NCBI GenBank assembly: GCA_900544905.1 | Contig: UQXF01000001.1 | Span: 19,504 to 83,503, forward strand | Direction of reading: 5' to 3' | Source of the DNA: an uncultured Clostridium sp. | Lineage (GTDB): Bacteria > Bacillota > Clostridia > Lachnospirales > Lachnospiraceae | DNA: 64,000 bases | In this document: piece by piece, positions 1 to 64,000 of the stretch | How positions within the stretch are numbered: position 1 is the stretch's first letter | Layout: each line of letters begins with the position of its first letter | Notes under the pieces: generated by a model | Databases searched by the model: none | The model's input: the letters and a program-made list of their open reading frames with translations, nothing else | Told to the model about the DNA's origin: nothing | Position numbers and translations under genes: made by a program

Positions 1-1618
<1,618 letters not shown>

Positions 1619-1671
1619 CTAAAATTCTATATGTTTTTATTTGTTTTTAAGAAAATCCAAACACATTGTGT

Positions 1672-2340
1672 TTAGTTTGCTACCTTAACCATACTGTGGC
1701 GAAGCACATCTTCTTTATACATGTAACCCTTCTGCAGCTCCTCTGCTACTATATTCTCACCAAAGGCTTCATCCTCCACATGCATTACTGCATTGTGCAA
1801 ATCCGGATTAAATTCCGTTCCCTCGGCATTCATCGGAACCACGCCAATTTCCTCTAAGGTTACAATCATCTGCTTGTATATCTTATCCACGCCCTGTTCA
1901 AAGGCTCTCTCTTTATCCTCCTCCGGAATGGTCTGTAACGCTCTCTCGAAGTTATCCACCACCGGAAGCAGCTTTTCCAGTACTTCCTTTGCTCCAATGT
2001 CATACATTTTCTTGGATTCCTTCTCGTTCCGGTTTCTGGCATTCTCAAATTCAGCAAGCAGTCTTTTGTATTTGTCGTTTGCTTCCTCTGTCAGTTCCTT
2101 CTGCTTCTCTAATTCCAGCTCTAACGCCTTGTTATTGCCGCTGCTTCTCCGGTTTCCCTTTTTGCCCTTTACAGGCTTCGTACCGGTTTCTTCCTTTTCT
2201 GAAACCTCTTTTGCCTCAACTTCTGTCTCTTCAGTGGATTCAACAGCTACATCTTCTACCTTTTCTTCCACAGCCTTGCCGGTAGGTTTGCTTTTCTTGT
2301 CTGCGCTTTTGCCCGCATTACTCTTTTTCTTCTCTTCCAC
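1672..2340 (-). CDS. grpE: Nucleotide exchange factor GrpE
   Basis: The 222-aa product has an acidic K/E-rich N-terminus and the LLAEFENARNR GrpE core. It uses a GTG start and lies between hrcA and dnaK. Confidence 0.85.
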   Translation of the reverse strand: MEEKKKSNAGKSADKKSKPTGKAVEEKVEDVAVESTEETEVEAKEVSEKEETGTKPVKGKKGNRRSSGNNKALELELEKQKELTEEANDKYKRLLAEFENARNRNEKESKKMYDIGAKEVLEKLLPVVDNFERALQTIPEEDKERAFEQGVDKIYKQMIVTLEEIGVVPMNAEGTEFNPDLHNAVMHVEDEAFGENIVAEELQKGYMYKEDVLRHSMVKVAN

Positions 2341-2350
2341 TCTGACACCT

Positions 2351-3382
2351 CTAATCTTTCTTCTTAAATATTGTATCTAACTCACCCGTAAGATTTTTAA
2401 GGGTGCTGACAACCTTTTTATAATCCATTCTCTTCGGACCAATAATTCCAATTGTTCCCTTCGCACCCTCCGCCAATTCGTAGGTAGCAGTTACAATACT
2501 GCAATCCTTCATATTAGAAACCGGTGCTTCCTCACCAATATAGACCTGGATTCCTGTGGCATTATCGCTGTTCATGGACTCATCAATCAGCTCATCCAGT
2601 CCCTGTCTGTCTTCTAATGCCTCCAGTAATTTTGTAGTCTGCTCAATATTGCCAAGCTCAGGATATTTTAACATATTGGTGGTTCCACTGGTATAAATTT
2701 CAACCTCATCCGCCTCATGAATTGCCTCCGCAATACCCTGGAAAATATTTTCCATGACATCGGCGAACTCTCCAGCCTGTGCCTTAATGGTATGAATCAT
2801 CTCAAGGTTGATATCCTGCAGGGATGCTCCCTGTAAAAATGTATTGAGCAGGACATTCAGCTTCAGTACCTCATCATTGCCCAGCATTCTGTCAACCTTC
2901 ATCATCTTGTTTTTGATGACATTATTATCGACTACAATTACTGCCAGCAGCTGGTTTTCATCAACCTGAGACAGCTGGATGAACTTAAGCTTGGAATTCT
3001 GATACTGCGGAGCTGTAACCAAAGTCGCATAATTGGTGTTATATGCCAGTACCCTGGCAACCTGTTTTAAAAGAGATTCCATCTTATCCACCCTGTCTAG
3101 CAGCTGGGTCTTCATCTCTTCCATCTCCGTATCCTTCTCCACCATCATCCGGTCAACATATAACCGGTATCCCTTGTCTGTGGGAATCCGTCCGGCAGAT
3201 GTATGAGGCTGCATAATCAGTCCCAGCTCCTCCAAATCTGCCATCTCATTCCGGATTGTTGCAGAGCTCAGATTTAAATCCGTATATTTGGAAATGGTTC
3301 TTGAGCCAACCGGTTCTCCGGTCTCTAAGTAGTTAGAAATGATTGCTTTCAATATTTTCAGTTTTCGCTCATCTAACTCCAT
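2351..3382 (-). CDS. hrcA: Heat-inducible transcription repressor HrcA
   Basis: The 343-aa product has the N-terminus MELDERKLKILKAIISNYLETGEPVGSRTISK typical of HrcA. A CIRCE operator lies directly upstream. Confidence 0.9.
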   Translation of the reverse strand: MELDERKLKILKAIISNYLETGEPVGSRTISKYTDLNLSSATIRNEMADLEELGLIMQPHTSAGRIPTDKGYRLYVDRMMVEKDTEMEEMKTQLLDRVDKMESLLKQVARVLAYNTNYATLVTAPQYQNSKLKFIQLSQVDENQLLAVIVVDNNVIKNKMMKVDRMLGNDEVLKLNVLLNTFLQGASLQDINLEMIHTIKAQAGEFADVMENIFQGIAEAIHEADEVEIYTSGTTNMLKYPELGNIEQTTKLLEALEDRQGLDELIDESMNSDNATGIQVYIGEEAPVSNMKDCSIVTATYELAEGAKGTIGIIGPKRMDYKKVVSTLKNLTGELDTIFKKKD

Positions 3383-3442
3383 GCATCATACTCCTTCCGT
3401 CTCCAAATCCATATTACAGCTTCACTTTATCCTCTTTGATTA

Positions 3443-3469
3443 TTAGCACTCATTGTGCCCGAGTGCTAA
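3443..3469. promoter_or_regulatory. CIRCE operator (HrcA binding site), ttagcactc-N9-gagtgctaa
   Basis: A perfect 9-bp inverted repeat with a 9-nt spacer matches the CIRCE consensus TTAGCACTC-N9-GAGTGCTAA. It lies about 60 nt upstream of the hrcA start. A ttgaca -35-like hexamer sits further upstream on the minus strand. Confidence 0.85.
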
Positions 3470-3559
3470 CATCTGCATATAGAGTACCACCGGGATGTTG
3501 GTTTGTCAAGAAAAAAAGGTGAAAATCTTGAAAAAAATCTATGAAAAATCTGTTTCTTC

Positions 3560-3607
3560 CTTCCATAACAAAAGTCCGGAAAATGTTCCCGGACTTTCGC
3601 TCTTTTT
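3560..3607. terminator. Bidirectional Rho-independent terminator downstream of the large surface protein gene
   Basis: The stem gtccgg / ccggac has an 8-nt loop and is flanked by T-runs on both strands. Confidence 0.5.
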
Positions 3608-3623
3608 ATAGAATCTGCATTCT

Positions 3624-6600
3624 TTATTTTACTCGGATTGTAATGGTGGCTTTCTTGCCGCTTCCATCCTTCGCCTTGGCTGTAATCTTAACTTTTCCCT
3701 TCTTCTTTGCTGTAACCTTTCCCTTTGAGGATACGGTTGCTATCTTCTTATTGCTTGAAATCCAGGTCAGCTCCTTGCTGATATTCTTAGCCGGTGTGAA
3801 TTTTGCCTTTATGGTAGTGGATTTCCCTTTCTTTAATGTGGTCTTTCCCGTCAACTTTATTTTCTTCACCGCATTTTTCATAATACTAATTTTGTAGGTT
3901 TCCTTAATGCTTCCATTTTCTGCAGAGACAGCGGTAACCGTCACCTTCTTGCCCTTTCCCGCTTTCTTGGTGGTTACAACGCCCTTGCTGTTGACGGAGG
4001 CATATTTCTTATTGCTTACCTTCCAGATAACCTGCTGGTTATCTGCGTTGGCAGGGCTTACACTCACCTTTAAGGTAATTTTCTTACCCGGTGCAACCTT
4101 CTTTGTGGAACCGGTGATTTTAAGACTCTCCACCGCTATATATTCCGGCTCCGGTTCCTTAACTGTTACATTGCAGACTGCATATCTGGCACTGCCATCC
4201 TTTGCCGCCGCCTTAATCACTGCGGTTCCGGCTGCAACTGCTGTAACCCTGCCGTTGGAATCCACCGTGGCAACCTTTGTATTACTGCTGCTCCACTGTA
4301 CACTCCGGTCAAGGGCATTATCCGGCTTTACACTTATGCCCAATACAAAGCTTTCATTTACTTCAATGGTTTTCCCTGTAGCATCCAAGGTAATCTGGGA
4401 AACCAGTATTTTCCGGGCATTTACAACAAATTCCATATCACCGGTAACGGTAACACTGGCACCCTGGTTATACAGCCTGCCGTCTACCTTGTTTTTCCAC
4501 TGCAAGGTATACCCCTGTCGTGAAGCAATTGCCGGCAGGATTATGGTGCTTCCCTGTGCAAGGTTCTCCCTGCTTTCCAGCTCACGATTGCTTTCATCCA
4601 TGAACCGGACTGTATAGGAAGCTGCTGCTTTCTCCTCTACCTTAACCACACATTGCTTCTGGATTCCGTTTATTGTCGCGGTTATAGTAGCCGTACCGCC
4701 GGATACTCCTGATACCTTACCGTTGCTGTCCACTGTTGCGACACTGGTATTATCACTTGTCCAGTTAATCGTATAGGCATCCGGATTCGTTGGTGTAGTG
4801 GTAATAACAAGGATTTCTGAGCTTCCGGCTGAAATGGTGGTAACTGTCTTATTCAGACTGAAGCTTACCAGAGGATTTGTTACCGTTACAGTACACTGCT
4901 TTGTAAATCCTCCTGCTGTGATTGTAATTACAGCTGTTCCGCTCTTTTTTGCTGTAACCCTGCCGGTCTTATCCACCTCAGCAACACTTGTATTCGTAGA
5001 GCTGTAGGTTTTCTCGCCAAGGGATGCTCCCTCCGGCACAGGTGTCACCTGAATTACTCCTGTTTCCCCTGCCTTCAGGTTCATACCGGCAGGCTCCACT
5101 GTAATGTCCGTTAATTTCTCCGTAGCCGCATTTACCGTTACAGTACAGGTTCGCTCAAAGGTTCCCGCCGCACTGGTAAGCCGGGCTGTTATGACAGCTG
5201 AGCCCTCCTTTAACGCCGTCAGCATACCGCCGGAAACGGTAACCACATCCTCCCGGTTACTAATCCAGCTGATGCTGTAGTCCTTATCTGCATTTTCCGG
5301 AGTTGTGGATGCAACCGACAGTGTATAAGTATTCCCCTCAATAAGCGTGACTTGCGATGCACTCAGTTCAAATGACGTACACGGATTGGTTACTGAAACC
5401 ATACAGGTTCTGCTGATACCATTAATGGTTGCTGTAATCCCGGCTGTTCCTGTCCCCATTGCCCGGACTTCGCCATTTATAACCTCCGCAACATCCGTGT
5501 TACTGCTGCTCCAGTCCACCGTATAGGCATCCGGTTTTGACGGTACTACGGAGGTGATATTCAGCTGTCCAATCTCTCCTCCCTTTAATGCCATAGTTGT
5601 TTTATCCAGTGCGAAATCTGTCAGCGGATTTTTCACCACTATGGTACAGCTTTTTGAAATGCCATTAATGACAGCCGTTATGTGCGCTGTTCCGGTCATG
5701 CCTGCTGTCACAACGCAGCCATCAGCGATTTCCTTAACAGCCGCAACACTCTCATTATCACTGCTCCATGCCACACTGTAATTATCATGGTTCGCCGGGA
5801 CAATTGACGTAACATTCAGAGTTACCATTTCCCCTCCCGAAAGGCTGACATTTGTCTTAGTCAAGCTAAAGCTTGAAACCGGATTCGTCACCGAAACCGT
5901 ACAGGTCTTTGTTACCGAATCCAGCTTAGCTGTAATGACAGCCGTCCCCGTCGCTTTTGCCGTGATTGTTCCATCTGTTCCTACCGTTGCAACCTTTGTA
6001 TCACTGCTGCTGTAGGTTACTGTTGAGAAAACCGCATCCGATGGAGTAACGCCTTCTACCTTCAATATAAAGGTTTCCCCACCATTTAACTCTATTTGCG
6101 TTGCATTCAGTTCAAAATTGGTTACCACCGGTGCCAGCCGTGTAATGGAAACGGTAACGGTGGTCTGTTTGTAATTTGCCTTGTCTGAGCCTGTATATTC
6201 CGCCACGGCTGTCACCGTGCCGCCGGATACCAGTACCTTTGTTTTATCTGCACTCTGCCAGCTCCAGTTTGGATATGCAGTAAGGGACACCTCCCCAACT
6301 GTTTTCACATTGCTTGAAACCTCCATGGCAGATACCGGCACACTGGATGGTGCAGCTGCCTGCAAAATGGTAAAGGTTGTTGTTGTGCTTCCATAATATG
6401 TACTGCCTGCAGCGTTAATGGTTACGGTTGCCGTACCAGCATTGGTATTATTGGAATAGGAAACTGTATAGTCTGTGCCAAGCTTTAAGGTGTTTGTTCC
6501 ATCCTTTATTGTAACCGTCGGCTTAATCGCGCTTCCCGTATAGGTATGGCTCGGTATCGCCGATATATCCAACGTACTGATTGCCTTTGCTGAGGTACCG

Positions 6601-7688
6601 GCAAAGGTCAGGTTAACCGTCTTTGCCGAACTGCCGTTATAGTAGAGCCGGAAATAATATGTTTTGCCTGCCTCCAGCTCCCCGGAAAAGCTCAATCCTG
6701 AAGCCTGTACATCACCGGCATAATCTGTCCCATAGTAATTTATGTAGACAGAGGTGGAGTTGGTAGTCATCTGATACGTACCGGAAACCGCTGGTGTAAA
6801 GCTATACCATTTATTTTCCTTTGAAGCAAATGTAACGGATTCGGAATAACCATTCTTCAACACAGTAAACTCCGATTCTTCTTTAATCTCTACCCATTTT
6901 GCATACAGGTTATATACTCTGGTTACCGGTGTTGAAAAATCAAAGGAAGCTCCCGTACAGGTAGAGCTGGTATACCAGCCTTTAAAAACATATCCTTCTC
7001 TTTCCGGTGCTTCCGGTTCCTCTATGCACCCGCCTTCCACAACTCTCTGGGCTGAAACCGCAGTCCCACCCTGGCTGTAAAAGGTAATATCATATACGGT
7101 TTTCGAGATTTTTTCCACAGCAACTCCATTCATAATACTGGTATATTCTTTGCTGGTAGCATAATCATACCAGACATATCCCAGTTCCAGTTCAGGAAGT
7201 GGAAACGCTGCAGTTGTGGAATCATTTTCCACCGTCTGAAGATTGCTGCACCCATCCAATATTCCCTGCCCGAAGGATGTAATGGTAGATGGAAAAGATA
7301 TATATTTCACACTGCTGTTTGCAAAGGCCCCATCCGCCACCTCTGTTATGGTATAGGTGGTTCCATTATAGGAAATGGTTCCTTCCCAGGAACCGTCATC
7401 TCCCAATGGAAATTGCGTTGCCATATCGGAGGTATAACCAACAACCCGAAGTGTATTAGCAGATGCATCAATAACCTCAAATACCACACCATTTATGGTA
7501 AGACGCTCTCCTGCCGCTGCCGTCTGACACTCCGCTATTTCCTCTTCTGTCCCCACTACAGGCTCATATGCAAATGCCTCCAGCGGATATACGCCAATCA
7601 TCAGCACCGTAAGGACAATGCTTAAAAATCTCTGTATCCGCCTTTTCTTCCTGTAACTCCCGTTTTTCTGCCTCATTAAACCACCCAT
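3624..7688 (-). CDS. Very large secreted or cell-surface protein (about 1354 aa). It has N-terminal leucine-rich-repeat-like and Listeria-Bacteroides (Flg_new) repeats, many Big_2 (bacterial Ig-like group 2) domains and a lysine-rich C-terminal Big_2 domain.
   Basis: The track ORF is 1375 aa. The start was trimmed to the M at 7688, where AGGAGGAG sits 4 nt upstream, followed by the signal-peptide-like segment RKKRRIQRFLSIVLTVLMIGVYPLEAFA. There are repeated ~80-aa units of the form ...VxVxxGxTxxL...SSNxxVATVdxxGxVTAxxxGTAxITA, which is the Big_2 signature. The motif YTITFYSQGGTAVSAQ...GYVFKGWYT is a Flg_new repeat. No LPXTG motif is seen. Confidence 0.75.
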   Translation of the reverse strand: MGGLMRQKNGSYRKKRRIQRFLSIVLTVLMIGVYPLEAFAYEPVVGTEEEIAECQTAAAGERLTINGVVFEVIDASANTLRVVGYTSDMATQFPLGDDGSWEGTISYNGTTYTITEVADGAFANSSVKYISFPSTITSFGQGILDGCSNLQTVENDSTTAAFPLPELELGYVWYDYATSKEYTSIMNGVAVEKISKTVYDITFYSQGGTAVSAQRVVEGGCIEEPEAPEREGYVFKGWYTSSTCTGASFDFSTPVTRVYNLYAKWVEIKEESEFTVLKNGYSESVTFASKENKWYSFTPAVSGTYQMTTNSTSVYINYYGTDYAGDVQASGLSFSGELEAGKTYYFRLYYNGSSAKTVNLTFAGTSAKAISTLDISAIPSHTYTGSAIKPTVTIKDGTNTLKLGTDYTVSYSNNTNAGTATVTINAAGSTYYGSTTTTFTILQAAAPSSVPVSAMEVSSNVKTVGEVSLTAYPNWSWQSADKTKVLVSGGTVTAVAEYTGSDKANYKQTTVTVSITRLAPVVTNFELNATQIELNGGETFILKVEGVTPSDAVFSTVTYSSSDTKVATVGTDGTITAKATGTAVITAKLDSVTKTCTVSVTNPVSSFSLTKTNVSLSGGEMVTLNVTSIVPANHDNYSVAWSSDNESVAAVKEIADGCVVTAGMTGTAHITAVINGISKSCTIVVKNPLTDFALDKTTMALKGGEIGQLNITSVVPSKPDAYTVDWSSSNTDVAEVINGEVRAMGTGTAGITATINGISRTCMVSVTNPCTSFELSASQVTLIEGNTYTLSVASTTPENADKDYSISWISNREDVVTVSGGMLTALKEGSAVITARLTSAAGTFERTCTVTVNAATEKLTDITVEPAGMNLKAGETGVIQVTPVPEGASLGEKTYSSTNTSVAEVDKTGRVTAKKSGTAVITITAGGFTKQCTVTVTNPLVSFSLNKTVTTISAGSSEILVITTTPTNPDAYTINWTSDNTSVATVDSNGKVSGVSGGTATITATINGIQKQCVVKVEEKAAASYTVRFMDESNRELESRENLAQGSTIILPAIASRQGYTLQWKNKVDGRLYNQGASVTVTGDMEFVVNARKILVSQITLDATGKTIEVNESFVLGISVKPDNALDRSVQWSSSNTKVATVDSNGRVTAVAAGTAVIKAAAKDGSARYAVCNVTVKEPEPEYIAVESLKITGSTKKVAPGKKITLKVSVSPANADNQQVIWKVSNKKYASVNSKGVVTTKKAGKGKKVTVTAVSAENGSIKETYKISIMKNAVKKIKLTGKTTLKKGKSTTIKAKFTPAKNISKELTWISSNKKIATVSSKGKVTAKKKGKVKITAKAKDGSGKKATITIRVK

Positions 7689-7763
7689 GAAACTCCTCCT
7701 TATATTATAATTATATTCTTCCCATACCCCGGTACAGGCAATCATGTACAAAATTTAACAATT

Positions 7764-8207
7764 TTATGTCCGCCGGATAAATGTCATGTTGCACTTTGGA
7801 CAACGGATATTGACCTTATTTTTCCCCTTTGGCACACGGACAATCTGTTTGCAGGTGCTGCATACAAAATATGCATATTCCTCATCCTTTATGGTTTTCA
7901 CTTTCATACGCACACATAGCTTTATATACCGGACAACCTCTACCACTCTCCCCATATACCGCATATAGAAATCATTTTCCTTCCGCCGCTTATCCAGCTT
8001 TTTTGAAAAGACCCGGACATAGCAGAGTATTACAAAAAATGCTCCCAATAGGGTAAACACCCATTTTTTGGAAAACAGGGAAATCAGAATAAAAATAAAC
8101 CCTATCAGTATTATAAAATTGTTCAGTTCGTCCAGTCCACAGCGCCGGGACATAACGTCCCTCATATCCTCACGGAACATTGTAACATATTTTTTCAGCA
8201 GCCTCAT
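7764..8207 (-). CDS. Small membrane protein with a C-terminal zinc-ribbon (CxxC...CxxC)
   Basis: The 147-aa product has two hydrophobic helices and a C-terminal CSTCKQ...CPKCN zinc ribbon. No confident family assignment was made. Confidence 0.45.
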   Translation of the reverse strand: MRLLKKYVTMFREDMRDVMSRRCGLDELNNFIILIGFIFILISLFSKKWVFTLLGAFFVILCYVRVFSKKLDKRRKENDFYMRYMGRVVEVVRYIKLCVRMKVKTIKDEEYAYFVCSTCKQIVRVPKGKNKVNIRCPKCNMTFIRRT

Positions 8208-8231
8208 CCTACACTTCCATCCTTCCCTAAG

Positions 8232-9560
8232 CTATAACATAAACTCTGCCATTATTACATTGCTGACATCAATTCCGGCGTCACTGAGATACAGCCTGCC
8301 ATTTTCTTCCAGCAGCAGTTCTTTTTCTTTATATTTCGTAATGACTTTACCATACACACTTTCTATGGCAGTGCCAAACCGTTTTTGAAATTCTGCCTTT
8401 GAGATTCCCCTTGTCATGCGAAGCCCTAGAAACATGAACTCCTCCATCTCATCCCTGCGGGTTGAAAAGTGCAAATCCTTGTAATAATCACGGATAAACT
8501 CCAGCAGGGCACTGTCCTCATACTGTCTGTATTTGTCCATAGGGCTTTCTTCCCCACTGTCTTCAAAGGCATGAAACAGATTGGTATAATCATCCTCCAT
8601 CATGCCGTTACTCTGTAAAAAACGCCCTGTGTACTCCTCCATGTTTTCCACTCCATGGAATCTCAGGGTTTCACAGCGGTCTTCCCCAAGCCATACCTTC
8701 AGATAAGAGGATGCCCCCAGACCAACTCCTAAATATTCTCCTCCGGTCCAGTACACAATATTATGCTGACAGGCAAACCCCTGCTTTGCATAATTGGATA
8801 TCTCATACCTGTCATATCCACTGTTCTTCAAAAGCAGCTTTGTCCGGGCATACAGCTGCCGGTCTTCCTCCTCAGAGGGCAGAAGCTCTAACAGCTCCTC
8901 ATTTTCACTAAGGGGCGTACCCTCCTCCACGGTCAGACTGTAGGCTGAAATGTGCTCCGGCTGCAGCTTTACTACCTTTGCCAGCGTACGGATATAGGAT
9001 TCCCGGCTCTCCCCCGGCAGACCGGACATCAAATCCACATTGATATTGTTAAAGCCTGCCTGTCTTGCACTGTTGTACGCCGCAATAAACTGGTCATAAT
9101 TATGTACTCTGCCGAGAACCCTTAGCATATCGTCGTTGGCGCTCTGCAGACCGATGCTCAGACGGTTAATTCCCATTTTCTGGTATACTGCCAGTTTTTC
9201 CCTTGTTAAGCTGTCCGGATTCCCCTCTATGGTAATCTCCGCATCCTGCTTCACACAAAACACTCTGCGGATGCTTTCCATTACCTGTTCCAATAAAGCC
9301 GCATCCATGTAAGAAGGGGTTCCGCCTCCAAAAAAAATAGTTTTTACCCTGTACTCTTCTGCAATGGGTTCATATGCTTCAATCTCCCTGCAGAGTGCCT
9401 CCGCATACTGCTTTTGGACACTGTATCCACATCCGCCAAAGGACAGGAAATCACAGTAATTGCATTTTGCCTGACAGAACGGAATGTGCACATACAGACT
9501 CAATTCCCTTATCTCTGGTTTTTTCTCCATTGCTTTCCCCCTGGCACTTTTATTCATCAT
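8232..9560 (-). CDS. hemW: Radical SAM heme chaperone HemW (HemN-like oxygen-independent coproporphyrinogen oxidase family)
   Basis: It carries the CNYCDF radical-SAM cysteine motif near the N-terminus. At 442 aa it is longer than typical HemW. Its position between lepA and hrcA matches the Bacillus lepA-hemN-hrcA arrangement. Confidence 0.8.
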
Positions 9561-11385
9561 CCAGCTTCAGCACACTCATAAATGCCTTCTGCGGAATCTC
9601 TACATTTCCAATCTGGCGCATCCGCTTCTTTCCCTCTTTCTGTTTCTCTAACAGCTTTTTCTTACGGGTAATATCGCCGCCATAGCACTTGGCAAGCACA
9701 TCCTTGCGAAGCGCCTTCACCGTCTCTCTGGCGATAATCTTGCTTCCAATGGCTGCCTGTATCGGTATCTCAAACAGATGTCTCGGTATCTCACCCTTTA
9801 GCTTCTCACACATCTTACGGCCTCTCTCATAGGCGGTATCAGCATGTACAATAAAGGAAAGGGCATCCACCTCCTCCTTGTTAATCAGAATATCCAGCTT
9901 CACAAGGTCAGAGCGGACATAACCATTCAGCTCATAGTCAAAAGACGCATATCCTCTGGAACGGGACTTTAACGCGTCAAAGAAATCATAAATAATCTCA
10001 TTAAGAGGAAGGTCATATTTTAAAAGTGCCCTGGACTCCTCCATATATTCCATGCTCTTATACACACCGCGCCGCTCCTGGCACAGCTGCATAATCGCAC
10101 CCACATAGTCCTTTGTCACCATGATTTCCGCAGCCACAAAGGGCTCTTCCATATAATCAATCTGGGACGGGTCCGGAAGATTCGATGGATTGGTAAGCTC
10201 AATCATCTCGCCATCCGTCTTATACACCCGGTACACAACTCCCGGAGCTGTTGTCACCAAATCCAGATTATATTCTCTCTCTAACCGCTCCTGAATAATT
10301 TCCAGATGCAGCAGTCCTAAAAATCCGCACCGGAAGCCAAAGCCCAGGGCAATGGAAGTCTCTGCCTCGTAGCTTAACGCCGCATCGTTTAACTGCAGCT
10401 TTTCCAATGCATCTCTGAGCTCCGGATACTTTGCTCCATCTGCAGGATAAAGTCCGCAATACACCATAGGATTTGCCTTCTTATATCCCGGAAGGGCTTC
10501 CTCACAGGGATTGTCTGCATCCGTCACCGTATCACCCACCCGGGTCTCCTTCACGTCCTTAAGGCTTGCCGTAATATATCCCACCATTCCGGCGGAAAGC
10601 TCGTCCTGTGGAATGAACTGCCCGGCTCCAAAAATACCCACTTCCACAACCTCAACTGTTGCCCCGGTTGCCATCATTTTAATGCTGCTTCCCTTTCTCA
10701 CGGAGCCATCAAACAGACGGCAGAAAATAATAACACCCTTGTAAGCGTCATATTTGCTGTCAAATATAAGCGCCTTAAGCGGTCCATCCACGTCCCCGGA
10801 TGGTGCCGGTATCTTCGTTATAATCTGTTCTAACACCTCATCTATATTCAGTCCCGTCTTGGCAGATATCCGCGGTGCATCCTGCGCCTCAATTCCAATG
10901 ACATCCTCTATTTCATTTACAACCCGGTCAGGCTCTGCGCTTGGCAAATCAATCTTGTTGATAACCGGCATGACATCCAAATCATTATCAATGGCAAGGT
11001 AAACATTTGCCAGCGTCTGGGCTTCGATTCCCTGTGCCGCATCAACCACTAAAATGGCGCCCTCGCATGCCGCAAGACTTCGGGATACCTCGTAATTAAA
11101 ATCTACATGTCCGGGAGTATCAATTAAATTGAAAATATATTCCTCTCCGTCCTGTGCTTTGTAAACAATCCGCACCGCCTGTGCCTTGATTGTGATTCCA
11201 CGCTCCCGCTCCAAATCCATATTGTCAAGAACCTGCGCCTGCATCTCTCTGCTGGTCAGCAGTCCTGTTTTTTCAATAATCCGGTCTGCCAAAGTTGATT
11301 TTCCATGGTCGATATGTGCAATAATGCAAAAATTACGAATGTGACTCTGGTCTAAATGTGCCATTTCTTCTCTCCTGTTCCACAA
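9550..11385 (-). CDS. lepA: Elongation factor 4 (LepA)
   Basis: The 611-aa product has the G1 motif [13 protein letters not shown] and the N-terminus [24 protein letters not shown]. It overlaps hemW by 11 nt. Confidence 0.9.
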
Positions 11386-11453
11386 TCCGGCTGCCGGGAA
11401 GAAATAAATTGCCCTATTCAGCCAGACTACATAATTGGTATAATTATAGCATA

Positions 11454-12581
11454 TTATTCTTTTTTACTCAACACTTTATAAAGGATTGCCGCCAGTGGTT
11501 CCATGGCGTTTTTCTCCTCCTCCAGCGTATTATTTTGTGCCCCCACCTCAATCAGGGCTGTTCTCGGCAGCAGATGAAGATTATACCGGAGGCTTCGCAC
11601 ATAAATCTTTCTCACATAATCCCCATAATGCTCTTTTCCGGTCAGGTACATCTGAAAGGAAAATGCCAGGTTGGTAAGCTTATTGGGATTTTTCAGATAC
11701 TCAATCTCTCCATTCATATTGGAGCGGCTGACGCCATTTAAAAACATGATTTTTGCTGTCTGCTTGCCATTTACCTCCGTCACAAGATGGGTCTCCTCAT
11801 CGACACCGTCCCTGTGCAAATCAATCACCACCTCAATTGACGGATTTTCCTTTAATATTTTTGACACGCTGTTATATGCATTCTCATATGCCTTGCTTCT
11901 GTCTAAAACCCCGTCAATTACATCATAGGCAGTCTCATCATGATAGACCGGGATTCCGTACTGCTCCTCCAGAATCCGGGTGAGATAACTCCCCACCCCA
12001 ATAATGGTATCCTCCTTTTTTCCCTCCCTGCTGTCAGCAAAGCTCTCCGAACCGTGGGTGTGGTAAATAAGTATTTTATATTCCTTTTTGTCCCCTGTCT
12101 GCTTTAAATCCTCCACTGTCAAATCCGAATCCAGCAGATTCCCGATATCCAGCTCTTCCTTCGTCATACTGGTATTGCTGTCCACCACAAATATCTTGCT
12201 GAGCAGGAAATCCGCTTCTTTCAGCTGTTCCCTGGTATATGTTGTCCCGCCTGTTCCATCCGCCAGGGTAGTCACGGAATTGTCCAATCCACTGTCCTCC
12301 GTTTCCAGTGTTTCCATTATAATATCACCATTCACCGGCTCCTCGTTTTCATCCTCATAAAACCAGTCCGGAACCTGGTAATCCGCCGCATAGTCCACCT
12401 CCGGATTTCCATATTCCTGTTCATATGTAAGCAGCGGTATCATCTGGGCAGTCATTTTCAGAAAAATGTCCTCATCCTCCTCTGGAGGAAAACACAAAAA
12501 CCAGAGAATAAGGAGCGCCAATACCGCAAATCTTTTTTTATTTGATTTTTTTATATTCCCGGAATACTGATATTTTTTCAT
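11454..12581 (-). CDS. spoIIP: Stage II sporulation protein P (SpoIIP)
   Basis: The 375-aa product has a signal or anchor segment. It sits immediately downstream of gpr and upstream of lepA, as in the B. subtilis gpr-spoIIP-lepA order. Confidence 0.65.
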
Positions 12582-12620
12582 AATACCATTTTATTCCGGA
12601 TTTTATATTGTATGCCAGAA

Positions 12621-13526
12621 TTATGCCAGCGCCGCCTGGTTAATGGCTTCCGAAATGGTATAGCTTATCCGTTTTACCGCCTCGTCAATATCCTTCGGTG
12701 TAACAAACATGTCCTCCAGATATGGGGTCACCATTTCGCAGGCCAGCTGGTAGCGCTCTTCCTCGTTGAATTTTTTCAGCACATTTTTTGTCGCCTGTTT
12801 TCCAATAGCTGACACCATAACATTCATGGCGTCATTTACAATTGTGGGAACCGCAATTACCGTAGGAACGCCAATGGCAAGAACCGGAATCCCCACACTT
12901 TCCTTATTGATTGCATTTCTATGGTTTCCCACCCCGGAGCCCGGTGTAATTCCCGTGTCTGCCAGCTGTATGGTCTTGTTAAGGCGGTCCGATTCCCTTG
13001 CCGCTAACGCATCTATAACAATTAACAGCTCCGGCTTAATCTCTTTTACCAGCGCCTTTAAAATTGTCACGGATTCCATTCCGGTCTGCGCCATGACCCC
13101 CGGCGCAATGGCGCTGATTTCCACACTCTTTGAGATGATTCCCTCCTGCAGCAGATGCCTGGTCACATACAGGTTGTCAATAACAAAGGGACCCAGCGCA
13201 TCCGGTGTAACCTCCCTGTTGCCGAGTCCTGCCACCATAATACGTTTTTTATTTCCGATGAACTGCCTTAAATGTCTCGCCAGCACCTCCGTCATGGGTT
13301 CGTGAAAGCCCTCGTCATGCTGCCTTAAATGCTCGCTCTCCAGTGTAATATAGGTTCCAATCGGCTTTCCCAGGCTCATGGCACCCTGGTCGTTTTCCAC
13401 CACAATCCGCACTTCCTTAATGTCGGTATCCCCATTATTTTTTGTCATCACATGTACGCCCGTAATAGGCTCGTCACTCTGGATATCCTCCTTCATTTCC
13501 ACCGCAAGGTCTGTTCTGCCACGCAT
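12621..13526 (-). CDS. gpr: Germination protease GPR (spore endopeptidase)
   Basis: The 301-aa product has the N-terminus MRGRTDLAVE... typical of GPR. It is divergent from rpsT, as in Bacillus. Confidence 0.8.
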   Translation of the reverse strand: MRGRTDLAVEMKEDIQSDEPITGVHVMTKNNGDTDIKEVRIVVENDQGAMSLGKPIGTYITLESEHLRQHDEGFHEPMTEVLARHLRQFIGNKKRIMVAGLGNREVTPDALGPFVIDNLYVTRHLLQEGIISKSVEISAIAPGVMAQTGMESVTILKALVKEIKPELLIVIDALAARESDRLNKTIQLADTGITPGSGVGNHRNAINKESVGIPVLAIGVPTVIAVPTIVNDAMNVMVSAIGKQATKNVLKKFNEEERYQLACEMVTPYLEDMFVTPKDIDEAVKRISYTISEAINQAALA

Positions 13527-13777
13527 TCTATTTCCCTCTTTTCCTTTATCATTTTATACATATTTTTTCCATTTTCCTGTGCTTTTATACGATAAATCTT
13601 TTGAGGGATTGCTATTTGCGCCCGCGGCATAATCCAGGGCAAAAAAATTTTGAAAAATTATTGACAATATTTAGGTTTGCTAGTATTATTGATGAGTATG
13701 TTTACATTAGATTGTCCGTGTCCGGTTTTAATGTAAAACCATAAAATATAAAAATTATAGTAATGGAGGTGTCTGAT

Positions 13778-14041
13778 TTGGCAAATATCAAATCTGCAAA
13801 GAAGAGAATCAAGGTTATTGAGACCAAGACAATGAGAAACAAAATGGTGAAGTCTAAGTTAAAGACTCTTCTCAAGAAGTTTGATGCTGCTGTAGCTTCT
13901 GGCGATAAGGCTTCAGCAGAAGCACAGTTAAAGGTTTGTACATCTGAGCTTAGCAAGGCTGCTGCTAAGGGCATTTTGCACAAGAATACTGCTTCAAGAA
14001 AGATTTCACGTTTAGCTGCTGCCGTTAACAAAATGGCATAG
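13778..14041 (+). CDS. rpsT: 30S ribosomal protein S20
   Basis: It begins MANIKSAKKRIKVIETKTMRNK. The TTG start at 13778 has GGAGGTG 5 nt upstream. The track ORF starts 15 nt earlier at an ATG. Confidence 0.85.
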   Translation: MANIKSAKKRIKVIETKTMRNKMVKSKLKTLLKKFDAAVASGDKASAEAQLKVCTSELSKAAAKGILHKNTASRKISRLAAAVNKMA

Positions 14042-14052
14042 GCAAATAGAGC

Positions 14053-14090
14053 AAAAGGACTGGCTTAACCCACCAGTCCTTTTTTATTTT
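14053..14090 (+). terminator. Rho-independent terminator of rpsT
   Basis: The hairpin ggactgg-cttaaccca-ccagtcc is followed by ttttttattttt. Confidence 0.6.
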
Positions 14091-14098
14091 TATAGCAG

Positions 14099-14127
14099 TT
14101 TACAAATACCTCAAATAATGTTATAAT
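14099..14127 (+). promoter_or_regulatory. Sigma-A-type promoter (TTTACA-N17-TGnTATAAT) driving a short forward-strand transcript
   Basis: The -35 tttaca is at 14099-14104, followed by a 17-nt spacer. An extended -10 tgt-tataat is at 14119-14127. No protein-coding ORF lies downstream on the forward strand. Confidence 0.4.
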
Positions 14128-14134
14128 CTAATCA

Positions 14135-14224
14135 CAAAAGGAACAATCGCCCACAAGGGGGTTGACCAGTTAACAAAATAGCAATGCCACCCTGCACCGG
14201 TCAAAGTACAAGGGTGGTTTTTGC
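14135..14224 (+). ncRNA. Putative ~90-nt antisense small RNA, a candidate type I antitoxin. It ends at a terminator shared with the convergent toxin gene.
   Basis: It is bounded by a strong promoter at 14099-14127 and the terminator hairpin ccaccct-N17-agggtgg plus ttttt at 14187-14222. Its 3' end overlaps the 3' UTR of the minus-strand small toxin ORF. Confidence 0.3.
14187..14222. terminator. Bidirectional terminator hairpin shared by convergent transcripts
   Basis: The stem ccaccct / agggtgg has a 17-nt loop. It is followed by ttttt on the forward strand and by attttgtt on the minus strand. Confidence 0.45.
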
Positions 14225-14233
14225 TATGTATGA

Positions 14234-14323
14234 CTACTTACAAAACGTAAAAACGAATGTAAGCAATGCCAAAAGGAAAAGACCAAAGGTCATCAAGTCC
14301 TTAAAATCAAAATGATTTTTCAT
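14234..14323 (-). CDS. 29-aa hydrophobic peptide resembling the BsrE/BsrH (holin-like) type I toxin family
   Basis: The product is MKNHFDFKDLMTFGLFLLALLTFVFTFCK. It aligns with B. subtilis BsrE (...QALMLMLAIGSFIIALLTYIEK) over the conserved core LM..xG.F..ALLT[FY][VI]. GGGGGTGA sits 6 nt upstream of the ATG. Its own promoter (TTGTCA-N17-TGgTAGAAT) is at about 14365-14395 on the minus strand. The ORF is too short to appear in the ORF track. Confidence 0.5.
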   Translation of the reverse strand: MKNHFDFKDLMTFGLFLLALLTFVFTFCK

Positions 14324-14471
14324 AGGCATCACCCCCATTCTTTTGGAATGAGGTCAACACACCCTGTAACACGATTGCTCCATGGCTAATTCTACCATAT
14401 TCTCTTAATTCTGACAAACCCTGTATAGCCACGAAAACGTATTATTTACCTGTCACATGTAAACATTTTTA

Positions 14472-15449
14472 TCACTGGGAAAATTCCACAATCAAAAGCT
14501 CCACCCCTACAACATCCTGCACCATTCCGGTTTTAATCCCCTGGTCCGTTGCCTGGCATTTCTCCACCATGCTTTTCAGTCTTTCATAAGAATATTTTCC
14601 TGCCTGGGCTGCATATTTTTTCACACTAAAGGGCGGAATCCCACAGGCTGCCGCCATTGTCTTGTTATCTTTTCCCTCGGACATAAGCACCGATATCTGC
14701 ATCAAAATATGAAAATGCCTGGTAAGCATATACAGCACACGCATAGCCGGTTCCCGCAGGGCAAGCAAATCATGATAGAGCAGCAATGCTTTATCCTGGT
14801 TATGCACACCGATTGCATCCAGCATCTCAAACATTTTATCGGATGCCTGGCTGACACATACCTCCCGGATATCCTCCAGAGTAATTTTCTCACTGTCGTA
14901 GCAGTAACAGAAAAGCTTCTCCATCTCGTTTTTCAGCAAAAGCATATCCGTTCCCATATGCTCCACAAAATAGAAAATAGCCGAATCCTCTATCTGCTTT
15001 CCCTCTGCCCTGCAAAGTCCTTTTACCCAGGTAATCAGCATTTTTTCGTCCGGTGTGTTCATCTCCGAAGCATATCCATGCTTGCCAATCCATTTGTATA
15101 AACGGCTTCTCTTGTCAACCTCTTTTTCCACAAAAATTACATGGGTGGAGTCCGGGAACTGTTCCAGCCGTTTTTCTATTTCCTCCGGCGTCTTTTTAAA
15201 CAATCCGCTGTTTTCCAGGACAAGCACGCGTTCTTCCGCAAAAAACGGCAGGGTTTCCCCGATATCCAGTACCGCCTGCAGCTGGAAATTATTCCCCTCA
15301 AAATAATTATAGTTCATGGTATCCTCTGTATCCACCATGGCTTTTGCCAGCTTATCCCTGTACTGCCGCTTCAGATAATCCTCTGTTCCGAATAACAGGT
15401 AAAACTGCTTTATCTCATTTTTCTCAATATCCTGATTAATCGTTTTCAT
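14472..15449 (-). CDS. holA: DNA polymerase III subunit delta (HolA)
   Basis: The 325-aa product begins MKTINQDIEKNEIKQFYLLFGTEDYL, a typical HolA N-terminus. It lies between rpsT and comEC, as in Bacillus. Confidence 0.8.
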   Translation of the reverse strand: MKTINQDIEKNEIKQFYLLFGTEDYLKRQYRDKLAKAMVDTEDTMNYNYFEGNNFQLQAVLDIGETLPFFAEERVLVLENSGLFKKTPEEIEKRLEQFPDSTHVIFVEKEVDKRSRLYKWIGKHGYASEMNTPDEKMLITWVKGLCRAEGKQIEDSAIFYFVEHMGTDMLLLKNEMEKLFCYCYDSEKITLEDIREVCVSQASDKMFEMLDAIGVHNQDKALLLYHDLLALREPAMRVLYMLTRHFHILMQISVLMSEGKDNKTMAAACGIPPFSVKKYAAQAGKYSYERLKSMVEKCQATDQGIKTGMVQDVVGVELLIVEFSQ

Positions 15450-17829
15450 AAACTCTCCAATCCGTCAAAAACGGTGTCACCCGGTATGTCCTTCCATCTG
15501 TATCTATGGTAATTGCTCCACTGTCTTTTGTCAAATATATCTTTTCTGCGTACACAGACAGCCGCTCCATAACCTCTGCTGCCGGATGTCCGTAACGGTT
15601 TCCCTCCCCCACAGACACACATGCCACCTCCGGGCGTACTGTCTTTAAAAAGACCTCCGAGGAAGCTGTTGCAGAGCCATGGTGCGCCACCTTCAAAACC
15701 TCTATTGTTTCCCCGGTCATATCCGCAAGAATACTTTCTTCTACCGACTTATCCATATCACCTGTTAACAGGGTGTCAAAATTCCGGTAGGAAAGCTTTA
15801 ATACAAGGCTGCCCGTATTCTTATCCGCATATTCCTTTGCCTCCGGATTTAGGCAGGTAAAAATTGTTCCATCTATCTGTAACGTATCTCCCTTTTTCAT
15901 GTAGTAAAGCCTGCATCCCTTTTTCATTGCCATCTGCTCCAGTTTGCGGTAGGCTTCATCAGGATTTGCAATATCCGGAAGCACAAAATTACCAACAAAA
16001 ACCGTATCGTCCTCTAAAAGCTCTGCAATGCCGCTATAATGGTCGCTGTCGCTGTGGGTGACAAAAACATAATCCAGCCTTCCGGCGCCATAAAATTTAG
16101 CGCTGTTTTTTAATACATAGGTACCCACCTTCTGTCTTGAGCTGCTGCCCCCGTCTATGAGAATATGGCATCTTGACGGAGTGCGGATATAGATTCCATC
16201 TCCCTGTCCCACATCAAGCATACACACAGTTAATGAAGCTGGCAGGCAAAAAAACGCAAATTGTAACACGTAAGCTGCTCCGGCACCCGCCAGCAGGAAT
16301 TTCCGGTATATTTCTATCCTTCTGCATTTTTTCTTACAATACCTGCCTATGACTGAGGCTTCCTCCCGGCTGTACGCCGCTAACAGGAAAACCGCTATTA
16401 TCATATAATATCCTGCTATCCAGCGCATATCCGGTCTGCCGGTGCATACCGTGTGAAAGGGAAGACCCTCGCTGGCATGACACAGCCACACATACAGCTT
16501 AAATATAAGCTGCGCCGGCAGGCTCATGAGCCTTGCCCCCTCCAGCCAAAAACACCCGGCTAATCCCCCTGCAATCAAAACCAACAAAAGAAGGCTCATC
16601 AACGGCACCACAATTACATTTAACAGCACACCGTACAGGGGTATCTCATAGAAATAATAAAGCATAACCGGCAAAAGCACCAGCTGTACACTGATACTCA
16701 CAAACAGACCCTCCAGACAATGCGGCATTTCCGGTAACAGAAGCTTCCAGACAGGATTTACCAACGCAATCCCCATAACCGCTCCAAAGGAAAGCAGAAA
16801 GCCCGCCTGGGTTATCTGGTATGGGTTTAACAAAAGCATCCAAAACAGAGCCAGGGCAATGGAGGTCAGTGCATCATACCTCCTGCCCCCTACATCTGCC
16901 CCAATGGAAATTATCAGCATAACCACCGCCCGCATTGTAGCCCCGGACATCCCCGTCATCATGCCATACAGGCAGATAAAAGCCATTCCGATACCCGCCG
17001 ATACCAGATAGCTGCCCGACAGCTTTCTCAAGAAATGATACAGTGTCCCTCCAATCATGGCAATATGCAATCCGGAAATGGCTATCAGGTGGGCAATTCC
17101 ATTTCTCTGGTAGAGCTGTTTCAGCTCTGTATCCAGCCCTTCCTTATCCCCCAAAACCATTGCCGCCGCAAGAGACCCATTCTCCTCATCTAACATATCA
17201 TAATACACACCGGACAACCGTTGCCGGATTTCGTACAAATACTGCCGGACCGGCACCTCCGGAGACACCACAGTCTCCAGCTCCGTCTCCTGCAGGGCGA
17301 GAAATACACCGTTCCCATATTGATAGCTTTGCTCATCATACCCGCCTGGATTGGCAGCTCTTGAAAATTCCTTCACTCTGCCTCTTCCCTCAATCCGGCT
17401 TCCCAGCAGCAATGTCTCCTGTCCTTCCAGCGAGACCTCCAGCTTCATATGAAACGGATGCTGCTCCTGTGCATCGCTGTCCGTCAGCTCCCTGACCGCC
17501 ACAATATAACAGGTTTCCCGTTCCGAAACTTCCATCCCTGTTATTTTTCCGGCAAACCATATCTCCTTCCCGGTCTGCTCCATATAGTATTCCGTCATAC
17601 AGCGGGTACCTGCCATACAGCATGCACCCATCACAAAAAACAAAAGCCCCAGTCCGAGAATGTTCCTGTTCTCCTTTATCCAGCCTGGGGTTTTCCTTTG
17701 CAGGCACAGGGCTGTCAGTAATGCCCCGGCTCCAATTGTACATAAAACCACCGCACCTATTGGTAATGCTCTGGTTAACACCTCTCCAAGTATGAACAAG
17801 CTTACCCAATAAAGCATCGGTCTTTTCAA
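15436..17829 (-). CDS. comEC: DNA internalization competence protein ComEC/Rec2 with a C-terminal metallo-beta-lactamase domain
   Basis: The 797-aa polytopic membrane protein has a C-terminal MLDVGQGDG...HSDSDH MBL motif. It overlaps holA by 14 nt. Confidence 0.85.
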   Translation of the reverse strand: MKRPMLYWVSLFILGEVLTRALPIGAVVLCTIGAGALLTALCLQRKTPGWIKENRNILGLGLLFFVMGACCMAGTRCMTEYYMEQTGKEIWFAGKITGMEVSERETCYIVAVRELTDSDAQEQHPFHMKLEVSLEGQETLLLGSRIEGRGRVKEFSRAANPGGYDEQSYQYGNGVFLALQETELETVVSPEVPVRQYLYEIRQRLSGVYYDMLDEENGSLAAAMVLGDKEGLDTELKQLYQRNGIAHLIAISGLHIAMIGGTLYHFLRKLSGSYLVSAGIGMAFICLYGMMTGMSGATMRAVVMLIISIGADVGGRRYDALTSIALALFWMLLLNPYQITQAGFLLSFGAVMGIALVNPVWKLLLPEMPHCLEGLFVSISVQLVLLPVMLYYFYEIPLYGVLLNVIVVPLMSLLLLVLIAGGLAGCFWLEGARLMSLPAQLIFKLYVWLCHASEGLPFHTVCTGRPDMRWIAGYYMIIAVFLLAAYSREEASVIGRYCKKKCRRIEIYRKFLLAGAGAAYVLQFAFFCLPASLTVCMLDVGQGDGIYIRTPSRCHILIDGGSSSRQKVGTYVLKNSAKFYGAGRLDYVFVTHSDSDHYSGIAELLEDDTVFVGNFVLPDIANPDEAYRKLEQMAMKKGCRLYYMKKGDTLQIDGTIFTCLNPEAKEYADKNTGSLVLKLSYRNFDTLLTGDMDKSVEESILADMTGETIEVLKVAHHGSATASSEVFLKTVRPEVACVSVGEGNRYGHPAAEVMERLSVYAEKIYLTKDSGAITIDTDGRTYRVTPFLTDWRVYEND

Positions 17830-18789
17830 TTATTCTTCTGTTTCCTCCTGTTCAATCAAATCCAGATTCCGCTCAAAAATACCGTCAAAGGGCATGGTTT
17901 CCCTGTAAAACGGCTGTTTTTCCCCATTTTTCAAAAACTGTACCTTTGAAACCGTCGGAAGCTCCACCAGGGAGTTCACAACGGAATACACAATGATATC
18001 GTTTTTCAGGGTATTGTTGGTATCATAAAATTCATCACTTAAATCTACATAACAGATTCCGTCCTTTACCGACAGGTTCTGAATGGTTGTTTTTTCCGAC
18101 AGCGTGGCTGTATAGCCCTCTCCCTCCGGTCCATCAATCAGGGATTCCACCACAATTCTTGCCAGAGATGTATTATTGGATATCTCTACCGTCTTGCGGT
18201 ATTCCTTTAAGGCTTCTCCGGATTCATTGGCAAAATACAGTACAATGGTTCCCTTTTGTTTATATCCACTTTCACTGTCAAAAGACATATTAAAGGAATC
18301 CGCATCAAAGCTCTCGGAAACCGTCGCTGTATCCTCATTCGCATTGGCAACATCTGTCAGGGAAAGAGTCACGGAATCAATCCCCTCCAGCTGTAATAAT
18401 GATTTTACGGTGCACGCCTTAAAAAACAAGAGAGACTCTGCATCCACAGAATCATACAATACATTAAAAACTGCCTCCAGACCACCATGTCTGCTGCCAG
18501 GTCTGGTTTCAATATAGGTTATACCCTCCGGTATCGGCGTCTGGTAATCCACATTCGTCTCTGCATTCTCTAAAAATTCAATCAATCCATCTGCATCCGC
18601 CAGCACATCCCCACTATTTTCCAGGGTATATACCTCCTGCACAATATCGGTTTTGTCCGTATTGACAAAGTAAGCATAAATCTGGTTTTCTTCCAGTACC
18701 ACAGGCTCCTCAGCCACCGGCTCCTCTGTTCCGCATGCCGTCAGCAGCCCGGTTAATATGAAAAGAAATAATAAATAAACTTTTTTCAT
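17830..18789 (-). CDS. GerMN-domain lipoprotein (GerM-like)
   Basis: The 319-aa product has a lipobox LLTACG after its signal peptide, an acidic composition and two repeated ~130-aa halves resembling GerMN domains. It abuts the comEC start. Confidence 0.4.
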   Translation of the reverse strand: MKKVYLLFLFILTGLLTACGTEEPVAEEPVVLEENQIYAYFVNTDKTDIVQEVYTLENSGDVLADADGLIEFLENAETNVDYQTPIPEGITYIETRPGSRHGGLEAVFNVLYDSVDAESLLFFKACTVKSLLQLEGIDSVTLSLTDVANANEDTATVSESFDADSFNMSFDSESGYKQKGTIVLYFANESGEALKEYRKTVEISNNTSLARIVVESLIDGPEGEGYTATLSEKTTIQNLSVKDGICYVDLSDEFYDTNNTLKNDIIVYSVVNSLVELPTVSKVQFLKNGEKQPFYRETMPFDGIFERNLDLIEQEETEE

Positions 18790-18803
18790 AATGTCACGTC
18801 ACC

Positions 18804-20243
18804 TCAGCTCACATATTTGAGCGGAATTCTCACAGTAAATGTGGTTCCCTCACCCGGCTCAGAATACAGTTTGATGGCACCCTTATGCATTAAAATCGCA
18901 TTTCTGGTAATGGCAAGTCCCAAACCGGTTCCTCCGGTTTCCCTGCTCCTTGCCTTGTCAACGCGATAAAAACGCTCAAATACCTGTGCCTGGCATTCCT
19001 CCGGAATACCGACGCCATTGTCCTGTACCTTAACATAGAAAAACTTGTGGTCAGCATTTAAGGAGACATGTACATTACCGCCATCATTGTTGTATTTGAC
19101 TGCGTTCTCAATCAGGTTGGAAAGTGCAAGGGACAATTTCACCTCATCCACTTCTCCAACCACCTCCCGGAAGCTCTCAAACACCACCTCAATATTCCGC
19201 TTCGCCGCCAGCGGTTTAATTCTCTTCAACAAAAGCTCCAGCAATGCATTGATATTCACCGGTTCAATATTGAGCTCCGCCGCCTTTTTGTCCATTTTTA
19301 CAAGGGTCAGCAAATCATTGATTATCTTATTTTCCCGGTCAATCTCCTCCACCATATCGGACATAAATTCCCGGTACATCTCATTTGGCACATCCTCCTG
19401 CATTAACAAAGAGTCTGCCAGCACCTTCATCGATGTAATCGGCGTCTTCAATTCATGGGACACATTTGACACAAATTCCTGTCTGGACTCCTCCAGCACC
19501 CGCATTTTGTCAATCAGAATGTTAAAGGAATCCGTCAGCTGTGATAATTCATTCAACCGGCTTCCCACATTTAATTTTTCCAGATGTCCCTCATTCAGAC
19601 CGGATATCTGGGTATTTAATTTCTTAATGTCCCATACGCTGATATTACAGATAATGAATGCCGCCATCAAAGCCAGCAGGGAAAACAGCATAATCAAAAT
19701 ATCTGCCTGCTGGGCAATGTATGCATTGGTGTCCTCAATGTCCTTCAATGAAACCGTTGCAATCATGACACCATTTACCACCTTATCCGTATTCACAATG
19801 GGTATTATAATCTCCGCATAGTCATTCACCATACGGATATTTTTGTCCTTTTCACCGCGCATAACACGCAGTACTTCATCATAAATAATATAATTTCCCT
19901 GGTCAATTGTATAGGTGTCCTTCACTATCCGGTAATTGGAATCAACGACAAGGATTCGTCCCTCCCATACATTTGCCAGCTGGTCAATCTCCACATTCAG
20001 GTTATCCTGCATGGAATCAATGGTAAACTGGTTTACCAATATCTGATTCCCCATAATGCTGCACTGGTTTTGCACCAGCAGAAGCTTTTCCTCCACTGTC
20101 TTATCGTTGTAGGAGCGCTGCAGCATGATATTAAAAAATACCATAATCACAAAGGACAGAAGAAAAAAACACAGGAAAATGATAACCTTCAGACTGCGGA
20201 ACGGATTTGTCTTTTTCTTATTTTTTGAAATAATAACCGACAC
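18804..20243 (-). CDS. Sensor histidine kinase (HisKA and HATPase_c domains), the partner of the upstream response regulator
   Basis: It contains the H-box SHELKTPITS, N/G boxes and an N-terminal transmembrane segment. The track ORF extends to 20288 and overlaps the regulator by 70 nt. The start was provisionally placed at the GTG at 20243. Confidence 0.7.
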   Translation of the reverse strand: MSVIISKNKKKTNPFRSLKVIIFLCFFLLSFVIMVFFNIMLQRSYNDKTVEEKLLLVQNQCSIMGNQILVNQFTIDSMQDNLNVEIDQLANVWEGRILVVDSNYRIVKDTYTIDQGNYIIYDEVLRVMRGEKDKNIRMVNDYAEIIIPIVNTDKVVNGVMIATVSLKDIEDTNAYIAQQADILIMLFSLLALMAAFIICNISVWDIKKLNTQISGLNEGHLEKLNVGSRLNELSQLTDSFNILIDKMRVLEESRQEFVSNVSHELKTPITSMKVLADSLLMQEDVPNEMYREFMSDMVEEIDRENKIINDLLTLVKMDKKAAELNIEPVNINALLELLLKRIKPLAAKRNIEVVFESFREVVGEVDEVKLSLALSNLIENAVKYNNDGGNVHVSLNADHKFFYVKVQDNGVGIPEECQAQVFERFYRVDKARSRETGGTGLGLAITRNAILMHKGAIKLYSEPGEGTTFTVRIPLKYVS

Positions 20244-20904
20244 CCCACTTCGTCTGAATATATTTTGGGTCTCCCGGATTCGACTCAATCTTCTCTCTCA
20301 GTCTTCTTACATGGACATCCACGGTACGTCCGTCCCCCAATGCATCACTTCCCCAGATTTCCTTTAAAAGGTCGTCTCTGGAATATACCTTGTTGGGATG
20401 AAAAAGCAGCAGTGTCAGAATATTAAATTCCTTTGCAGTGAGATTTACATCCTTTCCTGCAATTGTAACCCGCCGGCTCTCCAGCTCAATTGTCATGTCA
20501 CCTTCCACCAAAAGCTTCGGCTTCGGAGTATCCGGAGTCTTTTTCTGGTTTCTGCGGATAATCGCCTTAATCCGCGCTTTTACCTCCAAAATATTAAAGG
20601 GCTTGGTAATATAGTCGTCTGCTCCGTATTCCAGACCCAATATTTTGTCCATGTCATCCCCTTTGGCAGTGAGCATAATAATCGGGACATCCGAAAATTC
20701 ACGGATTGCCTGGCATACCTCAAAGCCTGACAGCCCCGGAAGCATAACATCCAGAAGAATAATATCAAACTCATTATTCTTTGCAAGCTCTAATGCCTCC
20801 TCTCCGTCATAGGCAGCGGTAACCTCCATTTCATCCTGTTCCAATGAAAATTTAATCCCTTTTACAATCAGCTTCTCATCATCTACAACTAATACTTTTT
20901 TCAT
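20218..20904 (-). CDS. OmpR-family response regulator (receiver plus winged-helix domain)
   Basis: The 228-aa product begins MKKVLVVDDE. It has a conserved Asp pocket and a C-terminal Trans_reg_C domain. Confidence 0.85.
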   Translation of the reverse strand: MKKVLVVDDEKLIVKGIKFSLEQDEMEVTAAYDGEEALELAKNNEFDIILLDVMLPGLSGFEVCQAIREFSDVPIIMLTAKGDDMDKILGLEYGADDYITKPFNILEVKARIKAIIRRNQKKTPDTPKPKLLVEGDMTIELESRRVTIAGKDVNLTAKEFNILTLLLFHPNKVYSRDDLLKEIWGSDALGDGRTVDVHVRRLREKIESNPGDPKYIQTKWGVGYYFKK

Positions 20905-20935
20905 CCCAACTCTCCTATTATCTATCCTTCATATA

Positions 20936-21571
20936 TCATTTACATTTAATGCTCCCCTTTATCTTATTAAATACACCTTCCTTGATTCCCGGAATCTCCA
21001 TCAGTTCTTCGATGGATTTGAATCCGCCATGCTCCTCCCGGTACTGGATAATGACCTCCGCCTTTGACTCGCCTATCCCTGGCAGTGTCATTAAGGCTTC
21101 CCTGTCTGCCTGATTAATATTAACCAGTCCGTCATCCTCCAAAACCGGTTCTCCAGTCTCTTCCTCCATTCCCGGAACATACAGGGTTTGTCCATCGGTC
21201 ATATGCTCTGCCTGGTTCAGAGCCTCCGGACGTCCCTCCTTTGTCACTCCCCCTGCCAGCTCTAATGCATCACAAATCCTTGCATCCGCTGACAGCTGGT
21301 ATACACCGGGCTTTTCTACGTGACCACAGACATACACATAAATCCGCTGCTGTGCAGCAGCCACCTCCTGGTTTTCCAAATCGGACAAGGTCTCTTCCGT
21401 ACCGGAAACAGCTGCGGTCTGTCCGTCCGAAAGGGCTGTCCCCTTATCCGATGCGGTCATGACAGCCTCCTTTGTTCCACACCCTGTCAGGAAACCCAGC
21501 CCTAGAAACATAATCAGCCATATGTATTTGCTCATTTTTACACTCCCTTTCTCTTCAAAACAGTTACACAA
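20936..21571 (-). CDS. comEA: Competence protein ComEA (helix-hairpin-helix DNA receptor)
   Basis: The 211-aa product has a lipobox/signal LGFLTGCG and a C-terminal tandem HhH region INQADREALMTLPGIGESKAEVII... Confidence 0.8.
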   Translation of the reverse strand: MCNCFEEKGSVKMSKYIWLIMFLGLGFLTGCGTKEAVMTASDKGTALSDGQTAAVSGTEETLSDLENQEVAAAQQRIYVYVCGHVEKPGVYQLSADARICDALELAGGVTKEGRPEALNQAEHMTDGQTLYVPGMEEETGEPVLEDDGLVNINQADREALMTLPGIGESKAEVIIQYREEHGGFKSIEELMEIPGIKEGVFNKIKGSIKCK

Positions 21572-21696
21572 TTACAAAACGGAGTGCAATTTATAAAATG
21601 AAATAAAATAAGATATGTTTTCATAATACCTAAAATATGAACAATTTACAACTGTTTTTTTATCTATATTGCATCTAAAAAAGGACAATTCTTACA

Positions 21697-22252
21697 AAAT
21701 CAGACCTGTCTGCCGCAACCTCCTCGCAGAGGAGTACATAATTTTCACTATCGGAAGCTCCTTAAGATTTCCATGCCTTTTGCTATTTTTGTATAGTATC
21801 AGCCATGTATAACAGGATGATTTTTGCACAACCTTACGCTTCCTTGAAAGCTGGATGTTTTTAGACATTTGCCCTTATTGTGCGTCTTACGTGAAAACTC
21901 ATGCCACAACAAGTGGTTTCTCTATTGGTTTGCAGACCCTGTGTGAACGCGGGCACTTGGAACCTGTTCCTTAGATTCCTAGTGTCCCTTGCGTTCTAAG
22001 CGGAGCAAAAGCGTGTCTGCAAACCAATGAGAACCACTGTGTGGCATTCAAACAATCACTTTGGACGCACATGGCAAATGTCTATAAAAACAGCAGCTTT
22101 CTAAGGAATCTAGTTGATTGCAAAAATCGTCACTGTTATACATGGCTGATACACTATACCATATGCAAAAGGCATAGATACATTTTCAGCTTCCGATAGT
22201 GAAAATTATATCTGGCAGCTTCGCTGCCACCAGCGGCAGACAGGTCTGATTT
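21697..22252. repeat. 556-bp foldback (imperfectly palindromic) element with perfect 20-bp terminal inverted repeats
   Basis: The ends aaatcagacctgtctgccgc (21697-21716) and gcggcagacaggtctgattt (22233-22252) are perfect reverse complements. The arms between them are roughly 75% reverse-complementary, with indels, converging on the central palindrome ggaac-ct-gttcc at 21959-21970. No ORF of 60 aa or more lies inside. Confidence 0.6.
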
Positions 22253-22274
22253 TTGTTATTCCGGGCATTTCGTT

Positions 22275-22715
22275 CTATGCTTCCCACTTAAAGACGATAA
22301 GTCCGGCAATTGCAATCACAATTCCGATAAGCTTAGATACGGAAAACGGCACCTTTTCCACACCAAACCAGCCAAACAGCTCAATCAGATAGCCCACTAA
22401 CACCTGGGTTATGACAATTGCCAGAATTGCCTTTGCCGGTCCCAGTGAAGCCATGCTCTGAATTACCGTAAATGTGATAAATGCACCAATCACGCCTCCT
22501 AACAGCATATATTTGTGGTCCACCTTAAACAAATCTCCAACCGGCACCTTCCCCTGCTCCGTAAACAAAAAGAAGCCTGCACATACAATAAATGCAGTCA
22601 GCTGGACAAAGCTGTTTGTCAGCCACGGACCTGTCTCCTTCGTCACTCCTGTGTTAAATACTCCCTGAATACTCATCAATGCGCCTGAAATGCAGGCAAT
22701 CAAAAAGCCCCACAT
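22275..22715 (-). CDS. Small DMT-superfamily membrane protein (DUF606/YdcZ-like)
   Basis: The 146-aa product has four predicted transmembrane segments. The start was trimmed to the M at 22715, with AGGAGGGA 6 nt upstream. Confidence 0.45.
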   Translation of the reverse strand: MWGFLIACISGALMSIQGVFNTGVTKETGPWLTNSFVQLTAFIVCAGFFLFTEQGKVPVGDLFKVDHKYMLLGGVIGAFITFTVIQSMASLGPAKAILAIVITQVLVGYLIELFGWFGVEKVPFSVSKLIGIVIAIAGLIVFKWEA

Positions 22716-22837
22716 ACATCTTCCCTCCTGTTTTACCATAATTTAGCATGGTGTACCATTTTCCGGCATGTCTCACCTGATTTTTAGAATAGTATGCGTG
22801 GCTTTCCTATGTTTTTATTCATTCCGCTTTAAAATCT

Positions 22838-24169
22838 TTATTTAATTTTCTGTTCCATGGTGCTCTGAAGCCAGTCTAACTGCTCCTTCGCATCCTTTCC
22901 ATCCCATATGGCATCAAAGGCAATCCCGCTTTCCGTCAGATAGTCTCCCAAAACCATAACCTTCGGAATCGGTTTTGAATTCAGATACTGGGCATATATA
23001 ACCTGCTGCATGGCGTCAAAGCCTTCCTTCTGGTTGATAACCGGCAGCTTTCCGTTGCCGGAATACTGGTCCTTTGCACATTCACAGCTCAGATAGAGGG
23101 CAAACATATTTCCCAGCGCAGTATCCTTTCCGTATGGATTGATAAATGCTCCATAGGTGGTGGAAAATGTGGTGGAAGAAAGCTCCTCGGTTAAACTCGG
23201 AACATAGGATACCTGGTAATTGGTAACATCCGTATCCTCTTCTGTATCACCTTCCGTATCCTCCTGGTTCTCCGCCTCTGTCTTCTGTTCTGTGCCCTGC
23301 ATTTCATAGAGAGTCGGCAGAATATCTGACTTACACAGACCCAATACCAGGGTGCCGTCCTTAATGCGGTTCATTACCGTATCGTGGGATATATTACTCT
23401 TATCCATCCACAGATAGGCGCTCAAGGACTGGAAATATTCCATGGCTGCAATGGATTTCTCATCATTTACCTTAAACTCCGATGCCGTATCTCCCTTTTC
23501 GCCAAACAGATTGGCATAGGATGCAATAAACATGCTGTTGATATAAGGGTCTGCCACATCCCACCGGAATACCGCCTTTGTGGAGCCGGTATCCTCGTAC
23601 GCATCCAGAAAAGTCAGGATATCGTCAATGGATGCCGGTGCATTTTCCAGCAGATTGGCATCATATACCAGACAATAGGTGTCAAAATACACCGGATATC
23701 CATACTGCTTATCCTGATATGTGACTGCGTCCTTTGCGACCTCCGGATAATTCTCTTTCCAGAATGCTTCATCCAGCCATGTATTTTCCTCCGCCATTCC
23801 ACTGTTTCTGGCAAGCTCTAACTGGTCGTTTCCCATCAGATAAACATCCGGCCCGTTTCCCTTCTGGTTTGCCTGGTTCATATCATCAAAAAAGCTGACT
23901 CCGTCATAATAGACCAGATTCACCTTAACGGAATACTCCTTTTCAAATTTTTCTGCCTCAGCTTCCAGCCATGCCTTATCCTCATTTCCGGTGTACCAGC
24001 AGGTCAGGTTATCCTCTGCTGCGCTCTGCTTCCACTGCTCCATCAGCCCATCATAGGTTACCGGTCCGGCATCCGTCTCCTTATTCTGCTGTTTGGGTGT
24101 CCCGCAGCCCGCCAGCAGACCGGTTATCAATATGCACATCAGCCAAAAGGCAATTGTTCTTTTTCCCAT
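22838..24169 (-). CDS. ABC transporter substrate-binding lipoprotein (family 1 solute-binding protein, sugar-type)
   Basis: The 443-aa product has a lipobox LLAGCG and an SBP_bac_1-like composition. No adjacent permease genes were found, so it is an orphan binding protein. Confidence 0.7.
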   Translation of the reverse strand: MGKRTIAFWLMCILITGLLAGCGTPKQQNKETDAGPVTYDGLMEQWKQSAAEDNLTCWYTGNEDKAWLEAEAEKFEKEYSVKVNLVYYDGVSFFDDMNQANQKGNGPDVYLMGNDQLELARNSGMAEENTWLDEAFWKENYPEVAKDAVTYQDKQYGYPVYFDTYCLVYDANLLENAPASIDDILTFLDAYEDTGSTKAVFRWDVADPYINSMFIASYANLFGEKGDTASEFKVNDEKSIAAMEYFQSLSAYLWMDKSNISHDTVMNRIKDGTLVLGLCKSDILPTLYEMQGTEQKTEAENQEDTEGDTEEDTDVTNYQVSYVPSLTEELSSTTFSTTYGAFINPYGKDTALGNMFALYLSCECAKDQYSGNGKLPVINQKEGFDAMQQVIYAQYLNSKPIPKVMVLGDYLTESGIAFDAIWDGKDAKEQLDWLQSTMEQKIK

Positions 24170-24184
24170 ATTTATCTCCTCCGT

Positions 24185-25075
24185 TTAAAACAACGGCTCC
24201 TTTAAAATTGCAGTTCCGATACCCTTTTCGGTAAAGAACTCCAGCAGCAGGCAGTGCTCTACCCGTCCATCCAGCACATGGACTCTTGACACACCGTTTT
24301 CAATGGCATCAATGCAATTGGTAAGCTTCGGCAGCATTCCGCCTCCCACAACCCCTTTTTCAATAAACGCCTTTGCCTCGTTAATATCCATCTCGGAAAT
24401 CAGCGTATTCCGGTCACTCGGGTCCACAAACACGCCCTCAATATCTGTGAGGAATACTAATTTTTCGGCAGAAATGGCCTTTGCCACCGCACAGGCAGCA
24501 TCATCCGCATTGATATTGTAGCTTTCAAAATCCTCAGAGGAGCCGATTGGCGCAATAACCGGTATAAAATCATTTTCGATTAACGTGTCTAAAACCTTGC
24601 TGTTTACAGTCTTAACCTCTCCCACATATCCAATGTCCTTTCCTCCAGGAAATTTCTTGGTTACCGTCATAAGTCCTGCATCCTTGCCGCTGATTCCCAC
24701 TGCATTGAGCCCTAACTTCTGCATCATCTGTACCAGCCCCTTATTCACCTTGGAAAGTACCATTTCAGCAATCTCCATGGTCTCAGAGTCTGTTACCCGC
24801 AGTCCGTTGATAAATTCCGGCTCTTTTCCGATTTTTTCTACCCATTTGCTGATTTCCTTTCCACCGCCATGTACAATAATCGGTTTCAGGCCAATCAGCT
24901 TTAACAGCGCCACATCCTTGATAACATTATACTTTAAATCCTCATCTAACATGGCGCTTCCACCATATTTTACCACAATCTTCTTTCCGTTAAATTTCTG
25001 TATATACGGCAGTGCCTCGATTAGAGTCTGTGCCTTTGCAATTACCTGGTCCATATTATTATTCTTGTTAATCAT
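24185..25075 (-). CDS. argB: Acetylglutamate kinase ArgB
   Basis: It contains the [21 protein letters not shown] motif. The start was chosen at the M at 25075, with GAAAGGA 7 nt upstream. Confidence 0.85.
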
Positions 25076-25148
25076 TTTCTTATCCTTTCTCAACCCTTGA
25101 AATACTTATCTGTTGCAGCTCCTTAAAAGTTCATCCGGCAGCTGTCTT

Positions 25149-26189
25149 CTACGGAAACATCGGCGGCTGTTCTAATCCCATGGTCTCCGGAAGTCCAAAT
25201 ATCAGGTTCATATTCTGAACCGCCTGTCCTGCGGCTCCCTTCACCAGATTATCCAGTGCGCCCATCACAATGACACGCTTTGTTCTCTCGTCAATCTTAA
25301 AATTGATATCTACATAGTTACTGCCCTCCACCCATCTGGTTTCCGGTGGGACATCTTTGTCCAGAACCCTTATAAAATGTTCTTTTCCATAATACGTATC
25401 ATAAATTTCCTTCAGGGCTTCATATGTATAAGCCTTCGTCAGATTACCATAGGCTGTCACCAGGATTCCTCTGTTCATGGGTACTAAATGGGGGGTAAAA
25501 TTAAGCACGATTTCCTTTCCACAGGCATAGCCCAGCTGCTCCTCAATCTCCGGTGTATGCCGGTGTGTCGTAACACCGTATGCCTTAATATTCTCATTGA
25601 CCTCACAGTAAAGGTTGTTAATCTTTGCTCCCCTGCCGGCGCCGGAGGTTCCCGATTTTGCATCAATGATAATGCTGTCCGGGTCAATGACCCCTTCCTT
25701 TACCAGCGGATACAGGGATAAAATGGAACAGGTGGTATAGCATCCCGGATTTGCCACCAGACGTTTTCCCTTAATCTGCTCCCTGTTGATTTCACATAAT
25801 CCATACACTGCTTCTTTAATATATTCCGGGGATTTGTGTTCTATTCCATACCATTTTTCATAGGTCGCAACATCCTTAATGCGGAAATCCGCACTTAAGT
25901 CCACAATCTTAACCTTAGACAAAATTTCCTCATTTACCAAAGAAGCACATAATCCCTGGGGAGTGGCAGTAAAAATAACATCCGCCCTGTCAGCAAGCTC
26001 TTCCATGTTGTCATCCATGCATTTTGCATCTACAATTTCAAACATATTGCCAAAGACCTGATGGTACTGCTTGTCGATATAGCTTCTTGAGCCATACCAT
26101 ACAATCTCCGCCTCCTTATGTCCCAGTAATAATCTCACTAATTCCTGTCCTGCATAACCTGTAGAACCGATAATACCTGCCTTTATCAT
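25149..26189 (-). CDS. argC: N-acetyl-gamma-glutamyl-phosphate reductase ArgC
   Basis: It begins MIKAGIIGSTGYAGQELVRLL with a Rossmann fold. The catalytic Cys context is present. The track ORF has an 84-nt N-terminal extension that was trimmed. Confidence 0.85.
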   Translation of the reverse strand: MIKAGIIGSTGYAGQELVRLLLGHKEAEIVWYGSRSYIDKQYHQVFGNMFEIVDAKCMDDNMEELADRADVIFTATPQGLCASLVNEEILSKVKIVDLSADFRIKDVATYEKWYGIEHKSPEYIKEAVYGLCEINREQIKGKRLVANPGCYTTCSILSLYPLVKEGVIDPDSIIIDAKSGTSGAGRGAKINNLYCEVNENIKAYGVTTHRHTPEIEEQLGYACGKEIVLNFTPHLVPMNRGILVTAYGNLTKAYTYEALKEIYDTYYGKEHFIRVLDKDVPPETRWVEGSNYVDINFKIDERTKRVIVMGALDNLVKGAAGQAVQNMNLIFGLPETMGLEQPPMFP

Positions 26190-26377
26190 ATTGTTATCCT
26201 TTCTTCCTAATCCTTCATAGGCAATTGCGAAACTACCTATTTTCAAATGCGTAGTTATGCTGTTATAAACCACGGTTAAAACCCGGTTTCCTATTATAGC
26301 ACTCTTTTATTTCCGTGTATAGTAAGGAAATCCGGAAATCTTTCCGTGTATGCTATTTCATAATTATACATTCCAAA

Positions 26378-26444
26378 TGAATATTATGCAAGCATTTTCT
26401 ATTTCTAATAATTTTTTCTCCGAAAAAGGGTTGCATAATATTCA
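26378..26444. promoter_or_regulatory. Two ARG-box-like operators (candidate ArgR sites) in the divergent argC/argG intergenic region
   Basis: The sequences tgaatattatgca (26378-26390) and tgcataatattca (26432-26444) are exact reverse complements of each other and resemble the ARG box consensus TNTGAATWWWWATTCANW. Confidence 0.4.
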
Positions 26445-26493
26445 TTTTGGTTGTATATTAGTCAATAGATATTTTGAAGGAGGACTTTTTACA

Positions 26494-27705
26494 ATGAAAG
26501 AAAAAGTAATTTTAGCTTATTCCGGCGGACTTGACACAACTGCCATTATCCCTTGGCTAAAGGAGAATTATGATTATGAAGTAATCTGCGTATGTATCGA
26601 CGTTGGACAGGAAAGCGAATTGGAGGGTCTGGAGGAAAGAGCAATCTCCTGTGGTGCTTCCAAATGTTATGTATTAGATGTAGTCGATGAGTTCTGTGAT
26701 GATTATATTGTTCCTACCGTCCAGGCAGGCGCTGTATATGAGAATAAATATCTGCTGGGTACTTCTATGGCAAGACCATTAATCGGTAAGGTTTTAGTAG
26801 ACATCGCTCACAAGGAAGGCGCTACTGCCATCTGCCACGGCGCTACCGGTAAGGGAAATGACCAGGTTCGTTTCGAGCTTGCCATCAAGGCATTTGGTCC
26901 GGAGCTTAAGATTATTGCAGCATGGAGACAGGATGCATGGACCATGAATTCCCGCGAGGAAGAGATTGCATACTGCCAGCAGCATGGTATCAATTTACCG
27001 TTCTCAGCAGATTCTTCCTATAGCCGTGACCGCAACTTATGGCACATCAGCCACGAAGGTCTTGAACTGGAGGACCCTGCAAATGAACCAAACTACGAGC
27101 ATTTACTCGTTCTTGGTACATATCCGGAAAAGGCACCGGATGAAGCTGAATATGTTACCCTTACCTTTGAAAAGGGTGTTCCAAAGTCTGTAAACGGCAA
27201 GGAAATGAAGGTTTCTGACATCATCCGTGAATTAAACCGCTTAGGCGGCAAGCATGGCATTGGCATTGTGGATATCGTAGAGAACCGTGTTGTTGGTATG
27301 AAATCCCGCGGTGTATACGAAACTCCGGGCGGAACCATTCTGATGGAGGCACATACCCAGTTAGAGGAGTTAATTCTTGACCGTGAAACATTGGCATTCA
27401 AGAAGACCATTGGCGACAAATTCGCTGACGTAGTATATGAGGGTAAATGGTGGTCACCACTCCGTGAAGCATTACAGGCATTTGTAGAGTCTACCCAGGA
27501 GCGTGTAACCGGTGAGGTAAAATTAAAGCTTTACAAGGGCAATATCATCAAAGCCGGCACAACCTCTCCATATTCCCTGTATTCTGAATCCCTTGCAAGC
27601 TTCACAACCGGTGATTTATATGACCACAAGGATGCAGAGGGCTTCATCAATCTGTTTGGACTTTCCACAAAGGTTCGTGCAATGCTGGATGCAGAGCGCA
27701 AATAG
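26494..27705 (+). CDS. argG: Argininosuccinate synthase ArgG
   Basis: The N-terminus is [16 protein letters not shown] (PP-loop). GAAGGAGGA sits 7 nt upstream of the ATG at 26494. The track ORF has a spurious 48-codon extension. Confidence 0.9.
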
Positions 27706-27735
27706 AGTATAACCCCAAAAACAGATTATATGAAA

Positions 27736-27779
27736 CAGTGCGCAGGCCGCTTTGACCTGCGCACTGCTATTTTATTTTC
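27736..27779. terminator. Bidirectional terminator between argG and apt
   Basis: The hairpin cagtgcgcagg-N9-cctgcgcactg is flanked by T-runs on both strands. Confidence 0.6.
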
Positions 27780-28305
27780 CATCATATACAAGAAGAGAAT
27801 CCACATCATAGTTCCGGAGTTTTTCCCTGCCCTTCAGACCAGCCAGCTCCATTACAAACTGAATCTTCACGACCTCACCGCCAAGACTTTCTACCATCTG
27901 GATAATCGCCTCAATGGTTCCACCTGTTGCCACAAGGTCATCTATTATGACAACCTTATCGCCCGGCTTAATGGCATCCTTATGCATCTCAATAACAGCG
28001 GTTCCATATTCCAGGGCATATTCCTTCTGAATTGTCTCACATGGCAACTTTCCCTTTTTACGGACGGGTACAAATCCCTTTCCCAATGTATAGGCAACCG
28101 GCATTCCAAAAATAAATCCCCTGGATTCGGGGCCTATGACAATATCAAAATCCACATCCTTAAGACTGTCTATCATTCCGTCAATCGACTTTTTAAGCCC
28201 CTCCGGGCTCTGGATAATAGAGGTAATATCACGAAAAATAATTCCTTTCTCCGGGAAATCCGGAATACTCCTTACATACTGGTCAATTCCACATCTGTCC
28301 TGCAT
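27772..28305 (-). CDS. apt: Adenine phosphoribosyltransferase
   Basis: The product begins MQDRCGIDQYVRSIPDFPEKGIIFRDIT... and has the PRTase motif VVIIDDLVATGGT. The start was trimmed to the M at 28305, with AGGAGGA upstream. Confidence 0.85.
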   Translation of the reverse strand: MQDRCGIDQYVRSIPDFPEKGIIFRDITSIIQSPEGLKKSIDGMIDSLKDVDFDIVIGPESRGFIFGMPVAYTLGKGFVPVRKKGKLPCETIQKEYALEYGTAVIEMHKDAIKPGDKVVIIDDLVATGGTIEAIIQMVESLGGEVVKIQFVMELAGLKGREKLRNYDVDSLLVYDGK

Positions 28306-28388
28306 TTTATCTCCTCCTGGTTTTCGCTTATCTTTTGCCAGCTTTAGAATAGCACACCTTGATTTCCCATGCAAGGATTTCATTGCAT

Positions 28389-28922
28389 TTATTGTATGAT
28401 TTGTCCTGCAATCAGCACACTGACCATAACGCTGCATATGGCGATGGCGATTCCTGCCGGAATGGTCCATCTGGACTTACTGATGCCGATACTCATAAAA
28501 TATACTGAAATTGTATAGAATAAAGTCTCTGTACAGCTTAACAGGATGGAGGCGGTCATGCCAATACAGGAATCTGTTCCGAACTCCTTAAAGATATCAA
28601 ACAACAGTCCATTTGCCCCTGATGCCGAAAACATTTTCACAATGCTAAGGGGAATAATTTCAACCGGAATATGGAAAATACCAGCCAGCGGCGCTAACAG
28701 TTCACTAATCAAATCCAGCGTACCCGATGTCCTTAAAACCCCTACCGCCACAAGCAGCCCCACGATGGTGGGCGCAATTTCCACAATAATCTGAAATCCC
28801 TTTTTTCCACCCTCAATAAAATCCTCAAAAACAGGCTTTTTATTAAAGACGCCATATCCTACAATATAAAAAATAATCAGCGGAATCATGAATACAGAAA
28901 GAAAATCCAGAATTTTAACCAT
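28389..28922 (-). CDS. spmB: Spore maturation protein B (nucleoside-recognition/Gate-domain membrane protein)
   Basis: The 177-aa membrane protein is paired with an upstream SpmA-like gene. Its sequence matches the Gate/SpmB family. Confidence 0.65.
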   Translation of the reverse strand: MVKILDFLSVFMIPLIIFYIVGYGVFNKKPVFEDFIEGGKKGFQIIVEIAPTIVGLLVAVGVLRTSGTLDLISELLAPLAGIFHIPVEIIPLSIVKMFSASGANGLLFDIFKEFGTDSCIGMTASILLSCTETLFYTISVYFMSIGISKSRWTIPAGIAIAICSVMVSVLIAGQIIQ

Positions 28923-28933
28923 ATAGCCGCCTC

Positions 28934-29539
28934 CTATCCCCTGCCGCCCTTAACCGGTAATTTACACATTAATTTGCAGATAATAAAAGCCAGTCCCGTG
29001 GTAACGGCAGTCGCCAGCAATGCCGGTCCGACAACCGCCACAGGATTGGCGCTTCCATACTGGCTGCGGTAAGCAATCATGTTAATGGGAATTAACTGCA
29101 GCGAAGAAATATTGAGAAGCAAAAAGGTACACATCTCATCACTGGCGGTATTTATATCTCCACCCCGCTCCTCCTCTAACTGTCTCAATGCCTTCATCGC
29201 CTGGATTCCCGTAGGGGTACATGCCCACCCCAGCCCTAAGAAATTGGCAATAAAATTGGCAGATATATAGGATGCCGCACTATGGTCCAGGGGAAGCCGT
29301 GGAAATAAAAGCTTTAACAACGGCTTCATTTTATGGGTCATTTTTTCAATCAGACCGGAATTTTGCGCAATAAACAGCATTCCGTTCCACATACTGACAA
29401 CCCCAGCCATGACAAATAATAATTCCACCGCTTCCTTTGATGATGCAATCACGCCCTCGCATACCGCTCCCAGATTCCCCTGAAATGCCGCAACAACGAT
29501 TCCCACTAAAATCATTCCCGCCCATAGATAATTCAGCAT
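28934..29539 (-). CDS. spmA: Spore maturation protein A
   Basis: The product begins MLNYLWAGMILVGIVVAAFQGN... typical of SpmA. The start was trimmed to avoid overlap with the upstream gene. Confidence 0.65.
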   Translation of the reverse strand: MLNYLWAGMILVGIVVAAFQGNLGAVCEGVIASSKEAVELLFVMAGVVSMWNGMLFIAQNSGLIEKMTHKMKPLLKLLFPRLPLDHSAASYISANFIANFLGLGWACTPTGIQAMKALRQLEEERGGDINTASDEMCTFLLLNISSLQLIPINMIAYRSQYGSANPVAVVGPALLATAVTTGLAFIICKLMCKLPVKGGRG

Positions 29540-29598
29540 ATAATTCCTCTCAAATAGTGCTTCATTGAAAGTATACGGGAAAATCCGTAAAAATAGAA

Positions 29599-30354
29599 CT
29601 ACCCTCTCTTTATGGGATAAATATGAAATGTTTTTTGTACATTGCTCAATATTCCCTGCCAGAATGCCACAACGCACATGCAAAACAGAAAATAGCCTGC
29701 CCGGTACCATTTTTCCCCGGTAATATTTAAAATCCAGACCAGAGGTGAACCGTGGGAGGGCTTATTTAAAAACCAGAAATTCGTCCCCAGTATATTATTC
29801 ATCCAGTGAAGAAGAATAAATCCGGCCATTCCAAACACAACGGGCATCCAGAAATCCCTCCACTCCGGAACCACCTTGTCCGACACAATAAGCCAGATTC
29901 CAAATGCCACGATTAACCCGTGGGAAAGAAACGCATGAATATGCATATAGTTAAAAAACGGATACGCCTCCCAATTTGGGAACAGCAATGCACCGGCAGC
30001 TCCCGGAACACAGAGTAGCACATAAATCACACCCCAGAAGCGTTTTTCCGTCCAGATATAGAGCACAGCAATCCAAAGCGCCATACTGCACAGATGAAAC
30101 GGCAGAAATCCACTGTCAAAATATCCCGTTATAATAAGAACCGTATCCCGGTAAACAGCCATCACCGGAAACAGAATACCTATAATCCGGTTTACCTTTT
30201 TCTGTTTTTCTGCACTCTGCTCCACATACCAGCCTCCGCTTATGACAGTAAATATCAGTATGCCCAAAAGCCATAGCACATGACACATTCCAAACAGCTC
30301 AAATCCGCTTCCAGCTGGCAGCTCTGTCTCAAATAAAAAAAAATCCTTCATCAT
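29599..30354 (-). CDS. Polytopic membrane protein of unknown function (possibly TIGR02206/YwaF-like)
   Basis: The 251-aa product has about seven hydrophobic helices and conserved His residues. The family assignment is tentative. Confidence 0.35.
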   Translation of the reverse strand: MMKDFFLFETELPAGSGFELFGMCHVLWLLGILIFTVISGGWYVEQSAEKQKKVNRIIGILFPVMAVYRDTVLIITGYFDSGFLPFHLCSMALWIAVLYIWTEKRFWGVIYVLLCVPGAAGALLFPNWEAYPFFNYMHIHAFLSHGLIVAFGIWLIVSDKVVPEWRDFWMPVVFGMAGFILLHWMNNILGTNFWFLNKPSHGSPLVWILNITGEKWYRAGYFLFCMCVVAFWQGILSNVQKTFHIYPIKRG

Positions 30355-30375
30355 TTCTGTTCTCCCTGGAAAAGG

Positions 30376-31590
30376 TTAAAAGGATAACAGCATCCGGATT
30401 CTGCTTTTCACCAAAGTATCCGTCCCACTGGCATCATAATCTACGCTGATGTACTGCGTGTCCGGAAGCTTTCTGCGAATAGCTGGATACAGCCCCCTTC
30501 CACATACATGGCTTGGCAGACATCCAAAGGGCTGTCCACAGATAATCCGGTTATATCCATTCAGTGCATGATTGGCAAACTCCGCCCCAATCAGCCAGCC
30601 GTCTCCAATGGAGCACTGATAAGTAACATATCCCGCTGCCTTTTCCTTAAACACATCATAGGCATCCATACAGTAAAAGCCCTGCTCCTTAAGTGCATTT
30701 ACCATATCCCGCTGCAGCTTTAAAAAGTACCCAAACACCCTGCGCTCTGCCTCCACGGCAAGCCCATTTTTTGATATTCCGCCCTCTGAGAGCAGATGGG
30801 TATCCATGTAATAAAGTGCATACCATGTAATGCCATTTATATAGTATTCACAGTTCTGCCCTTTTAAATACTCCTCCAGATTCCAGTTTCCCAGGTGGCA
30901 GTATTTGATATACAGTTCTCCCACAACCCCAAGCTTCAATACCTTTTTTTCTGTCCTGGAAATCCCCTTAAAATCCGTTACAATTTCCGAAAATCTTTTC
31001 CTGAGTGCATTCCCGGACAGTCTTTTACCCTGTTTTAAATCCTCTGCCAGTATCTTAATCCATTTATCATAACGCTGCCTTGTCTCCCCGGCATTGGCTT
31101 CATACGGCTCTGTCTGGTTTGAAAGAATCATCAACAAATCGCCGTAATAGGCAGCCGCCACCGCCCGGATTAACATATCCGGTGTAATGGGCAGGCTATG
31201 CTTTTTTTCCAGTCCCGTCACGTTTAAGGATATCACCGGCACCATGGAATAGCCGGCGTCATCCAGCGCCTTCCGAATCATGGGAATATAATTGGAGCCC
31301 CTGCAGGCATCCCCCGCCTGGGGCTCTAAAACTACTGTGTGGTTTACATCATATTTTCCGCTCTGCAGGGTCTTTAAAATCTGCCCCACAATCAAAATGC
31401 CCGGATAACACAAATCGTTATGTGCATATTTTAATCCAAGATTGGTAATCCCTTCTGTCTCCTCCATAATTACCGGACGGTATTTCCTGGAATAAAAGGC
31501 ATACTTTAATAAAGGAAAATGGGCATCCAGCATCGCCGGTATCAAAAGAGTATATTTTTCATTGTGTTCTTCCTCTTTAATCCGATACAT
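30376..31590 (-). CDS. Acyl-CoA dehydratase activase-related protein (DUF2229 family)
   Basis: It carries the LIPAMLDAHFPL...YAHNDLCYP motifs characteristic of DUF2229. The start was trimmed to the M at 31590, with AAGGGAG 7 nt upstream. Confidence 0.4.
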   Translation of the reverse strand: MYRIKEEEHNEKYTLLIPAMLDAHFPLLKYAFYSRKYRPVIMEETEGITNLGLKYAHNDLCYPGILIVGQILKTLQSGKYDVNHTVVLEPQAGDACRGSNYIPMIRKALDDAGYSMVPVISLNVTGLEKKHSLPITPDMLIRAVAAAYYGDLLMILSNQTEPYEANAGETRQRYDKWIKILAEDLKQGKRLSGNALRKRFSEIVTDFKGISRTEKKVLKLGVVGELYIKYCHLGNWNLEEYLKGQNCEYYINGITWYALYYMDTHLLSEGGISKNGLAVEAERRVFGYFLKLQRDMVNALKEQGFYCMDAYDVFKEKAAGYVTYQCSIGDGWLIGAEFANHALNGYNRIICGQPFGCLPSHVCGRGLYPAIRRKLPDTQYISVDYDASGTDTLVKSRIRMLLSF

Positions 31591-31737
31591 AGAGGTACTC
31601 CCTTCTTGCAATAAGAAAATTTAGGTAATTGCGAAACTCTTTATTTTCAAAATCTAGTTGTGCAATATACAAATCCTTTTTCTATATTGCATTATACCCT
31701 GTTTTACCTGATTCCAAACATATACCCTTTTGTTATA

Positions 31738-32751
31738 TTACATCCGAAAGCGCAATCCCGATTTGCATTCCAGTACCGCCTCTGTTATCCTGCATGGCGT
31801 CTCTCCATCCATATGAAACCACTGGGGCTGCTCCACGCCTACACTGATTTTTTTACAGGTATGCGCCGTGATACTCCGGAAAACAAAATGTTTTTTCACA
31901 TATACCAGCATTACTGCCAGCAGCAGCTTCCATTTCGGCATGTCCCTTACCAGACAGATATTAAGCATTCCGTCCGCCGGGTCTGCCTGGGGACAAAACG
32001 GTACGCCGCCCCCTTCTCTTTCGTGAATCATGCCCACCACAAAAAACAGATTGGGAACTGAGAGCTTCTCCCCATCATCCATACAGATGACCGCCGGTGC
32101 CGCTGTTCTTGTAAAAATCTGCTTCACACCAATTGCCACATAAACCAGCTTTCCAAGGTGAACCTTATTCAATACGGTCTTTAATCTGCTTCGGCTTACC
32201 TCCTCACAGATATCCGCATCGTATCCCACACCGCTGCTGATGATAAACCTTCTCCTCCGGGGCTGTCCAGCCCCGCTTTCCTCTGCCCGGTATGTAACCT
32301 CTCCATAATCGAGAATCCTCTCTTCTTTGTGATGTAAAATTCCATCCAGCGCCCGTCTCGTATTCTTATCAATTCCCATATTCCTGGCAAAATCATTTCC
32401 CGAGCCTGTGCGGATGCAGGAAAGAACCGTATGCTCAAAGGACTGAATGCCGTTTAATACTGCATTCAGGGTACCATCTCCCCCAAGAACCACCAGATGG
32501 CAGTCCTGTATTTCCATGGCTGCCGCCGCTTCATCTACATTATGTAAACTTACTGGCTCTGCCTGTGACAATTCTGACTGATACAATTCCGTCTGTGTCA
32601 GCGCTGCAACAAGCTCCGTCACTTCCCCTGCATTTTGCAGGATATGCGCCTCATATGCAATTCTTTCCTCCTTCAAAACAGCTTCCACCCCGCTCCAGAC
32701 GTGCAAGCCCTTTCCGGAAGAGGAAGCAGGATTAATAATAAAATGGTACAT
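31738..32751 (-). CDS. Diacylglycerol/lipid kinase family protein (DAGK_cat, YegS-like)
   Basis: It begins MYHFIINPASSSGKG and contains VVLGGDGTLNAV, the diacylglycerol kinase catalytic signature. Confidence 0.75.
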   Translation of the reverse strand: MYHFIINPASSSGKGLHVWSGVEAVLKEERIAYEAHILQNAGEVTELVAALTQTELYQSELSQAEPVSLHNVDEAAAAMEIQDCHLVVLGGDGTLNAVLNGIQSFEHTVLSCIRTGSGNDFARNMGIDKNTRRALDGILHHKEERILDYGEVTYRAEESGAGQPRRRRFIISSGVGYDADICEEVSRSRLKTVLNKVHLGKLVYVAIGVKQIFTRTAAPAVICMDDGEKLSVPNLFFVVGMIHEREGGGVPFCPQADPADGMLNICLVRDMPKWKLLLAVMLVYVKKHFVFRSITAHTCKKISVGVEQPQWFHMDGETPCRITEAVLECKSGLRFRM

Positions 32752-32789
32752 CGTTTTTCTCCCCTGTGGTAATATACCTTTATTATACC

Positions 32790-34145
32790 CTATTCTTTCT
32801 CTGCCGTATAGAAGTTAAAATTTGTTTTTATTTCTCCTGTTACATTCTGATACCGGTACACACTAAGCATAATTCCGAGCAATATATAAGTTGTAAGCAT
32901 TCCGGCACCTCCGTAGGTAATAAACGGACAATAAATCGCACTTGGCAAAAAACCGGAATTGCATAATACATAAAATACAAACTGTACCAGCAATACAATC
33001 GCACATCCGCTTCCCATAATCATCCCAAGCTGATTTTTTTGTAATATTGAGAGATGAAATCCCCGCCAAAACAGCAGCACAATCAACCCTACAACCACAA
33101 TTGCTGCCAGTATGCCATAATAAGTGGAAATATAAGCAAGGGTGTAATCATTTCCGGCAGGAAGCTTATCTGCTGTCCATTCTCCGGAATCCATAAGCCG
33201 GTTCATCCCTATCCATTGGTTATTAGTCAGAAAATCCCACGTAAATCTGCCATATTGGTAATCGCTCTCCACCTGAAACGGATGCAGCCAGAACTGAATC
33301 CTGTCTTTCATATAAGAATTGCCGGAAAAGGATATAAGATTTACCAACGCCACCGGTACCATGATTGCAACAATTCCCATAATACATAGTATGAGCTTCC
33401 GTGATACCCGGAACCAGTTTTTACAGACTGCCACTGCTAAAGTCCCGCCAAAGGACAATCCGATTATTACCATCATCGGGAGATTCACAGACAACAGAAG
33501 CACCAGAAATACCGGCAATGCCCAGAGTACACCTTTTACAAGCGCCCGGTATCCCTCTCCCCTGCAGCTGTAAAGAATGGCTCCATAAAGGGGCACAAAT
33601 AGCGGTAAAAAACTGGACAGATTATAATGTCCATAAAAAGGAATATCCAGCCAGATATTATGCATAACCCCCACACCGTTTACCAGCAGACTAAGTATGC
33701 TGATACCTGCCAATACAAGATAAATCATCTTAGCCCATTTTCCAATTCTGCTGTAATCCAGCATACAAATTCCAATCATTACTGCAATACCGGCTGCAAT
33801 GCAAATAACTGCTTTTGCAGGAGACGGCATAAAACTGCTCTGCCCAAAATGTACGCTTAGCAGATACTGAACCAGCAGCCCTATTCCACTTAAAAATATT
33901 ATCAGAAGAATCATATCCCACGCCATCTGCGGCTTATGAATCCGGTCAAGCTCAATTCCCGTCTCCACCGGGTCTCCCATCTGCCGGACTGCCTCTTCTT
34001 CTGCTTCCTCTTCCTCCATTCCATCCGCCATATAAGCACATTTCTGGTCTTCTATATGGCTGCGGATTTCTTCCTCTACCATGCCTCTTGCCTTTTTACA
34101 GCGGAGCTGTTCCATCAGTATTTCCAAATATTCCTGCTGTTTCAT
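32790..34145 (-). CDS. FtsW/RodA/SpoVE-family membrane protein with an N-terminal cytoplasmic permease-prefix (DUF1700/HAAS-like) domain
   Basis: The N-terminal ~75 aa reads MKQQEYLEILMEQLRCKKARGMVEEEIRSHIEDQ...AVRQMGDPVETGIELDRIHKP, a permease-prefix domain. The C-terminal polytopic region ends in PFITYGG, like the SEDS motif. It overlaps the PadR gene by 4 nt. Confidence 0.5.
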   Translation of the reverse strand: MKQQEYLEILMEQLRCKKARGMVEEEIRSHIEDQKCAYMADGMEEEEAEEEAVRQMGDPVETGIELDRIHKPQMAWDMILLIIFLSGIGLLVQYLLSVHFGQSSFMPSPAKAVICIAAGIAVMIGICMLDYSRIGKWAKMIYLVLAGISILSLLVNGVGVMHNIWLDIPFYGHYNLSSFLPLFVPLYGAILYSCRGEGYRALVKGVLWALPVFLVLLLSVNLPMMVIIGLSFGGTLAVAVCKNWFRVSRKLILCIMGIVAIMVPVALVNLISFSGNSYMKDRIQFWLHPFQVESDYQYGRFTWDFLTNNQWIGMNRLMDSGEWTADKLPAGNDYTLAYISTYYGILAAIVVVGLIVLLFWRGFHLSILQKNQLGMIMGSGCAIVLLVQFVFYVLCNSGFLPSAIYCPFITYGGAGMLTTYILLGIMLSVYRYQNVTGEIKTNFNFYTAEKE

Positions 34146-34537
34146 GCCATTCCCCCCAGACTATCGAAAAATATATCTGCTGACAGGTTGTCCCCACCAT
34201 GCTGTATCTGCTGCCTTATATTTAAAACATTGGCAACCGCTTCGGAATAGGTTTCCCACTCCTGTCTTTTCTCCTTCAGTACCCTATGCCCCTCCTTTGT
34301 AATCCTGTAGTATTTCCGTACTTTTCCTCCCACCTCTTTCTCATATACGGTAAGAAGCTTCTTCTGTTCCAGGCTATGCAGCAACGGATACAGGGTTCCC
34401 GCCTTTAACTCAAAAACATTCTGGGAACGTGCCCTCAGTGTTTCAATCATCTCATAGCCATACATATCCTTTTCTGCCAGCAGCTTTAATAACAGCATTG
34501 TAGTACTGCCAGATACCAGACTTTTGTCAACTGCCAT
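34142..34537 (-). CDS. PadR-family transcriptional regulator
   Basis: The 131-aa product contains MYGYEMIETL...GTLYPLLHSLEQKKLL, a PadR winged helix. Confidence 0.8.
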   Translation of the reverse strand: MAVDKSLVSGSTTMLLLKLLAEKDMYGYEMIETLRARSQNVFELKAGTLYPLLHSLEQKKLLTVYEKEVGGKVRKYYRITKEGHRVLKEKRQEWETYSEAVANVLNIRQQIQHGGDNLSADIFFDSLGGMA

Positions 34538-34600
34538 TCTGATTACCTCCTTGACTTTTTTAAAAACACAGAAAATTTATCTGCATCTTTTCTTTTTATT

Positions 34601-34647
34601 ATATAGATTATCTATATATTGTCATATTATATCGGTTATCTATATAT
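34601..34647. promoter_or_regulatory. Two palindromic operator-like sites upstream of the PadR operon
   Basis: There is a perfect 17-bp palindrome atatagat-t-atctatat (34601-34617). A second related copy ggttatctatatat lies about 30 bp downstream. Confidence 0.3.
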
Positions 34648-34796
34648 GTCAAGAAAATACTCTCCTTTTTATTTTTTCTTAAGAAAGTTATTTTTTGTTT
34701 TGACTCAAAAATGGTCCACCGGACCTTTTTCTCATATGCATGGCAACAAAAAAGCAGGATACATTCTTTCACAAAAATATATCCTGCTTTATTTTA

Positions 34797-35150
34797 TCAA
34801 TCATTTATCTTTTTGTATTCGCCCACCTGCTCCAATACCATATGTTCAACAGTATTACTGACATAAAAACCATTCTTTCGCATTTCTAACAATAAAGGAC
34901 TAATTTCTTCTATTTTGCCCTGCTGCTTTGCTTTATACATTTTCTTTTCACTATAATCATGAATCTGTTCTACATGAATCCAATCCCCTGCAGAACAAAT
35001 CTGCACACAGACCGAATCGTCTTTTGCCGTCACTTCCTGGAATACAGCATAAGGTATATAAATTTCCTGATACATCTCTCTCAAAATATCCAGTCTGCCA
35101 ATCCCACAAAGTACAATCAAAGGAGTAGAGTTAACAATTACTTTACGCAT
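34797..35150 (-). CDS. DUF3368 (PIN-like nuclease) protein, the putative toxin of a DUF3368/UPF0175 toxin-antitoxin pair
   Basis: The 117-aa product begins MRKVIVNSTPLIVLCGIGRLDIL, as in the DUF3368 family. It overlaps the upstream UPF0175 gene by 8 nt. Confidence 0.6.
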   Translation of the reverse strand: MRKVIVNSTPLIVLCGIGRLDILREMYQEIYIPYAVFQEVTAKDDSVCVQICSAGDWIHVEQIHDYSEKKMYKAKQQGKIEEISPLLLEMRKNGFYVSNTVEHMVLEQVGEYKKIND

Positions 35151-35409
35151 GTTCTATCTCCTCCAAAAACTCTTCTTTATTGTCATATTGAAAAATAGAT
35201 ACATGATTCTGCCCTAAATATTTTATAAATTCTTCCTCTGTCATCCCTGCAATCTGCGAACAATATCCGATAGATACACCGCTTTGTGTATAATATCCAA
35301 GTGCTACTGCTCGTCTTGCAAATTGCTCCGCCTGTTCATGGTTCATTTTGGTATCAAAAAGGACTTCGTCTGGTATACTAAATGCTATCTGACACATAAT
35401 CATTCCCAT
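35143..35409 (-). CDS. UPF0175-family antitoxin-like protein
   Basis: The 88-aa product contains ...EQAEQFARRAVALGYYTQSGVSIGYCSQIAGMTEEEFIKYLGQN, typical of UPF0175. It is paired with the DUF3368 gene. Confidence 0.6.
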   Translation of the reverse strand: MGMIMCQIAFSIPDEVLFDTKMNHEQAEQFARRAVALGYYTQSGVSIGYCSQIAGMTEEEFIKYLGQNHVSIFQYDNKEEFLEEIEHA

Positions 35410-35617
35410 TCGTATTAATTCTGGTTACTTTCCTATTTTACCACAACTTATAAAAATTAGCCATTATAATCTATAGAACCTCTCTGCTTTATTATATGAA
35501 AACGAATTGCCATTCCAAGCCCGGCTCCCATCAGATTCTTTTTTGTAAATGCAGATATGGCAAAACCAATGGTTCCGATTTCAAGCTGCTATGATACTTT
35601 ACTTATCCATCCTTTTC

Positions 35618-36859
35618 CTACTGCACCTGGTGTCTCTTAAATGCCCTGCCTGCAAAAGGCATCAGTACCACCAGCATCAGCAGATACACCACATACCGCA
35701 TACCGATATAGTCAAAGACTACCTTTCCAAACGGATAAGAGAGCAGCGTTCTCGTTCCGTGGTCCATCGCATTAAATGGAAGCAGATACAAAATATGATT
35801 ATAAATGCCATTGGTCTGACTGCTCTTTAAGAAAAGTGCGATAAAAAATATAAACAGCATAATTGCCAGCACCGGCAGTCCGTTTTTCATCCTCGCCGAC
35901 ACAAACAGGGTAAGGGCAGTCATTCCCAAGGCAACCACATATAAAATGCCAACACAGACCAGCACTGTTTCCAGATAGGTAAACGGATACGGAATTTCCA
36001 AATCAAAATTCTGAACCGGAAGATTCCAGCCCTCTATGCCATAGCTTAACAGAATAATGAGAAAGCTGACTGCAATATTTATTGTATGAAACAAGGCTCC
36101 AAACAGGAGAGCCGCAAGGTTTTTGGCTGCAACAACCTTACTTTTCCCATATTTTGTAGTCAGTATAATATGGTCTGCATTGCTCTCATATTCCCCTGCA
36201 TATGTGGTGGCTGTCATAATAAATAAACTCACAAGAGGGATGCAGAAAAAGCCCATGATATCTAGTATTCTTGCCCAGCCCTCCGCATAGCCATAAGTAA
36301 TCGGGGTTTCTATTTTTTCACTCTTTTTCAGCCAGTATTCCTGCTCCGCCTTAGTGTACTGCCAGTCGCTGCTGCCGGCAAGCAGAGTATTGCGCAGCTT
36401 TTTCTGCCTTGTCTCGTAAAAGCCGTCCTCCGCTTCCAAATTAAGCTCCCTTAGATTGGCTCCCCAGGTCTGGATGCCCGGTTCATCATAGTTATGCCCT
36501 ATCAGCAGGAACAAATCTCTCCTTGGCGTATAATACTCATAATACAGCGAGTCCACCAAATGCCAGTCATTCCCCTCTCCTTCGGAGTTTCCCGGAGCAG
36601 ATGCTATTTCCTGGTATTCCCCTACCAGCTGTTCCACCCTTTCATCTGTCAGAGGACCGGCTAATGCATCCAGGGTCTCCTTTTTATAGGCAGCGTAATC
36701 CAGCCCTGAAGCCTTGTTTCCTTCCTCGTCATAAATCCATGTCTGTTGTATCGACATCAACATAAACACTGCCATAAGAACACAGGTACCCCAGAAAACA
36801 ATCAGGTTCATTTTTTTCTTATATAACTTCATAAACTCAAATTTAATTAATGTACACAT
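35618..36859 (-). CDS. ABC-2-type transporter permease
   Basis: The 413-aa protein has six predicted transmembrane segments and lies immediately downstream of the ABC ATPase. Confidence 0.55.
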   Translation of the reverse strand: MCTLIKFEFMKLYKKKMNLIVFWGTCVLMAVFMLMSIQQTWIYDEEGNKASGLDYAAYKKETLDALAGPLTDERVEQLVGEYQEIASAPGNSEGEGNDWHLVDSLYYEYYTPRRDLFLLIGHNYDEPGIQTWGANLRELNLEAEDGFYETRQKKLRNTLLAGSSDWQYTKAEQEYWLKKSEKIETPITYGYAEGWARILDIMGFFCIPLVSLFIMTATTYAGEYESNADHIILTTKYGKSKVVAAKNLAALLFGALFHTINIAVSFLIILLSYGIEGWNLPVQNFDLEIPYPFTYLETVLVCVGILYVVALGMTALTLFVSARMKNGLPVLAIMLFIFFIALFLKSSQTNGIYNHILYLLPFNAMDHGTRTLLSYPFGKVVFDYIGMRYVVYLLMLVVLMPFAGRAFKRHQVQ

Positions 36860-36879
36860 ATAGCTTCCTCCTCACTATC

Positions 36880-37734
36880 CTAAAACTGGTATAAATACAA
36901 ATCCTCCAGGGTTGGTGCTACATGCTCCGCCATATCTGACGGAGCCTCCCCGCTTACAATCCGAAGCTCCACCATATCCTCTACGTGATGGAGATTAATA
37001 ATGTTATACCGGGCACAGAGGGTATCTGCACTTTCCCTGTCCGTTACCACCTTCCAGACCTTGTCTGAAATGGACTCCACCAGCTCTGTCACCGTTCCCC
37101 TTGCAATAAAGGCTCCGTTTTTCATCATCAGTATTTCATCTGCAATATACTCCACATCAGACACAATATGGGTAGATAAAATGACCAGCCTGTCACTGGC
37201 AATATCCGATATGAGATTGCGGAAGCGGACTCTTTCCTTTGGGTCAAGACCTGCTGTAGGCTCATCCAGCACTAAAATTTTCGGGTCATTTATCATCGCC
37301 TGGGCAATTCCCAGACGCTGCTTCATTCCGCCGGAGAAGGTCTTGATTTTCTTATTTGCTACTTCCTTCAATCCCACCATTTCCAGCAGCTCATCTGCCC
37401 TCCGCTTTGCATTTGCAGGCGGCAGCCCCTTAAGTGCCGCAATATAGAGCATAAACTCCTTCGCTTTAAATTCAGGATAATATCCAAAATCCTGGGGAAG
37501 ATAACCAAGCTGCTCCCTGAATTCTTCTCCCATATCCAGATTATTCACTCCGTCCAGCTTGATTTCTCCGGATGTCGGTGTCAGTATTCCGCAAATCATA
37601 CGCATCAATGTGGTTTTTCCCGCTCCGTTTGCACCGAGCAGTCCGTATACCCCGTTTCCAAACTCTCCATCCAGCCTGTCTACGGCAATTTTACTGCCGT
37701 ATTGCTTTGTCAGCTGTTCTATCGTTAATACCAT
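36880..37734 (-). CDS. ABC transporter ATP-binding protein
   Basis: It has the Walker A motif GANGAGKTT, the ABC signature LSGGMKQR and the Walker B motif ILVLDEPT. Confidence 0.85.
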   Translation of the reverse strand: MVLTIEQLTKQYGSKIAVDRLDGEFGNGVYGLLGANGAGKTTLMRMICGILTPTSGEIKLDGVNNLDMGEEFREQLGYLPQDFGYYPEFKAKEFMLYIAALKGLPPANAKRRADELLEMVGLKEVANKKIKTFSGGMKQRLGIAQAMINDPKILVLDEPTAGLDPKERVRFRNLISDIASDRLVILSTHIVSDVEYIADEILMMKNGAFIARGTVTELVESISDKVWKVVTDRESADTLCARYNIINLHHVEDMVELRIVSGEAPSDMAEHVAPTLEDLYLYQF

Positions 37735-37777
37735 ATCATTTCCTCCTGTCTTTCTAAGTCAACAACCCCGCTGCAAA

Positions 37778-38545
37778 TTATCCCTCTGCAGCCAGCAGTC
37801 CCTCACAATGTAATACGTCCTTCCAAACCTCCCTTATGACCTTTACCAGAACCAGCAGGGAAGCAATGCATACCAGCAGCCACATATCCTGGTTCTCCCT
37901 GCTGTAAACCAGAGGTCTGTAAAACGCAATCATCACAAAGCACACACATACACAGCCGGTATAAGCAAGAGCCTGATATCCATACATACCCTTTCCGGCG
38001 TATTTCAGCAGATAAATCAGCCCGATTACGGTAAGATTAAAGGGCACCAGGCTATAGAGCAGAATCCCGAACAGGCTTTCATCCAGATAAATATTTAAAA
38101 ATGTGACAAAGCCGCCAAGCACTAATAAATCCGCAGTTCCTAAAATACACATTCTGGAAAGCACCAGCTTCTTTAAGGAATATTTTGTTGCCATCTCAAT
38201 TTCCAGCATGCTTTTATAACAGATTTTTGCAAGTTCCTCGATATGAAATACCAGAAGCATCGGGGTCATTGCAGAGACTACGGAAAGTATTCTGTAATCC
38301 CTATACCCAATTTCAAGCAAACGGTATAGAATCATGCAGATTACCACAAAAACCGCCAATTGCCCAATCCACGTATGAGGTCTGATAAAGCCAAGCTGCC
38401 CCAAAATAAACTGCCGGTCCGTCATCCGGCAGGGCTGTCTCATATCCTGCAGCAGTGCCCTGGTTTTTTCTTTTCTTTTCCGGTCTGGTGCCGGAACCTG
38501 ATACTGCTTAAGTCTTTTCTTTAACTCCATTTCCTCTCCTGTCAT
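37778..38545 (-). CDS. Membrane protein, a putative anti-sigma factor partnered with the upstream ECF sigma gene
   Basis: The 255-aa product has a short cytoplasmic N-terminus followed by multiple transmembrane helices. It overlaps the sigma gene by 4 nt (ATGA). The call rests on gene context only. Confidence 0.35.
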   Translation of the reverse strand: MTGEEMELKKRLKQYQVPAPDRKRKEKTRALLQDMRQPCRMTDRQFILGQLGFIRPHTWIGQLAVFVVICMILYRLLEIGYRDYRILSVVSAMTPMLLVFHIEELAKICYKSMLEIEMATKYSLKKLVLSRMCILGTADLLVLGGFVTFLNIYLDESLFGILLYSLVPFNLTVIGLIYLLKYAGKGMYGYQALAYTGCVCVCFVMIAFYRPLVYSRENQDMWLLVCIASLLVLVKVIREVWKDVLHCEGLLAAEG

Positions 38546-39050
38546 ATGCCTGCCTCCTTTCCTAACAATTCCTGTCCCTTTTTTAAATGATATTTCACCG
38601 TGGATAATTTCAAATCCAGTATTTTGGCAATATCCTTTATCTTCCTGTCCTGATAAAAACGGAGATAAATAATTTCCCTTTCCAGCTCCGGCAGCCTGTC
38701 TAACGCTTCCTTTACCGCCAATGCCTGCTCGGCTTTTACAAAGCCTTCCTCCTCTGCCTGCAGCTCCACATCCTCAAGGGAATAAAATTTCTTCTTTTTG
38801 TAAAAATCCCTGCACAAATTTCCGGCGACCACATATAAATAATTTTCAAATTTTCCATAATGCCGGTAATCCTCTATATATGCTTAAATACCCTTAAGAA
38901 CACTTCCTGTGTCAAATCCTGTGCATTTTCCCTGTGGGTCACATGTCGGTAGCAGTAGCCATACACCCGGTCATAATATTTGTCAAACAGGGCATTGATT
39001 CCCTCTTTGTCACCCTTTTTCAGTTGTTTTATGAATCTGGTATCTTCCAC
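38542..39050 (-). pseudogene. ECF-type sigma-70 family sigma factor interrupted by a frameshift (2-nt insertion in a TA tract)
   Basis: Region 2 (MEDTRFIKQLKKGDKEGINALFDKYYDRVYGYCYRHVTHRENAQDLTQEVFLRVFKHI, then a stop) is read in one frame. It starts at the GTG at 39050, with GGAAGGA upstream. Region 2.3 through region 4 (AYIEDYRHYGKFENYLYVVAGNLCRDFY...LSTVKYHLKKG) continues in another frame. The two frames switch at gcatatatagag (38874-38882). Deleting one TA dinucleotide restores a single ~167-aa ECF sigma ORF. Confidence 0.6.
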
Positions 39051-39257
39051 TATGCCATCCTTCCCGCAGCAGGGAATCTGCTACAATCCGCCTTGCTGTT
39101 TCCTTGTTCTGTTTGAAACGTTTCACTTATTATAACGATTCTAATCCGAAAAAAGTCAAACTATCCAAAAAATTTCTTCTAAAAATTTTTCTTTTTTGGT
39201 ATAAATTTTCAAATCCGTATTCATAATAACCATATATCAATAAAAAGGAGAATCAAA

Positions 39258-39443
39258 ATGAGTAATTTATCAGAAAAAGAATTATCTGCATTAAACGATT
39301 GTTTATCGGAAGAAGAATTACTGGTAAAAAAATTCCAGATGCTGGCAAGTCATGCCACAGATGCAAATGTAAGAAGTGAAATGGAAGAAATTTCCAAGAG
39401 ACACCAGTCACATTTTAACAAGCTTTATAGTCATTTAAGTTAG
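39258..39443 (+). CDS. Small spore coat protein F-like (Coat_F domain) protein
   Basis: The 61-aa product has LSALNDCLSEEELLVKKFQMLASHATDANVR, the Coat_F helix pattern. It is the first gene of a two-gene forward-strand unit. Confidence 0.45.
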   Translation: MSNLSEKELSALNDCLSEEELLVKKFQMLASHATDANVRSEMEEISKRHQSHFNKLYSHLS

Positions 39444-39453
39444 GAGGATAACG

Positions 39454-39720
39454 ATGGAATTATATAAAGAAAAAGAAATATTAGGCGACGCCTTAGCTGC
39501 ACAGAAATCAGCTACCAATCTGTTCAATACTTTCTCAAATGAATGTGTACATGAAGGACTTCGTTCCACCATGTTAGATATCCTTGCCGATGAACACACG
39601 ATGCAGCAGGATGTATTCTGCTCCATGCATGAAAGAGGCTTCTATCCTACTCCGGATGCAGAGCAGAACAAGATTGATGAGGCAAAGCAGAAATATTCAT
39701 GCTCTTATAAGCCGTTGTAA
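39454..39720 (+). CDS. Spore coat protein F-like (Coat_F domain) protein
   Basis: The 88-aa product has ILGDALAAQKSATNLFNTFSNECVHEGLRSTMLDIL, as in the Coat_F family. A terminator hairpin ccgcaaatc-N8-gatttgcgg follows at 39744-39775. Confidence 0.5.
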   Translation: MELYKEKEILGDALAAQKSATNLFNTFSNECVHEGLRSTMLDILADEHTMQQDVFCSMHERGFYPTPDAEQNKIDEAKQKYSCSYKPL

Positions 39721-39818
39721 TACCGGCTTTTACCTGAAAAATACCGCAAATCTGTAATTGGATTTGCGGTATTTTGCGGGACATTTTTATCTTCTCAATC
39801 ATTCTATTCTACCTAATA

Positions 39819-40478
39819 CTACGATATCTTTTCTAATTTTTCACTATGTTCTTGGATTACAACTTTCATAATATCAATATCATCCTGCATACTGTCAATC
39901 TGTGCAGCCTTTTCCATATAAATTTTGGAAGAATCCACATACATTTTTTCAATGGTCCGAACTCTTGGTAAGACTTCATTTTCAAGCAGAATGCTATTAC
40001 GCCTTACTTCTTTTTCTAATGAATCCATTCTGCTGGTCAAGCTTCCGACATTTTTCTGTAAGGTGCTTATGTCCTCTTTTATGTTGCCTACTTCTTCCTG
40101 TAAGCCGCTCACGTCTTCTTTCAAACCGCTTACATCCTCTTTCAGACTCCCTACCTCTTCCTTCAAGCCGCTTACGTCCTCTTTCAGGCTTCCTACCTCT
40201 TCCTTCAAGCCGCTCACGTCTTCTTTCAGACTCCCTACTTCTTCCTTCAAGCCGCTTACATCTTCTTTCAGGCTTCCTACTTCTTCCTTCAAGCCGCTTA
40301 CGTCTTCTTTCAGGCTTCCTACCTCTTCCTTTAAGCCGCTTACGTCTTCTTTCAGGCTTCCTACTTCTTCCTTCAAGCCGCTTACATCTTCTTTTAAGCC
40401 ATGGATATCCTGTTTAATTGGCTCAAGCTTTGCTTCCACAATGTCTGAAATTGCGGATAATAATTCCTTATCTGACAT
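39819..40478 (-). CDS. Coiled-coil protein built from tandem heptad repeats (EDVSGLK/EEVGSLK, 15 copies)
   Basis: The start was trimmed to MSDKELLSAIS, where AAGGGAGGG sits 6 nt upstream of the ATG at 40478. The central 105 aa are perfect alternating heptads. The C-terminus is a non-repetitive helical region. Confidence 0.6.
   Translation of the reverse strand: MSDKELLSAISDIVEAKLEPIKQDIHGLKEDVSGLKEEVGSLKEDVSGLKEEVGSLKEDVSGLKEEVGSLKEDVSGLKEEVGSLKEDVSGLKEEVGSLKEDVSGLKEEVGSLKEDVSGLKEDVSGLQEEVGNIKEDISTLQKNVGSLTSRMDSLEKEVRRNSILLENEVLPRVRTIEKMYVDSSKIYMEKAAQIDSMQDDIDIMKVVIQEHSEKLEKIS
40087..40400. repeat. Near-perfect tandem DNA repeat, 21-bp unit with 42-bp super-period, about 7.5 copies, inside a coding sequence
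   Basis: The unit cttcaagccgcttacgtcttctttcaggcttcctacctcttc is repeated with only synonymous c/t differences. Confidence 0.85.
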
Positions 40479-40569
40479 AAATGCCCTCCCTTCTTCATAT
40501 AGTAGTGCAATTATATCAGAATACACGCATTGTGTCAATCCGAAAGAGAGGTATGTGTACACAAAAAAT

Positions 40570-41145
40570 CTATATTCTCCCTGCCAGCATTTCTCTATGC
40601 AGAATACCTAACAGGCTTGCCATCCTGCCTTCTGCCTCTCTGCAAAGCAAATCGATGCACTGTCTATCCAGCCGGATATTCTTCATTTTGGCAATCCGCT
40701 CCACAATCCCGGGTGTAATTTCAATTTCCCGGCTTTCCAATCTTGTCACATAGTCCGCAACCGGCAGACTACTATCGGCAGACGTACCTATAAACAACCG
40801 TTCTCCCTGTGCTAACCAGCTGTGCACCAAATCAAAGATATATATTAAAGTATTCTCTTTTCCGGCTAAATCTTCCATATTTTCTATTATGACAATTGAT
40901 GTCTCAAGCTCTTTCAATATATCCCTGTCATGTAAAAAAGAATCTATCACCTGTTCCGTAGTAATCCAGGTTATCATTTTTCTCTTCTGCTGCTTCTGCC
41001 AATCCAAATCCAGCTGCCGCAAAAAAGCTGTTTTCCCACTGCCGCTTTTTCCCACCAGCATATAAGCTCCAAATTTGCGCCCTGCAAGCCACTCCTCTTC
41101 CATATCCCGTAATAATTTATTTTCCTCTGTAAATAAAAACTCCAT
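40570..41145 (-). CDS. DnaA/Hda-like AAA+ ATPase (DnaA domain III only, no DNA-binding domain IV)
   Basis: It has the Walker A motif LVGKSGSGKTAFL. The segment IVIIENMEDLAGKENTLIYIFDLVHSWLAQGERLFIGTSADS parallels DnaA [41 protein letters not shown]. It is only 191 aa. Confidence 0.5.
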   Translation of the reverse strand: MEFLFTEENKLLRDMEEEWLAGRKFGAYMLVGKSGSGKTAFLRQLDLDWQKQQKRKMITWITTEQVIDSFLHDRDILKELETSIVIIENMEDLAGKENTLIYIFDLVHSWLAQGERLFIGTSADSSLPVADYVTRLESREIEITPGIVERIAKMKNIRLDRQCIDLLCREAEGRMASLLGILHREMLAGRI

Positions 41146-41162
41146 CCAGAAATCCTCCTTTT

Positions 41163-41831
41163 TCAGTCCTCTTCCGGAATCACCCTGTTCCGGTATAGCA
41201 AATCCTCTCTTACCGTAAAACCCATTTTCTCCCAGAAGGCATTCCCTTCCGCATTATCTTTAAAGACTACCAATGCCGCCTTTTTGATTCCCAAAAGCTT
41301 AAGCGCATTTACCACTGCATCCACCAGCTGTGCTGCAATTCCATTTCCCCTGTATTCCTTAAGAACCGCCAGATGATAAATGTATGCCCTTCTCCCATCA
41401 TTGCCTGCAAGAATCACTCCAGCTGCATTTCCGTCTCTTTCTGCCACAAAGCAGGTATCCGGATTCCGAAGCAGAAAATGCTCGATTCCATCCCTTGAAT
41501 CATCCAGCTCGTTTAATCCAACACCATCACAGGAAAGCCAAAGCTTGTGCACTTCCTCATAATCACTGATTCGCATCCTGCGGATACCAGTCCCTTCTCC
41601 CTTTTGTGACTTCCGCTCCTGCCTTTGCTCTATCAGTTTTTCATCTGTCCGGATTTTATACTCCAACAGCCGCAATACATATTCCGGCATAGTCCTTTTT
41701 CCGCATTCCCAATCCTGTACGGTACGGTAAGGAATATTAAAATAATCGCAAAATTCCCGGCGGTTTAAATGCAAATCCTTACGCAATTCCTTTATAATTT
41801 CACTTAATTCCCTGCTCTGTCTTTCTTCCAT
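41163..41831 (-). CDS. XRE-family HTH domain fused to a GNAT N-acetyltransferase
   Basis: The N-terminal HTH reads LHLNRREFCDYFNIPYRTVQDWECGKR. The C-terminal GNAT region has motif A/B segments (RGNGIAAQLV...NAFWEKMGF). Confidence 0.7.
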   Translation of the reverse strand: MEERQSRELSEIIKELRKDLHLNRREFCDYFNIPYRTVQDWECGKRTMPEYVLRLLEYKIRTDEKLIEQRQERKSQKGEGTGIRRMRISDYEEVHKLWLSCDGVGLNELDDSRDGIEHFLLRNPDTCFVAERDGNAAGVILAGNDGRRAYIYHLAVLKEYRGNGIAAQLVDAVVNALKLLGIKKAALVVFKDNAEGNAFWEKMGFTVREDLLYRNRVIPEED

Positions 41832-42030
41832 TCTATCTTCCTTTCGTTGCCTTAACCGGCTGTTCAGGACAATTGAAAATAATTTCTTAATTTAAATTTT
41901 CTCTGCTTCTGGTTCACAATTATACTATAAAGCACCTGAAATGTCATGCCAAATGCCGGAAACTTTTCCCATAGAGAAAAAAAGCAGGAAAATACGAACA
42001 TATCTCCCTGCTGTTAACACATTTTCTATC

Positions 42031-42966
42031 CTAATACTTTGAACACCGGAACTGAAGCTCTTCCCAGCGTCTGTCCACTTCCTCCTGGAACTGTACGATT
42101 AAGTCTTCATTTCCCTTCTTGAATAAATGCTTGAATCTTCCCTGTGGCCTTAAGAAATCCTCAATCGGAAGCTTTTTCTTCGGCTCATAATTGAGAATCC
42201 ATTTGCCGTGGTCCACCTCAAACAATGGCCAGTAACAGGTCTCCACACCCAGCTTACAAATCTCCATAATATCCTCAGTCGGATATCTCCAGCCTCTCGG
42301 ACATGGTGCCATGACATTCAGGAAACAGGCACCCTCTGTATAAATCGCCTTTTCTGCCTTTGTATGTAAATCCTTGAAGTTACCAAGTAATGTAGACTGA
42401 CCAACATACGGAACATCATGGGCTGCAATAATGGAAGCTAAATCCTTACGGTTCTGCATTTTACCATTGGACTGGCTTCCCACCGGTGTTGTGGTGGTAT
42501 CTGCATACATCGGGGTTGCAGAGGAACGCTGGATACCGGTATTCATATAAGCACCGTTATCGTAACACACATAGACAAAATCATGGTTACGCTCCATAGC
42601 ACCGGATAGAGACTGTAAACCGATATCGTATGTACCACCGTCACCTCCAAAGGTAATGAATTTATAGGTATCATCAATCTTGCCTTTTCTCTTTAATACA
42701 TTATAGGCAGTCTCCACACCGCTCATAGTAGCACCTGCATTTTCAAATGCATTGTGGATATAACTGTCCTCATATGCGGTATACGGATACATAAAGGTGG
42801 AAACCTCCAGACATCCTGTAGCATTACCGATAACCGCCTTGTCCCCCTCATGAAGGGCACGGAGCACTGCACGAACTGCAATGGTTCCGCCGCATCCGGC
42901 ACACATTCTGTGTCCTGGAGCCAGACGTTCCGGTTTATTCATTTCTGCTTTAAAATTATAACTCAT
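42031..42966 (-). CDS. 2-oxoacid:ferredoxin oxidoreductase, beta subunit (TPP-binding)
   Basis: It contains CAGCGG and TPP-binding GDG...N motifs. It is the last gene of a gamma-delta-alpha-beta operon. Confidence 0.85.
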   Translation of the reverse strand: MSYNFKAEMNKPERLAPGHRMCAGCGGTIAVRAVLRALHEGDKAVIGNATGCLEVSTFMYPYTAYEDSYIHNAFENAGATMSGVETAYNVLKRKGKIDDTYKFITFGGDGGTYDIGLQSLSGAMERNHDFVYVCYDNGAYMNTGIQRSSATPMYADTTTTPVGSQSNGKMQNRKDLASIIAAHDVPYVGQSTLLGNFKDLHTKAEKAIYTEGACFLNVMAPCPRGWRYPTEDIMEICKLGVETCYWPLFEVDHGKWILNYEPKKKLPIEDFLRPQGRFKHLFKKGNEDLIVQFQEEVDRRWEELQFRCSKY

Positions 42967-42981
42967 CTCATCTGCCTCCTT

Positions 42982-44205
42982 CTAATTCTTCTTTGCAGGA
43001 TTCTCACGGCTTACGGTATAGCCCTCTCCGCGCAATCCCACATAACGGTACTCTTTAAACTCTTTGCCTTCTTTATCGTAAGCTTCCAAATCCTTGTAAA
43101 TCTGCTCTGCCTCTTCCACTGTGAAATCTCTTCCACCCAGACCATAAACGAGATTAAATGCCTTTACATCCTTTGCATAGTCATAAAGGGCTGCCTTTAC
43201 CTCGGCTCCAAGTGGGCCGCCCTTGCCCCGGAAGCACTCGCTTCTGTCCATGATAGCAACCGTCTTGCAATTCTTAAGGGCATTGGCAATTTCCTCATCC
43301 GGGAACGGACGAAACACCCGAAGCTTTAATAATCCGACCTTCATTCCCTGCTCTCTTAAAGCGTCCACTGCATCCTTCGTGGTTCCCGCTGCAGAGCCAA
43401 TCATCACCAGTGCATAATCCGCATCCTCTAAGCGGTACTCCTCGAAAAAGCCATAGCTTCTCCCGGACATTTCGCCAAATTCCTTACCAACCTCCAAGAT
43501 AACCTTCTTGGCGTTGTTCATGGCGGTATTCTGCGCCATTTTTGTCTCCATATAGTAATTGGAAACTGCGTATGGTCCCAGCGCCATTGGCTGGTCTGCA
43601 TTTAACAGATAATTTTCCGGCTCATACTCACCAACAAAATTCTTAACCTTGTCATCTTCTAATAATTCAATATTCTCCACCGCATGACTGGTGATAAAAC
43701 CATCCTGGCAAATCATAATCGGAAGTCTGACATCCTTATGCTCGGAAATACGGTATGCCTGGACAAAATTATCATATACCTCCTGGTTGTTCTCTGCATA
43801 GATTTGAATAAATCCGGTATCCCTTGCACCCATGGAATCCGAATGGTCACAGTTAATGTTAATCGGACCGGATAACGCCCTGTTTACAAGACAGAGTGCC
43901 AACGGTAAACGGTTGGAAGCCGCTACATAAAGCTCCTCCCACATCAATGCCAGACCACAGGATGAGGTTGCGGTAAGCGCTCTTGCTCCCGCTGCCGAAG
44001 CTCCAATGGTTGCACTCATGGAGCTGTGCTCGCTCTCCACCGGAATAAAATCCGTATCCATCTCTCCGTTTGCGATATAGTTTGCCACATACTGTGGAAT
44101 CTCCGTGGACGGAGTAATCGGAAATGCAGGCATAACATCAGGATTCACCTGCTTGATTGCATAGGAAATGGCTTCATTTCCGGATAAACGTTCTCTAACT
44201 GCCAT
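42982..44205 (-). CDS. 2-oxoacid:ferredoxin oxidoreductase, alpha subunit
   Basis: The 407-aa product has POR alpha N-terminal and transketolase-like domains. The operon could be a pyruvate (por), ketoisovalerate (vor) or related enzyme, and the substrate cannot be assigned from sequence alone. Confidence 0.85.
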   Translation of the reverse strand: MAVRERLSGNEAISYAIKQVNPDVMPAFPITPSTEIPQYVANYIANGEMDTDFIPVESEHSSMSATIGASAAGARALTATSSCGLALMWEELYVAASNRLPLALCLVNRALSGPININCDHSDSMGARDTGFIQIYAENNQEVYDNFVQAYRISEHKDVRLPIMICQDGFITSHAVENIELLEDDKVKNFVGEYEPENYLLNADQPMALGPYAVSNYYMETKMAQNTAMNNAKKVILEVGKEFGEMSGRSYGFFEEYRLEDADYALVMIGSAAGTTKDAVDALREQGMKVGLLKLRVFRPFPDEEIANALKNCKTVAIMDRSECFRGKGGPLGAEVKAALYDYAKDVKAFNLVYGLGGRDFTVEEAEQIYKDLEAYDKEGKEFKEYRYVGLRGEGYTVSRENPAKKN

Positions 44206-44206
44206 C

Positions 44207-44512
44207 TTACTGTCCCTCCTTCATGGAAATTGCATCAAAAGGACAAACCTTTGCACAGATACCACAGCCCTTGCAGTGGTCATAGTCAAAATCTTCCCTC
44301 TTGCTGTCGCAGACCGGAATAGAGCTGTCCGGACATACCGGTACGCATAACAGGCACTGCTTACACTTCTCACTGTGAAAAACCGGAGTCTGGGTTCTCC
44401 ATTCTCCTGTCTTAAACTCCTTGGAGGTTCCGGCACCGTAAATCTGGTTTCCCACTGTCAAATCCTGCCAGCTGCTCTTTTCTGTAATCTTTGTAATATC
44501 TGTTGCTGCCAT
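44207..44512 (-). CDS. 2-oxoacid:ferredoxin oxidoreductase, delta subunit (2x[4Fe-4S] ferredoxin)
   Basis: It has two CxxCxxCxxxCP motifs (CKQCLLCVPVCP and CKGCGICAKVCP). Confidence 0.8.
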   Translation of the reverse strand: MAATDITKITEKSSWQDLTVGNQIYGAGTSKEFKTGEWRTQTPVFHSEKCKQCLLCVPVCPDSSIPVCDSKREDFDYDHCKGCGICAKVCPFDAISMKEGQ

Positions 44513-45085
44513 TTACTCCACCTCCTCATATGCCATATGTAATGCCTTAAGGTTACCCTCAATCACCTCTGGCTTCTTTGCAAATTTGTGCTTGTAAGAG
44601 CCTTCCATCTCCCGGAAGAAATCCTCCTTCGTCATAACCTTGCTGATTGCAACGATGGCTGCCAGCATCGGAGAATTCGGGAAATATCTGCCTAAGCACT
44701 TTTCGGAAATCTCCCTTGCGTCTATCGTATACACTCCGCCGGTATACCCCTTTAAGAACGGCTTTACCTCCTCCGCACTCTTTGTGGTATTAATGACAAT
44801 TGCGCCCTCCGGATTCAGCCCTGCCGTCACATCTACACTCTCTAACAATGTCTCATCTACCACAACCACATAGTCCGGGTCATAAATGTTGGAATGTACA
44901 CGGATTGGATTTTCACTAATCCGGTTGTAAGCCGTAATCGGCGCTCCCATCCGCTCCGGACCATATTCCGGAAAACCCTGTACATGTTTTCCTGTCATAA
45001 ATGCAGCATCCGCTAACATCAATGCCGCTGACTTGGCACCCTGGCCGCCTCTGCCGTGCCATCTGATTTCTACTGTGTTTCTCAC
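44513..45085 (-). CDS. 2-oxoacid:ferredoxin oxidoreductase, gamma subunit
   Basis: The 190-aa product begins IRWHGRGGQGAKSAALMLA, as in the POR gamma family. Confidence 0.8.
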   Translation of the reverse strand: MRNTVEIRWHGRGGQGAKSAALMLADAAFMTGKHVQGFPEYGPERMGAPITAYNRISENPIRVHSNIYDPDYVVVVDETLLESVDVTAGLNPEGAIVINTTKSAEEVKPFLKGYTGGVYTIDAREISEKCLGRYFPNSPMLAAIVAISKVMTKEDFFREMEGSYKHKFAKKPEVIEGNLKALHMAYEEVE

Positions 45086-45342
45086 TTTTTACACTCCTTG
45101 TTTTTTCCTTGTTATCCGCTTTAAACTGATATGTTTTATATGAAATGATTATGCTAAGGTGTACTCTTAATATCATAAAGTATTTGTGATTAATTGATTC
45201 ATTTTATCAAGAAAACCCACAGCACACTATCCGTTATTATAGGTGCTATGGGCTTAAATGTAAAGTGAAAATATGAAAAGATTTCACGCGGTATGTGAAT
45301 ATTACTCACTATTTCAAAACTGCCTGTCAAGCCTTTCCTTTC

Positions 45343-46008
45343 TCAACCGTTTTCCGTATACCGGCATGCCGGGAATCCACTGCATCCCCAAAACTCGCCG
45401 TATCTTCCATTTCTCCGTCTCATCTCTCCGCCGCATCTAGGGCAAATTTTTTGAGAATATTTTACACGCTCCTGTGCCATCCGCTCAAAACACTGCTGGT
45501 TCATCAGGCAGTCGTTCAACGCTCTATGCGCACCAGATGTACTGATTGTGTAATAAGCAGCGATATCCACCAGCCTGTGATATCCAAGCTGGGGAAGACA
45601 CCGCCTTGCCATCGGAAGCGTATCAATATAATCATTGCTGATTGTCTTCCCAAACAATTCTTCCGCCGCTCTCCATATGAATTTCATGTCAAAAGACTGG
45701 ATATTATGCCCCACCAGTATATTATCCCCAATAAATTCAATAAACTGCGGGAAAACCTCATCCAATACCGGCTCATCTGCCACCATTTCATTACTGATTC
45801 CATTTACCGCCGTTGCCCCGTAAGGTATCGGTCTTTCCGGATTGACCAGGCTGCTGAAGGTATCTGTTACCTTTTTATTTACCACCTTCACTGCTGAAAT
45901 CTCAATAATGGAATCGTAATTGGGGCTGATTCCTGTGGTCTCTAAATCAAATACAATATAATCTGCTACATAATCCTTTAGGGAATTTCCCCGTCTGTCT
46001 CCTAGCAT
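45343..46008 (-). CDS. DnaQ-like 3'-5' exonuclease with a C-terminal C4 zinc ribbon
   Basis: It has the Exo I motif [11 protein letters not shown] and a C-terminal CPRCGG...CSGFPAC topoisomerase-type zinc finger. Confidence 0.75.
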
Positions 46009-46116
46009 AGGTTACCTCATTTATCTTTGTGTTTTTATTTCTAATATAGAGAATATCATATAAAAACGGGCAACGCAAACCTTTCTCCTTATAATAATTC
46101 CATTCATTATCGCACA

Positions 46117-46896
46117 TTAGACAAGCTTTATTCCAATTGTAACAATCCCCAAAACCAACAAGACCACTCCCACTATCCGATTCAATTTTTTAATCTCACA
46201 TTTGTTTGCAAATTTTGCGGAAACCACTGCACCCACCAGACAGCAGATTACAATAACCGCCATCGGAAGGGGATAGATATCTGCTCCCATAGACACATGG
46301 CTGACTGTTCCTGTCAACGCAACCACCGACATAATCATGGTGCTGGTTCCAACTGCAACCTTCAGATTATAACCCAGCACCAGAGTAAATACCGTCAGCA
46401 TCAATATACCTCCACCGCTTCCGGTAAAACCGCATACCCAGCCAATCAGGCAGCCTAAAAACATGGCAAGAACCGTTTTCGCCTGTCCCCCATTTTCTTT
46501 CAAATTTACAGCAGATTCATTGCCCCCGGTAACCGGTTTTACAAGAAACTTTATTCCAAGAAAAACCGTTGTCAGCATAGATATATAGCCTAACCCATCC
46601 GGTTCCTTCTGGCTGAAGAGATAACCGCAATAGCTTCCAATCACCGTTCCGATAAAAGCAGTTATCATAACCAATGCGCCCCTTTTTGCGTCAATATTCT
46701 TATTTTTATAATATGTATAAGCAGACAATAAGCTTGCCAGTACATCGGATGCCAGGGCAACCGTCACTGCATCATACCCCTGCCACCCGCATAGGCTAAC
46801 TAAAAACGGGGTAATGACTACGGCTGCGGAAAGTCCCGCCAGACCAGTTACAATCCCCGCACCCAATCCGGCTGCCACATAGATAACATACAACAT
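46117..46896 (-). CDS. TauE/SafE-family sulfite/anion exporter membrane protein
   Basis: The 259-aa product has eight predicted transmembrane segments. It is glycine-rich and shows the internal duplication typical of TauE. Confidence 0.65.
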   Translation of the reverse strand: MLYVIYVAAGLGAGIVTGLAGLSAAVVITPFLVSLCGWQGYDAVTVALASDVLASLLSAYTYYKNKNIDAKRGALVMITAFIGTVIGSYCGYLFSQKEPDGLGYISMLTTVFLGIKFLVKPVTGGNESAVNLKENGGQAKTVLAMFLGCLIGWVCGFTGSGGGILMLTVFTLVLGYNLKVAVGTSTMIMSVVALTGTVSHVSMGADIYPLPMAVIVICCLVGAVVSAKFANKCEIKKLNRIVGVVLLVLGIVTIGIKLV

Positions 46897-47102
46897 AAAA
46901 CATTCCTTCTTTCGCGTTTCATACTAATCACTATAATATGCTTTAATCCGAATACCATGTCAAGAAATACATGTATAATTAATATAATTTCTACAGGATT
47001 AAACAAAAACAAGTTCCATACTCAAGAAAATACAGGCAGCCAGGCTTCCTGTATTTTCTTCAAATGTATTTTTTATAATCTTTTCCTGTTTACATATCTC
47101 CT

Positions 47103-49040
47103 TTAGAACAAATCTTTAAATTTATCGACAATTCCCTTTTTCTCTTCTTCCTCCTGCGTACTCTCCTCTTCTTCTACCTTAACCGCACCGCTCTGAATGA
47201 CAAACTGAACCGAAGCTACATTTGTGTTCTTCTCTGACACAAAGGATTTCACCTCATAATCCCCGCCAGTAAAAGAGTCTATCATGGTGTCAAGCTTATC
47301 ATCAATTTCACCCTGTAATCCACTGGTCTCACTTCTAAAAGTTCCTGTCCCCTCCGACATGGACTGGGTGCCTTCATAAAGCTGGCTGGTACCTTTTACA
47401 AGGGTTACCGCACCTTCACAGATTTTGCTGTATCCGGTGGTAATCGTATTGACCGCTTCCGTATATTCCCCGATTCCGGAATCCAAAGCATCATAATTTT
47501 CTACCAACTGGTTGATGCCAGTCTTTAACGTGGTCATGTCTTTTGCCAGATTGCCAAGGGAATTTACCAGACCTTGAATATTCCCGTCAAATTCTTTATA
47601 ACCTGCATTTAATTTTGCGGCTCCAGTCATCAGCTCCCCTGAATCCTTATCCAGACTTGCATCTATTCCGGATATTAAAGTATTACTTCCCTTAATATAA
47701 GCAGTATCTGCACTCAGCAGCTGCTGCGCCGTCTTTATGGCTGCCGTACTGCTGATATAACGTGCAATCTCACCCTGTCCCTGGTCACATACCGCTTTTG
47801 CCTCTGCATCTCCATTCCCGGCAAGCTCTGCCAGCTTTCCCGCAGCTGCACTTTCTCCACCGCTTGTATATGCACTGTATACCTTCTGCTGGGTACTGCT
47901 CAGGGAAAGGGCACCGGCAGCTGTGCCATGTTGTGCAGCAAACGCATTTATATCCGATATTCCTGCATTACTTAATTCGCTGTAATACGAGGAAATGGAT
48001 GCATCCAGCTTCGTAAGTCCCTTTTCCAGCTCATCCAGTCCGTTTTTTATCTCCGTAGAAGATTTGCTTAAGGTACTTAACTGTTCCGTTGTAATCGTAA
48101 CATCCTTCAAGGAAGTCTGTATCGTTTTTAAGGCTGTCTTCACTGCTGTTGAGCCCTTTGTCAGATTCCCTGATTTTTTGTTCAGCTTATTCAGTGCCGT
48201 ATTTATGGTATTGATTCCCTCTTTTAAGGATTCTGCACCCTTGTTAACTGTTTTTGCACCCTCATTTAAATCAGCAGCCCCGTCATCTAACTCTGCCACT
48301 CCATCCTGAAGCTTACTAATTCTGTCTTCCAAATCCGAAGTATCCACATCCTCGTCGGACACATCCAGATTAAGCCTTACACCATTTATGGCAATTGCCT
48401 CCATCTCAAAATTCGTTACATCTGCAGCAACCTCAATATCCTTGGATTTTCCCGGAAGAATGGTATAGGTCATCTGCTTGTCACTTCCCGCATTTGCCTC
48501 TGTCGCCCCATTGCAGACGATGTTTTCACAGGAATCTGTATCCAGCTTTAAAGTCACCTGTAATGCATAATTATCAAAGAAGTCACTTTTACAATTCTTA
48601 TTCTCGCTTACATGAATCGTAATCTTTAATGCACCGCTTTTCCCTGCAACCTCATCGGCACTCATGCTGATTCCGTCCAGCTGATAGGAAATATCAAAAT
48701 CCCAGGGAATCTCCACATCCTTCATGACGCCTTCATAATACAGACGGTCCGCATTATTGGTAACCTTTACCACTCCGTTTTCATAGGTAATATCATCTTC
48801 TGTATTCATGCCATGCACTTCTTCATAATCCCCATAATCGGTAATCTCTTTCTCCGTAAAGATATTGACGGCATAAACACCCTCCACCTCTCCATTGCCT
48901 GCCAGATTTACATAGATAACCTCTTCTTTTCCATTTTCAGTTTCCTTTGCATAGGCAGCAGCCGGTACACTGGTACCTGCCAAAACTGCCGCTATAGTCA
49001 GGGCTGTTATTCTTGCTGCATTACTTTTTCTTCTAAACAT
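47103..49040 (-). CDS. Secreted protein with X-X-X-Leu-X-X-Gly heptad repeats (YhgE/Pip-like extracellular region), co-transcribed with the MMPL transporter
   Basis: It has an N-terminal signal peptide (ITALTIAAVLAGTSVPAAAYA). The long central region is made of LxxGxxxL-type coiled-coil repeats (LNEGAKTVNKGAESLKEGINTINTAL...). The C-terminus is acidic. Confidence 0.5.
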   Translation of the reverse strand: MFRRKSNAARITALTIAAVLAGTSVPAAAYAKETENGKEEVIYVNLAGNGEVEGVYAVNIFTEKEITDYGDYEEVHGMNTEDDITYENGVVKVTNNADRLYYEGVMKDVEIPWDFDISYQLDGISMSADEVAGKSGALKITIHVSENKNCKSDFFDNYALQVTLKLDTDSCENIVCNGATEANAGSDKQMTYTILPGKSKDIEVAADVTNFEMEAIAINGVRLNLDVSDEDVDTSDLEDRISKLQDGVAELDDGAADLNEGAKTVNKGAESLKEGINTINTALNKLNKKSGNLTKGSTAVKTALKTIQTSLKDVTITTEQLSTLSKSSTEIKNGLDELEKGLTKLDASISSYYSELSNAGISDINAFAAQHGTAAGALSLSSTQQKVYSAYTSGGESAAAGKLAELAGNGDAEAKAVCDQGQGEIARYISSTAAIKTAQQLLSADTAYIKGSNTLISGIDASLDKDSGELMTGAAKLNAGYKEFDGNIQGLVNSLGNLAKDMTTLKTGINQLVENYDALDSGIGEYTEAVNTITTGYSKICEGAVTLVKGTSQLYEGTQSMSEGTGTFRSETSGLQGEIDDKLDTMIDSFTGGDYEVKSFVSEKNTNVASVQFVIQSGAVKVEEEESTQEEEEKKGIVDKFKDLF

Positions 49041-51121
49041 AATCCATCATCCTTTCTATCTTTTTCATGATAAAACCGAAGTCCCATTGTCGTCTTTTCA
49101 ATTAATCTGTCAAACAGATAAAGCAGTCCCGGTACTACAAATATTACAATAATCAGGGAGCATATGGTTCCCCGTCCAAGCAGAATACCAAGCTGTGCCA
49201 GCAAACCGTGGGAAGTCATCTTCCCCAGGAAAAATCCCACTGCAGTCAGTGCCGTACCGGAGGTCAGAATGGACACCATAACACTGGAAACCGTATTGAC
49301 AACCGCATCTGCTTTTCCGGATTCCTGACGGTATTCCAGATAACGGTCCGTCATCAGGATTGCATAATCTACCGTAGCACCTAACTGAATGGAACTGATA
49401 ATCAGATAAGCAATGTAGAATAAAGGACTGTCTACATAGTATGGAACGGACAAATTCAGCCAGATTGCCGTCTCGATTGCCAGCACAAGAAATACCGGTA
49501 ATGATACTGATTTTAAAGACAGCAGCAATACGATAAACACTGCACCGATTGCAATCAGATTTACCCGTATCATATCTGCGGTTACCGTATCCATCAAATC
49601 ATAGGTACTGACGGTGGCACCGGCAAGGTAATACATATCCGGATAATATTCATTTGCAGTATTCCTCATCTGTTCTACCACAGAAAATGCTTCCTCACCT
49701 TCATAATCGGTTTCCACCGTAATTACCATACGGCTGTAATGGTCACTGATTAACTTACTCAAAATTTCTTCATCCACATATTCTGTAGGAACCTCCGCTC
49801 CCGCCTGGTCCACATAGGAAATAATAGAGGATACCTGCGGTATCTTCTTTAGCTCGGCAGAAAGCTCTTCTTCCTTTGCAAAATCCCCCTTTGGCACCAT
49901 CAGCACATAGGAATTGGATTTTCCAAACACCTTTTCAATTACTGCTGTATCCTTTCCAAGCTGCGTGTCACTTCCAAAAATGTGACTGGAACCATAATAG
50001 TAACTGTTATGCACAGAAGACAGATATGCCGGAATAATCAATATAGCAAAAAGGATTGTGAAAGGAATCATGCACTTTTTTACTGCTTTACTAAAGCCTT
50101 TAAAGGATGGCATAAAGCTTCTATGGGAAGTTTTTACAATCAACGGATAACAATATAAAATCAATCCCGGTGCCAGAACAAATACAACAATCAGGCTCAA
50201 GGCGATTCCCTTTGCCAGAGCCAGACCCAAATCCGGTCCAATCCGGAACCGCATCAATGCCAGAGCTAAAAATCCGATTACCGTTGTCAACCCGCTGGAT
50301 AAAATGGAGCTTAAGGACTTGCACAGTGCCTGCACCATTGCCTCTTCCGGATTATCTATCTCCTTCCTTAATTCCTTAAAGCGGTGCAGTAGAAATACGG
50401 AATAATCCAATGATACCGCAAGCTGCAGAATATTTCCGGCGGCATTGGTCACAAAAGAGATTTCGCCAAAAATCAGATTGGTGCCCGCATTGATAACAAC
50501 CGCAATTCCGATAGATGCCAACAGTACAACCGGCTCAAACCATGAGGTTGTGGTCAGAAGCAAAATAAATAATACGAAGGGCACAGCAACTTTGACAATT
50601 CTACTGATTTCCTCTGTGGTAGAAGTGGTCGCCACCGCAGTATCCACCGCTGTGCCGGTCATGGCATTGTCATCACCGATTAACTCCCGGATTGCATTCA
50701 CTGCCTCTACCGTTTTCTCTTCCTCCACCGTCACCGAATACAGTGCGGTGCCATCCTTATAATAATCCTCTACGGTATCCTCATCCATCATTTCAAGGGG
50801 AATCGTGATATCTGCCGCATCGTCCAGCCATGTGACCTCGCTGACTCCGTCTATTTTTTCAAGCGCTTCCTTTTGTTTTAATGCCTGGGCTAATGTAACA
50901 TCCCTGACCATAACCCGGGCGTTGGGAATCCCACTTCCAAATTCCTCTTCCATTTTATCCAAAGACACAGTGGAAGCCGTATCCTCCGGAAGATAATCAT
51001 TCATGTCATAATTGACTGATACGAGAGTCTGCAGGAAGGCACAAATTACGGCACCGATTAAAAAAAACACTGTAACGGGTTTTCTGTGCTTCACTACACC
51101 TCTGAAAAATTTCTCTTTCAT
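49007..51121 (-). CDS. MMPL-family (RND superfamily) membrane transporter
   Basis: The 704-aa product has two transmembrane bundles each followed by large extracytoplasmic loops, with MMPL-like motifs. A TetR gene lies divergently upstream. Confidence 0.8.
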   Translation of the reverse strand: MKEKFFRGVVKHRKPVTVFFLIGAVICAFLQTLVSVNYDMNDYLPEDTASTVSLDKMEEEFGSGIPNARVMVRDVTLAQALKQKEALEKIDGVSEVTWLDDAADITIPLEMMDEDTVEDYYKDGTALYSVTVEEEKTVEAVNAIRELIGDDNAMTGTAVDTAVATTSTTEEISRIVKVAVPFVLFILLLTTTSWFEPVVLLASIGIAVVINAGTNLIFGEISFVTNAAGNILQLAVSLDYSVFLLHRFKELRKEIDNPEEAMVQALCKSLSSILSSGLTTVIGFLALALMRFRIGPDLGLALAKGIALSLIVVFVLAPGLILYCYPLIVKTSHRSFMPSFKGFSKAVKKCMIPFTILFAILIIPAYLSSVHNSYYYGSSHIFGSDTQLGKDTAVIEKVFGKSNSYVLMVPKGDFAKEEELSAELKKIPQVSSIISYVDQAGAEVPTEYVDEEILSKLISDHYSRMVITVETDYEGEEAFSVVEQMRNTANEYYPDMYYLAGATVSTYDLMDTVTADMIRVNLIAIGAVFIVLLLSLKSVSLPVFLVLAIETAIWLNLSVPYYVDSPLFYIAYLIISSIQLGATVDYAILMTDRYLEYRQESGKADAVVNTVSSVMVSILTSGTALTAVGFFLGKMTSHGLLAQLGILLGRGTICSLIIVIFVVPGLLYLFDRLIEKTTMGLRFYHEKDRKDDGLCLEEKVMQQE

Positions 51122-51381
51122 TTATGAACACTCCAATCATTTATCAACATATTGTTGATTTTTATTTTCGCTTCGATTATAATGAATTCAACAACATACA
51201 TCAATAAACAATATTTTTTTTAGCGTCCCTAAATAAACATTTTTTCAAGGAAGTGTTCATCTTCACACAAATAACACAACTTTTATAATATACATATGTT
51301 TTACATGTACTTTTAGCTTTACAGCATACATCACAAACACATTGCGATACCACATCTACACAATATCAGGAGGAAAATGTT

Positions 51382-51954
51382 ATGGAAAAAAACCAGGACC
51401 GCCGTATTCGTAAAACAAAGCTTGCCCTAAAAAATGGCTTATTGGAATTGATGTCCCAGAAAAATTTGAAAGAAATTTCTATCCGGGAATTAACAGAAAA
51501 GGTAGATTTAAACAGAGGAACCCTTTACCTGCACTATAAAGATATTTTTGATTTGTTAGAGGAAATCGAGGAAGAATCCTTTACAGAATTCCGAAAAATT
51601 GTAAGTTCCTACCCTACCGGAAGCCTGAACGGCAACCCATTTCCACTTCTGAAAGATATTTTTACTTTTATAAAAGAAAACGCTCCCCTGGTCACAGTCA
51701 TGCTGGGCTCCACCGGCGACCCGGCATTTGTAAACCGTTTAAAGAAACTAATCTGGGAAAGCTGTTTTGAGCACTGGCAGTTTCCGTTAAACAAAAATAA
51801 AACAAAGGAGCTTCAATATTTCTACAACTATACGCTGGGAGGCTGTATCGGAATCATTGAAACCTGGTTACAGAACAATTTAAAGGATACACCAGAAGAA
51901 CTGGCAGGCCTGACAAAGAATATTATAATGAATGGTGTGGCGGTATTAAAATAA
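51382..51954 (+). CDS. TetR/AcrR-family transcriptional regulator
   Basis: Its N-terminal HTH is IRKTKLALKNGLLELMSQKNLKEISIRELTEKVDLNRGTLYLHYKD. Confidence 0.8.
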   Translation: MEKNQDRRIRKTKLALKNGLLELMSQKNLKEISIRELTEKVDLNRGTLYLHYKDIFDLLEEIEEESFTEFRKIVSSYPTGSLNGNPFPLLKDIFTFIKENAPLVTVMLGSTGDPAFVNRLKKLIWESCFEHWQFPLNKNKTKELQYFYNYTLGGCIGIIETWLQNNLKDTPEELAGLTKNIIMNGVAVLK

Positions 51955-52006
51955 CACCGCCACACCTGTTCCATATTTATTTGATAACCGGAAAATTACG
52001 GGAAGC

Positions 52007-53383
52007 TTATTCATTTTCAACCGCCGTTTCTTCAAAATGCAGAAAATATTTCCGATAGGTTACAATAAACAAAACCACCGCCAATGCCGCCGCAAGATAA
52101 TCTGTTACCGGCTGCGCCAAAGCCACCAGCCTTGCAGAATCAAAAATCCGGGTAAACAGAAACAGAATCGGCATATACAAAAGTCCCTGCCTGCTGATAG
52201 AAAGAATCAGGGATGGCACTGCGGCACCGGTAGACTGGATGGCGTTAATCATCACAAATAAAATTCCGATAACCGGTCCCGACAATATATAAATTCTTGA
52301 AAACTGCATTCCATAGGTAAAAGCGTCCGCATTGTCCAAAAATGCCGTGACAAGAGGCCCGGCAAAGCAGTAACAGATTACCGTCATAACCAGGCTGAGC
52401 CCAAATGCCAGACATAAGGAAAATTTAAGCACTGCCATATACCGCTTTTTATTCCTGGCTCCAAAGCAGAAGCCTAATAACGGCTGGATGCCGGTTCCGA
52501 GACCAATCAGCAGCATAACCACAATCATATTTACCTTCATGGCAACTCCAAGACCAGCCACAGCCATATCCCCATAGCCTGCCATAACCTTATTGATGAG
52601 AATATTGGAAACACTCATCAAAATACTATTAAGGGATGCCGGAATCCCAATCGCCATTACTCCGGTTGCAATCCGCTCGGAAGCCTTGTAATCCTTTAAT
52701 TTGATGGACAGCATACTCCGCCTGGATACCAGATGGCTGATATAAAATACCGCCGAAAATACATTTCCAATTACCGTTGCCACAGCGGCACCTGCCACAT
52801 TCCATCCAAAGCCCAGAATCATAACCGGGTCTAACACGATATTCATCAGATTTCCAATAATCATGCCGCTCATGGCAGTCTTGGCACGTCCTTCGGAACG
52901 GATAATGTTGCTAAAGGCATTGCTGACAATCAGAAACGGAATTCCCAATGCCACAATATTTAAATACTGCGCCGCATACTCTATCGTATCATCACTGGCA
53001 CCCACCAGCCTGCAAAGCGGTTCCACAAAAATCCAAATCAACACCATGGCAATCACACCAATGGTAAGTCCGGTCCAGAAACAGAAGGAGGAGGTTTTCC
53101 TTGCCTTATCCTCCCTTCCCTCTCCCAGCATTCTGGAAATCAGTGAAGTACCGCCAATTCCAAATAACATTCCCACCGCCATAAAGATTAAAAATACCGG
53201 CGTTGCGATGGACACCGCCGCCACCATATATGCATTTTTTGTCTGTCCTATAAAAAAGGTATCTGCCAGATTATACAGCAGTACCATAATCATACTGATA
53301 ATGGACGGAACAATGTTGCTGATAACCGCCTTTGGCACCGGCGCATTCTGAAAAATCTCTATTGTCTTATCCTTCTTATCCAT
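52007..53383 (-). CDS. MATE-family efflux transporter
   Basis: It has twelve predicted transmembrane segments with MATE motifs. The start was trimmed to MDKKDK, where GAGGAA sits 8 nt upstream of the ATG at 53383. Confidence 0.85.
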   Translation of the reverse strand: MDKKDKTIEIFQNAPVPKAVISNIVPSIISMIMVLLYNLADTFFIGQTKNAYMVAAVSIATPVFLIFMAVGMLFGIGGTSLISRMLGEGREDKARKTSSFCFWTGLTIGVIAMVLIWIFVEPLCRLVGASDDTIEYAAQYLNIVALGIPFLIVSNAFSNIIRSEGRAKTAMSGMIIGNLMNIVLDPVMILGFGWNVAGAAVATVIGNVFSAVFYISHLVSRRSMLSIKLKDYKASERIATGVMAIGIPASLNSILMSVSNILINKVMAGYGDMAVAGLGVAMKVNMIVVMLLIGLGTGIQPLLGFCFGARNKKRYMAVLKFSLCLAFGLSLVMTVICYCFAGPLVTAFLDNADAFTYGMQFSRIYILSGPVIGILFVMINAIQSTGAAVPSLILSISRQGLLYMPILFLFTRIFDSARLVALAQPVTDYLAAALAVVLFIVTYRKYFLHFEETAVENE

Positions 53384-53490
53384 ATCTAGTTCCTCTCTTC
53401 CCTTTGTCACAACTCAGCTGCACATTTTTTCAATATTTCCTGCTTCATAACCCCGCCTGCCATACACTATACACCGCTTTGAAATATCAT

Positions 53491-55425
53491 TTATGCTGTC
53501 TTTCCCGTATACAGCTGGTAATATTTTCCCTTCTGCTCAAGCAGCTCCTCATGGGTACCTTTTTCAATAATCCTGCCATGCTCCAGAACAATGATGCAGT
53601 CACTGTTCCGGACGGTGGACAATCTATGGGCAATCACAAAGGTGGTTCTTCCCTCCATCAGTTTATCCATACCGTCCTGTACCAGACGCTCGGTACGGGT
53701 ATCAATGGAGGAGGTCGCCTCATCCAAAATCAGCGCCGGAGGATTGGCAATGGCAGCCCTGGCAATGGCAAGAAGCTGTCTCTGTCCCTGGCTTAAGTTT
53801 GCCCCGTCTCCGGTCAGCACTGTATCGTAGCCCTGTGGCAGATGCTTGATAAAATTATGGGCATTGGCAAGCTTGGCTGCTGCCACCACCTCCTCATCTG
53901 TCGCATCCAGATTGCCGTAACGGATATTCTCCCTTACCGTATCGGTAAACAAATGGGTATCCTGCAGTACAATTCCCAGAGAATGGCGTAAATCCGCCTT
54001 TTTAATCTTATTTACATTGATTCCGTCATAACGGATTTTTCCATCCTGTATGTCATAGAACCGGTTAATCAGGTTTGTAATCGTAGTCTTACCTGCTCCG
54101 GTGGAGCCCACAAAGGCAATCTTCTGTCCCGGTTTTGCATAGAGCCGCACATCATGTAACACCATTTTGCTGTCGTCATATCCAAAATCCACTCCGTCAA
54201 ATACAATGCCTCCCTGAAGCGGCTCATAGGTCACGCTTCCGTCTGCCTGATGCTCATGCTTCCATGCCCATTTACCGGTATATTTCTTATCACTTTCCGT
54301 CAGTTCTCCGTTCTTTTCTTCCGCTACCACCAGCTTCACATAACCGTCATCTACCTCCGGCTCCTCGTCCAGTAAACGGAACACCCGGTCTGCACCGGCA
54401 AGTGCCATGACAATAGAATTCAACTGCATGCTAATCTGGTTGATTGGCATATTAAAGCTCTTATTAAAGGACAGGAAGCTGGCAAGGGTTCCAAGGGTTA
54501 AGCCGCCAATTCCCGATAAAGCCATCAAGCCGCCTACAATGGTACATACCACATAGCTAAGATTTCCGAGCTGGGCATTAATCGGACCTAATATATTGGC
54601 AAATTTGTTTGCCTGATAGGCGCTTTCAAATAACTGGTCATTTAACACATTAAAATCCTTAATACTTTCTTCCTCATGACAGAATACCTTAACCACCTTC
54701 TGTCCGGACATCATTTCTTCAATATAACCATTCACAGCACCAATATCCTTTTGCTGCTCCATGAAATATTTTCCGGACTTGCCGGATACTTTCCTGGTGA
54801 CTACCAGCATAATACCAACCATAACCATTGTAACTGCGGTCAGTGGAATGTTTAACCGAATCATGCAGACCAGCACCGTTATAATCGTAATTCCACTGTT
54901 TAACAGCTGGGGCATACTCTGGGAAATAACCTGCCTCAAAGTGTCTACGTCATTGGTATATACCGACATGATATCTCCATGGGCATGGGTATCAAAATAT
55001 TTGATTGGCAGTCCCTCCATATGGGTAAACAGCTCATTTCTTAAATTTCTCAGGGTGCCCTGGGTAACATTTACCATAAGCCGGTTATAAAGCCATGACG
55101 CAAACACACCTAATGCATAGAAGCCTGCCACTCTTCCAATTGCTCCTGCAAGACCGGAAAAATCCGGATTCTCACTGCCTAACAGCGGTGTAATATAACC
55201 GTCAATCAATGTCTGCATAAACATGGTTCCCTGGGCATTGCAGATTACACTTAAAAAGATACAGATTACCACGGTAATAATGTGAAACTTATAATATTTC
55301 ATAATATAGCCGCCTAAGCGGCCTAAAACCTTACCGGGATTTTTTACTGCCGGCTTCTGTCCTCTTGGGACTCCTCCGCCCGGTCCTTTAACCGGCTTTC
55401 CCTGCATATTACTATTTTCTCCCAT
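53491..55425 (-). CDS. ABC exporter, fused permease/ATPase (half-transporter)
   Basis: It has a six-TM ABC_membrane domain plus a nucleotide-binding domain with Walker A (GSTGAGKTT), signature LSQGQRQ and Walker B (LILDEATS). It pairs with the upstream paralog. Confidence 0.85.
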   Translation of the reverse strand: MGENSNMQGKPVKGPGGGVPRGQKPAVKNPGKVLGRLGGYIMKYYKFHIITVVICIFLSVICNAQGTMFMQTLIDGYITPLLGSENPDFSGLAGAIGRVAGFYALGVFASWLYNRLMVNVTQGTLRNLRNELFTHMEGLPIKYFDTHAHGDIMSVYTNDVDTLRQVISQSMPQLLNSGITIITVLVCMIRLNIPLTAVTMVMVGIMLVVTRKVSGKSGKYFMEQQKDIGAVNGYIEEMMSGQKVVKVFCHEEESIKDFNVLNDQLFESAYQANKFANILGPINAQLGNLSYVVCTIVGGLMALSGIGGLTLGTLASFLSFNKSFNMPINQISMQLNSIVMALAGADRVFRLLDEEPEVDDGYVKLVVAEEKNGELTESDKKYTGKWAWKHEHQADGSVTYEPLQGGIVFDGVDFGYDDSKMVLHDVRLYAKPGQKIAFVGSTGAGKTTITNLINRFYDIQDGKIRYDGINVNKIKKADLRHSLGIVLQDTHLFTDTVRENIRYGNLDATDEEVVAAAKLANAHNFIKHLPQGYDTVLTGDGANLSQGQRQLLAIARAAIANPPALILDEATSSIDTRTERLVQDGMDKLMEGRTTFVIAHRLSTVRNSDCIIVLEHGRIIEKGTHEELLEQKGKYYQLYTGKTA

Positions 55426-57191
55426 CAGGCAGCACCTCCTTCATCGAAGTCACCATTTCCACTGGTCTGGGACTCATAAATATCCTTATAAATTTCGTTA
55501 TTTGCAAGTAATTCCTCATGGGTACCAAATCCGTTCACCTCGCCGTCCTCCATGACAAGAATACGGTCTGCATGCTCCACACTGGATATTCTCTGGGCAA
55601 TGATAATCTTTGTGGTGCCCGGAATTTCCTCCTTAAATGCCTTTCGGATTCTCGCATCCGTGGCAGTATCCACGGCACTGGTGGAATCATCCAGTATCAG
55701 TATCTTCGGCTTTTTCAGTAACGCTCTTGCGATACAGATTCTCTGCTTCTGCCCGCCGGATACATTGGTTCCCCCCTGTTCTATATAAGTGTCGTAGCCA
55801 TCCGGAAAGCTCTCGATGAAATCATCTGCACAGGCAAGCTTACAGGCATGAATACACTCCTCTCTTGAGGCATTCTGGTCTCCCCATCTTAAGTTATCCA
55901 AAATGGTTCCGGAGAACAGTACATTTTTCTGTAATACTACTGCCACCTGATTCCGAAGCGTCTCCAAATCATAGGAGCGGACATCCTTGCCCCCTACCTT
56001 AACGCAGCCCTCTGATACATCATAGATACGGCTTATCAGATTTGCCAGCGAGGTCTTGGAGCTGCCCGTACCTCCGATAATTCCAATCGTCTCACCGGAA
56101 TGAATCTCTAAATTAATATCCTTAAGCACCCATTCCTCTGCATTTTCATGATAACTGAAATTCACATGCTCAAAGGAAATGCTGCCATCCGTCACCTCCA
56201 TATCCGGCTGTTCCGGATTGTTCAGCGTACTCTTCTCATTTAATACCTCTGCGATACGCTTTGCACTGGCAGTACTCATGGAAATCATGACAAATACCAT
56301 GGAAAGCATCATCAAGCTCATTAAAATATTCATGCAATAGGTAAACAAACTCATCAATTCGCCGGTAGCAAGCTCCGAGCTCACAATCATTTTTGCACCC
56401 ATCCAGGAAATCAACAGGATACAGGTATACACCGTCGCCATCATAACCGGAGAATTTAAAGCCGTAATTGATTCTGCCTTTACAAACATGTTATAGAGGC
56501 TGTTACTTGCCTTTGTAAAACGCGCTCTCTCATAATCCTCCCTCACAAATGCCTTTACTACACGGATAGCGGACACATTTTCCTGTACGCTCTCATTTAA
56601 GTCATCATACTTCGGAAAAACCTGGTTAAAATACCTGGTTGCAAAATAGATAATCAGCGCTAAAATGCACCCAAGAATCAGTACCGCTGCAAGATAAATA
56701 GACGCCAGCCTTGCACTGATAAAAAAGGACATACACATGGCACAAATCATACTGAAAAGAGCCCGGATACACATACGCAATATCATCTGGTATGCGTTTT
56801 GAATATTCGTTACATCCGTGGTCATACGGGTTACCAGACCTGCCGTTGAAAACTTGTCAATATTGGCAAAGGAAAAGGTCTGGATATTCTCATACATTCC
56901 TTTTCTTAAATTTCTGGCAAATCCTGCCGAAGCACGGGCGCCATACTTACCGCCTAAAATTCCGGCTGTCAGGCCGATGGCTGCGGCAATCACCATATAA
57001 AATCCCATTTTATAAATATGGTTAATATCTCCCGCTTCCACACCATCATCGATGATAGACGCCATCATCAACGGAATAATCATTTCCATTATGACCTCTA
57101 AAACCATGAAGCATGGTGTAAGAATGGAATCCTTCCGAAATTCCTTTAGTTGTTTCATTAATGTTTTTAGCATGCTGTCACTCCTTTTCAA
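55425..57191 (-). CDS. ABC exporter, fused permease/ATPase (half-transporter), the heterodimer partner
   Basis: It has a six-TM domain plus a nucleotide-binding domain (GGTGSSKTS, LSGGQKQR, ILDDSTSA). Its stop overlaps the start of the downstream paralog. Confidence 0.85.
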   Translation of the reverse strand: MKRSDSMLKTLMKQLKEFRKDSILTPCFMVLEVIMEMIIPLMMASIIDDGVEAGDINHIYKMGFYMVIAAAIGLTAGILGGKYGARASAGFARNLRKGMYENIQTFSFANIDKFSTAGLVTRMTTDVTNIQNAYQMILRMCIRALFSMICAMCMSFFISARLASIYLAAVLILGCILALIIYFATRYFNQVFPKYDDLNESVQENVSAIRVVKAFVREDYERARFTKASNSLYNMFVKAESITALNSPVMMATVYTCILLISWMGAKMIVSSELATGELMSLFTYCMNILMSLMMLSMVFVMISMSTASAKRIAEVLNEKSTLNNPEQPDMEVTDGSISFEHVNFSYHENAEEWVLKDINLEIHSGETIGIIGGTGSSKTSLANLISRIYDVSEGCVKVGGKDVRSYDLETLRNQVAVVLQKNVLFSGTILDNLRWGDQNASREECIHACKLACADDFIESFPDGYDTYIEQGGTNVSGGQKQRICIARALLKKPKILILDDSTSAVDTATDARIRKAFKEEIPGTTKIIIAQRISSVEHADRILVMEDGEVNGFGTHEELLANNEIYKDIYESQTSGNGDFDEGGAA

Positions 57192-57196
57192 CTACT

Positions 57197-57679
57197 CTAT
57201 TCTATGAGATTATCCTGCATTTTTTTAACAATTCTAAAAAACATCTCTATCTCATCCTCTGTCAGACCTTTGCAGACCTTTTTCTCCATCTCATCCCTTC
57301 CCTGTTCCATTTTGCGGGCATACTCTCTTCCCTTATCCGTAAGACATACCCTTTTCAGCCTTGCATCCCCTTTTACCGGCTGCCTGATGATAAAATCTTT
57401 TTCTTCCATCATTTTAAGGGTTCCGGCTATAGAGGATTTCCCTATCTTGAAATTCTTTTCGATATCCTTCTGAAAAATATCTTTTCCCTCATTATCCACC
57501 AGGTAACCTATTATCCATGCATTAATTACCGACATTCCTTCAAATCCGTTTTTCCGGATATTTGCCTCCATGTTCCTGCGAAACATATGGTCTAATGCCT
57601 TTAACTGATATCCAATCCGTTTGACATCCTGCGGCTTCCGGAAATCACCTGAACATTCACATTCATCTCTTTCTTTCAA
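57197..57679 (-). CDS. MarR-family transcriptional regulator
   Basis: The 160-aa product has a winged HTH (…ISVINAWIIGYLVDNEGKDIFQKDIEKNFKIGKSSIAGTLKMMEEKDFI…). It heads the ABC exporter operon. Confidence 0.75.
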   Translation of the reverse strand: MKERDECECSGDFRKPQDVKRIGYQLKALDHMFRRNMEANIRKNGFEGMSVINAWIIGYLVDNEGKDIFQKDIEKNFKIGKSSIAGTLKMMEEKDFIIRQPVKGDARLKRVCLTDKGREYARKMEQGRDEMEKKVCKGLTEDEIEMFFRIVKKMQDNLIE

Positions 57680-57870
57680 TCCATCATCTCCTTGTTTAAA
57701 ATGCCAACATTACTCTATCCGTGTCCGCCGTACCCTCGGCTCAACTGAAACGAAAAATGTTCGCCACCGAACAGTTTGCTCCCAAACTGTTCGGCAACGA
57801 ACATTATATTACGATTTCTTCACTATTTCAAGCAGAGTTTTTTTATTTCACAAAATTGTCATACTTTTAA

Positions 57871-58680
57871 CTATTCCAGATTCAAATGCCTCTTAAAAAT
57901 AAAATTTGTTATGGCAAACAGGGCGGCAAAGCCTGCTATTCCTATAACATCCAGCACACCAAATAGTCCGTTTAAGAAGGCGAAGCCGCTTATATCTGCC
58001 ACATACGGACTCGGAGAAACCGCCACTGCAGCACCTGCCACCAGCACAATTCCCACTATCAATACAATCTGTAATAAAATCATAAGAATGAAATAGCACC
58101 CAATAGACGCCAGTATTCTCCATTTGCCAAACAGCTGTCCAATAGCCATACATAAATATATCAGCAGCAGCGGCACAACAGACCAGAACAGTATTGCAGC
58201 CACAGCCAGAACAACAGTAATCAGATATTCCGGCTGAAATGCATCGGCTATATCCTGAAGCATCCATATCAGCTCGTCATCAATTAAACTATTTACCCAG
58301 TAGTTTCCTGCAAAGAAGATTGCAAGATACACATAAGTCACCACGGCTGCCAGAAGCTCCCATAGGCCGCCGCCAATAATTTTCGACCAGAGTATGGTAG
58401 AAGATTTTGCCGGCAGGGTCCATGTGAGATATCCACGGTCTCCTATCATGGTACTATAAAACCGTATAATAACCAATACCTGGGCTGCCACACCCACCAG
58501 CATAATCATGTAATAGTAACCATAAAAGCCAATTATCTGAATAATCTCCCTGATTTCCTCCCGGTACGGAAGCATACAGATTATTTTCATAAATATAGTA
58601 AAAACAAAGCCTGCCAAAAATACAATCCCCATGGAAAAACGATAGGATTTTAATTCATTTTTTACCAATTTTCCTAACAT
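57871..58680 (-). CDS. ABC-2-type transporter permease
   Basis: The 269-aa product has six predicted transmembrane segments and overlaps the upstream ATPase gene. Confidence 0.5.
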   Translation of the reverse strand: MLGKLVKNELKSYRFSMGIVFLAGFVFTIFMKIICMLPYREEIREIIQIIGFYGYYYMIMLVGVAAQVLVIIRFYSTMIGDRGYLTWTLPAKSSTILWSKIIGGGLWELLAAVVTYVYLAIFFAGNYWVNSLIDDELIWMLQDIADAFQPEYLITVVLAVAAILFWSVVPLLLIYLCMAIGQLFGKWRILASIGCYFILMILLQIVLIVGIVLVAGAAVAVSPSPYVADISGFAFLNGLFGVLDVIGIAGFAALFAITNFIFKRHLNLE

Positions 58681-59369
58681 CTGAACACCTCCCTGAATAC
58701 CTGGTCTAAGGATTTATCATAGGTCACACGGATATTGTCAACCGAATCATGACACACGATATTCCCCTGCTTAATCATAATAACATCATCTAAAATATTT
58801 TCTACATCGGATATCAGATGCGTGGAAATCAATATACTTCCCTGTGGGTTATAATTCGTTATGATTGTGTTCAATATGTAATCCCTTGCTGCAGGGTCTA
58901 CTCCGCCCATGGGCTCATCCAGCAGATATAAATCTGCCTTCCTGCTCATAACGAGAATTAGCTGCACCTTCTCCCTGGTTCCCTTTGACATGGTTTTCAG
59001 CTTATCCTCCGGATTAATTCCCATGTCTGCCAGCATCTGGTATGCCACATCCTTCTGAAAGTTAGCGTACATTTCTTCAAAAAAATCAAGTATGTCTCTT
59101 ACCTTTGTCCATTTGCTCAGATAGGTCCGTTCCGGCAGATACGCTACCATTGCCTTGGTCTCCGGTCCAATGGGCATTCCCTTGATTGTAACCGTTCCTG
59201 CCGTTGGTGTAAGCAGACCGGCACATATCTTAATAAATGTTGTTTTGCCGCTTCCGTTTGGTCCCAGCAGCCCGATAATTTTCCCCGGCTCTAAATTCAG
59301 ATTCACCTGGTTCAGTGCCAATGCCTTACTGTAGCGCTTTGTAAGTGCATTACATTCCACTAAGCTCAT
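58674..59369 (-). CDS. ABC transporter ATP-binding protein
   Basis: It has Walker A GPNGSGKTT and signature/Walker B motifs. It overlaps the GntR gene by 4 nt. Confidence 0.85.
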   Translation of the reverse strand: MSLVECNALTKRYSKALALNQVNLNLEPGKIIGLLGPNGSGKTTFIKICAGLLTPTAGTVTIKGMPIGPETKAMVAYLPERTYLSKWTKVRDILDFFEEMYANFQKDVAYQMLADMGINPEDKLKTMSKGTREKVQLILVMSRKADLYLLDEPMGGVDPAARDYILNTIITNYNPQGSILISTHLISDVENILDDVIMIKQGNIVCHDSVDNIRVTYDKSLDQVFREVFRC

Positions 59370-59734
59370 ATCTTTCCCTCCTCATAGTCTGACAGCATAC
59401 CTATCATGCCGCTTTTCTCATAGCCTAATGCTTTCATTTCTTCATAAAAGGTTTTTACATGAAAGGAAGCAAATTCCTTCTTTGTCTCCTCAATTAACGC
59501 CACATCCTCTGTAATATATCTTCCTGTGGTGCGAACTGCAAACACGAGACTCTGACGCTCTAACTCCGACAATGCCTTCTGCATTGTATTGGGATTCACT
59601 CTTGCTTCCTGTGCCAGCTCCCTCACCGGCAAAAGCTTTTCTCCCGGCTTATAATAGCCAGATACAATTCTTCGCTTTAATTCTTCCAGCAACTGTGTAT
59701 AAATCGGTCTGTCCGATTTCAATTCCCAATTCAT
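59366..59734 (-). CDS. GntR-family (YtrA-like) transcriptional regulator
   Basis: The 122-aa product has an N-terminal wHTH (KLLPVRELAQEARVNPNTMQKALSELE). It is the first gene of a GntR-ABC operon. Confidence 0.8.
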   Translation of the reverse strand: MNWELKSDRPIYTQLLEELKRRIVSGYYKPGEKLLPVRELAQEARVNPNTMQKALSELERQSLVFAVRTTGRYITEDVALIEETKKEFASFHVKTFYEEMKALGYEKSGMIGMLSDYEEGKI

Positions 59735-59880
59735 TCAACTCCTCCTTTTTTGTATTATATATATAATACAATAGTACATCGACACAATTTTGTCAATACC
59801 AAATTTATCCATAGAAAAAGAATGTATTTCCCACCGAAAATACATTCCCTCTATACATATAAGCTGACCGCATTATTTTA

Positions 59881-60735
59881 TTACTCTTCCTCCGGGTTCT
59901 CCATATCCGAGGCCTTCCGAATCCGTACCTTTTTAATCATCCGGTCCTCCCATTCCAATGCCTCAAAGAGAAACCCCTGGTAAGCTATCTGAATACTGTC
60001 CTGCTCCTCCGGAAGTCTTCCGTATTCGTAAAGCATGAACCCATTTACCGTGTCAATATCTTCCTCTGGAAACCGGATGTCAAACAAATCCTCCAATTCT
60101 TCGAGCTCCGTGCTTCCCCTGACAATATAGCCATCCCCGGCTGCAAGCTTCATAATATCAATCTCTTCTTCGTCATGCTCATCCAGAATATCCCCCACAA
60201 TCACCTCTAAGATATCCTCCATGGCAACAATTCCCTCAGTCTGTCCATATTCATCCACTACAATTGCCATATGGTTCTTGCTTGCCTGCATGTCATTAAA
60301 CAATTTGCTGATTTTCTGGGTAGGATGGACGTAAAAGGGCTCACTTACCACCTTTCGCACATTCTGTCTTGCATCCTGCATATAAGCTGCCACTGCATCT
60401 TTTATATGTAAAATTCCAAGAATATTATCCACATCCTCCTCAAAAACCGGATATCTGGAATAATTATTTGCCAGCATAACCTCCAGTGCTTCCTGTATAT
60501 CCATGTCCGCCTCAATGCAGACCATCTTCTGCCTTGGGGTCATAACATCCCTTGCTTCCTTATCGCCAAATGCAAACACATTCGTAATCATTTCCGCCTC
60601 ATCCGGCTGGATTGCTCCCTGTTCATGGCCTTCCTCGATAATCGATAATATCTCTTCCTCTACTGCATCTGCCTGCTCTTCACTATTTTTTTTATTGAAA
60701 AATGCCTTAAGGTTACCGGGCCCATTGATTGCCAT
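59881..60735 (-). CDS. CBS-pair plus CorC_HlyC domain protein (CorC/HlyC-family magnesium/cobalt transporter-associated protein)
   Basis: It has tandem CBS domains and a C-terminal transporter-associated domain. The start was trimmed to the M at 60735, with AAGAGGGA upstream. Confidence 0.7.
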   Translation of the reverse strand: MAINGPGNLKAFFNKKNSEEQADAVEEEILSIIEEGHEQGAIQPDEAEMITNVFAFGDKEARDVMTPRQKMVCIEADMDIQEALEVMLANNYSRYPVFEEDVDNILGILHIKDAVAAYMQDARQNVRKVVSEPFYVHPTQKISKLFNDMQASKNHMAIVVDEYGQTEGIVAMEDILEVIVGDILDEHDEEEIDIMKLAAGDGYIVRGSTELEELEDLFDIRFPEEDIDTVNGFMLYEYGRLPEEQDSIQIAYQGFLFEALEWEDRMIKKVRIRKASDMENPEEE

Positions 60736-60885
60736 ATATTTAATTCCCTCTTTCCTTTCCCGTTTGTCTATGAAATATAACACTATTTTTTTCATTGGTC
60801 AACATTTTTTATAAATTATTCCAGGTTTTACTGTCTTTTAGTTACAATGCTGACGGCAGTGCAAGGCAGGTCGGCATTGTAATCT

Positions 60886-61227
60886 TTACAGGGACAAACT
60901 AATCTTTAATGCCTGGTTGACGTTTCCCATGATTTCATCATCCAGATGACATACCTTTTCCCGGAGGCGCTGTTTGTCAATTGTCCGCACCTGCTCCAAT
61001 AAAATCACAGAATCCTTTGCAATATTACAGCGGTTTGCCGCAAGCTCCACATGGGTTGGGATTTTAGCCTTATTCTGCCGGCTGGTAATAGCTGCACAAA
61101 TAACGGTAGAACTATAACGGTTTCCTGCTTCATTCTGTATAATCAGTACAGGTCTGACCCCGCCCTGCTCTGAACCCACAACGGGTCTTAAATCTGCATA
61201 ATAAATATCCCCTCTTGTTACAAGCAA
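60886..61227 (-). CDS. mazF: MazF/PemK-family endoribonuclease toxin (EndoA-like)
   Basis: The motif [45 protein letters not shown] is near-identical in pattern to B. subtilis EndoA. The TTG start at 61227 has AGGAGA 8 nt upstream. It lies directly downstream of alr, as with B. subtilis ndoA. Confidence 0.8.
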
Positions 61228-61411
61228 TGGTATCACTCTCCGTTTACAAATTCCTGATTTTCCATGTACACATTTTATATGTAATGTACCTGTCAAGTGT
61301 TTTCTGTCCTTCTCTTCTCATCAGGTATTCTAAGTATTACCATTGTATTCCAAGTCTATTCAGTTTGTGCGGTACATTATTGGATTTCCAGTCCGGGAAT
61401 TACTCTACGCC

Positions 61412-62575
61412 TTAATCTAGCAGATAGTTCTTCTCACCGCAAATCCTGCCATCCCGGTAAAATATTCTCGGCACCCGGCGGTTTATATCACAGACAAATT
61501 CATAATTAAAGCTGGCTGACATGCCTGCCAGCTCTTCCACGCTTATATAATTGTCCCCCTGTTTTCCCACCAGCACCACCTCGTCTCCAATCCGGACATC
61601 CGGTATTCCACTCACATCAATCATGGTCTGGTCCATACAGACACGCCCTACAATAGGTACATATTGTCCATGTAACAGCATTCTGCCCTGATTGGACAGC
61701 GCTCTTGGATAACCATCTGCATATCCCACCCCTATGGTTGCAATTTTTTTATCCTCAGGAAGGGTATAGGTTCCGCCATAACCAACCGTCTGTCCCTTTT
61801 TTACCATTTTTACATCCGTAACATGGCTTTTTAACTCCATAGCCGGATATAAAATACATGCCTCCTTATCCATCTCCTCCGAAGGATAAAGCCCATAGGT
61901 GGAGATACCGGAACGCACCATGTCATACAGGTCATTGGGCATTTCCATAATTCCTGCACTGTTGGAAATGTGGCGGATAGCAAAGGTGATTCCCTCCTCC
62001 TCTAACCAGCTTATCATCCGGGTAAAGGAAGCAAGCTGGCAGTTTGCCGAAGCTTTATCCTTTTCATCTGCCTTAAAATAATGTGTAAAAATCCCCTCCA
62101 TATCCAGGTTAGGCAGCTGGGCGATAGCCGCAATTTCTGCAACACTTTCCCTCCCACAGGAAAAACCAATCCGGTTCATTCCGGTGTCAATCTTGATGTG
62201 AAGCTTTCCCGTGCCTCCAAGCCTGCCTGCAGTCTCTGACAATGCCTTTGCCTGTTCACAGGTAAAAATCGTCTGTGTAATATCATATTTTATAAGGTCT
62301 GGAAAAAGGCTTTCATCTGTCATCCCCAATATCAGTATCGGCTTGACAACTCCGGCTCTTCTCAGTTCAACTGCCTCATCAATACAGGCAACGCCAAAAT
62401 AGTCTGCCAAATCCTCCAATGCCTCTGCAACCTCTATTGCACCATGCCCATAGGCATTGGCTTTGATTACTGCCAGAAGCTTCTTTCCCCCCGGGATACA
62501 GCCTCTCATAGTCTCAATATTTTTTCTTATGGCATCCAGGCTGATATCCGCCTGAACCCGGTAATATTTACCCAT
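61412..62575 (-). CDS. alr: Alanine racemase
   Basis: The 387-aa product has the PLP-binding motif AVIKANAYGHGA near the N-terminus. Confidence 0.9.
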   Translation of the reverse strand: MGKYYRVQADISLDAIRKNIETMRGCIPGGKKLLAVIKANAYGHGAIEVAEALEDLADYFGVACIDEAVELRRAGVVKPILILGMTDESLFPDLIKYDITQTIFTCEQAKALSETAGRLGGTGKLHIKIDTGMNRIGFSCGRESVAEIAAIAQLPNLDMEGIFTHYFKADEKDKASANCQLASFTRMISWLEEEGITFAIRHISNSAGIMEMPNDLYDMVRSGISTYGLYPSEEMDKEACILYPAMELKSHVTDVKMVKKGQTVGYGGTYTLPEDKKIATIGVGYADGYPRALSNQGRMLLHGQYVPIVGRVCMDQTMIDVSGIPDVRIGDEVVLVGKQGDNYISVEELAGMSASFNYEFVCDINRRVPRIFYRDGRICGEKNYLLD

Positions 62576-62605
62576 CCTTTCATGCCTCCTTAAAATGCCA
62601 TTCCT

Positions 62606-64000
62606 TTATTCCAGCTTGTTTCCACACAACCGCATTACATCCCCCAGGCATTCTATAATATCAGAAGCCAGCATCGCATATTTTCCCTTTTTCTCTGCCG
62701 CCCTGTCACCTGCCTGGCAATGTACATAGGTTCCCATCTTTGCCGCCTCTGCAAGGGATAAGCCTCCTGCTATCATTCCTGCAATAATTCCGGAAAGTAC
62801 ATCCCCGGAGCCTCCTGTGGACATTCCATTATTGCCTGCCAGATTAATATAGGTCTGTTCCCCTCCATTTGTCACAATGGACTTTGCATCCTTCAGCACC
62901 AGGGTTACCCCCATCTTCTTTGCAAACTGCCTTGCTGTCTCAAAACGGTTTTCCGCAATCTCCGGTACGGTTTTACCAATTAACCGGCTCATTTCCTTCA
63001 TATGCGGCGTCATAATCATAGACACGGATGCGGTGTTTAATAATTCAATATTATTTGACAAAATATTCAGTGCATCTGCATCTACAACAAGCGGAACCTC
63101 TGCATTCATTAACAGCTCATAAAGCATCCTTTCTGATGTAATGTCCACTCCAAGTCCCGGTCCTACCACAATGACCGTTGCCCATTTCATTGCATCTTCA
63201 ATACAGGAAAGCGCTCCTTCGTAATCCTTGTAGGTCATCATAACCGCCTCCGGAAGCTGGGACTGGATAATCGTACGGTTGCTTTCGTGTGTATATATCT
63301 TTACCAGCCCTGCTCCTGTCCTGTATGCCGCTTTCCCACATAAAAATGCCGCCCCTGACATATTTTTGCTGCCTGCAATCACTGCCACCTTTCCATAGGT
63401 ACCCTTGTTGGAATTATCAATTCTTTTCGGGAGCTTGCTCATATCAGAGGAATCATACGCATAAATTCTCGGCTTCACCTGTTCAATGGCAGTGTCCGGA
63501 AAACCGATATTGGCACAGACAAGCTTTCCGCAATAATCAATTCCATCTGAAAAAAACATTCCCAGCTTTCGCAAGCCAAAGGTCACCGTATAATCGGCAC
63601 GAAATGCCGCTCCGAGAATCTCACCTGTTGTGGCGTCTATACCGGAAGGCACATCTATGGCAATCTTAACAGCCTCTATCTGATTCAACGACTCAATTGC
63701 TTTCTTTGCCGCTCCTTCAACGGGTCTGGAAAGTCCCACGCCAAAAATTCCATCTACCACCACACTGTAATCCTTATTGGGAATTGCCTTGCGCAGACGG
63801 ATTCCCATATGGCGCAGAATATTCTGCTGAAGCTGGAATTGCGGAGACACCCTTGCCACTGAGCCCACATAAAAAATATCTACATTATATCCCTGTTCTA
63901 ACAGGATTCTTCCCACAGCCAGTCCGTCGCCGCCGTTATTCCCACCTTCCACCGCAATCAAAACTCTTCCTCCGGCAGTGTTAACCTTTTCAACCTGTTT
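62606..64000 (-). CDS. nnr: Bifunctional NAD(P)H-hydrate repair enzyme Nnr (epimerase plus ADP-dependent dehydratase), partial. The N-terminus lies beyond the window end.
   Basis: It has the YjeF_N motif NNGGDG and a C-terminal carbohydrate-kinase domain (GPGLG, GSGDVLSG). The reading frame stays open through position 64000. Confidence 0.8.
   Translation of the reverse strand, partial: KQVEKVNTAGGRVLIAVEGGNNGGDGLAVGRILLEQGYNVDIFYVGSVARVSPQFQLQQNILRHMGIRLRKAIPNKDYSVVVDGIFGVGLSRPVEGAAKKAIESLNQIEAVKIAIDVPSGIDATTGEILGAAFRADYTVTFGLRKLGMFFSDGIDYCGKLVCANIGFPDTAIEQVKPRIYAYDSSDMSKLPKRIDNSNKGTYGKVAVIAGSKNMSGAAFLCGKAAYRTGAGLVKIYTHESNRTIIQSQLPEAVMMTYKDYEGALSCIEDAMKWATVIVVGPGLGVDITSERMLYELLMNAEVPLVVDADALNILSNNIELLNTASVSMIMTPHMKEMSRLIGKTVPEIAENRFETARQFAKKMGVTLVLKDAKSIVTNGGEQTYINLAGNNGMSTGGSGDVLSGIIAGMIAGGLSLAEAAKMGTYVHCQAGDRAAEKKGKYAMLASDIIECLGDVMRLCGNKLE

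Follow-up and report, generated by a model that had tools for sequence, protein, structure and literature searches.

What occupies the gap between rpsT and holA in the stretch of DNA analyzed here (64,000 nt from an uncultured Clostridium sp. of the Lachnospiraceae, referred to as the window), and how did it arrive there? A preliminary description had placed in this gap a BsrE/BsrH-like peptide gene with a convergent cis-antisense RNA, which is a type I toxin-antitoxin (TA) layout, and this proposal withstood all tests that were run. We estimate a probability of roughly 85% that the cassette is a self-contained type I TA unit of the BsrE/BsrH/ComI (Pfam Hol_Tox) kind which inserted itself between holA and the terminator of rpsT. 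The features discussed below are collected in Table 1.

The identities of rpsT and holA were confirmed with Pfam. The insertion that fills the gap was found in this species only, and the carriers of the cassette at rpsT-holA were limited to the window and one other locus, whose holA is 98% identical. The same gap measured 58-107 bp in the relative L002 (holA 94%, rpsT 99% identical) and in most other relatives with rpsT located, which is barely more than one shared terminator hairpin. In the window, comEC-holA lies immediately upstream of the cassette, and the pre-existing bidirectional terminator is the next one met by any minus-strand read-through. Comparison of family copies delimited the cassette to positions 14099-14417 (~320 bp), from the -35 element of one promoter to the -35 element of the other; sequence conservation within the family starts exactly at the toxin promoter -35 and stops at the antitoxin promoter -35. 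Every cassette element was conserved in register across 52-70 copies that differ in sequence and come from unrelated contexts, suggesting that they are real and more than chance occurrences.

Table 1. Features of the rpsT-holA gap, in window coordinates.
Feature	Position	Strand	Description
Bidirectional rpsT/holA terminator, pre-existing	14053..14083		12-bp stem (scan); kept in relatives without the cassette
Insertion, lineage-specific	14089..14471		~383 bp; one end just past the stop codon of holA, the other at the rpsT terminator's T-run
Antitoxin promoter	14099..14127	+	TTTACA, 17-nt spacer, TG-extended TATAAT; 11/12 matches plus TG
Antitoxin small RNA, predicted	14134..14226	+	~90 nt; 5' stem-loop (14140-14167), variable linker, intrinsic terminator (14179-14226)
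Toxin mRNA, predicted long form	14134..14383	-	~250 nt; 5' UTR, ORF, 3' UTR spanning the entire antitoxin gene
P1 3' arm	14140..14158	-	CCUUGUG.GCGAUUGUUCC, then UUUU; complement of the antitoxin 5' stem-loop
Hairpin CCACCCU...AGGGUGG	14187..14222		CCACCCT (14187-14193)/AGGGTGG (14211-14217), then TTTTT (14218-22)
Toxin ORF	14234..14323	-	29 codons plus TAG, reads MKNHFDFKDLMTFGLFLLALLTFVFTFCK
Ribosome-binding region	14329..14353	-	anti-SD CCUCAUUC (14353-14346), loop, SD GGGGGUGA (14336-14329); read from sequence
P1 5' arm	14362..14381	-	GGAGCAAUCGU..UACAGGG; pairs with 14140-14158
Toxin promoter	14389..14417	-	TTGTCA (14417-14412), 17-nt spacer, TG-extended TAGAAT (14394-14389); 10/12 matches plus TG (promoter scan)

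The peptide and its profile matches

The 29-codon minus-strand ORF was present as first described, and its product MKNHFDFKDLMTFGLFLLALLTFVFTFCK has a polar N-terminus followed by a single hydrophobic helix. Across the family the ORF had a pN/pS of 0.17, indicating purifying selection. The entropies of the three codon positions were 0.35, 0.10 and 0.71, with the third varying most, and the other two frames were closed. Indels were N-terminal and occurred only in multiples of three, shifting the length by whole codons, and an SD preceded the ATG in nearly all family copies. These features (pN/pS, codon pattern, in-frame indels and SD) are those of a small hydrophobic protein selected as a protein, and the ORF is, judging from the aligned copies, evolving as coding sequence. 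A lack of conservation or of codon-level signal in relatives had been named beforehand as grounds for giving up the proposal; in fact the ORF is conserved and shows such a signal. The good SD expected ahead of the ATG (GGGGGTGA, 14329-14336) was also there, but at a spacing of 5 nt and not 6. An in-frame upstream ATG (14338) would give a 34-residue reading; however, in relatives this ATG lies inside the SD and is not conserved, so the 29-residue peptide is the right product. As for annotation, the locus had been expected to be missed by gene callers. RefSeq indeed left the gene pair unannotated in the Enterocloster bolteae plasmid records examined, but the 34-residue reading is already in NCBI nr, from a phage MAG, as 'Putative Holin-like Toxin (Hol-Tox)'. 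A literature search found the peptide motif in no paper.

Profile searches connected the peptide with Hol_Tox mainly through its relatives. Against Pfam Hol_Tox (PF16935), its only Pfam match, the window peptide scored 13.5 bits (E = 0.068) versus a gathering threshold of 23.3 bits. Relatives scored 18-24.1 bits, with 3 of 10 tested passing the gathering score, and 52 of 67 matched at E <= 0.01; the ComI control reached 37 bits. The Hol_Tox search that had been recommended as a check was therefore sub-threshold for the window peptide itself, but positive for these relatives, some of them above the cut-off, and Hol_Tox membership of the window peptide is, on this evidence, a matter of transitive homology only. 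The best NCBIfam match of the family was ComI (NF052249, an equivalog with a cut-off of 55 bits); the window peptide scored 12.9 bits and its relatives no more than 20.7 bits (36 of 67 matching), compared with 73.3 bits for ComI itself. The profile phrog_9488 was matched by both the peptide family and ComI; these three profiles are the only matches of the family named in support. An hhalign comparison of the family with ComI was weak (P = 0.0012, probability 20%), and sequence similarity between the two was limited to the helix core.

The sub-threshold window scores for Pfam, NCBIfam and Rfam, together with the weak alignment to ComI, were counted against the TA reading. So was the placement of the charged residues, which are N-terminal, whereas type I toxins usually have a lysine-rich tail at the C-terminus.

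The predicted antitoxin RNA and toxin mRNA

The forward promoter was confirmed as originally reported, and no ORF follows it. Sites agreeing with the consensus at 9 or more of 12 bases occurred at the same position in 55 of 64 family copies, mostly with TATAAT or TATATT, and the antitoxin promoter is nearer to consensus than the toxin promoter. The forward transcript of about 90 nt that was expected to run into the hairpin and T-run has all of its elements in place, and they are conserved in the family. For example, the terminator stem and U-run were present in 47 of 47 antitoxin sequences, the hairpin loop motif ACUUUG (14202-14207, minus strand) is conserved, and one copy of the hairpin carries the compensatory pair CCGCCC/GGGCGG. 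The antitoxin RNA had a predicted folding energy of -30.6 kcal/mol (z = -2.5), with two hairpins as the consensus. A covariance model of this RNA (R1) matched the window at 14136-14226 only (91.9 bits) and had no match in 25 loci without the cassette. At 57 of 60 viral loci R1 matched on the strand opposite the ORF, 10-15 nt beyond its stop, and the promoter, 5' hairpin and terminator of the antitoxin likewise accompanied the ORF in 57 of 60. A few copies (L056, L071) kept the ORF and lacked the antitoxin half. Such copies, which were counted against the TA reading, would be unexpected if the peptide were strongly toxic, although they may be assembly artefacts.

The toxin promoter exists too, but at 14389-14417 and not at about 14365-14395, and thus past the end coordinate originally given for the locus. 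Of 69 family copies, 49 had a promoter-like site at this position, and all but one of these 49 carried the TG extension. The hairpin at 14187-14222 had been viewed as a terminator for both strands. It is the predicted terminator of the antitoxin (T5, plus strand), whereas on the toxin strand, where 41 of 52 copies have T at 5 or more of the 8 positions that follow the stem, it appears to be a weaker terminator-like or recognition hairpin in the 3' UTR.

The predicted toxin mRNA had a minimum free energy of -94.4 kcal/mol (z = -7.0). Its first ~20 nt pair with a segment located ~70 nt past the terminator hairpin, forming a long-range helix (P1). Over 52 copies, 98% of the P1 cells were paired, versus 49-61% when the partner columns were slid. 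Compensatory changes were found in six pairs, and the observed score was reached by none of 500 shuffles, a control that overstates significance because the sequences are related. P1 contains conserved U-G and G-U pairs which would be A-C mismatches on the other strand, and it was therefore assigned to the toxin strand. Since this helix covaries, the toxin mRNA probably extends ~70 nt beyond the shared hairpin, to a length of ~250 nt that covers the whole antitoxin. The proposed overlap of the two RNAs at their 3' ends was thus retained, but it is wider than a shared terminator would give. Promoters, hairpins and P1 covariation together point to a cis-encoded antisense RNA gene overlapping the predicted toxin transcript.

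In the ribosome-binding region, GGGGG/GGAGG co-varied with CCUC(A)/CCUCC/CCUUC among family copies (alignment read by eye), and the SD was ~80% paired in the predicted ensemble, with alternative partners. Pairing of the SD with an ORF-internal segment, suggested by RNAalifold (one pair, 14 compensatory cells), was retained as no more than a second option beside the local anti-SD hairpin, since the ensemble predictions were divided. The Rfam model BsrG (RF01412) matched the toxin strand at 14110-14383 (-) over its full 259 positions, with SD, AUG and P1 arms in register (28.7 bits, E = 1.1e-4; gathering threshold, 55 bits); it also matched the locus L048 at 27 bits. The comI locus of Bacillus pBS32, used as a control, was sub-threshold as well (33.9 bits), suggesting that this model is narrow.

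Distribution and alternative readings

Copies of the cassette core were found on 374 or more metagenome stretches, on 60 viral contigs (IMG/VR) and on E. bolteae plasmids, always in other contexts, and relatives of the peptide formed 158 clusters at 50% identity in a representative library. Copies on mobilizable plasmids of E. bolteae were 76-77% identical in DNA and tandem on pCbo51 (blastn). A tblastn search of the peptide against phages and plasmids returned nothing, which was an artefact of low-complexity masking since blastn then found the plasmid copies. A blastn search of the module against INPHARED phage genomes gave no match, although IMG/VR holds the 60 relatives. No second copy was detected within the 64-kb window by tblastn, blastn or the covariance model. 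In the flanks outside both promoters of 63 copies, direct and inverted repeats did not exceed the control level; a transposable element or MITE was rejected, as neither terminal inverted repeats nor target-site duplications were found. The internal inverted repeat P1 appears to be selected at the RNA level, because conserved G-U pairs occur within it. The closest other copies were at most 89% identical in DNA, and evidence of very recent spread is therefore absent and recent transposition unsupported.

This distribution also bears on whether the peptide is a toxin. ComI, itself a Hol_Tox member, is known as a competence inhibitor (reportedly from work of Konkol et al. in 2013) and not as a killer, which was counted against the TA reading. 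With the same architecture, the peptide could resemble ComI of pBS32 and act as a small membrane-bound regulator whose amount the antisense RNA controls; the position directly downstream of comEC-holA could then be meaningful. This reading, which we regard as improbable, draws on that position, on ComI being the best NCBIfam match, and on the Hol_Tox membership and BsrG-like RNA features of ComI and its locus, but the ComI scores fall far under the cut-off (at most 20.7 versus 55 bits). Besides, neither rpsT nor holA was encoded in any of 150 further loci found through the peptide (L029-L178). Scanning of 123 flanking proteins gave 105 different Pfam families, and none of the 25 most frequent families of flanking genes was a competence-protein family. 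The comEC neighbourhood thus looks accidental, and the spread over plasmids, phages and intergenic sites, along with the tandem duplication, fits a selfish TA module better.

A remnant of a phage lysis (holin) gene with an incidental antisense RNA would agree with the 60 viral contigs, the Pfam family name, which includes holins, and a very weak match to phrog_3488 'holin' (E 0.09-0.26), but it is highly implausible for a 29-residue peptide with one hydrophobic segment, no endolysin consistently adjacent among the flanking proteins scanned, an antisense RNA gene conserved alongside the ORF, and most copies outside recognisable phage contexts. Equally hard to sustain is the absence of any gene, with the ORF a chance frame in a structured non-coding element or the plus-strand RNA the rpsT 3' UTR: the ORF is very short and the region rich in RNA structure, but the codon-level signal contradicts the former, while rpsT has a strong terminator of its own, which lies before the antisense promoter, and was missing from all 150 further loci.

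Kinship with known systems and proposed mechanism

The type I TA reading places the cassette next to bsrE/SR5 (P6 prophage) and bsrH/as-bsrH (skin element) of B. subtilis, which make up the BsrE/BsrH family within Hol_Tox. Common features are a 29-30-residue peptide with one membrane helix and an FG..(L/I)..LLT-type core recognised by Hol_Tox, convergent genes, an antitoxin that pairs (here by prediction) with the toxin 3' region, and a toxin mRNA of similar length (~250 nt predicted here, 255-285 nt for bsrE/bsrH). The covarying P1 provides a main helix built from 5' and 3' parts of the toxin mRNA, as in bsrE/SR5 and bsrG/SR4. Copies of the bsrE/bsrH type occur on prophages, plasmids and chromosomes, as here (PMC6562991). 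In contrast, the host belongs to the Clostridia and not the Bacilli, and the polar segment is N-terminal, whereas BsrE/BsrH carry a C-terminal lysine tail. The predicted antitoxin of ~90 nt with two hairpins has only some half the length of SR4/SR5 (163-180 nt) and differs from the bsrE/bsrG-type RNAs of 160-200 nt (163-200 nt for the bsrE and bsrH antitoxins) with four stem-loops; unlike bsrE/bsrH-type antitoxins it does not overlap the ORF. The predicted 3' overlap equals the whole antitoxin (~90 nt), slightly below the 100-140 nt of bsrE/SR5 and bsrG/SR4, and we rated it as comparable. The small size of the antitoxin, its two stem-loops and its failure to reach the ORF were counted against the TA reading.

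ComI of pBS32 is a 30-residue, plasmid-borne peptide whose locus gave the similar sub-threshold BsrG match; the R1 model did not match this locus significantly (8.5 bits), and no nucleotide similarity was detectable. Like hok/Sok of plasmid R1, the toxin mRNA is predicted to be closed by 5'-3' long-range pairing, and a small cassette is found on plasmids and in many chromosomal copies; however, hok/Sok belongs to other peptide and RNA families with no relation to those here, and the site of pairing for Sok is the 5' leader instead of the 3' UTR. With bsrG/SR4 (SPbeta prophage) the cassette shares the 5'-3' end helix, the SD hairpin, a CCACCC element and an antitoxin-targeted 3' region, but the BsrG peptide is a member of the TxpA family and not of Hol_Tox, and the final terminator hairpin of the BsrG model has no counterpart here. 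The bsrG and bsrE RNAs themselves resemble each other in structure and probably have a common origin (PMC6562991). A type I TA layout in Clostridia is also found in modules of Clostridioides difficile (CD2517.1/RCd8 and others), which are often on prophages and in several copies and whose toxins have 34-59 residues and no sequence similarity to B. subtilis families (PMC6563280). As far as sequence comparison goes, the cassette represents a so far unstudied branch, from gut Lachnospiraceae, of the BsrE/BsrH/ComI "holin-like toxin" type I TA family.

By the mechanism that we propose, the toxin mRNA (14383 to ~14134) would be closed, with P1 locking both ends and the SD paired with the upstream CCUC or other anti-SD segments, and would therefore be translated poorly. 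The antitoxin RNA (14134-14224) would be able to pair over its whole length with the toxin 3' UTR, P1 3' arm included, without reaching into the ORF. First contact would probably take place between complementary hairpin loops (ACUUUG/CAAAGU motif, with a YUNR-like U-turn). RNase III would then cleave the resulting ~90-bp duplex, and decay of the mRNA would follow, in the way reported for bsrE/SR5, bsrG/SR4 and txpA/RatA (PMC6562991). Once the antitoxin was exhausted, translation would yield the peptide, whose single helix would enter the membrane and retard or arrest growth. That BsrE-type peptides show no more than mild toxicity was counted against the TA reading. On plasmids and phages the cassette would stabilise the element, while in this chromosome it would most likely be a selfish passenger. 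Read-through from comEC-holA would also enter it, direct access to the terminator having been lost.

A further and more tentative idea, which we consider possible but doubtful, is that the promoter-to-promoter cassette is an autonomous selfish unit that has spread to numerous unrelated intergenic sites and to plasmids and phages of gut Lachnospiraceae without transposase, end repeats or target duplications. Its control would be a hok-like 5'-3' fold-back lock whose 3' arm is the target of a minimal two-hairpin antitoxin, pairing both opening the lock and marking the mRNA for cleavage.

According to a 2019 review, searches with known type I toxins turned up hardly any homologues in Clostridia, except for TxpA-like hits in C. 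bolteae (PMC6563280). The locus offers for the BsrE/H-like lineage a concrete and complete predicted module (toxin, antitoxin RNA, both promoters and a covarying mRNA fold), in a lineage carried by plasmids, phages and chromosomes of gut Lachnospiraceae. It leaves the general understanding of type I TA systems unchanged. An annotation rule is gained for the gene pair left out of the plasmid records, and tests could be carried out in E. bolteae ATCC BAA-613, a culturable host whose plasmid NZ_CP022465.2 carries a homologous module at 876-1143. If the selfish-unit idea were true, this would be among the most abundant, experimentally untouched type I TA lineages of the human gut, with mobile-element stabilisation or abortive infection as possible roles. 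Some variants of the peptide were each present on at least 1000 assembled contigs.

Elements of the rpsT-holA gap and the peptide gene

The genes around the gap were all five Pfam-confirmed and are arranged as spoIIP, gpr, rpsT (+), the 430-bp gap, and holA and comEC (-). The 29-codon minus-strand ORF, the forward promoter with no ORF behind it and the hairpin with its T-run were present as proposed in the preliminary description. The SD was also found, at a spacing of 5 nt rather than the claimed 6, and the toxin promoter motif exists but lies ~25 nt from the proposed site (~14365-14395), partly beyond the interval reported for the locus.

Features of the rpsT-holA gap, in window coordinates
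Feature	Coordinates	Strand	Description
rpsT terminator	14053-14083		12-bp stem, rpsT's own
Antitoxin promoter	14099-14127	+	TTTACA-N17-TGnTATAAT, 11/12 matches + TG; no ORF behind
Hairpin	14187-14222		CCACCCT/AGGGTGG + T5 run
Toxin ORF	14234-14323	-	29 codons
Toxin SD			GGGGGTGA, 5 nt 5' of toxin ORF ATG
Toxin promoter	14417-14389		TTGTCA-N17-TGnTAGAAT

Codon-level conservation of the ORF, whose absence had been named earlier as grounds for refutation, was observed in 38 distinct core sequences (codon-position entropy 0.35/0.10/0.71, pN/pS 0.17). Both alternative frames were closed, and the polar N-terminus differed in length by whole codons only (MKH, MKNH, MNNNY and MDNKNH, for example). On this evidence from sequence comparison, the toxin ORF is a real gene. 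The upstream ATG, which would give a 34-residue reading, falls within the SD and is not conserved; therefore, the product has 29 residues, in which a polar N-terminus (KNHFDFKD) precedes a single hydrophobic helix. Some copies departed from the common form. In the alignment, two loci (L056 and L071) kept an intact ORF, L056 also the hairpin, and lost similarity over the 5' half of the antitoxin and its promoter; such copies represent either orphan toxin genes or breakpoints that arose by assembly or recombination. Two other copies (L064:2740-2999 and L070:2755-3013), which may be decaying, had a mutated SD, GGATGTGG in place of GGAGGTGG, and the second ORF of L051 was truncated at its N-terminus.

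Relationship to the Hol_Tox family

Hol_Tox (PF16935) was the sole Pfam match of the window peptide, which agrees with the family proposed earlier, although the score (13.5 bits, E = 0.068) was below the cut-off of 23.3. Homologues on plasmids scored up to 22.6 bits, 52 of 67 family members matched Hol_Tox at E <= 0.01, and the cut-off was passed by 3 of 10 tested members (23.8-24.1 bits). Since relatives match or pass the model and its own score is weak, the window peptide is filed as a divergent Hol_Tox branch through transitive homology. The best NCBIfam model was ComI (NF052249), matched by 36/67 members far under its cut-off. The control, a 30-residue "putative holin-like toxin" of pBS32, was identified as ComI (73.3 bits) and clearly belonged to Hol_Tox (37 bits). 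Both ComI and the window peptide family matched phrog_9488, and direct hhalign comparison of the two was weak (P = 0.0012). In a related cluster, that of MNNNYFDFKDLMAFGMFILALLTFVLTFCK, three sequences each occurred on at least 1000 contigs. The locus had been considered likely unannotated; this holds for the copies on Enterocloster bolteae plasmids, but the 34-residue reading already has an NCBI nr entry, titled [quoted passage not shown].

The two RNAs and their proposed interaction

The antisense RNA of ~90 nt was predicted to consist of a 5' stem-loop joined by a variable linker to an invariant CCACCC/GGGUGG-U5 terminator. Its covariance model found a single copy in the window (14136-14226). 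In 57 of 60 viral loci a match lay on the opposite strand, 10-15 nt past the ORF stop, whereas the 25 holA loci lacking the cassette gave no match and the comI locus nothing significant. Promoter-like sites were found for the antitoxin in 55/64 copies (mostly TATAAT or TATATT) and for the toxin in 49/69 (TAGAAT, TAAAAT or TACACT), with the antitoxin promoter nearer to consensus.

The toxin RNA of 250-256 nt had a predicted fold of -94.4 kcal/mol (z = -7.0), in which the first ~22 nt form a long helix with a segment ~70 nt past the hairpin. RNAalifold recovered this helix (P1) when 52 distinct copies were aligned with MAFFT. P1 cells were paired in 98% of cases, compared with 49-61% when the partner columns were slid, and 6 pairs had compensatory changes (0-3 in slid controls); none of 500 shuffles matched the observed pairing, the covariation score or the compensatory-cell count, for sequences that are related and a structure taken from the same alignment on which it was scored. 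Conserved U-G and G-U pairs of P1 would become A-C mismatches on the opposite strand. If P1 is under selection, the toxin transcript must span the entire antitoxin gene, which replaces the earlier view of an overlap confined to a shared terminator. Short and long toxin RNAs may coexist, because the hairpin is still terminator-like on the toxin strand in 41 of 52 copies. The SD was predicted to be ~80% paired, with the upstream CCUC, an ORF-internal segment and the 3' UTR CCACCC as alternative partners.

In a 1.2-kb search, all 259 positions of Rfam BsrG (RF01412) aligned to 14383-14110 on the toxin strand (28.7 bits, E = 1.1e-4), with the SD, AUG, CCACCC element and 5'/3' arms in register, and the match was repeated at another cassette locus, L048 (27 bits). 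The Bacillus comI locus scored 33.9 bits, and both it and the window locus are under the gathering score of 55. These sub-threshold matches fit the reported kinship of bsrG and bsrE RNAs, which have a common structure and probably common ancestry, and bsrG-like loci at times encode BsrE/H-type peptides (PMC6562991). The comI match was full-length (L180:9918-10195, B. subtilis pBS32, record 59918-60195), suggesting a bsrG/bsrE-like architecture for comI mRNA and perhaps an antisense partner too.

At the level of sequence, comparison of copies establishes a peptide gene under selection, a convergent RNA gene coupled to it and the P1 helix. By analogy with Bacillus systems (PMC6562991), the antitoxin would pair with the toxin 3' UTR, initial contact probably occurring at complementary hairpin loops bearing the conserved ACUUUG/CAAAGU motif. 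A duplex of ~90 bp, including the P1 3' arm, would arise and be cut by RNase III, leading to mRNA decay, and the peptide would be produced only upon antitoxin depletion. Toxicity of the peptide would be expected from the family to which it belongs. Because BsrE-type peptides show only mild toxicity and the phenotype known for ComI is another one, we retain, as a very unlikely alternative, a peptide that acts as a regulatory small membrane protein. As a probable type I toxin-antitoxin system, the cassette is of an already known kind: T1TAdb has a BsrE-G-H family (PMC8594479), and Fozo et al. listed TxpA-like matches in C. bolteae (PMC2887945, as cited in PMC6563280). Compared with the Bacillus modules, its predicted antitoxin is half-size, has two hairpins and does not overlap the ORF, and the polar segment is N-terminal rather than C-terminal. 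In our literature search, no paper contained the peptide motif, and neither the antitoxin RNA nor this Lachnospiraceae lineage was found described.

Distribution of the cassette and its insertion next to holA

Copies 76-77% identical (blastn) were found on mobilizable plasmids of E. bolteae. Plasmid pCbo51 (NZ_CP053230.1, L028:6001-6599) had two tandem copies with diverged peptides (…FVFTYIR and …FIYLICH), and a related plasmid of ATCC BAA-613 (NZ_CP022465.2, L027:876-1143) only the first; none was annotated in either record. A back-translated pattern scan of metagenome contigs gave at least 374 relatives, mostly from human gut, IMG/VR viral contigs gave 60, and exhaustive phmmer search gave 158 clusters at 50% identity (E <= 1e-3), most of them called from wrong upstream starts. 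Among 70 non-identical full copies, conservation extended from toxin -35 to antitoxin -35 (~320 bp) and flanks were unrelated. Of 150 further loci (L029-L178), 0 encoded rpsT or holA, and 123 flanking proteins represented 105 different Pfam families, including ribosomal proteins, KdpA, integrases, AbiH and YafQ. The closest other copy was 89% identical in DNA. No target duplications or terminal repeats of the cassette were found. On these comparisons, the cassette forms a self-contained unit of wide distribution.

Several contigs carried two copies (L028, L051, L109 and L117). For the 34-residue ORF, all 10 places shown (23 contigs read; L109-L118) start at the ORF itself, inside the cassette, and two have second copies 0.5-1.4 kb away (L109:1-221 and 1395-1652; L117:1-207 and 567-812). 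This suggests that assemblies break at the cassette repeat and that copies often occur in clusters; such starts could also partly reflect partial-gene calling at contig ends. A tRNA gene (L072:1552-1625, 67.8 bits) lay ~300 bp downstream of one copy, possibly an integration hotspot context.

A HolA search yielded 26 orthologous loci from Lachnospiraceae MAGs, of which only L001, presumably conspecific (HolA 98% identical), had the peptide, in a gap of 433 bp. In L002 (HolA 94%, S20 99%), 67 bp separate the holA and rpsT stop codons, and in most other relatives with rpsT located the gap was 58-107 bp and held little beyond one bidirectional terminator. Aligned by eye, ~383 bp (14089-14471) stand in place of ~18 bp of L002, immediately after the holA stop. 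The most parsimonious reading of this alignment is an insertion in the window lineage, as a consequence of which comEC-holA transcripts would now have to traverse the cassette to reach a terminator. Another Lachnospiraceae MAG carried a different insertion of ~800 bp at the same intergenic site (L014:1032-1849), whose product resembles, by eye, a response regulator bearing an output domain of LytTR type; therefore, the holA/rpsT junction may be a recurrent landing site. Unlike the 58-107 bp of other relatives, the gap in L004 (4972-5147) was 175 bp, GC-rich and with internal inverted repeats.

Follow-up and report, generated by a model that had tools for sequence, protein, structure and literature searches.

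The window analyzed here (the whole 64-kb stretch of DNA) carries, in the spacer between comEA and a gene of the DUF606 family, a long, imperfect foldback palindrome of 558 bp (positions 21696-22253) with perfect 21-bp ends. The downstream neighbor, comEA (20936..21535, minus strand), encodes a 199-aa ComEA protein with SLBB/HHH_3 domains, and the upstream neighbor (22275..22715, minus strand) encodes a 146-aa DMT_YdcZ protein (PF04657, formerly DUF606); both assignments agree with those of an earlier reading of this DNA made from the sequence alone (the sequence-only reading). Because both neighbors lie on the minus strand, the order is DUF606, element, comEA, that is, the element is located downstream of DUF606 and upstream of comEA. 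Two details of the earlier reading had to be corrected. It started comEA at 21571, whereas gene callers use the ATG at 21535, and it placed the element within the comEA promoter, whereas the sigma-70-type promoter of this gene (TTGTAA-17-TATTAT; 21623..21651, minus strand) lies outside the element, with 45 bp between the conserved -35 box and the element edge upstream of it. This promoter is retained in relatives down to 61% ComEA identity and is intact and conserved in every allele of the spacer.

The whole element spans 21692..22257 (566 bp), with limits set by the end of homology with copies at other loci and by a flanking direct repeat, and is delineated by a four-copy alignment, an eight-arm alignment, and analysis of the flanks. 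It is bounded by outer terminal inverted repeats on the comEA side (21696..21716, plus strand) and on the DUF606 side (22233..22253, plus strand). These had been described as exact reverse complements of 20 bp; they are indeed exact, but 21 bp long, and can be extended to about 26 bp with one indel. Paired with each other, they make up the stem of the hairpin left in the short alleles described below. No further copies of the terminal repeat were detected within the window even with three mismatches allowed (chance expectation, 0). Inside the terminal repeats are two subterminal hairpins, which the sequence-only reading had rightly recognized as unrelated to each other (ctcct-cgcag-aggag at 21720-21734 and tggcagc-ttc-gctgcca at 22213-22229). 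H2 (21719..21735) has the form CTCCTC-loop-GAGGAG, and H1 (22212..22233, minus strand) consists of CTGGTGGCAGC-GAA-GCTGCCAG followed by ATATAATTTT. H1 with ATATAATTTT scores as terminator-like in the DUF606 direction and is weak on its own (-13.7 kcal/mol, z = -1.5). Next come the inner inverted repeats I2, perfect over 22 bp, with the left copy, ATAATTTTCACTATCGGAAGCT, at 21738..21759 (plus strand) and the right copy at 22188..22209 (minus strand); these are the two boundaries of the inversion reported below. They enclose a quasi-palindromic core of 428 bp (21760..22187) composed of one alpha and one beta arm, which meet around the previously noted central mini-palindrome ggaac-ct-gttcc, ggaacctgttcc, at 21959-21970.

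Aligned to its own reverse complement by BLAST, the element is 70.5% identical over 607 columns, and global alignment of arm against arm gives 62% identity with 22 gap columns. The palindromic nature of the interior is thereby upheld, and the arm identity of about 75% given earlier is somewhat generous. Identity is unevenly distributed, with perfect runs of 22, 20, 20, 14, and 12 bp separated by unrelated linkers; a run of at least 22 in the arm alignment has a probability of 0.002 under shuffled mismatches. The predicted RNA folds of the two strands have free energies of -301.6 and -308 kcal/mol (z = -24.3 and -22.2), and the DNA fold reaches -185 kcal/mol (z = -23.6). As stated earlier, the element contains no ORF of 60 aa or more (the longest has 58 aa and differs between alleles), and no gene was called inside it in any contig. 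Small-protein coding was considered and rejected: the mirrored ORFs are frameshifted or show only non-synonymous changes between alleles. No other long palindromes were found in the 64-kb window, and BLAST comparison of the arms with the adjacent DNA showed no resemblance.

Orthologous spacers, gathered via look-ups of ComEA, DUF606, and the response regulator, form an allelic series. Within the species of the window, the long form is present in the window itself and in four other contigs (L001, L003, L038, and L041), and a long form with a different interior is present in L036. The common short allele of this species (L016-L021, L034, L035, L037, and L042) is a hairpin shorter by 510 bp that lacks 21725..22234 and keeps the interior nucleotides AGGAGGTT; the end points of this deletion abut the 5-bp direct repeat GCAGA (21726-21730 and 22236-22240). 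In a lineage with 92% ComEA identity (L008-L011), the element has two internal deletions, and every contig ends inside the element. The sister species has a short hairpin keeping TGGTG (L005 and L013), with GC microhomology at the junction, and a form 100 bp longer than this short hairpin (L012, L014, and L026), with CTG microhomology. Altogether, there are at least four deletion alleles, and in three of them a short direct repeat (GCAGA, CTG, or GC) coincides with the junction or adjoins it. The sequence-only reading had looked to empty sites in related strains; no precise empty site was found among the spacers. All short alleles retain 5-8 nt of the interior (AGGAGGTT or TGGTG), and because each of them keeps element-derived nucleotides, they are deletion scars rather than empty sites. 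The hairpins that remain have a 19-21-bp stem with predicted energies of -34 and -36.6 kcal/mol, are followed by TTTTGT, and are located 21 nt past the DUF606 stop codon; on these predictions, the short alleles look like intrinsic terminators. The opposite derivation, a 511-bp insertion into the loop of a host terminator, was rejected given that the short alleles keep interior nucleotides and that the terminal repeats travel with the element.

At this spacer, the element is present in the species of the window and in the sister species UMGS1135 (ComEA 86% identical), and it appears to predate the split of the two. It is absent where ComEA identity is 70% or lower; the spacers of these relatives are 130-215 bp long, include the same comEA promoter, and are too diverged for the insertion site to be reconstructed.

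The core is found in opposite orientations in different strains, and both subterminal hairpins lie outside the invertible core, two features beyond those described earlier. The reversed form, L036, was located through its identical DUF606 protein. Over the 428-bp core, it differs from the window in 188 alignment columns as it stands and in 31 of 435 columns after an in silico flip; its terminal repeats, both subterminal hairpins, and inner repeats keep the positions they have in the window. Among the deleted forms, the remnant of the sister species is collinear with L036, and that of the 92%-ComEA lineage is collinear with the window; judging by its remnant, the core would be inverted in the sister species, too. 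Core divergence is much the same between alleles (7.1% for the window and L036) as between loci (8.0% for the window and L044, a copy described below), and the 7.1% is comparable to the 4-5% by which the flanks of the window and L036 strains differ. The two orientations are thus old, diverged haplotypes and not fresh flips of each other. Both were seen between strains only, and the long forms with the window-type core, which come from four different samples (L001, L003, L038, and L041), all have the orientation of the window. One of these, L003, combines L036-like flanks with a window-like core and is thus either a recombinant or a chimeric assembly. Because of this status of L003, a case for purifying selection built on it (0.9% divergence in the element and 3-5% in the flanks) was withdrawn. 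No recombinase genes are present within 10 kb on either side of the element, and screening all 52 ORFs of the 64-kb window for motifs, and ten of these against Pfam, did not reveal any. Promoter matches inside the core are limited to weak ones (9/12 to the consensus), which are no more numerous than expected from shuffled sequence and are not conserved in L036.

When a 19-mer of the terminal repeat was searched for exactly in 185,579 species representatives, only the comEA locus was identified. The relevant loci were L003 (a MAG, same locus) and L005 (the orthologous UMGS1135 spacer, with the short hairpin only); four further matches in the genome and viral collections (L002, L004, L006, and L007) were dismissed as chance occurrences in coding DNA. 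Likewise, a 20-mer of the inner repeat, scanned exactly against a metagenome collection (JGI) and viral sequences, matched only this locus, in the sister species, apart from four matches that were discarded as coding-sequence coincidences. Two further core patterns had no match in viral contigs, and blastn of the element against plasmids and phages returned nothing. Exact-pattern scans miss diverged ends, and these scans missed the two copies described next (L043 and L044), so their negative outcome is weak evidence.

The copies at other loci were recovered by searching a protein collection with a bait that is not a genuine protein, the spurious 58-aa ORF spanning the inner repeat and part of the core. 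A single protein, P0121, was returned, on two JGI metagenome contigs (L043 and L044) where the element is 92-93% identical to the copy in the window (92% for the full copy in L044) and located in unrelated contexts. In L044, it lies downstream of tRNA-Leu(TAA) and tRNA-Arg(ACG) and their terminator, and in L043, it follows a gene whose 118-aa product is a coiled-coil protein that weakly matches a resolvase-type HTH. On the right, both have the same flank, which continues into a zinc-ribbon ORF. The two contigs are short and identical over the right 640 bp, and one or the other may be a recombinant or an assembly join. Comparison of L043 with plasmids and phages by blastn yielded only a 56-bp match in the flank. 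In the four-copy alignment, homology between the window and the other loci starts and stops at the terminal repeats. When 1.84 billion representative proteins were searched with a profile, P0122/P0125 were recovered in addition; they are a more diverged version of the spurious 58-aa ORF whose tail differs, and they come from ENA contigs about 1 kb long. Known as a protein only, this version would correspond to a more diverged copy of the element with yet another flank. These findings bear out the earlier proposal of a MITE or foldback-type non-autonomous element, which had called for homologous copies elsewhere: such copies exist, beside unrelated genes, with homology confined by the terminal repeats, and the diverged relative P0122 and a 4-5-bp direct repeat abutting the ends of the copy in the window point the same way.

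This direct repeat, a candidate target-site duplication, is ATTC on both sides, at 21688..21691 (plus strand) next to the repeat end facing comEA and at 22258..22261 (plus strand) next to that facing DUF606; in L036, the repeat is ATTCT (5 bp). Nothing comparable is present at the terminal-repeat ends of L044 and L043. We regard a target duplication as possible and the assignment as tentative, given that the repeat is found at this locus only and could be due to chance.

Alignment of eight arms from four full copies revealed the anatomy of the family. Every element consists of one alpha and one beta arm, and the type-specific linkers are conserved between loci. As the alpha/beta differences recur from locus to locus, the imperfection of the palindrome was inherited from the ancestor of the family and is not a product of decay in place. 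The blocks that are invariant in all arms include 21 of the 22 nt of the inner repeat, the core of the terminal repeat (TCA..CCTG), and some ten stretches of 6-14 nt. The outer terminal repeats differ from copy to copy, being homologous but imperfect in L044 and L043. Each outer module (H1 or H2) is found with each inner arm (alpha or beta), and exchange at the inner repeat therefore took place in at least two contexts. The arrangement H1-alpha...beta-H2, common to the window and L044, is probably the ancestral one.

On balance, the segment 21692-22257 of the window is probably a copy of a low-copy, non-coding foldback family of the MITE type that was reshaped in place; the family is small and previously undescribed. 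In its favor, the element is non-coding, without a transposase gene, has terminal repeats, and is found at unrelated loci; a clean empty site, a further hallmark of MITEs, was not found among the orthologous spacers. MITEs are typically shorter than 500 bp and have stable stem-loops, terminal inverted repeats of about 4-30 bp, and direct repeats that become less distinct over time (PMC10969869). With its 566 bp, the element slightly exceeds the usual size of prokaryotic MITEs. The architecture, the copies at other loci, the flipped core, the deleted alleles, and the location outside the promoter have been shown above; on this reading, the history of the element would have begun as follows. An element built, from the outside in, of terminal repeats of about 21-26 bp, a short hairpin, the invariant 22-bp inner repeat, and an alpha/beta core of about 430 bp would have inserted into the AT-rich DNA that separates DUF606 from the comEA promoter, probably by means of a transposase acting in trans. 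The insertion would date to the common ancestor of the two sister species and may have generated a target duplication of 4-5 bp. Comparison of the alleles shows that the copy was then inherited vertically, with exchange within the perfect 22-bp inner repeats, the longest perfect ones inside the element, causing a rare flip of the core, and with deletions, mostly between short direct repeats, removing most of the interior several times independently. In the shortest alleles, the two terminal repeats are left as a 20-bp hairpin followed by a T-run. Long palindromes are known to be deletion-prone (PMC3315005, PMC11754738). A simple model in which a transposase binds the ends is at odds with the pattern of conservation, in that the termini vary and the inner 22-bp repeat does not. 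Comparison with plasmids and phages revealed no autonomous element sharing these ends.

The main rival to the MITE-like reading is an inverton, in which the 22-bp inner repeats would serve as sites for a recombinase encoded elsewhere, the flip would alter the transcription running into or out of the element and, with it, expression of comEA or DUF606, and the family would be a set of dispersed switches. Invertons are invertible promoters flipped by invertases, for example, in gut Bacteroides, with inverted repeats of 10-40 nt (PMC11892184). The inversion ends exactly at a perfect 22-bp repeat, which falls within this range, and conservation in the family is highest at the inner repeat (21 nt invariant in 8/8 arms). 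The four combinations of outer module and inner arm, with exchange in at least two contexts, fit this reading as well, as do the location of the element just upstream of a promoter and the insulator-like layout in which the two subterminal hairpins point toward the core, each with the T-run of the inner repeat after it. However, frequent flipping should leave the two states identical, whereas the orientations seen here are old haplotypes with cores 7.1% apart, and all window-type cores from the four samples have one orientation. Moreover, recombinase genes are lacking within 10 kb and were not detected in the 64-kb window, the core contains no convincing or conserved promoter, a flip changes little in a quasi-palindromic core, and the interior is lost in many strains. 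An inverton is thus not favored and, in our estimate, unlikely. A combination of the two readings, a mobile DNA switch, appears doubtful: here, a recombinase acting in trans would flip the core between inward-facing terminators, toggling read-through or antisense transcription near the comEA promoter, and the cassette would have spread by transposition. If this were the case, DNA uptake would be phase variable in a species of gut Clostridia.

The sequence-only reading had also offered a long structured hairpin RNA, and an RNA gene would indeed account for the extreme fold, for pairing blocks that are invariant across copies, and for linkers conserved as internal loops of a rod-like transcript of about 560 nt, regulatory or processed as dsRNA, with the RNA being the selected product; furthermore, MITE transcripts are known to yield small RNAs (PMC10969869). 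However, the fold is extreme on both strands equally, as expected of a DNA palindrome, and the interior is dispensable in many strains. The Rfam search, which covered the large non-coding RNAs ROOL, GOLLD, and raiA named earlier, found nothing in 21000-23000 even with a cutoff of E <= 1, nor anything in the whole window at the gathering score. Among five copies, only 4 of 205 consensus pairs are changed on both sides, and the covariation term is unfavorable (+3.16); changes giving G-U pairs on one strand and on the other are balanced, 6 to 5, so that wobble-compatible changes show no strand bias. Because covariation is unfavorable and the G-U changes are balanced, the element is better described as a DNA palindrome than as a selected RNA, and we consider an RNA gene very unlikely. 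Even less probable is a locus-specific palindrome that was never mobile, produced, for example, by an inverted duplication at a terminator hairpin. The exact scans agree with such an origin, as the terminal-repeat 19-mer was confined to this locus among the 185,579 species representatives and the inner-repeat 20-mer was confined to it in the scanned metagenome collection; there was also no plasmid or phage match, and the short alleles resemble ordinary terminators. This explanation is already largely refuted, however, by the same terminal structure bounding copies beside unrelated genes (L043 and L044), by the alpha/beta asymmetry common to different loci, and by the dissimilarity of the arms to adjacent DNA. 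Our own interim view, a decaying palindrome at a single locus that never moved, was abandoned on account of the L043 and L044 copies and the eight-arm alignment.

The MITE-like element has partial counterparts among known systems. Eukaryotic Foldback elements likewise consist mostly of long inverted arms and have no coding capacity; their arms contain tandem subrepeats and are much longer than those seen here, and no homology is implied. The element also resembles prokaryotic MITEs such as Correia/CREE, RUP, and QMITE2 of Coxiella, which are small, non-coding, intergenic, and located in AT-rich DNA, with terminal inverted repeats of 20-30 bp, very stable stem-loops, occurrence at unrelated loci, and weak or faded direct repeats (PMC10969869). 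In contrast to these, the palindrome of the element in the window extends from end to end, and two types of arm are conserved; within the family, conservation is highest in the inner 22-bp repeat and not at the termini, and the copy number is apparently low. The short alleles, with their hairpins of -34 to -36.6 kcal/mol followed by UUUUGU, also recall a small dispersed repeat that mimics terminators with a hairpin and a T-run (PMC10969869), but there is no sequence relationship, and the hairpin here is the remnant of a larger foldback element. With invertons, it shares a segment of a few hundred base pairs, perfect 22-bp inverted repeats, the occurrence of both orientations, and a position beside a promoter region; it differs from them in that the orientations are diverged haplotypes in different strains, in that there is neither a nearby invertase nor an evident internal promoter, and in that the segment is quasi-palindromic and part of a dispersed repeat. 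Finally, unstable palindromes, such as interrupted palindromes in Escherichia coli with SbcCD, AAV inverted terminal repeats in plasmids, and human PATRRs of about 450-600 bp (PMC3315005, PMC11754738, PMC1851657), are also hairpin-forming repeats of several hundred base pairs, and they resemble the element in its series of internal deletions, mostly at short direct repeats, and in its rearrangement. Unlike in these systems, the arms here are 62-70% identical, which should stabilize the element, and its instability is deduced from natural alleles.

As for the neighboring genes, the most likely effect of the element is that of a terminator or insulator after DUF606 that would shield comEA from DUF606 transcription. 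comEA itself would be unaffected by the element, and any effect on competence is expected to be small. The alleles at this one locus (full length, flipped core, partial deletions, and the two-repeat remnant) form a series in which the decay of a foldback element to a terminator-like hairpin can be followed, and some of the terminator-like hairpins in Firmicutes spacers may accordingly be transposon scars. For the detection of such elements, it is instructive that exact-pattern scans falsely implied a single-locus feature and that spurious ORFs in databases recovered the other copies. The repeat family itself, hitherto uncharacterized, belongs to uncultured gut Clostridia, and the conservation of its inner repeat over its termini hints at a protein partner.

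The core of the foldback element, the 428 bp between its 22-bp inner repeats, and the sequences around it differ in affinity in L003, a MAG contig of the same species that carries the long form. Throughout, the L003 flanks resemble those of L036, the strain with the inverted core (0.6–1.4% different), whereas the L003 core is of the window type, in the window orientation, with three differences (compared with window 21729–22362). The switch lies at most 32 bp from the comEA-side inner repeat and, on the other side, at most 175 bp away. L003 represents either a short recombination tract ending beside the inner repeat or a chimeric assembly.

All seven contigs with the ComEA allele of 92% identity (L008 to L011, at position 1 of each) stop at one identical point within the element remnant, and this remnant shares variants with the copies on the metagenome contigs L043 and L044, not with the window copy. 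The common end point together with the L043/L044-type variants suggests either that the genome of this lineage holds the element in more than one copy or that assembly breaks down at the palindrome. L043 and L044, which come from different JGI samples, themselves share an identical final 640 bp and end at exactly the same base, with left parts that differ; this identity of the right ends could stem from recombination between two copies of the element or from an assembly break common to both contigs. On L043, a 118-aa coiled-coil protein (70–426, minus strand) is encoded some 140 bp away from an end of the element copy. The C-terminus of this protein is weakly similar to the resolvase HTH domain (HTH_7, with an E-value of 0.005 that falls short of the family cut-off), and the nearness of the protein to the element may be a coincidence.

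L015, a relative without the element whose ComEA is 70% identical, has a hairpin with a 22-bp stem (2790–2845) that occupies the same position after the DUF606 gene and is unrelated to the element. The 3′ half of this hairpin (AATTGTCCTTTTT) is retained in the window species, adjoining the element; relatives more distant than L015 have no hairpin whatsoever after DUF606. Two further inverted repeats stand out elsewhere in the window. A 34-nt repeat, 85% complementary with a spacer of 25 nt (26365–26457), lies where a 451-aa ORF (26350–27705) begins and could be an operator or attenuator; the ORF lies in an arginine-biosynthesis neighborhood. A 23-nt repeat, 87% complementary with a spacer of 4 nt (57756–57805), separates two ABC-transporter-like operons and has the look of a repressor operator.

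In L042, a strain with the short allele, comEA (2466–2951) is called at only 161 aa with a start inside the promoter region, which suggests a deletion or frameshift in this gene. The comEA promoter and its leader of about 90 nt (GTATCTTATTTTATTTCATTTTAT..ATTGCACTCC; window 21536–21695) recur in L015, L027, L028, and L032 and are nearly invariant among relatives with ComEA proteins just 61–70% identical. Between strains, this stretch, for which Rfam yielded no match, is 0–1% diverged, compared with 3–5% in the coding flanks. The stretch may be a conserved regulatory leader.
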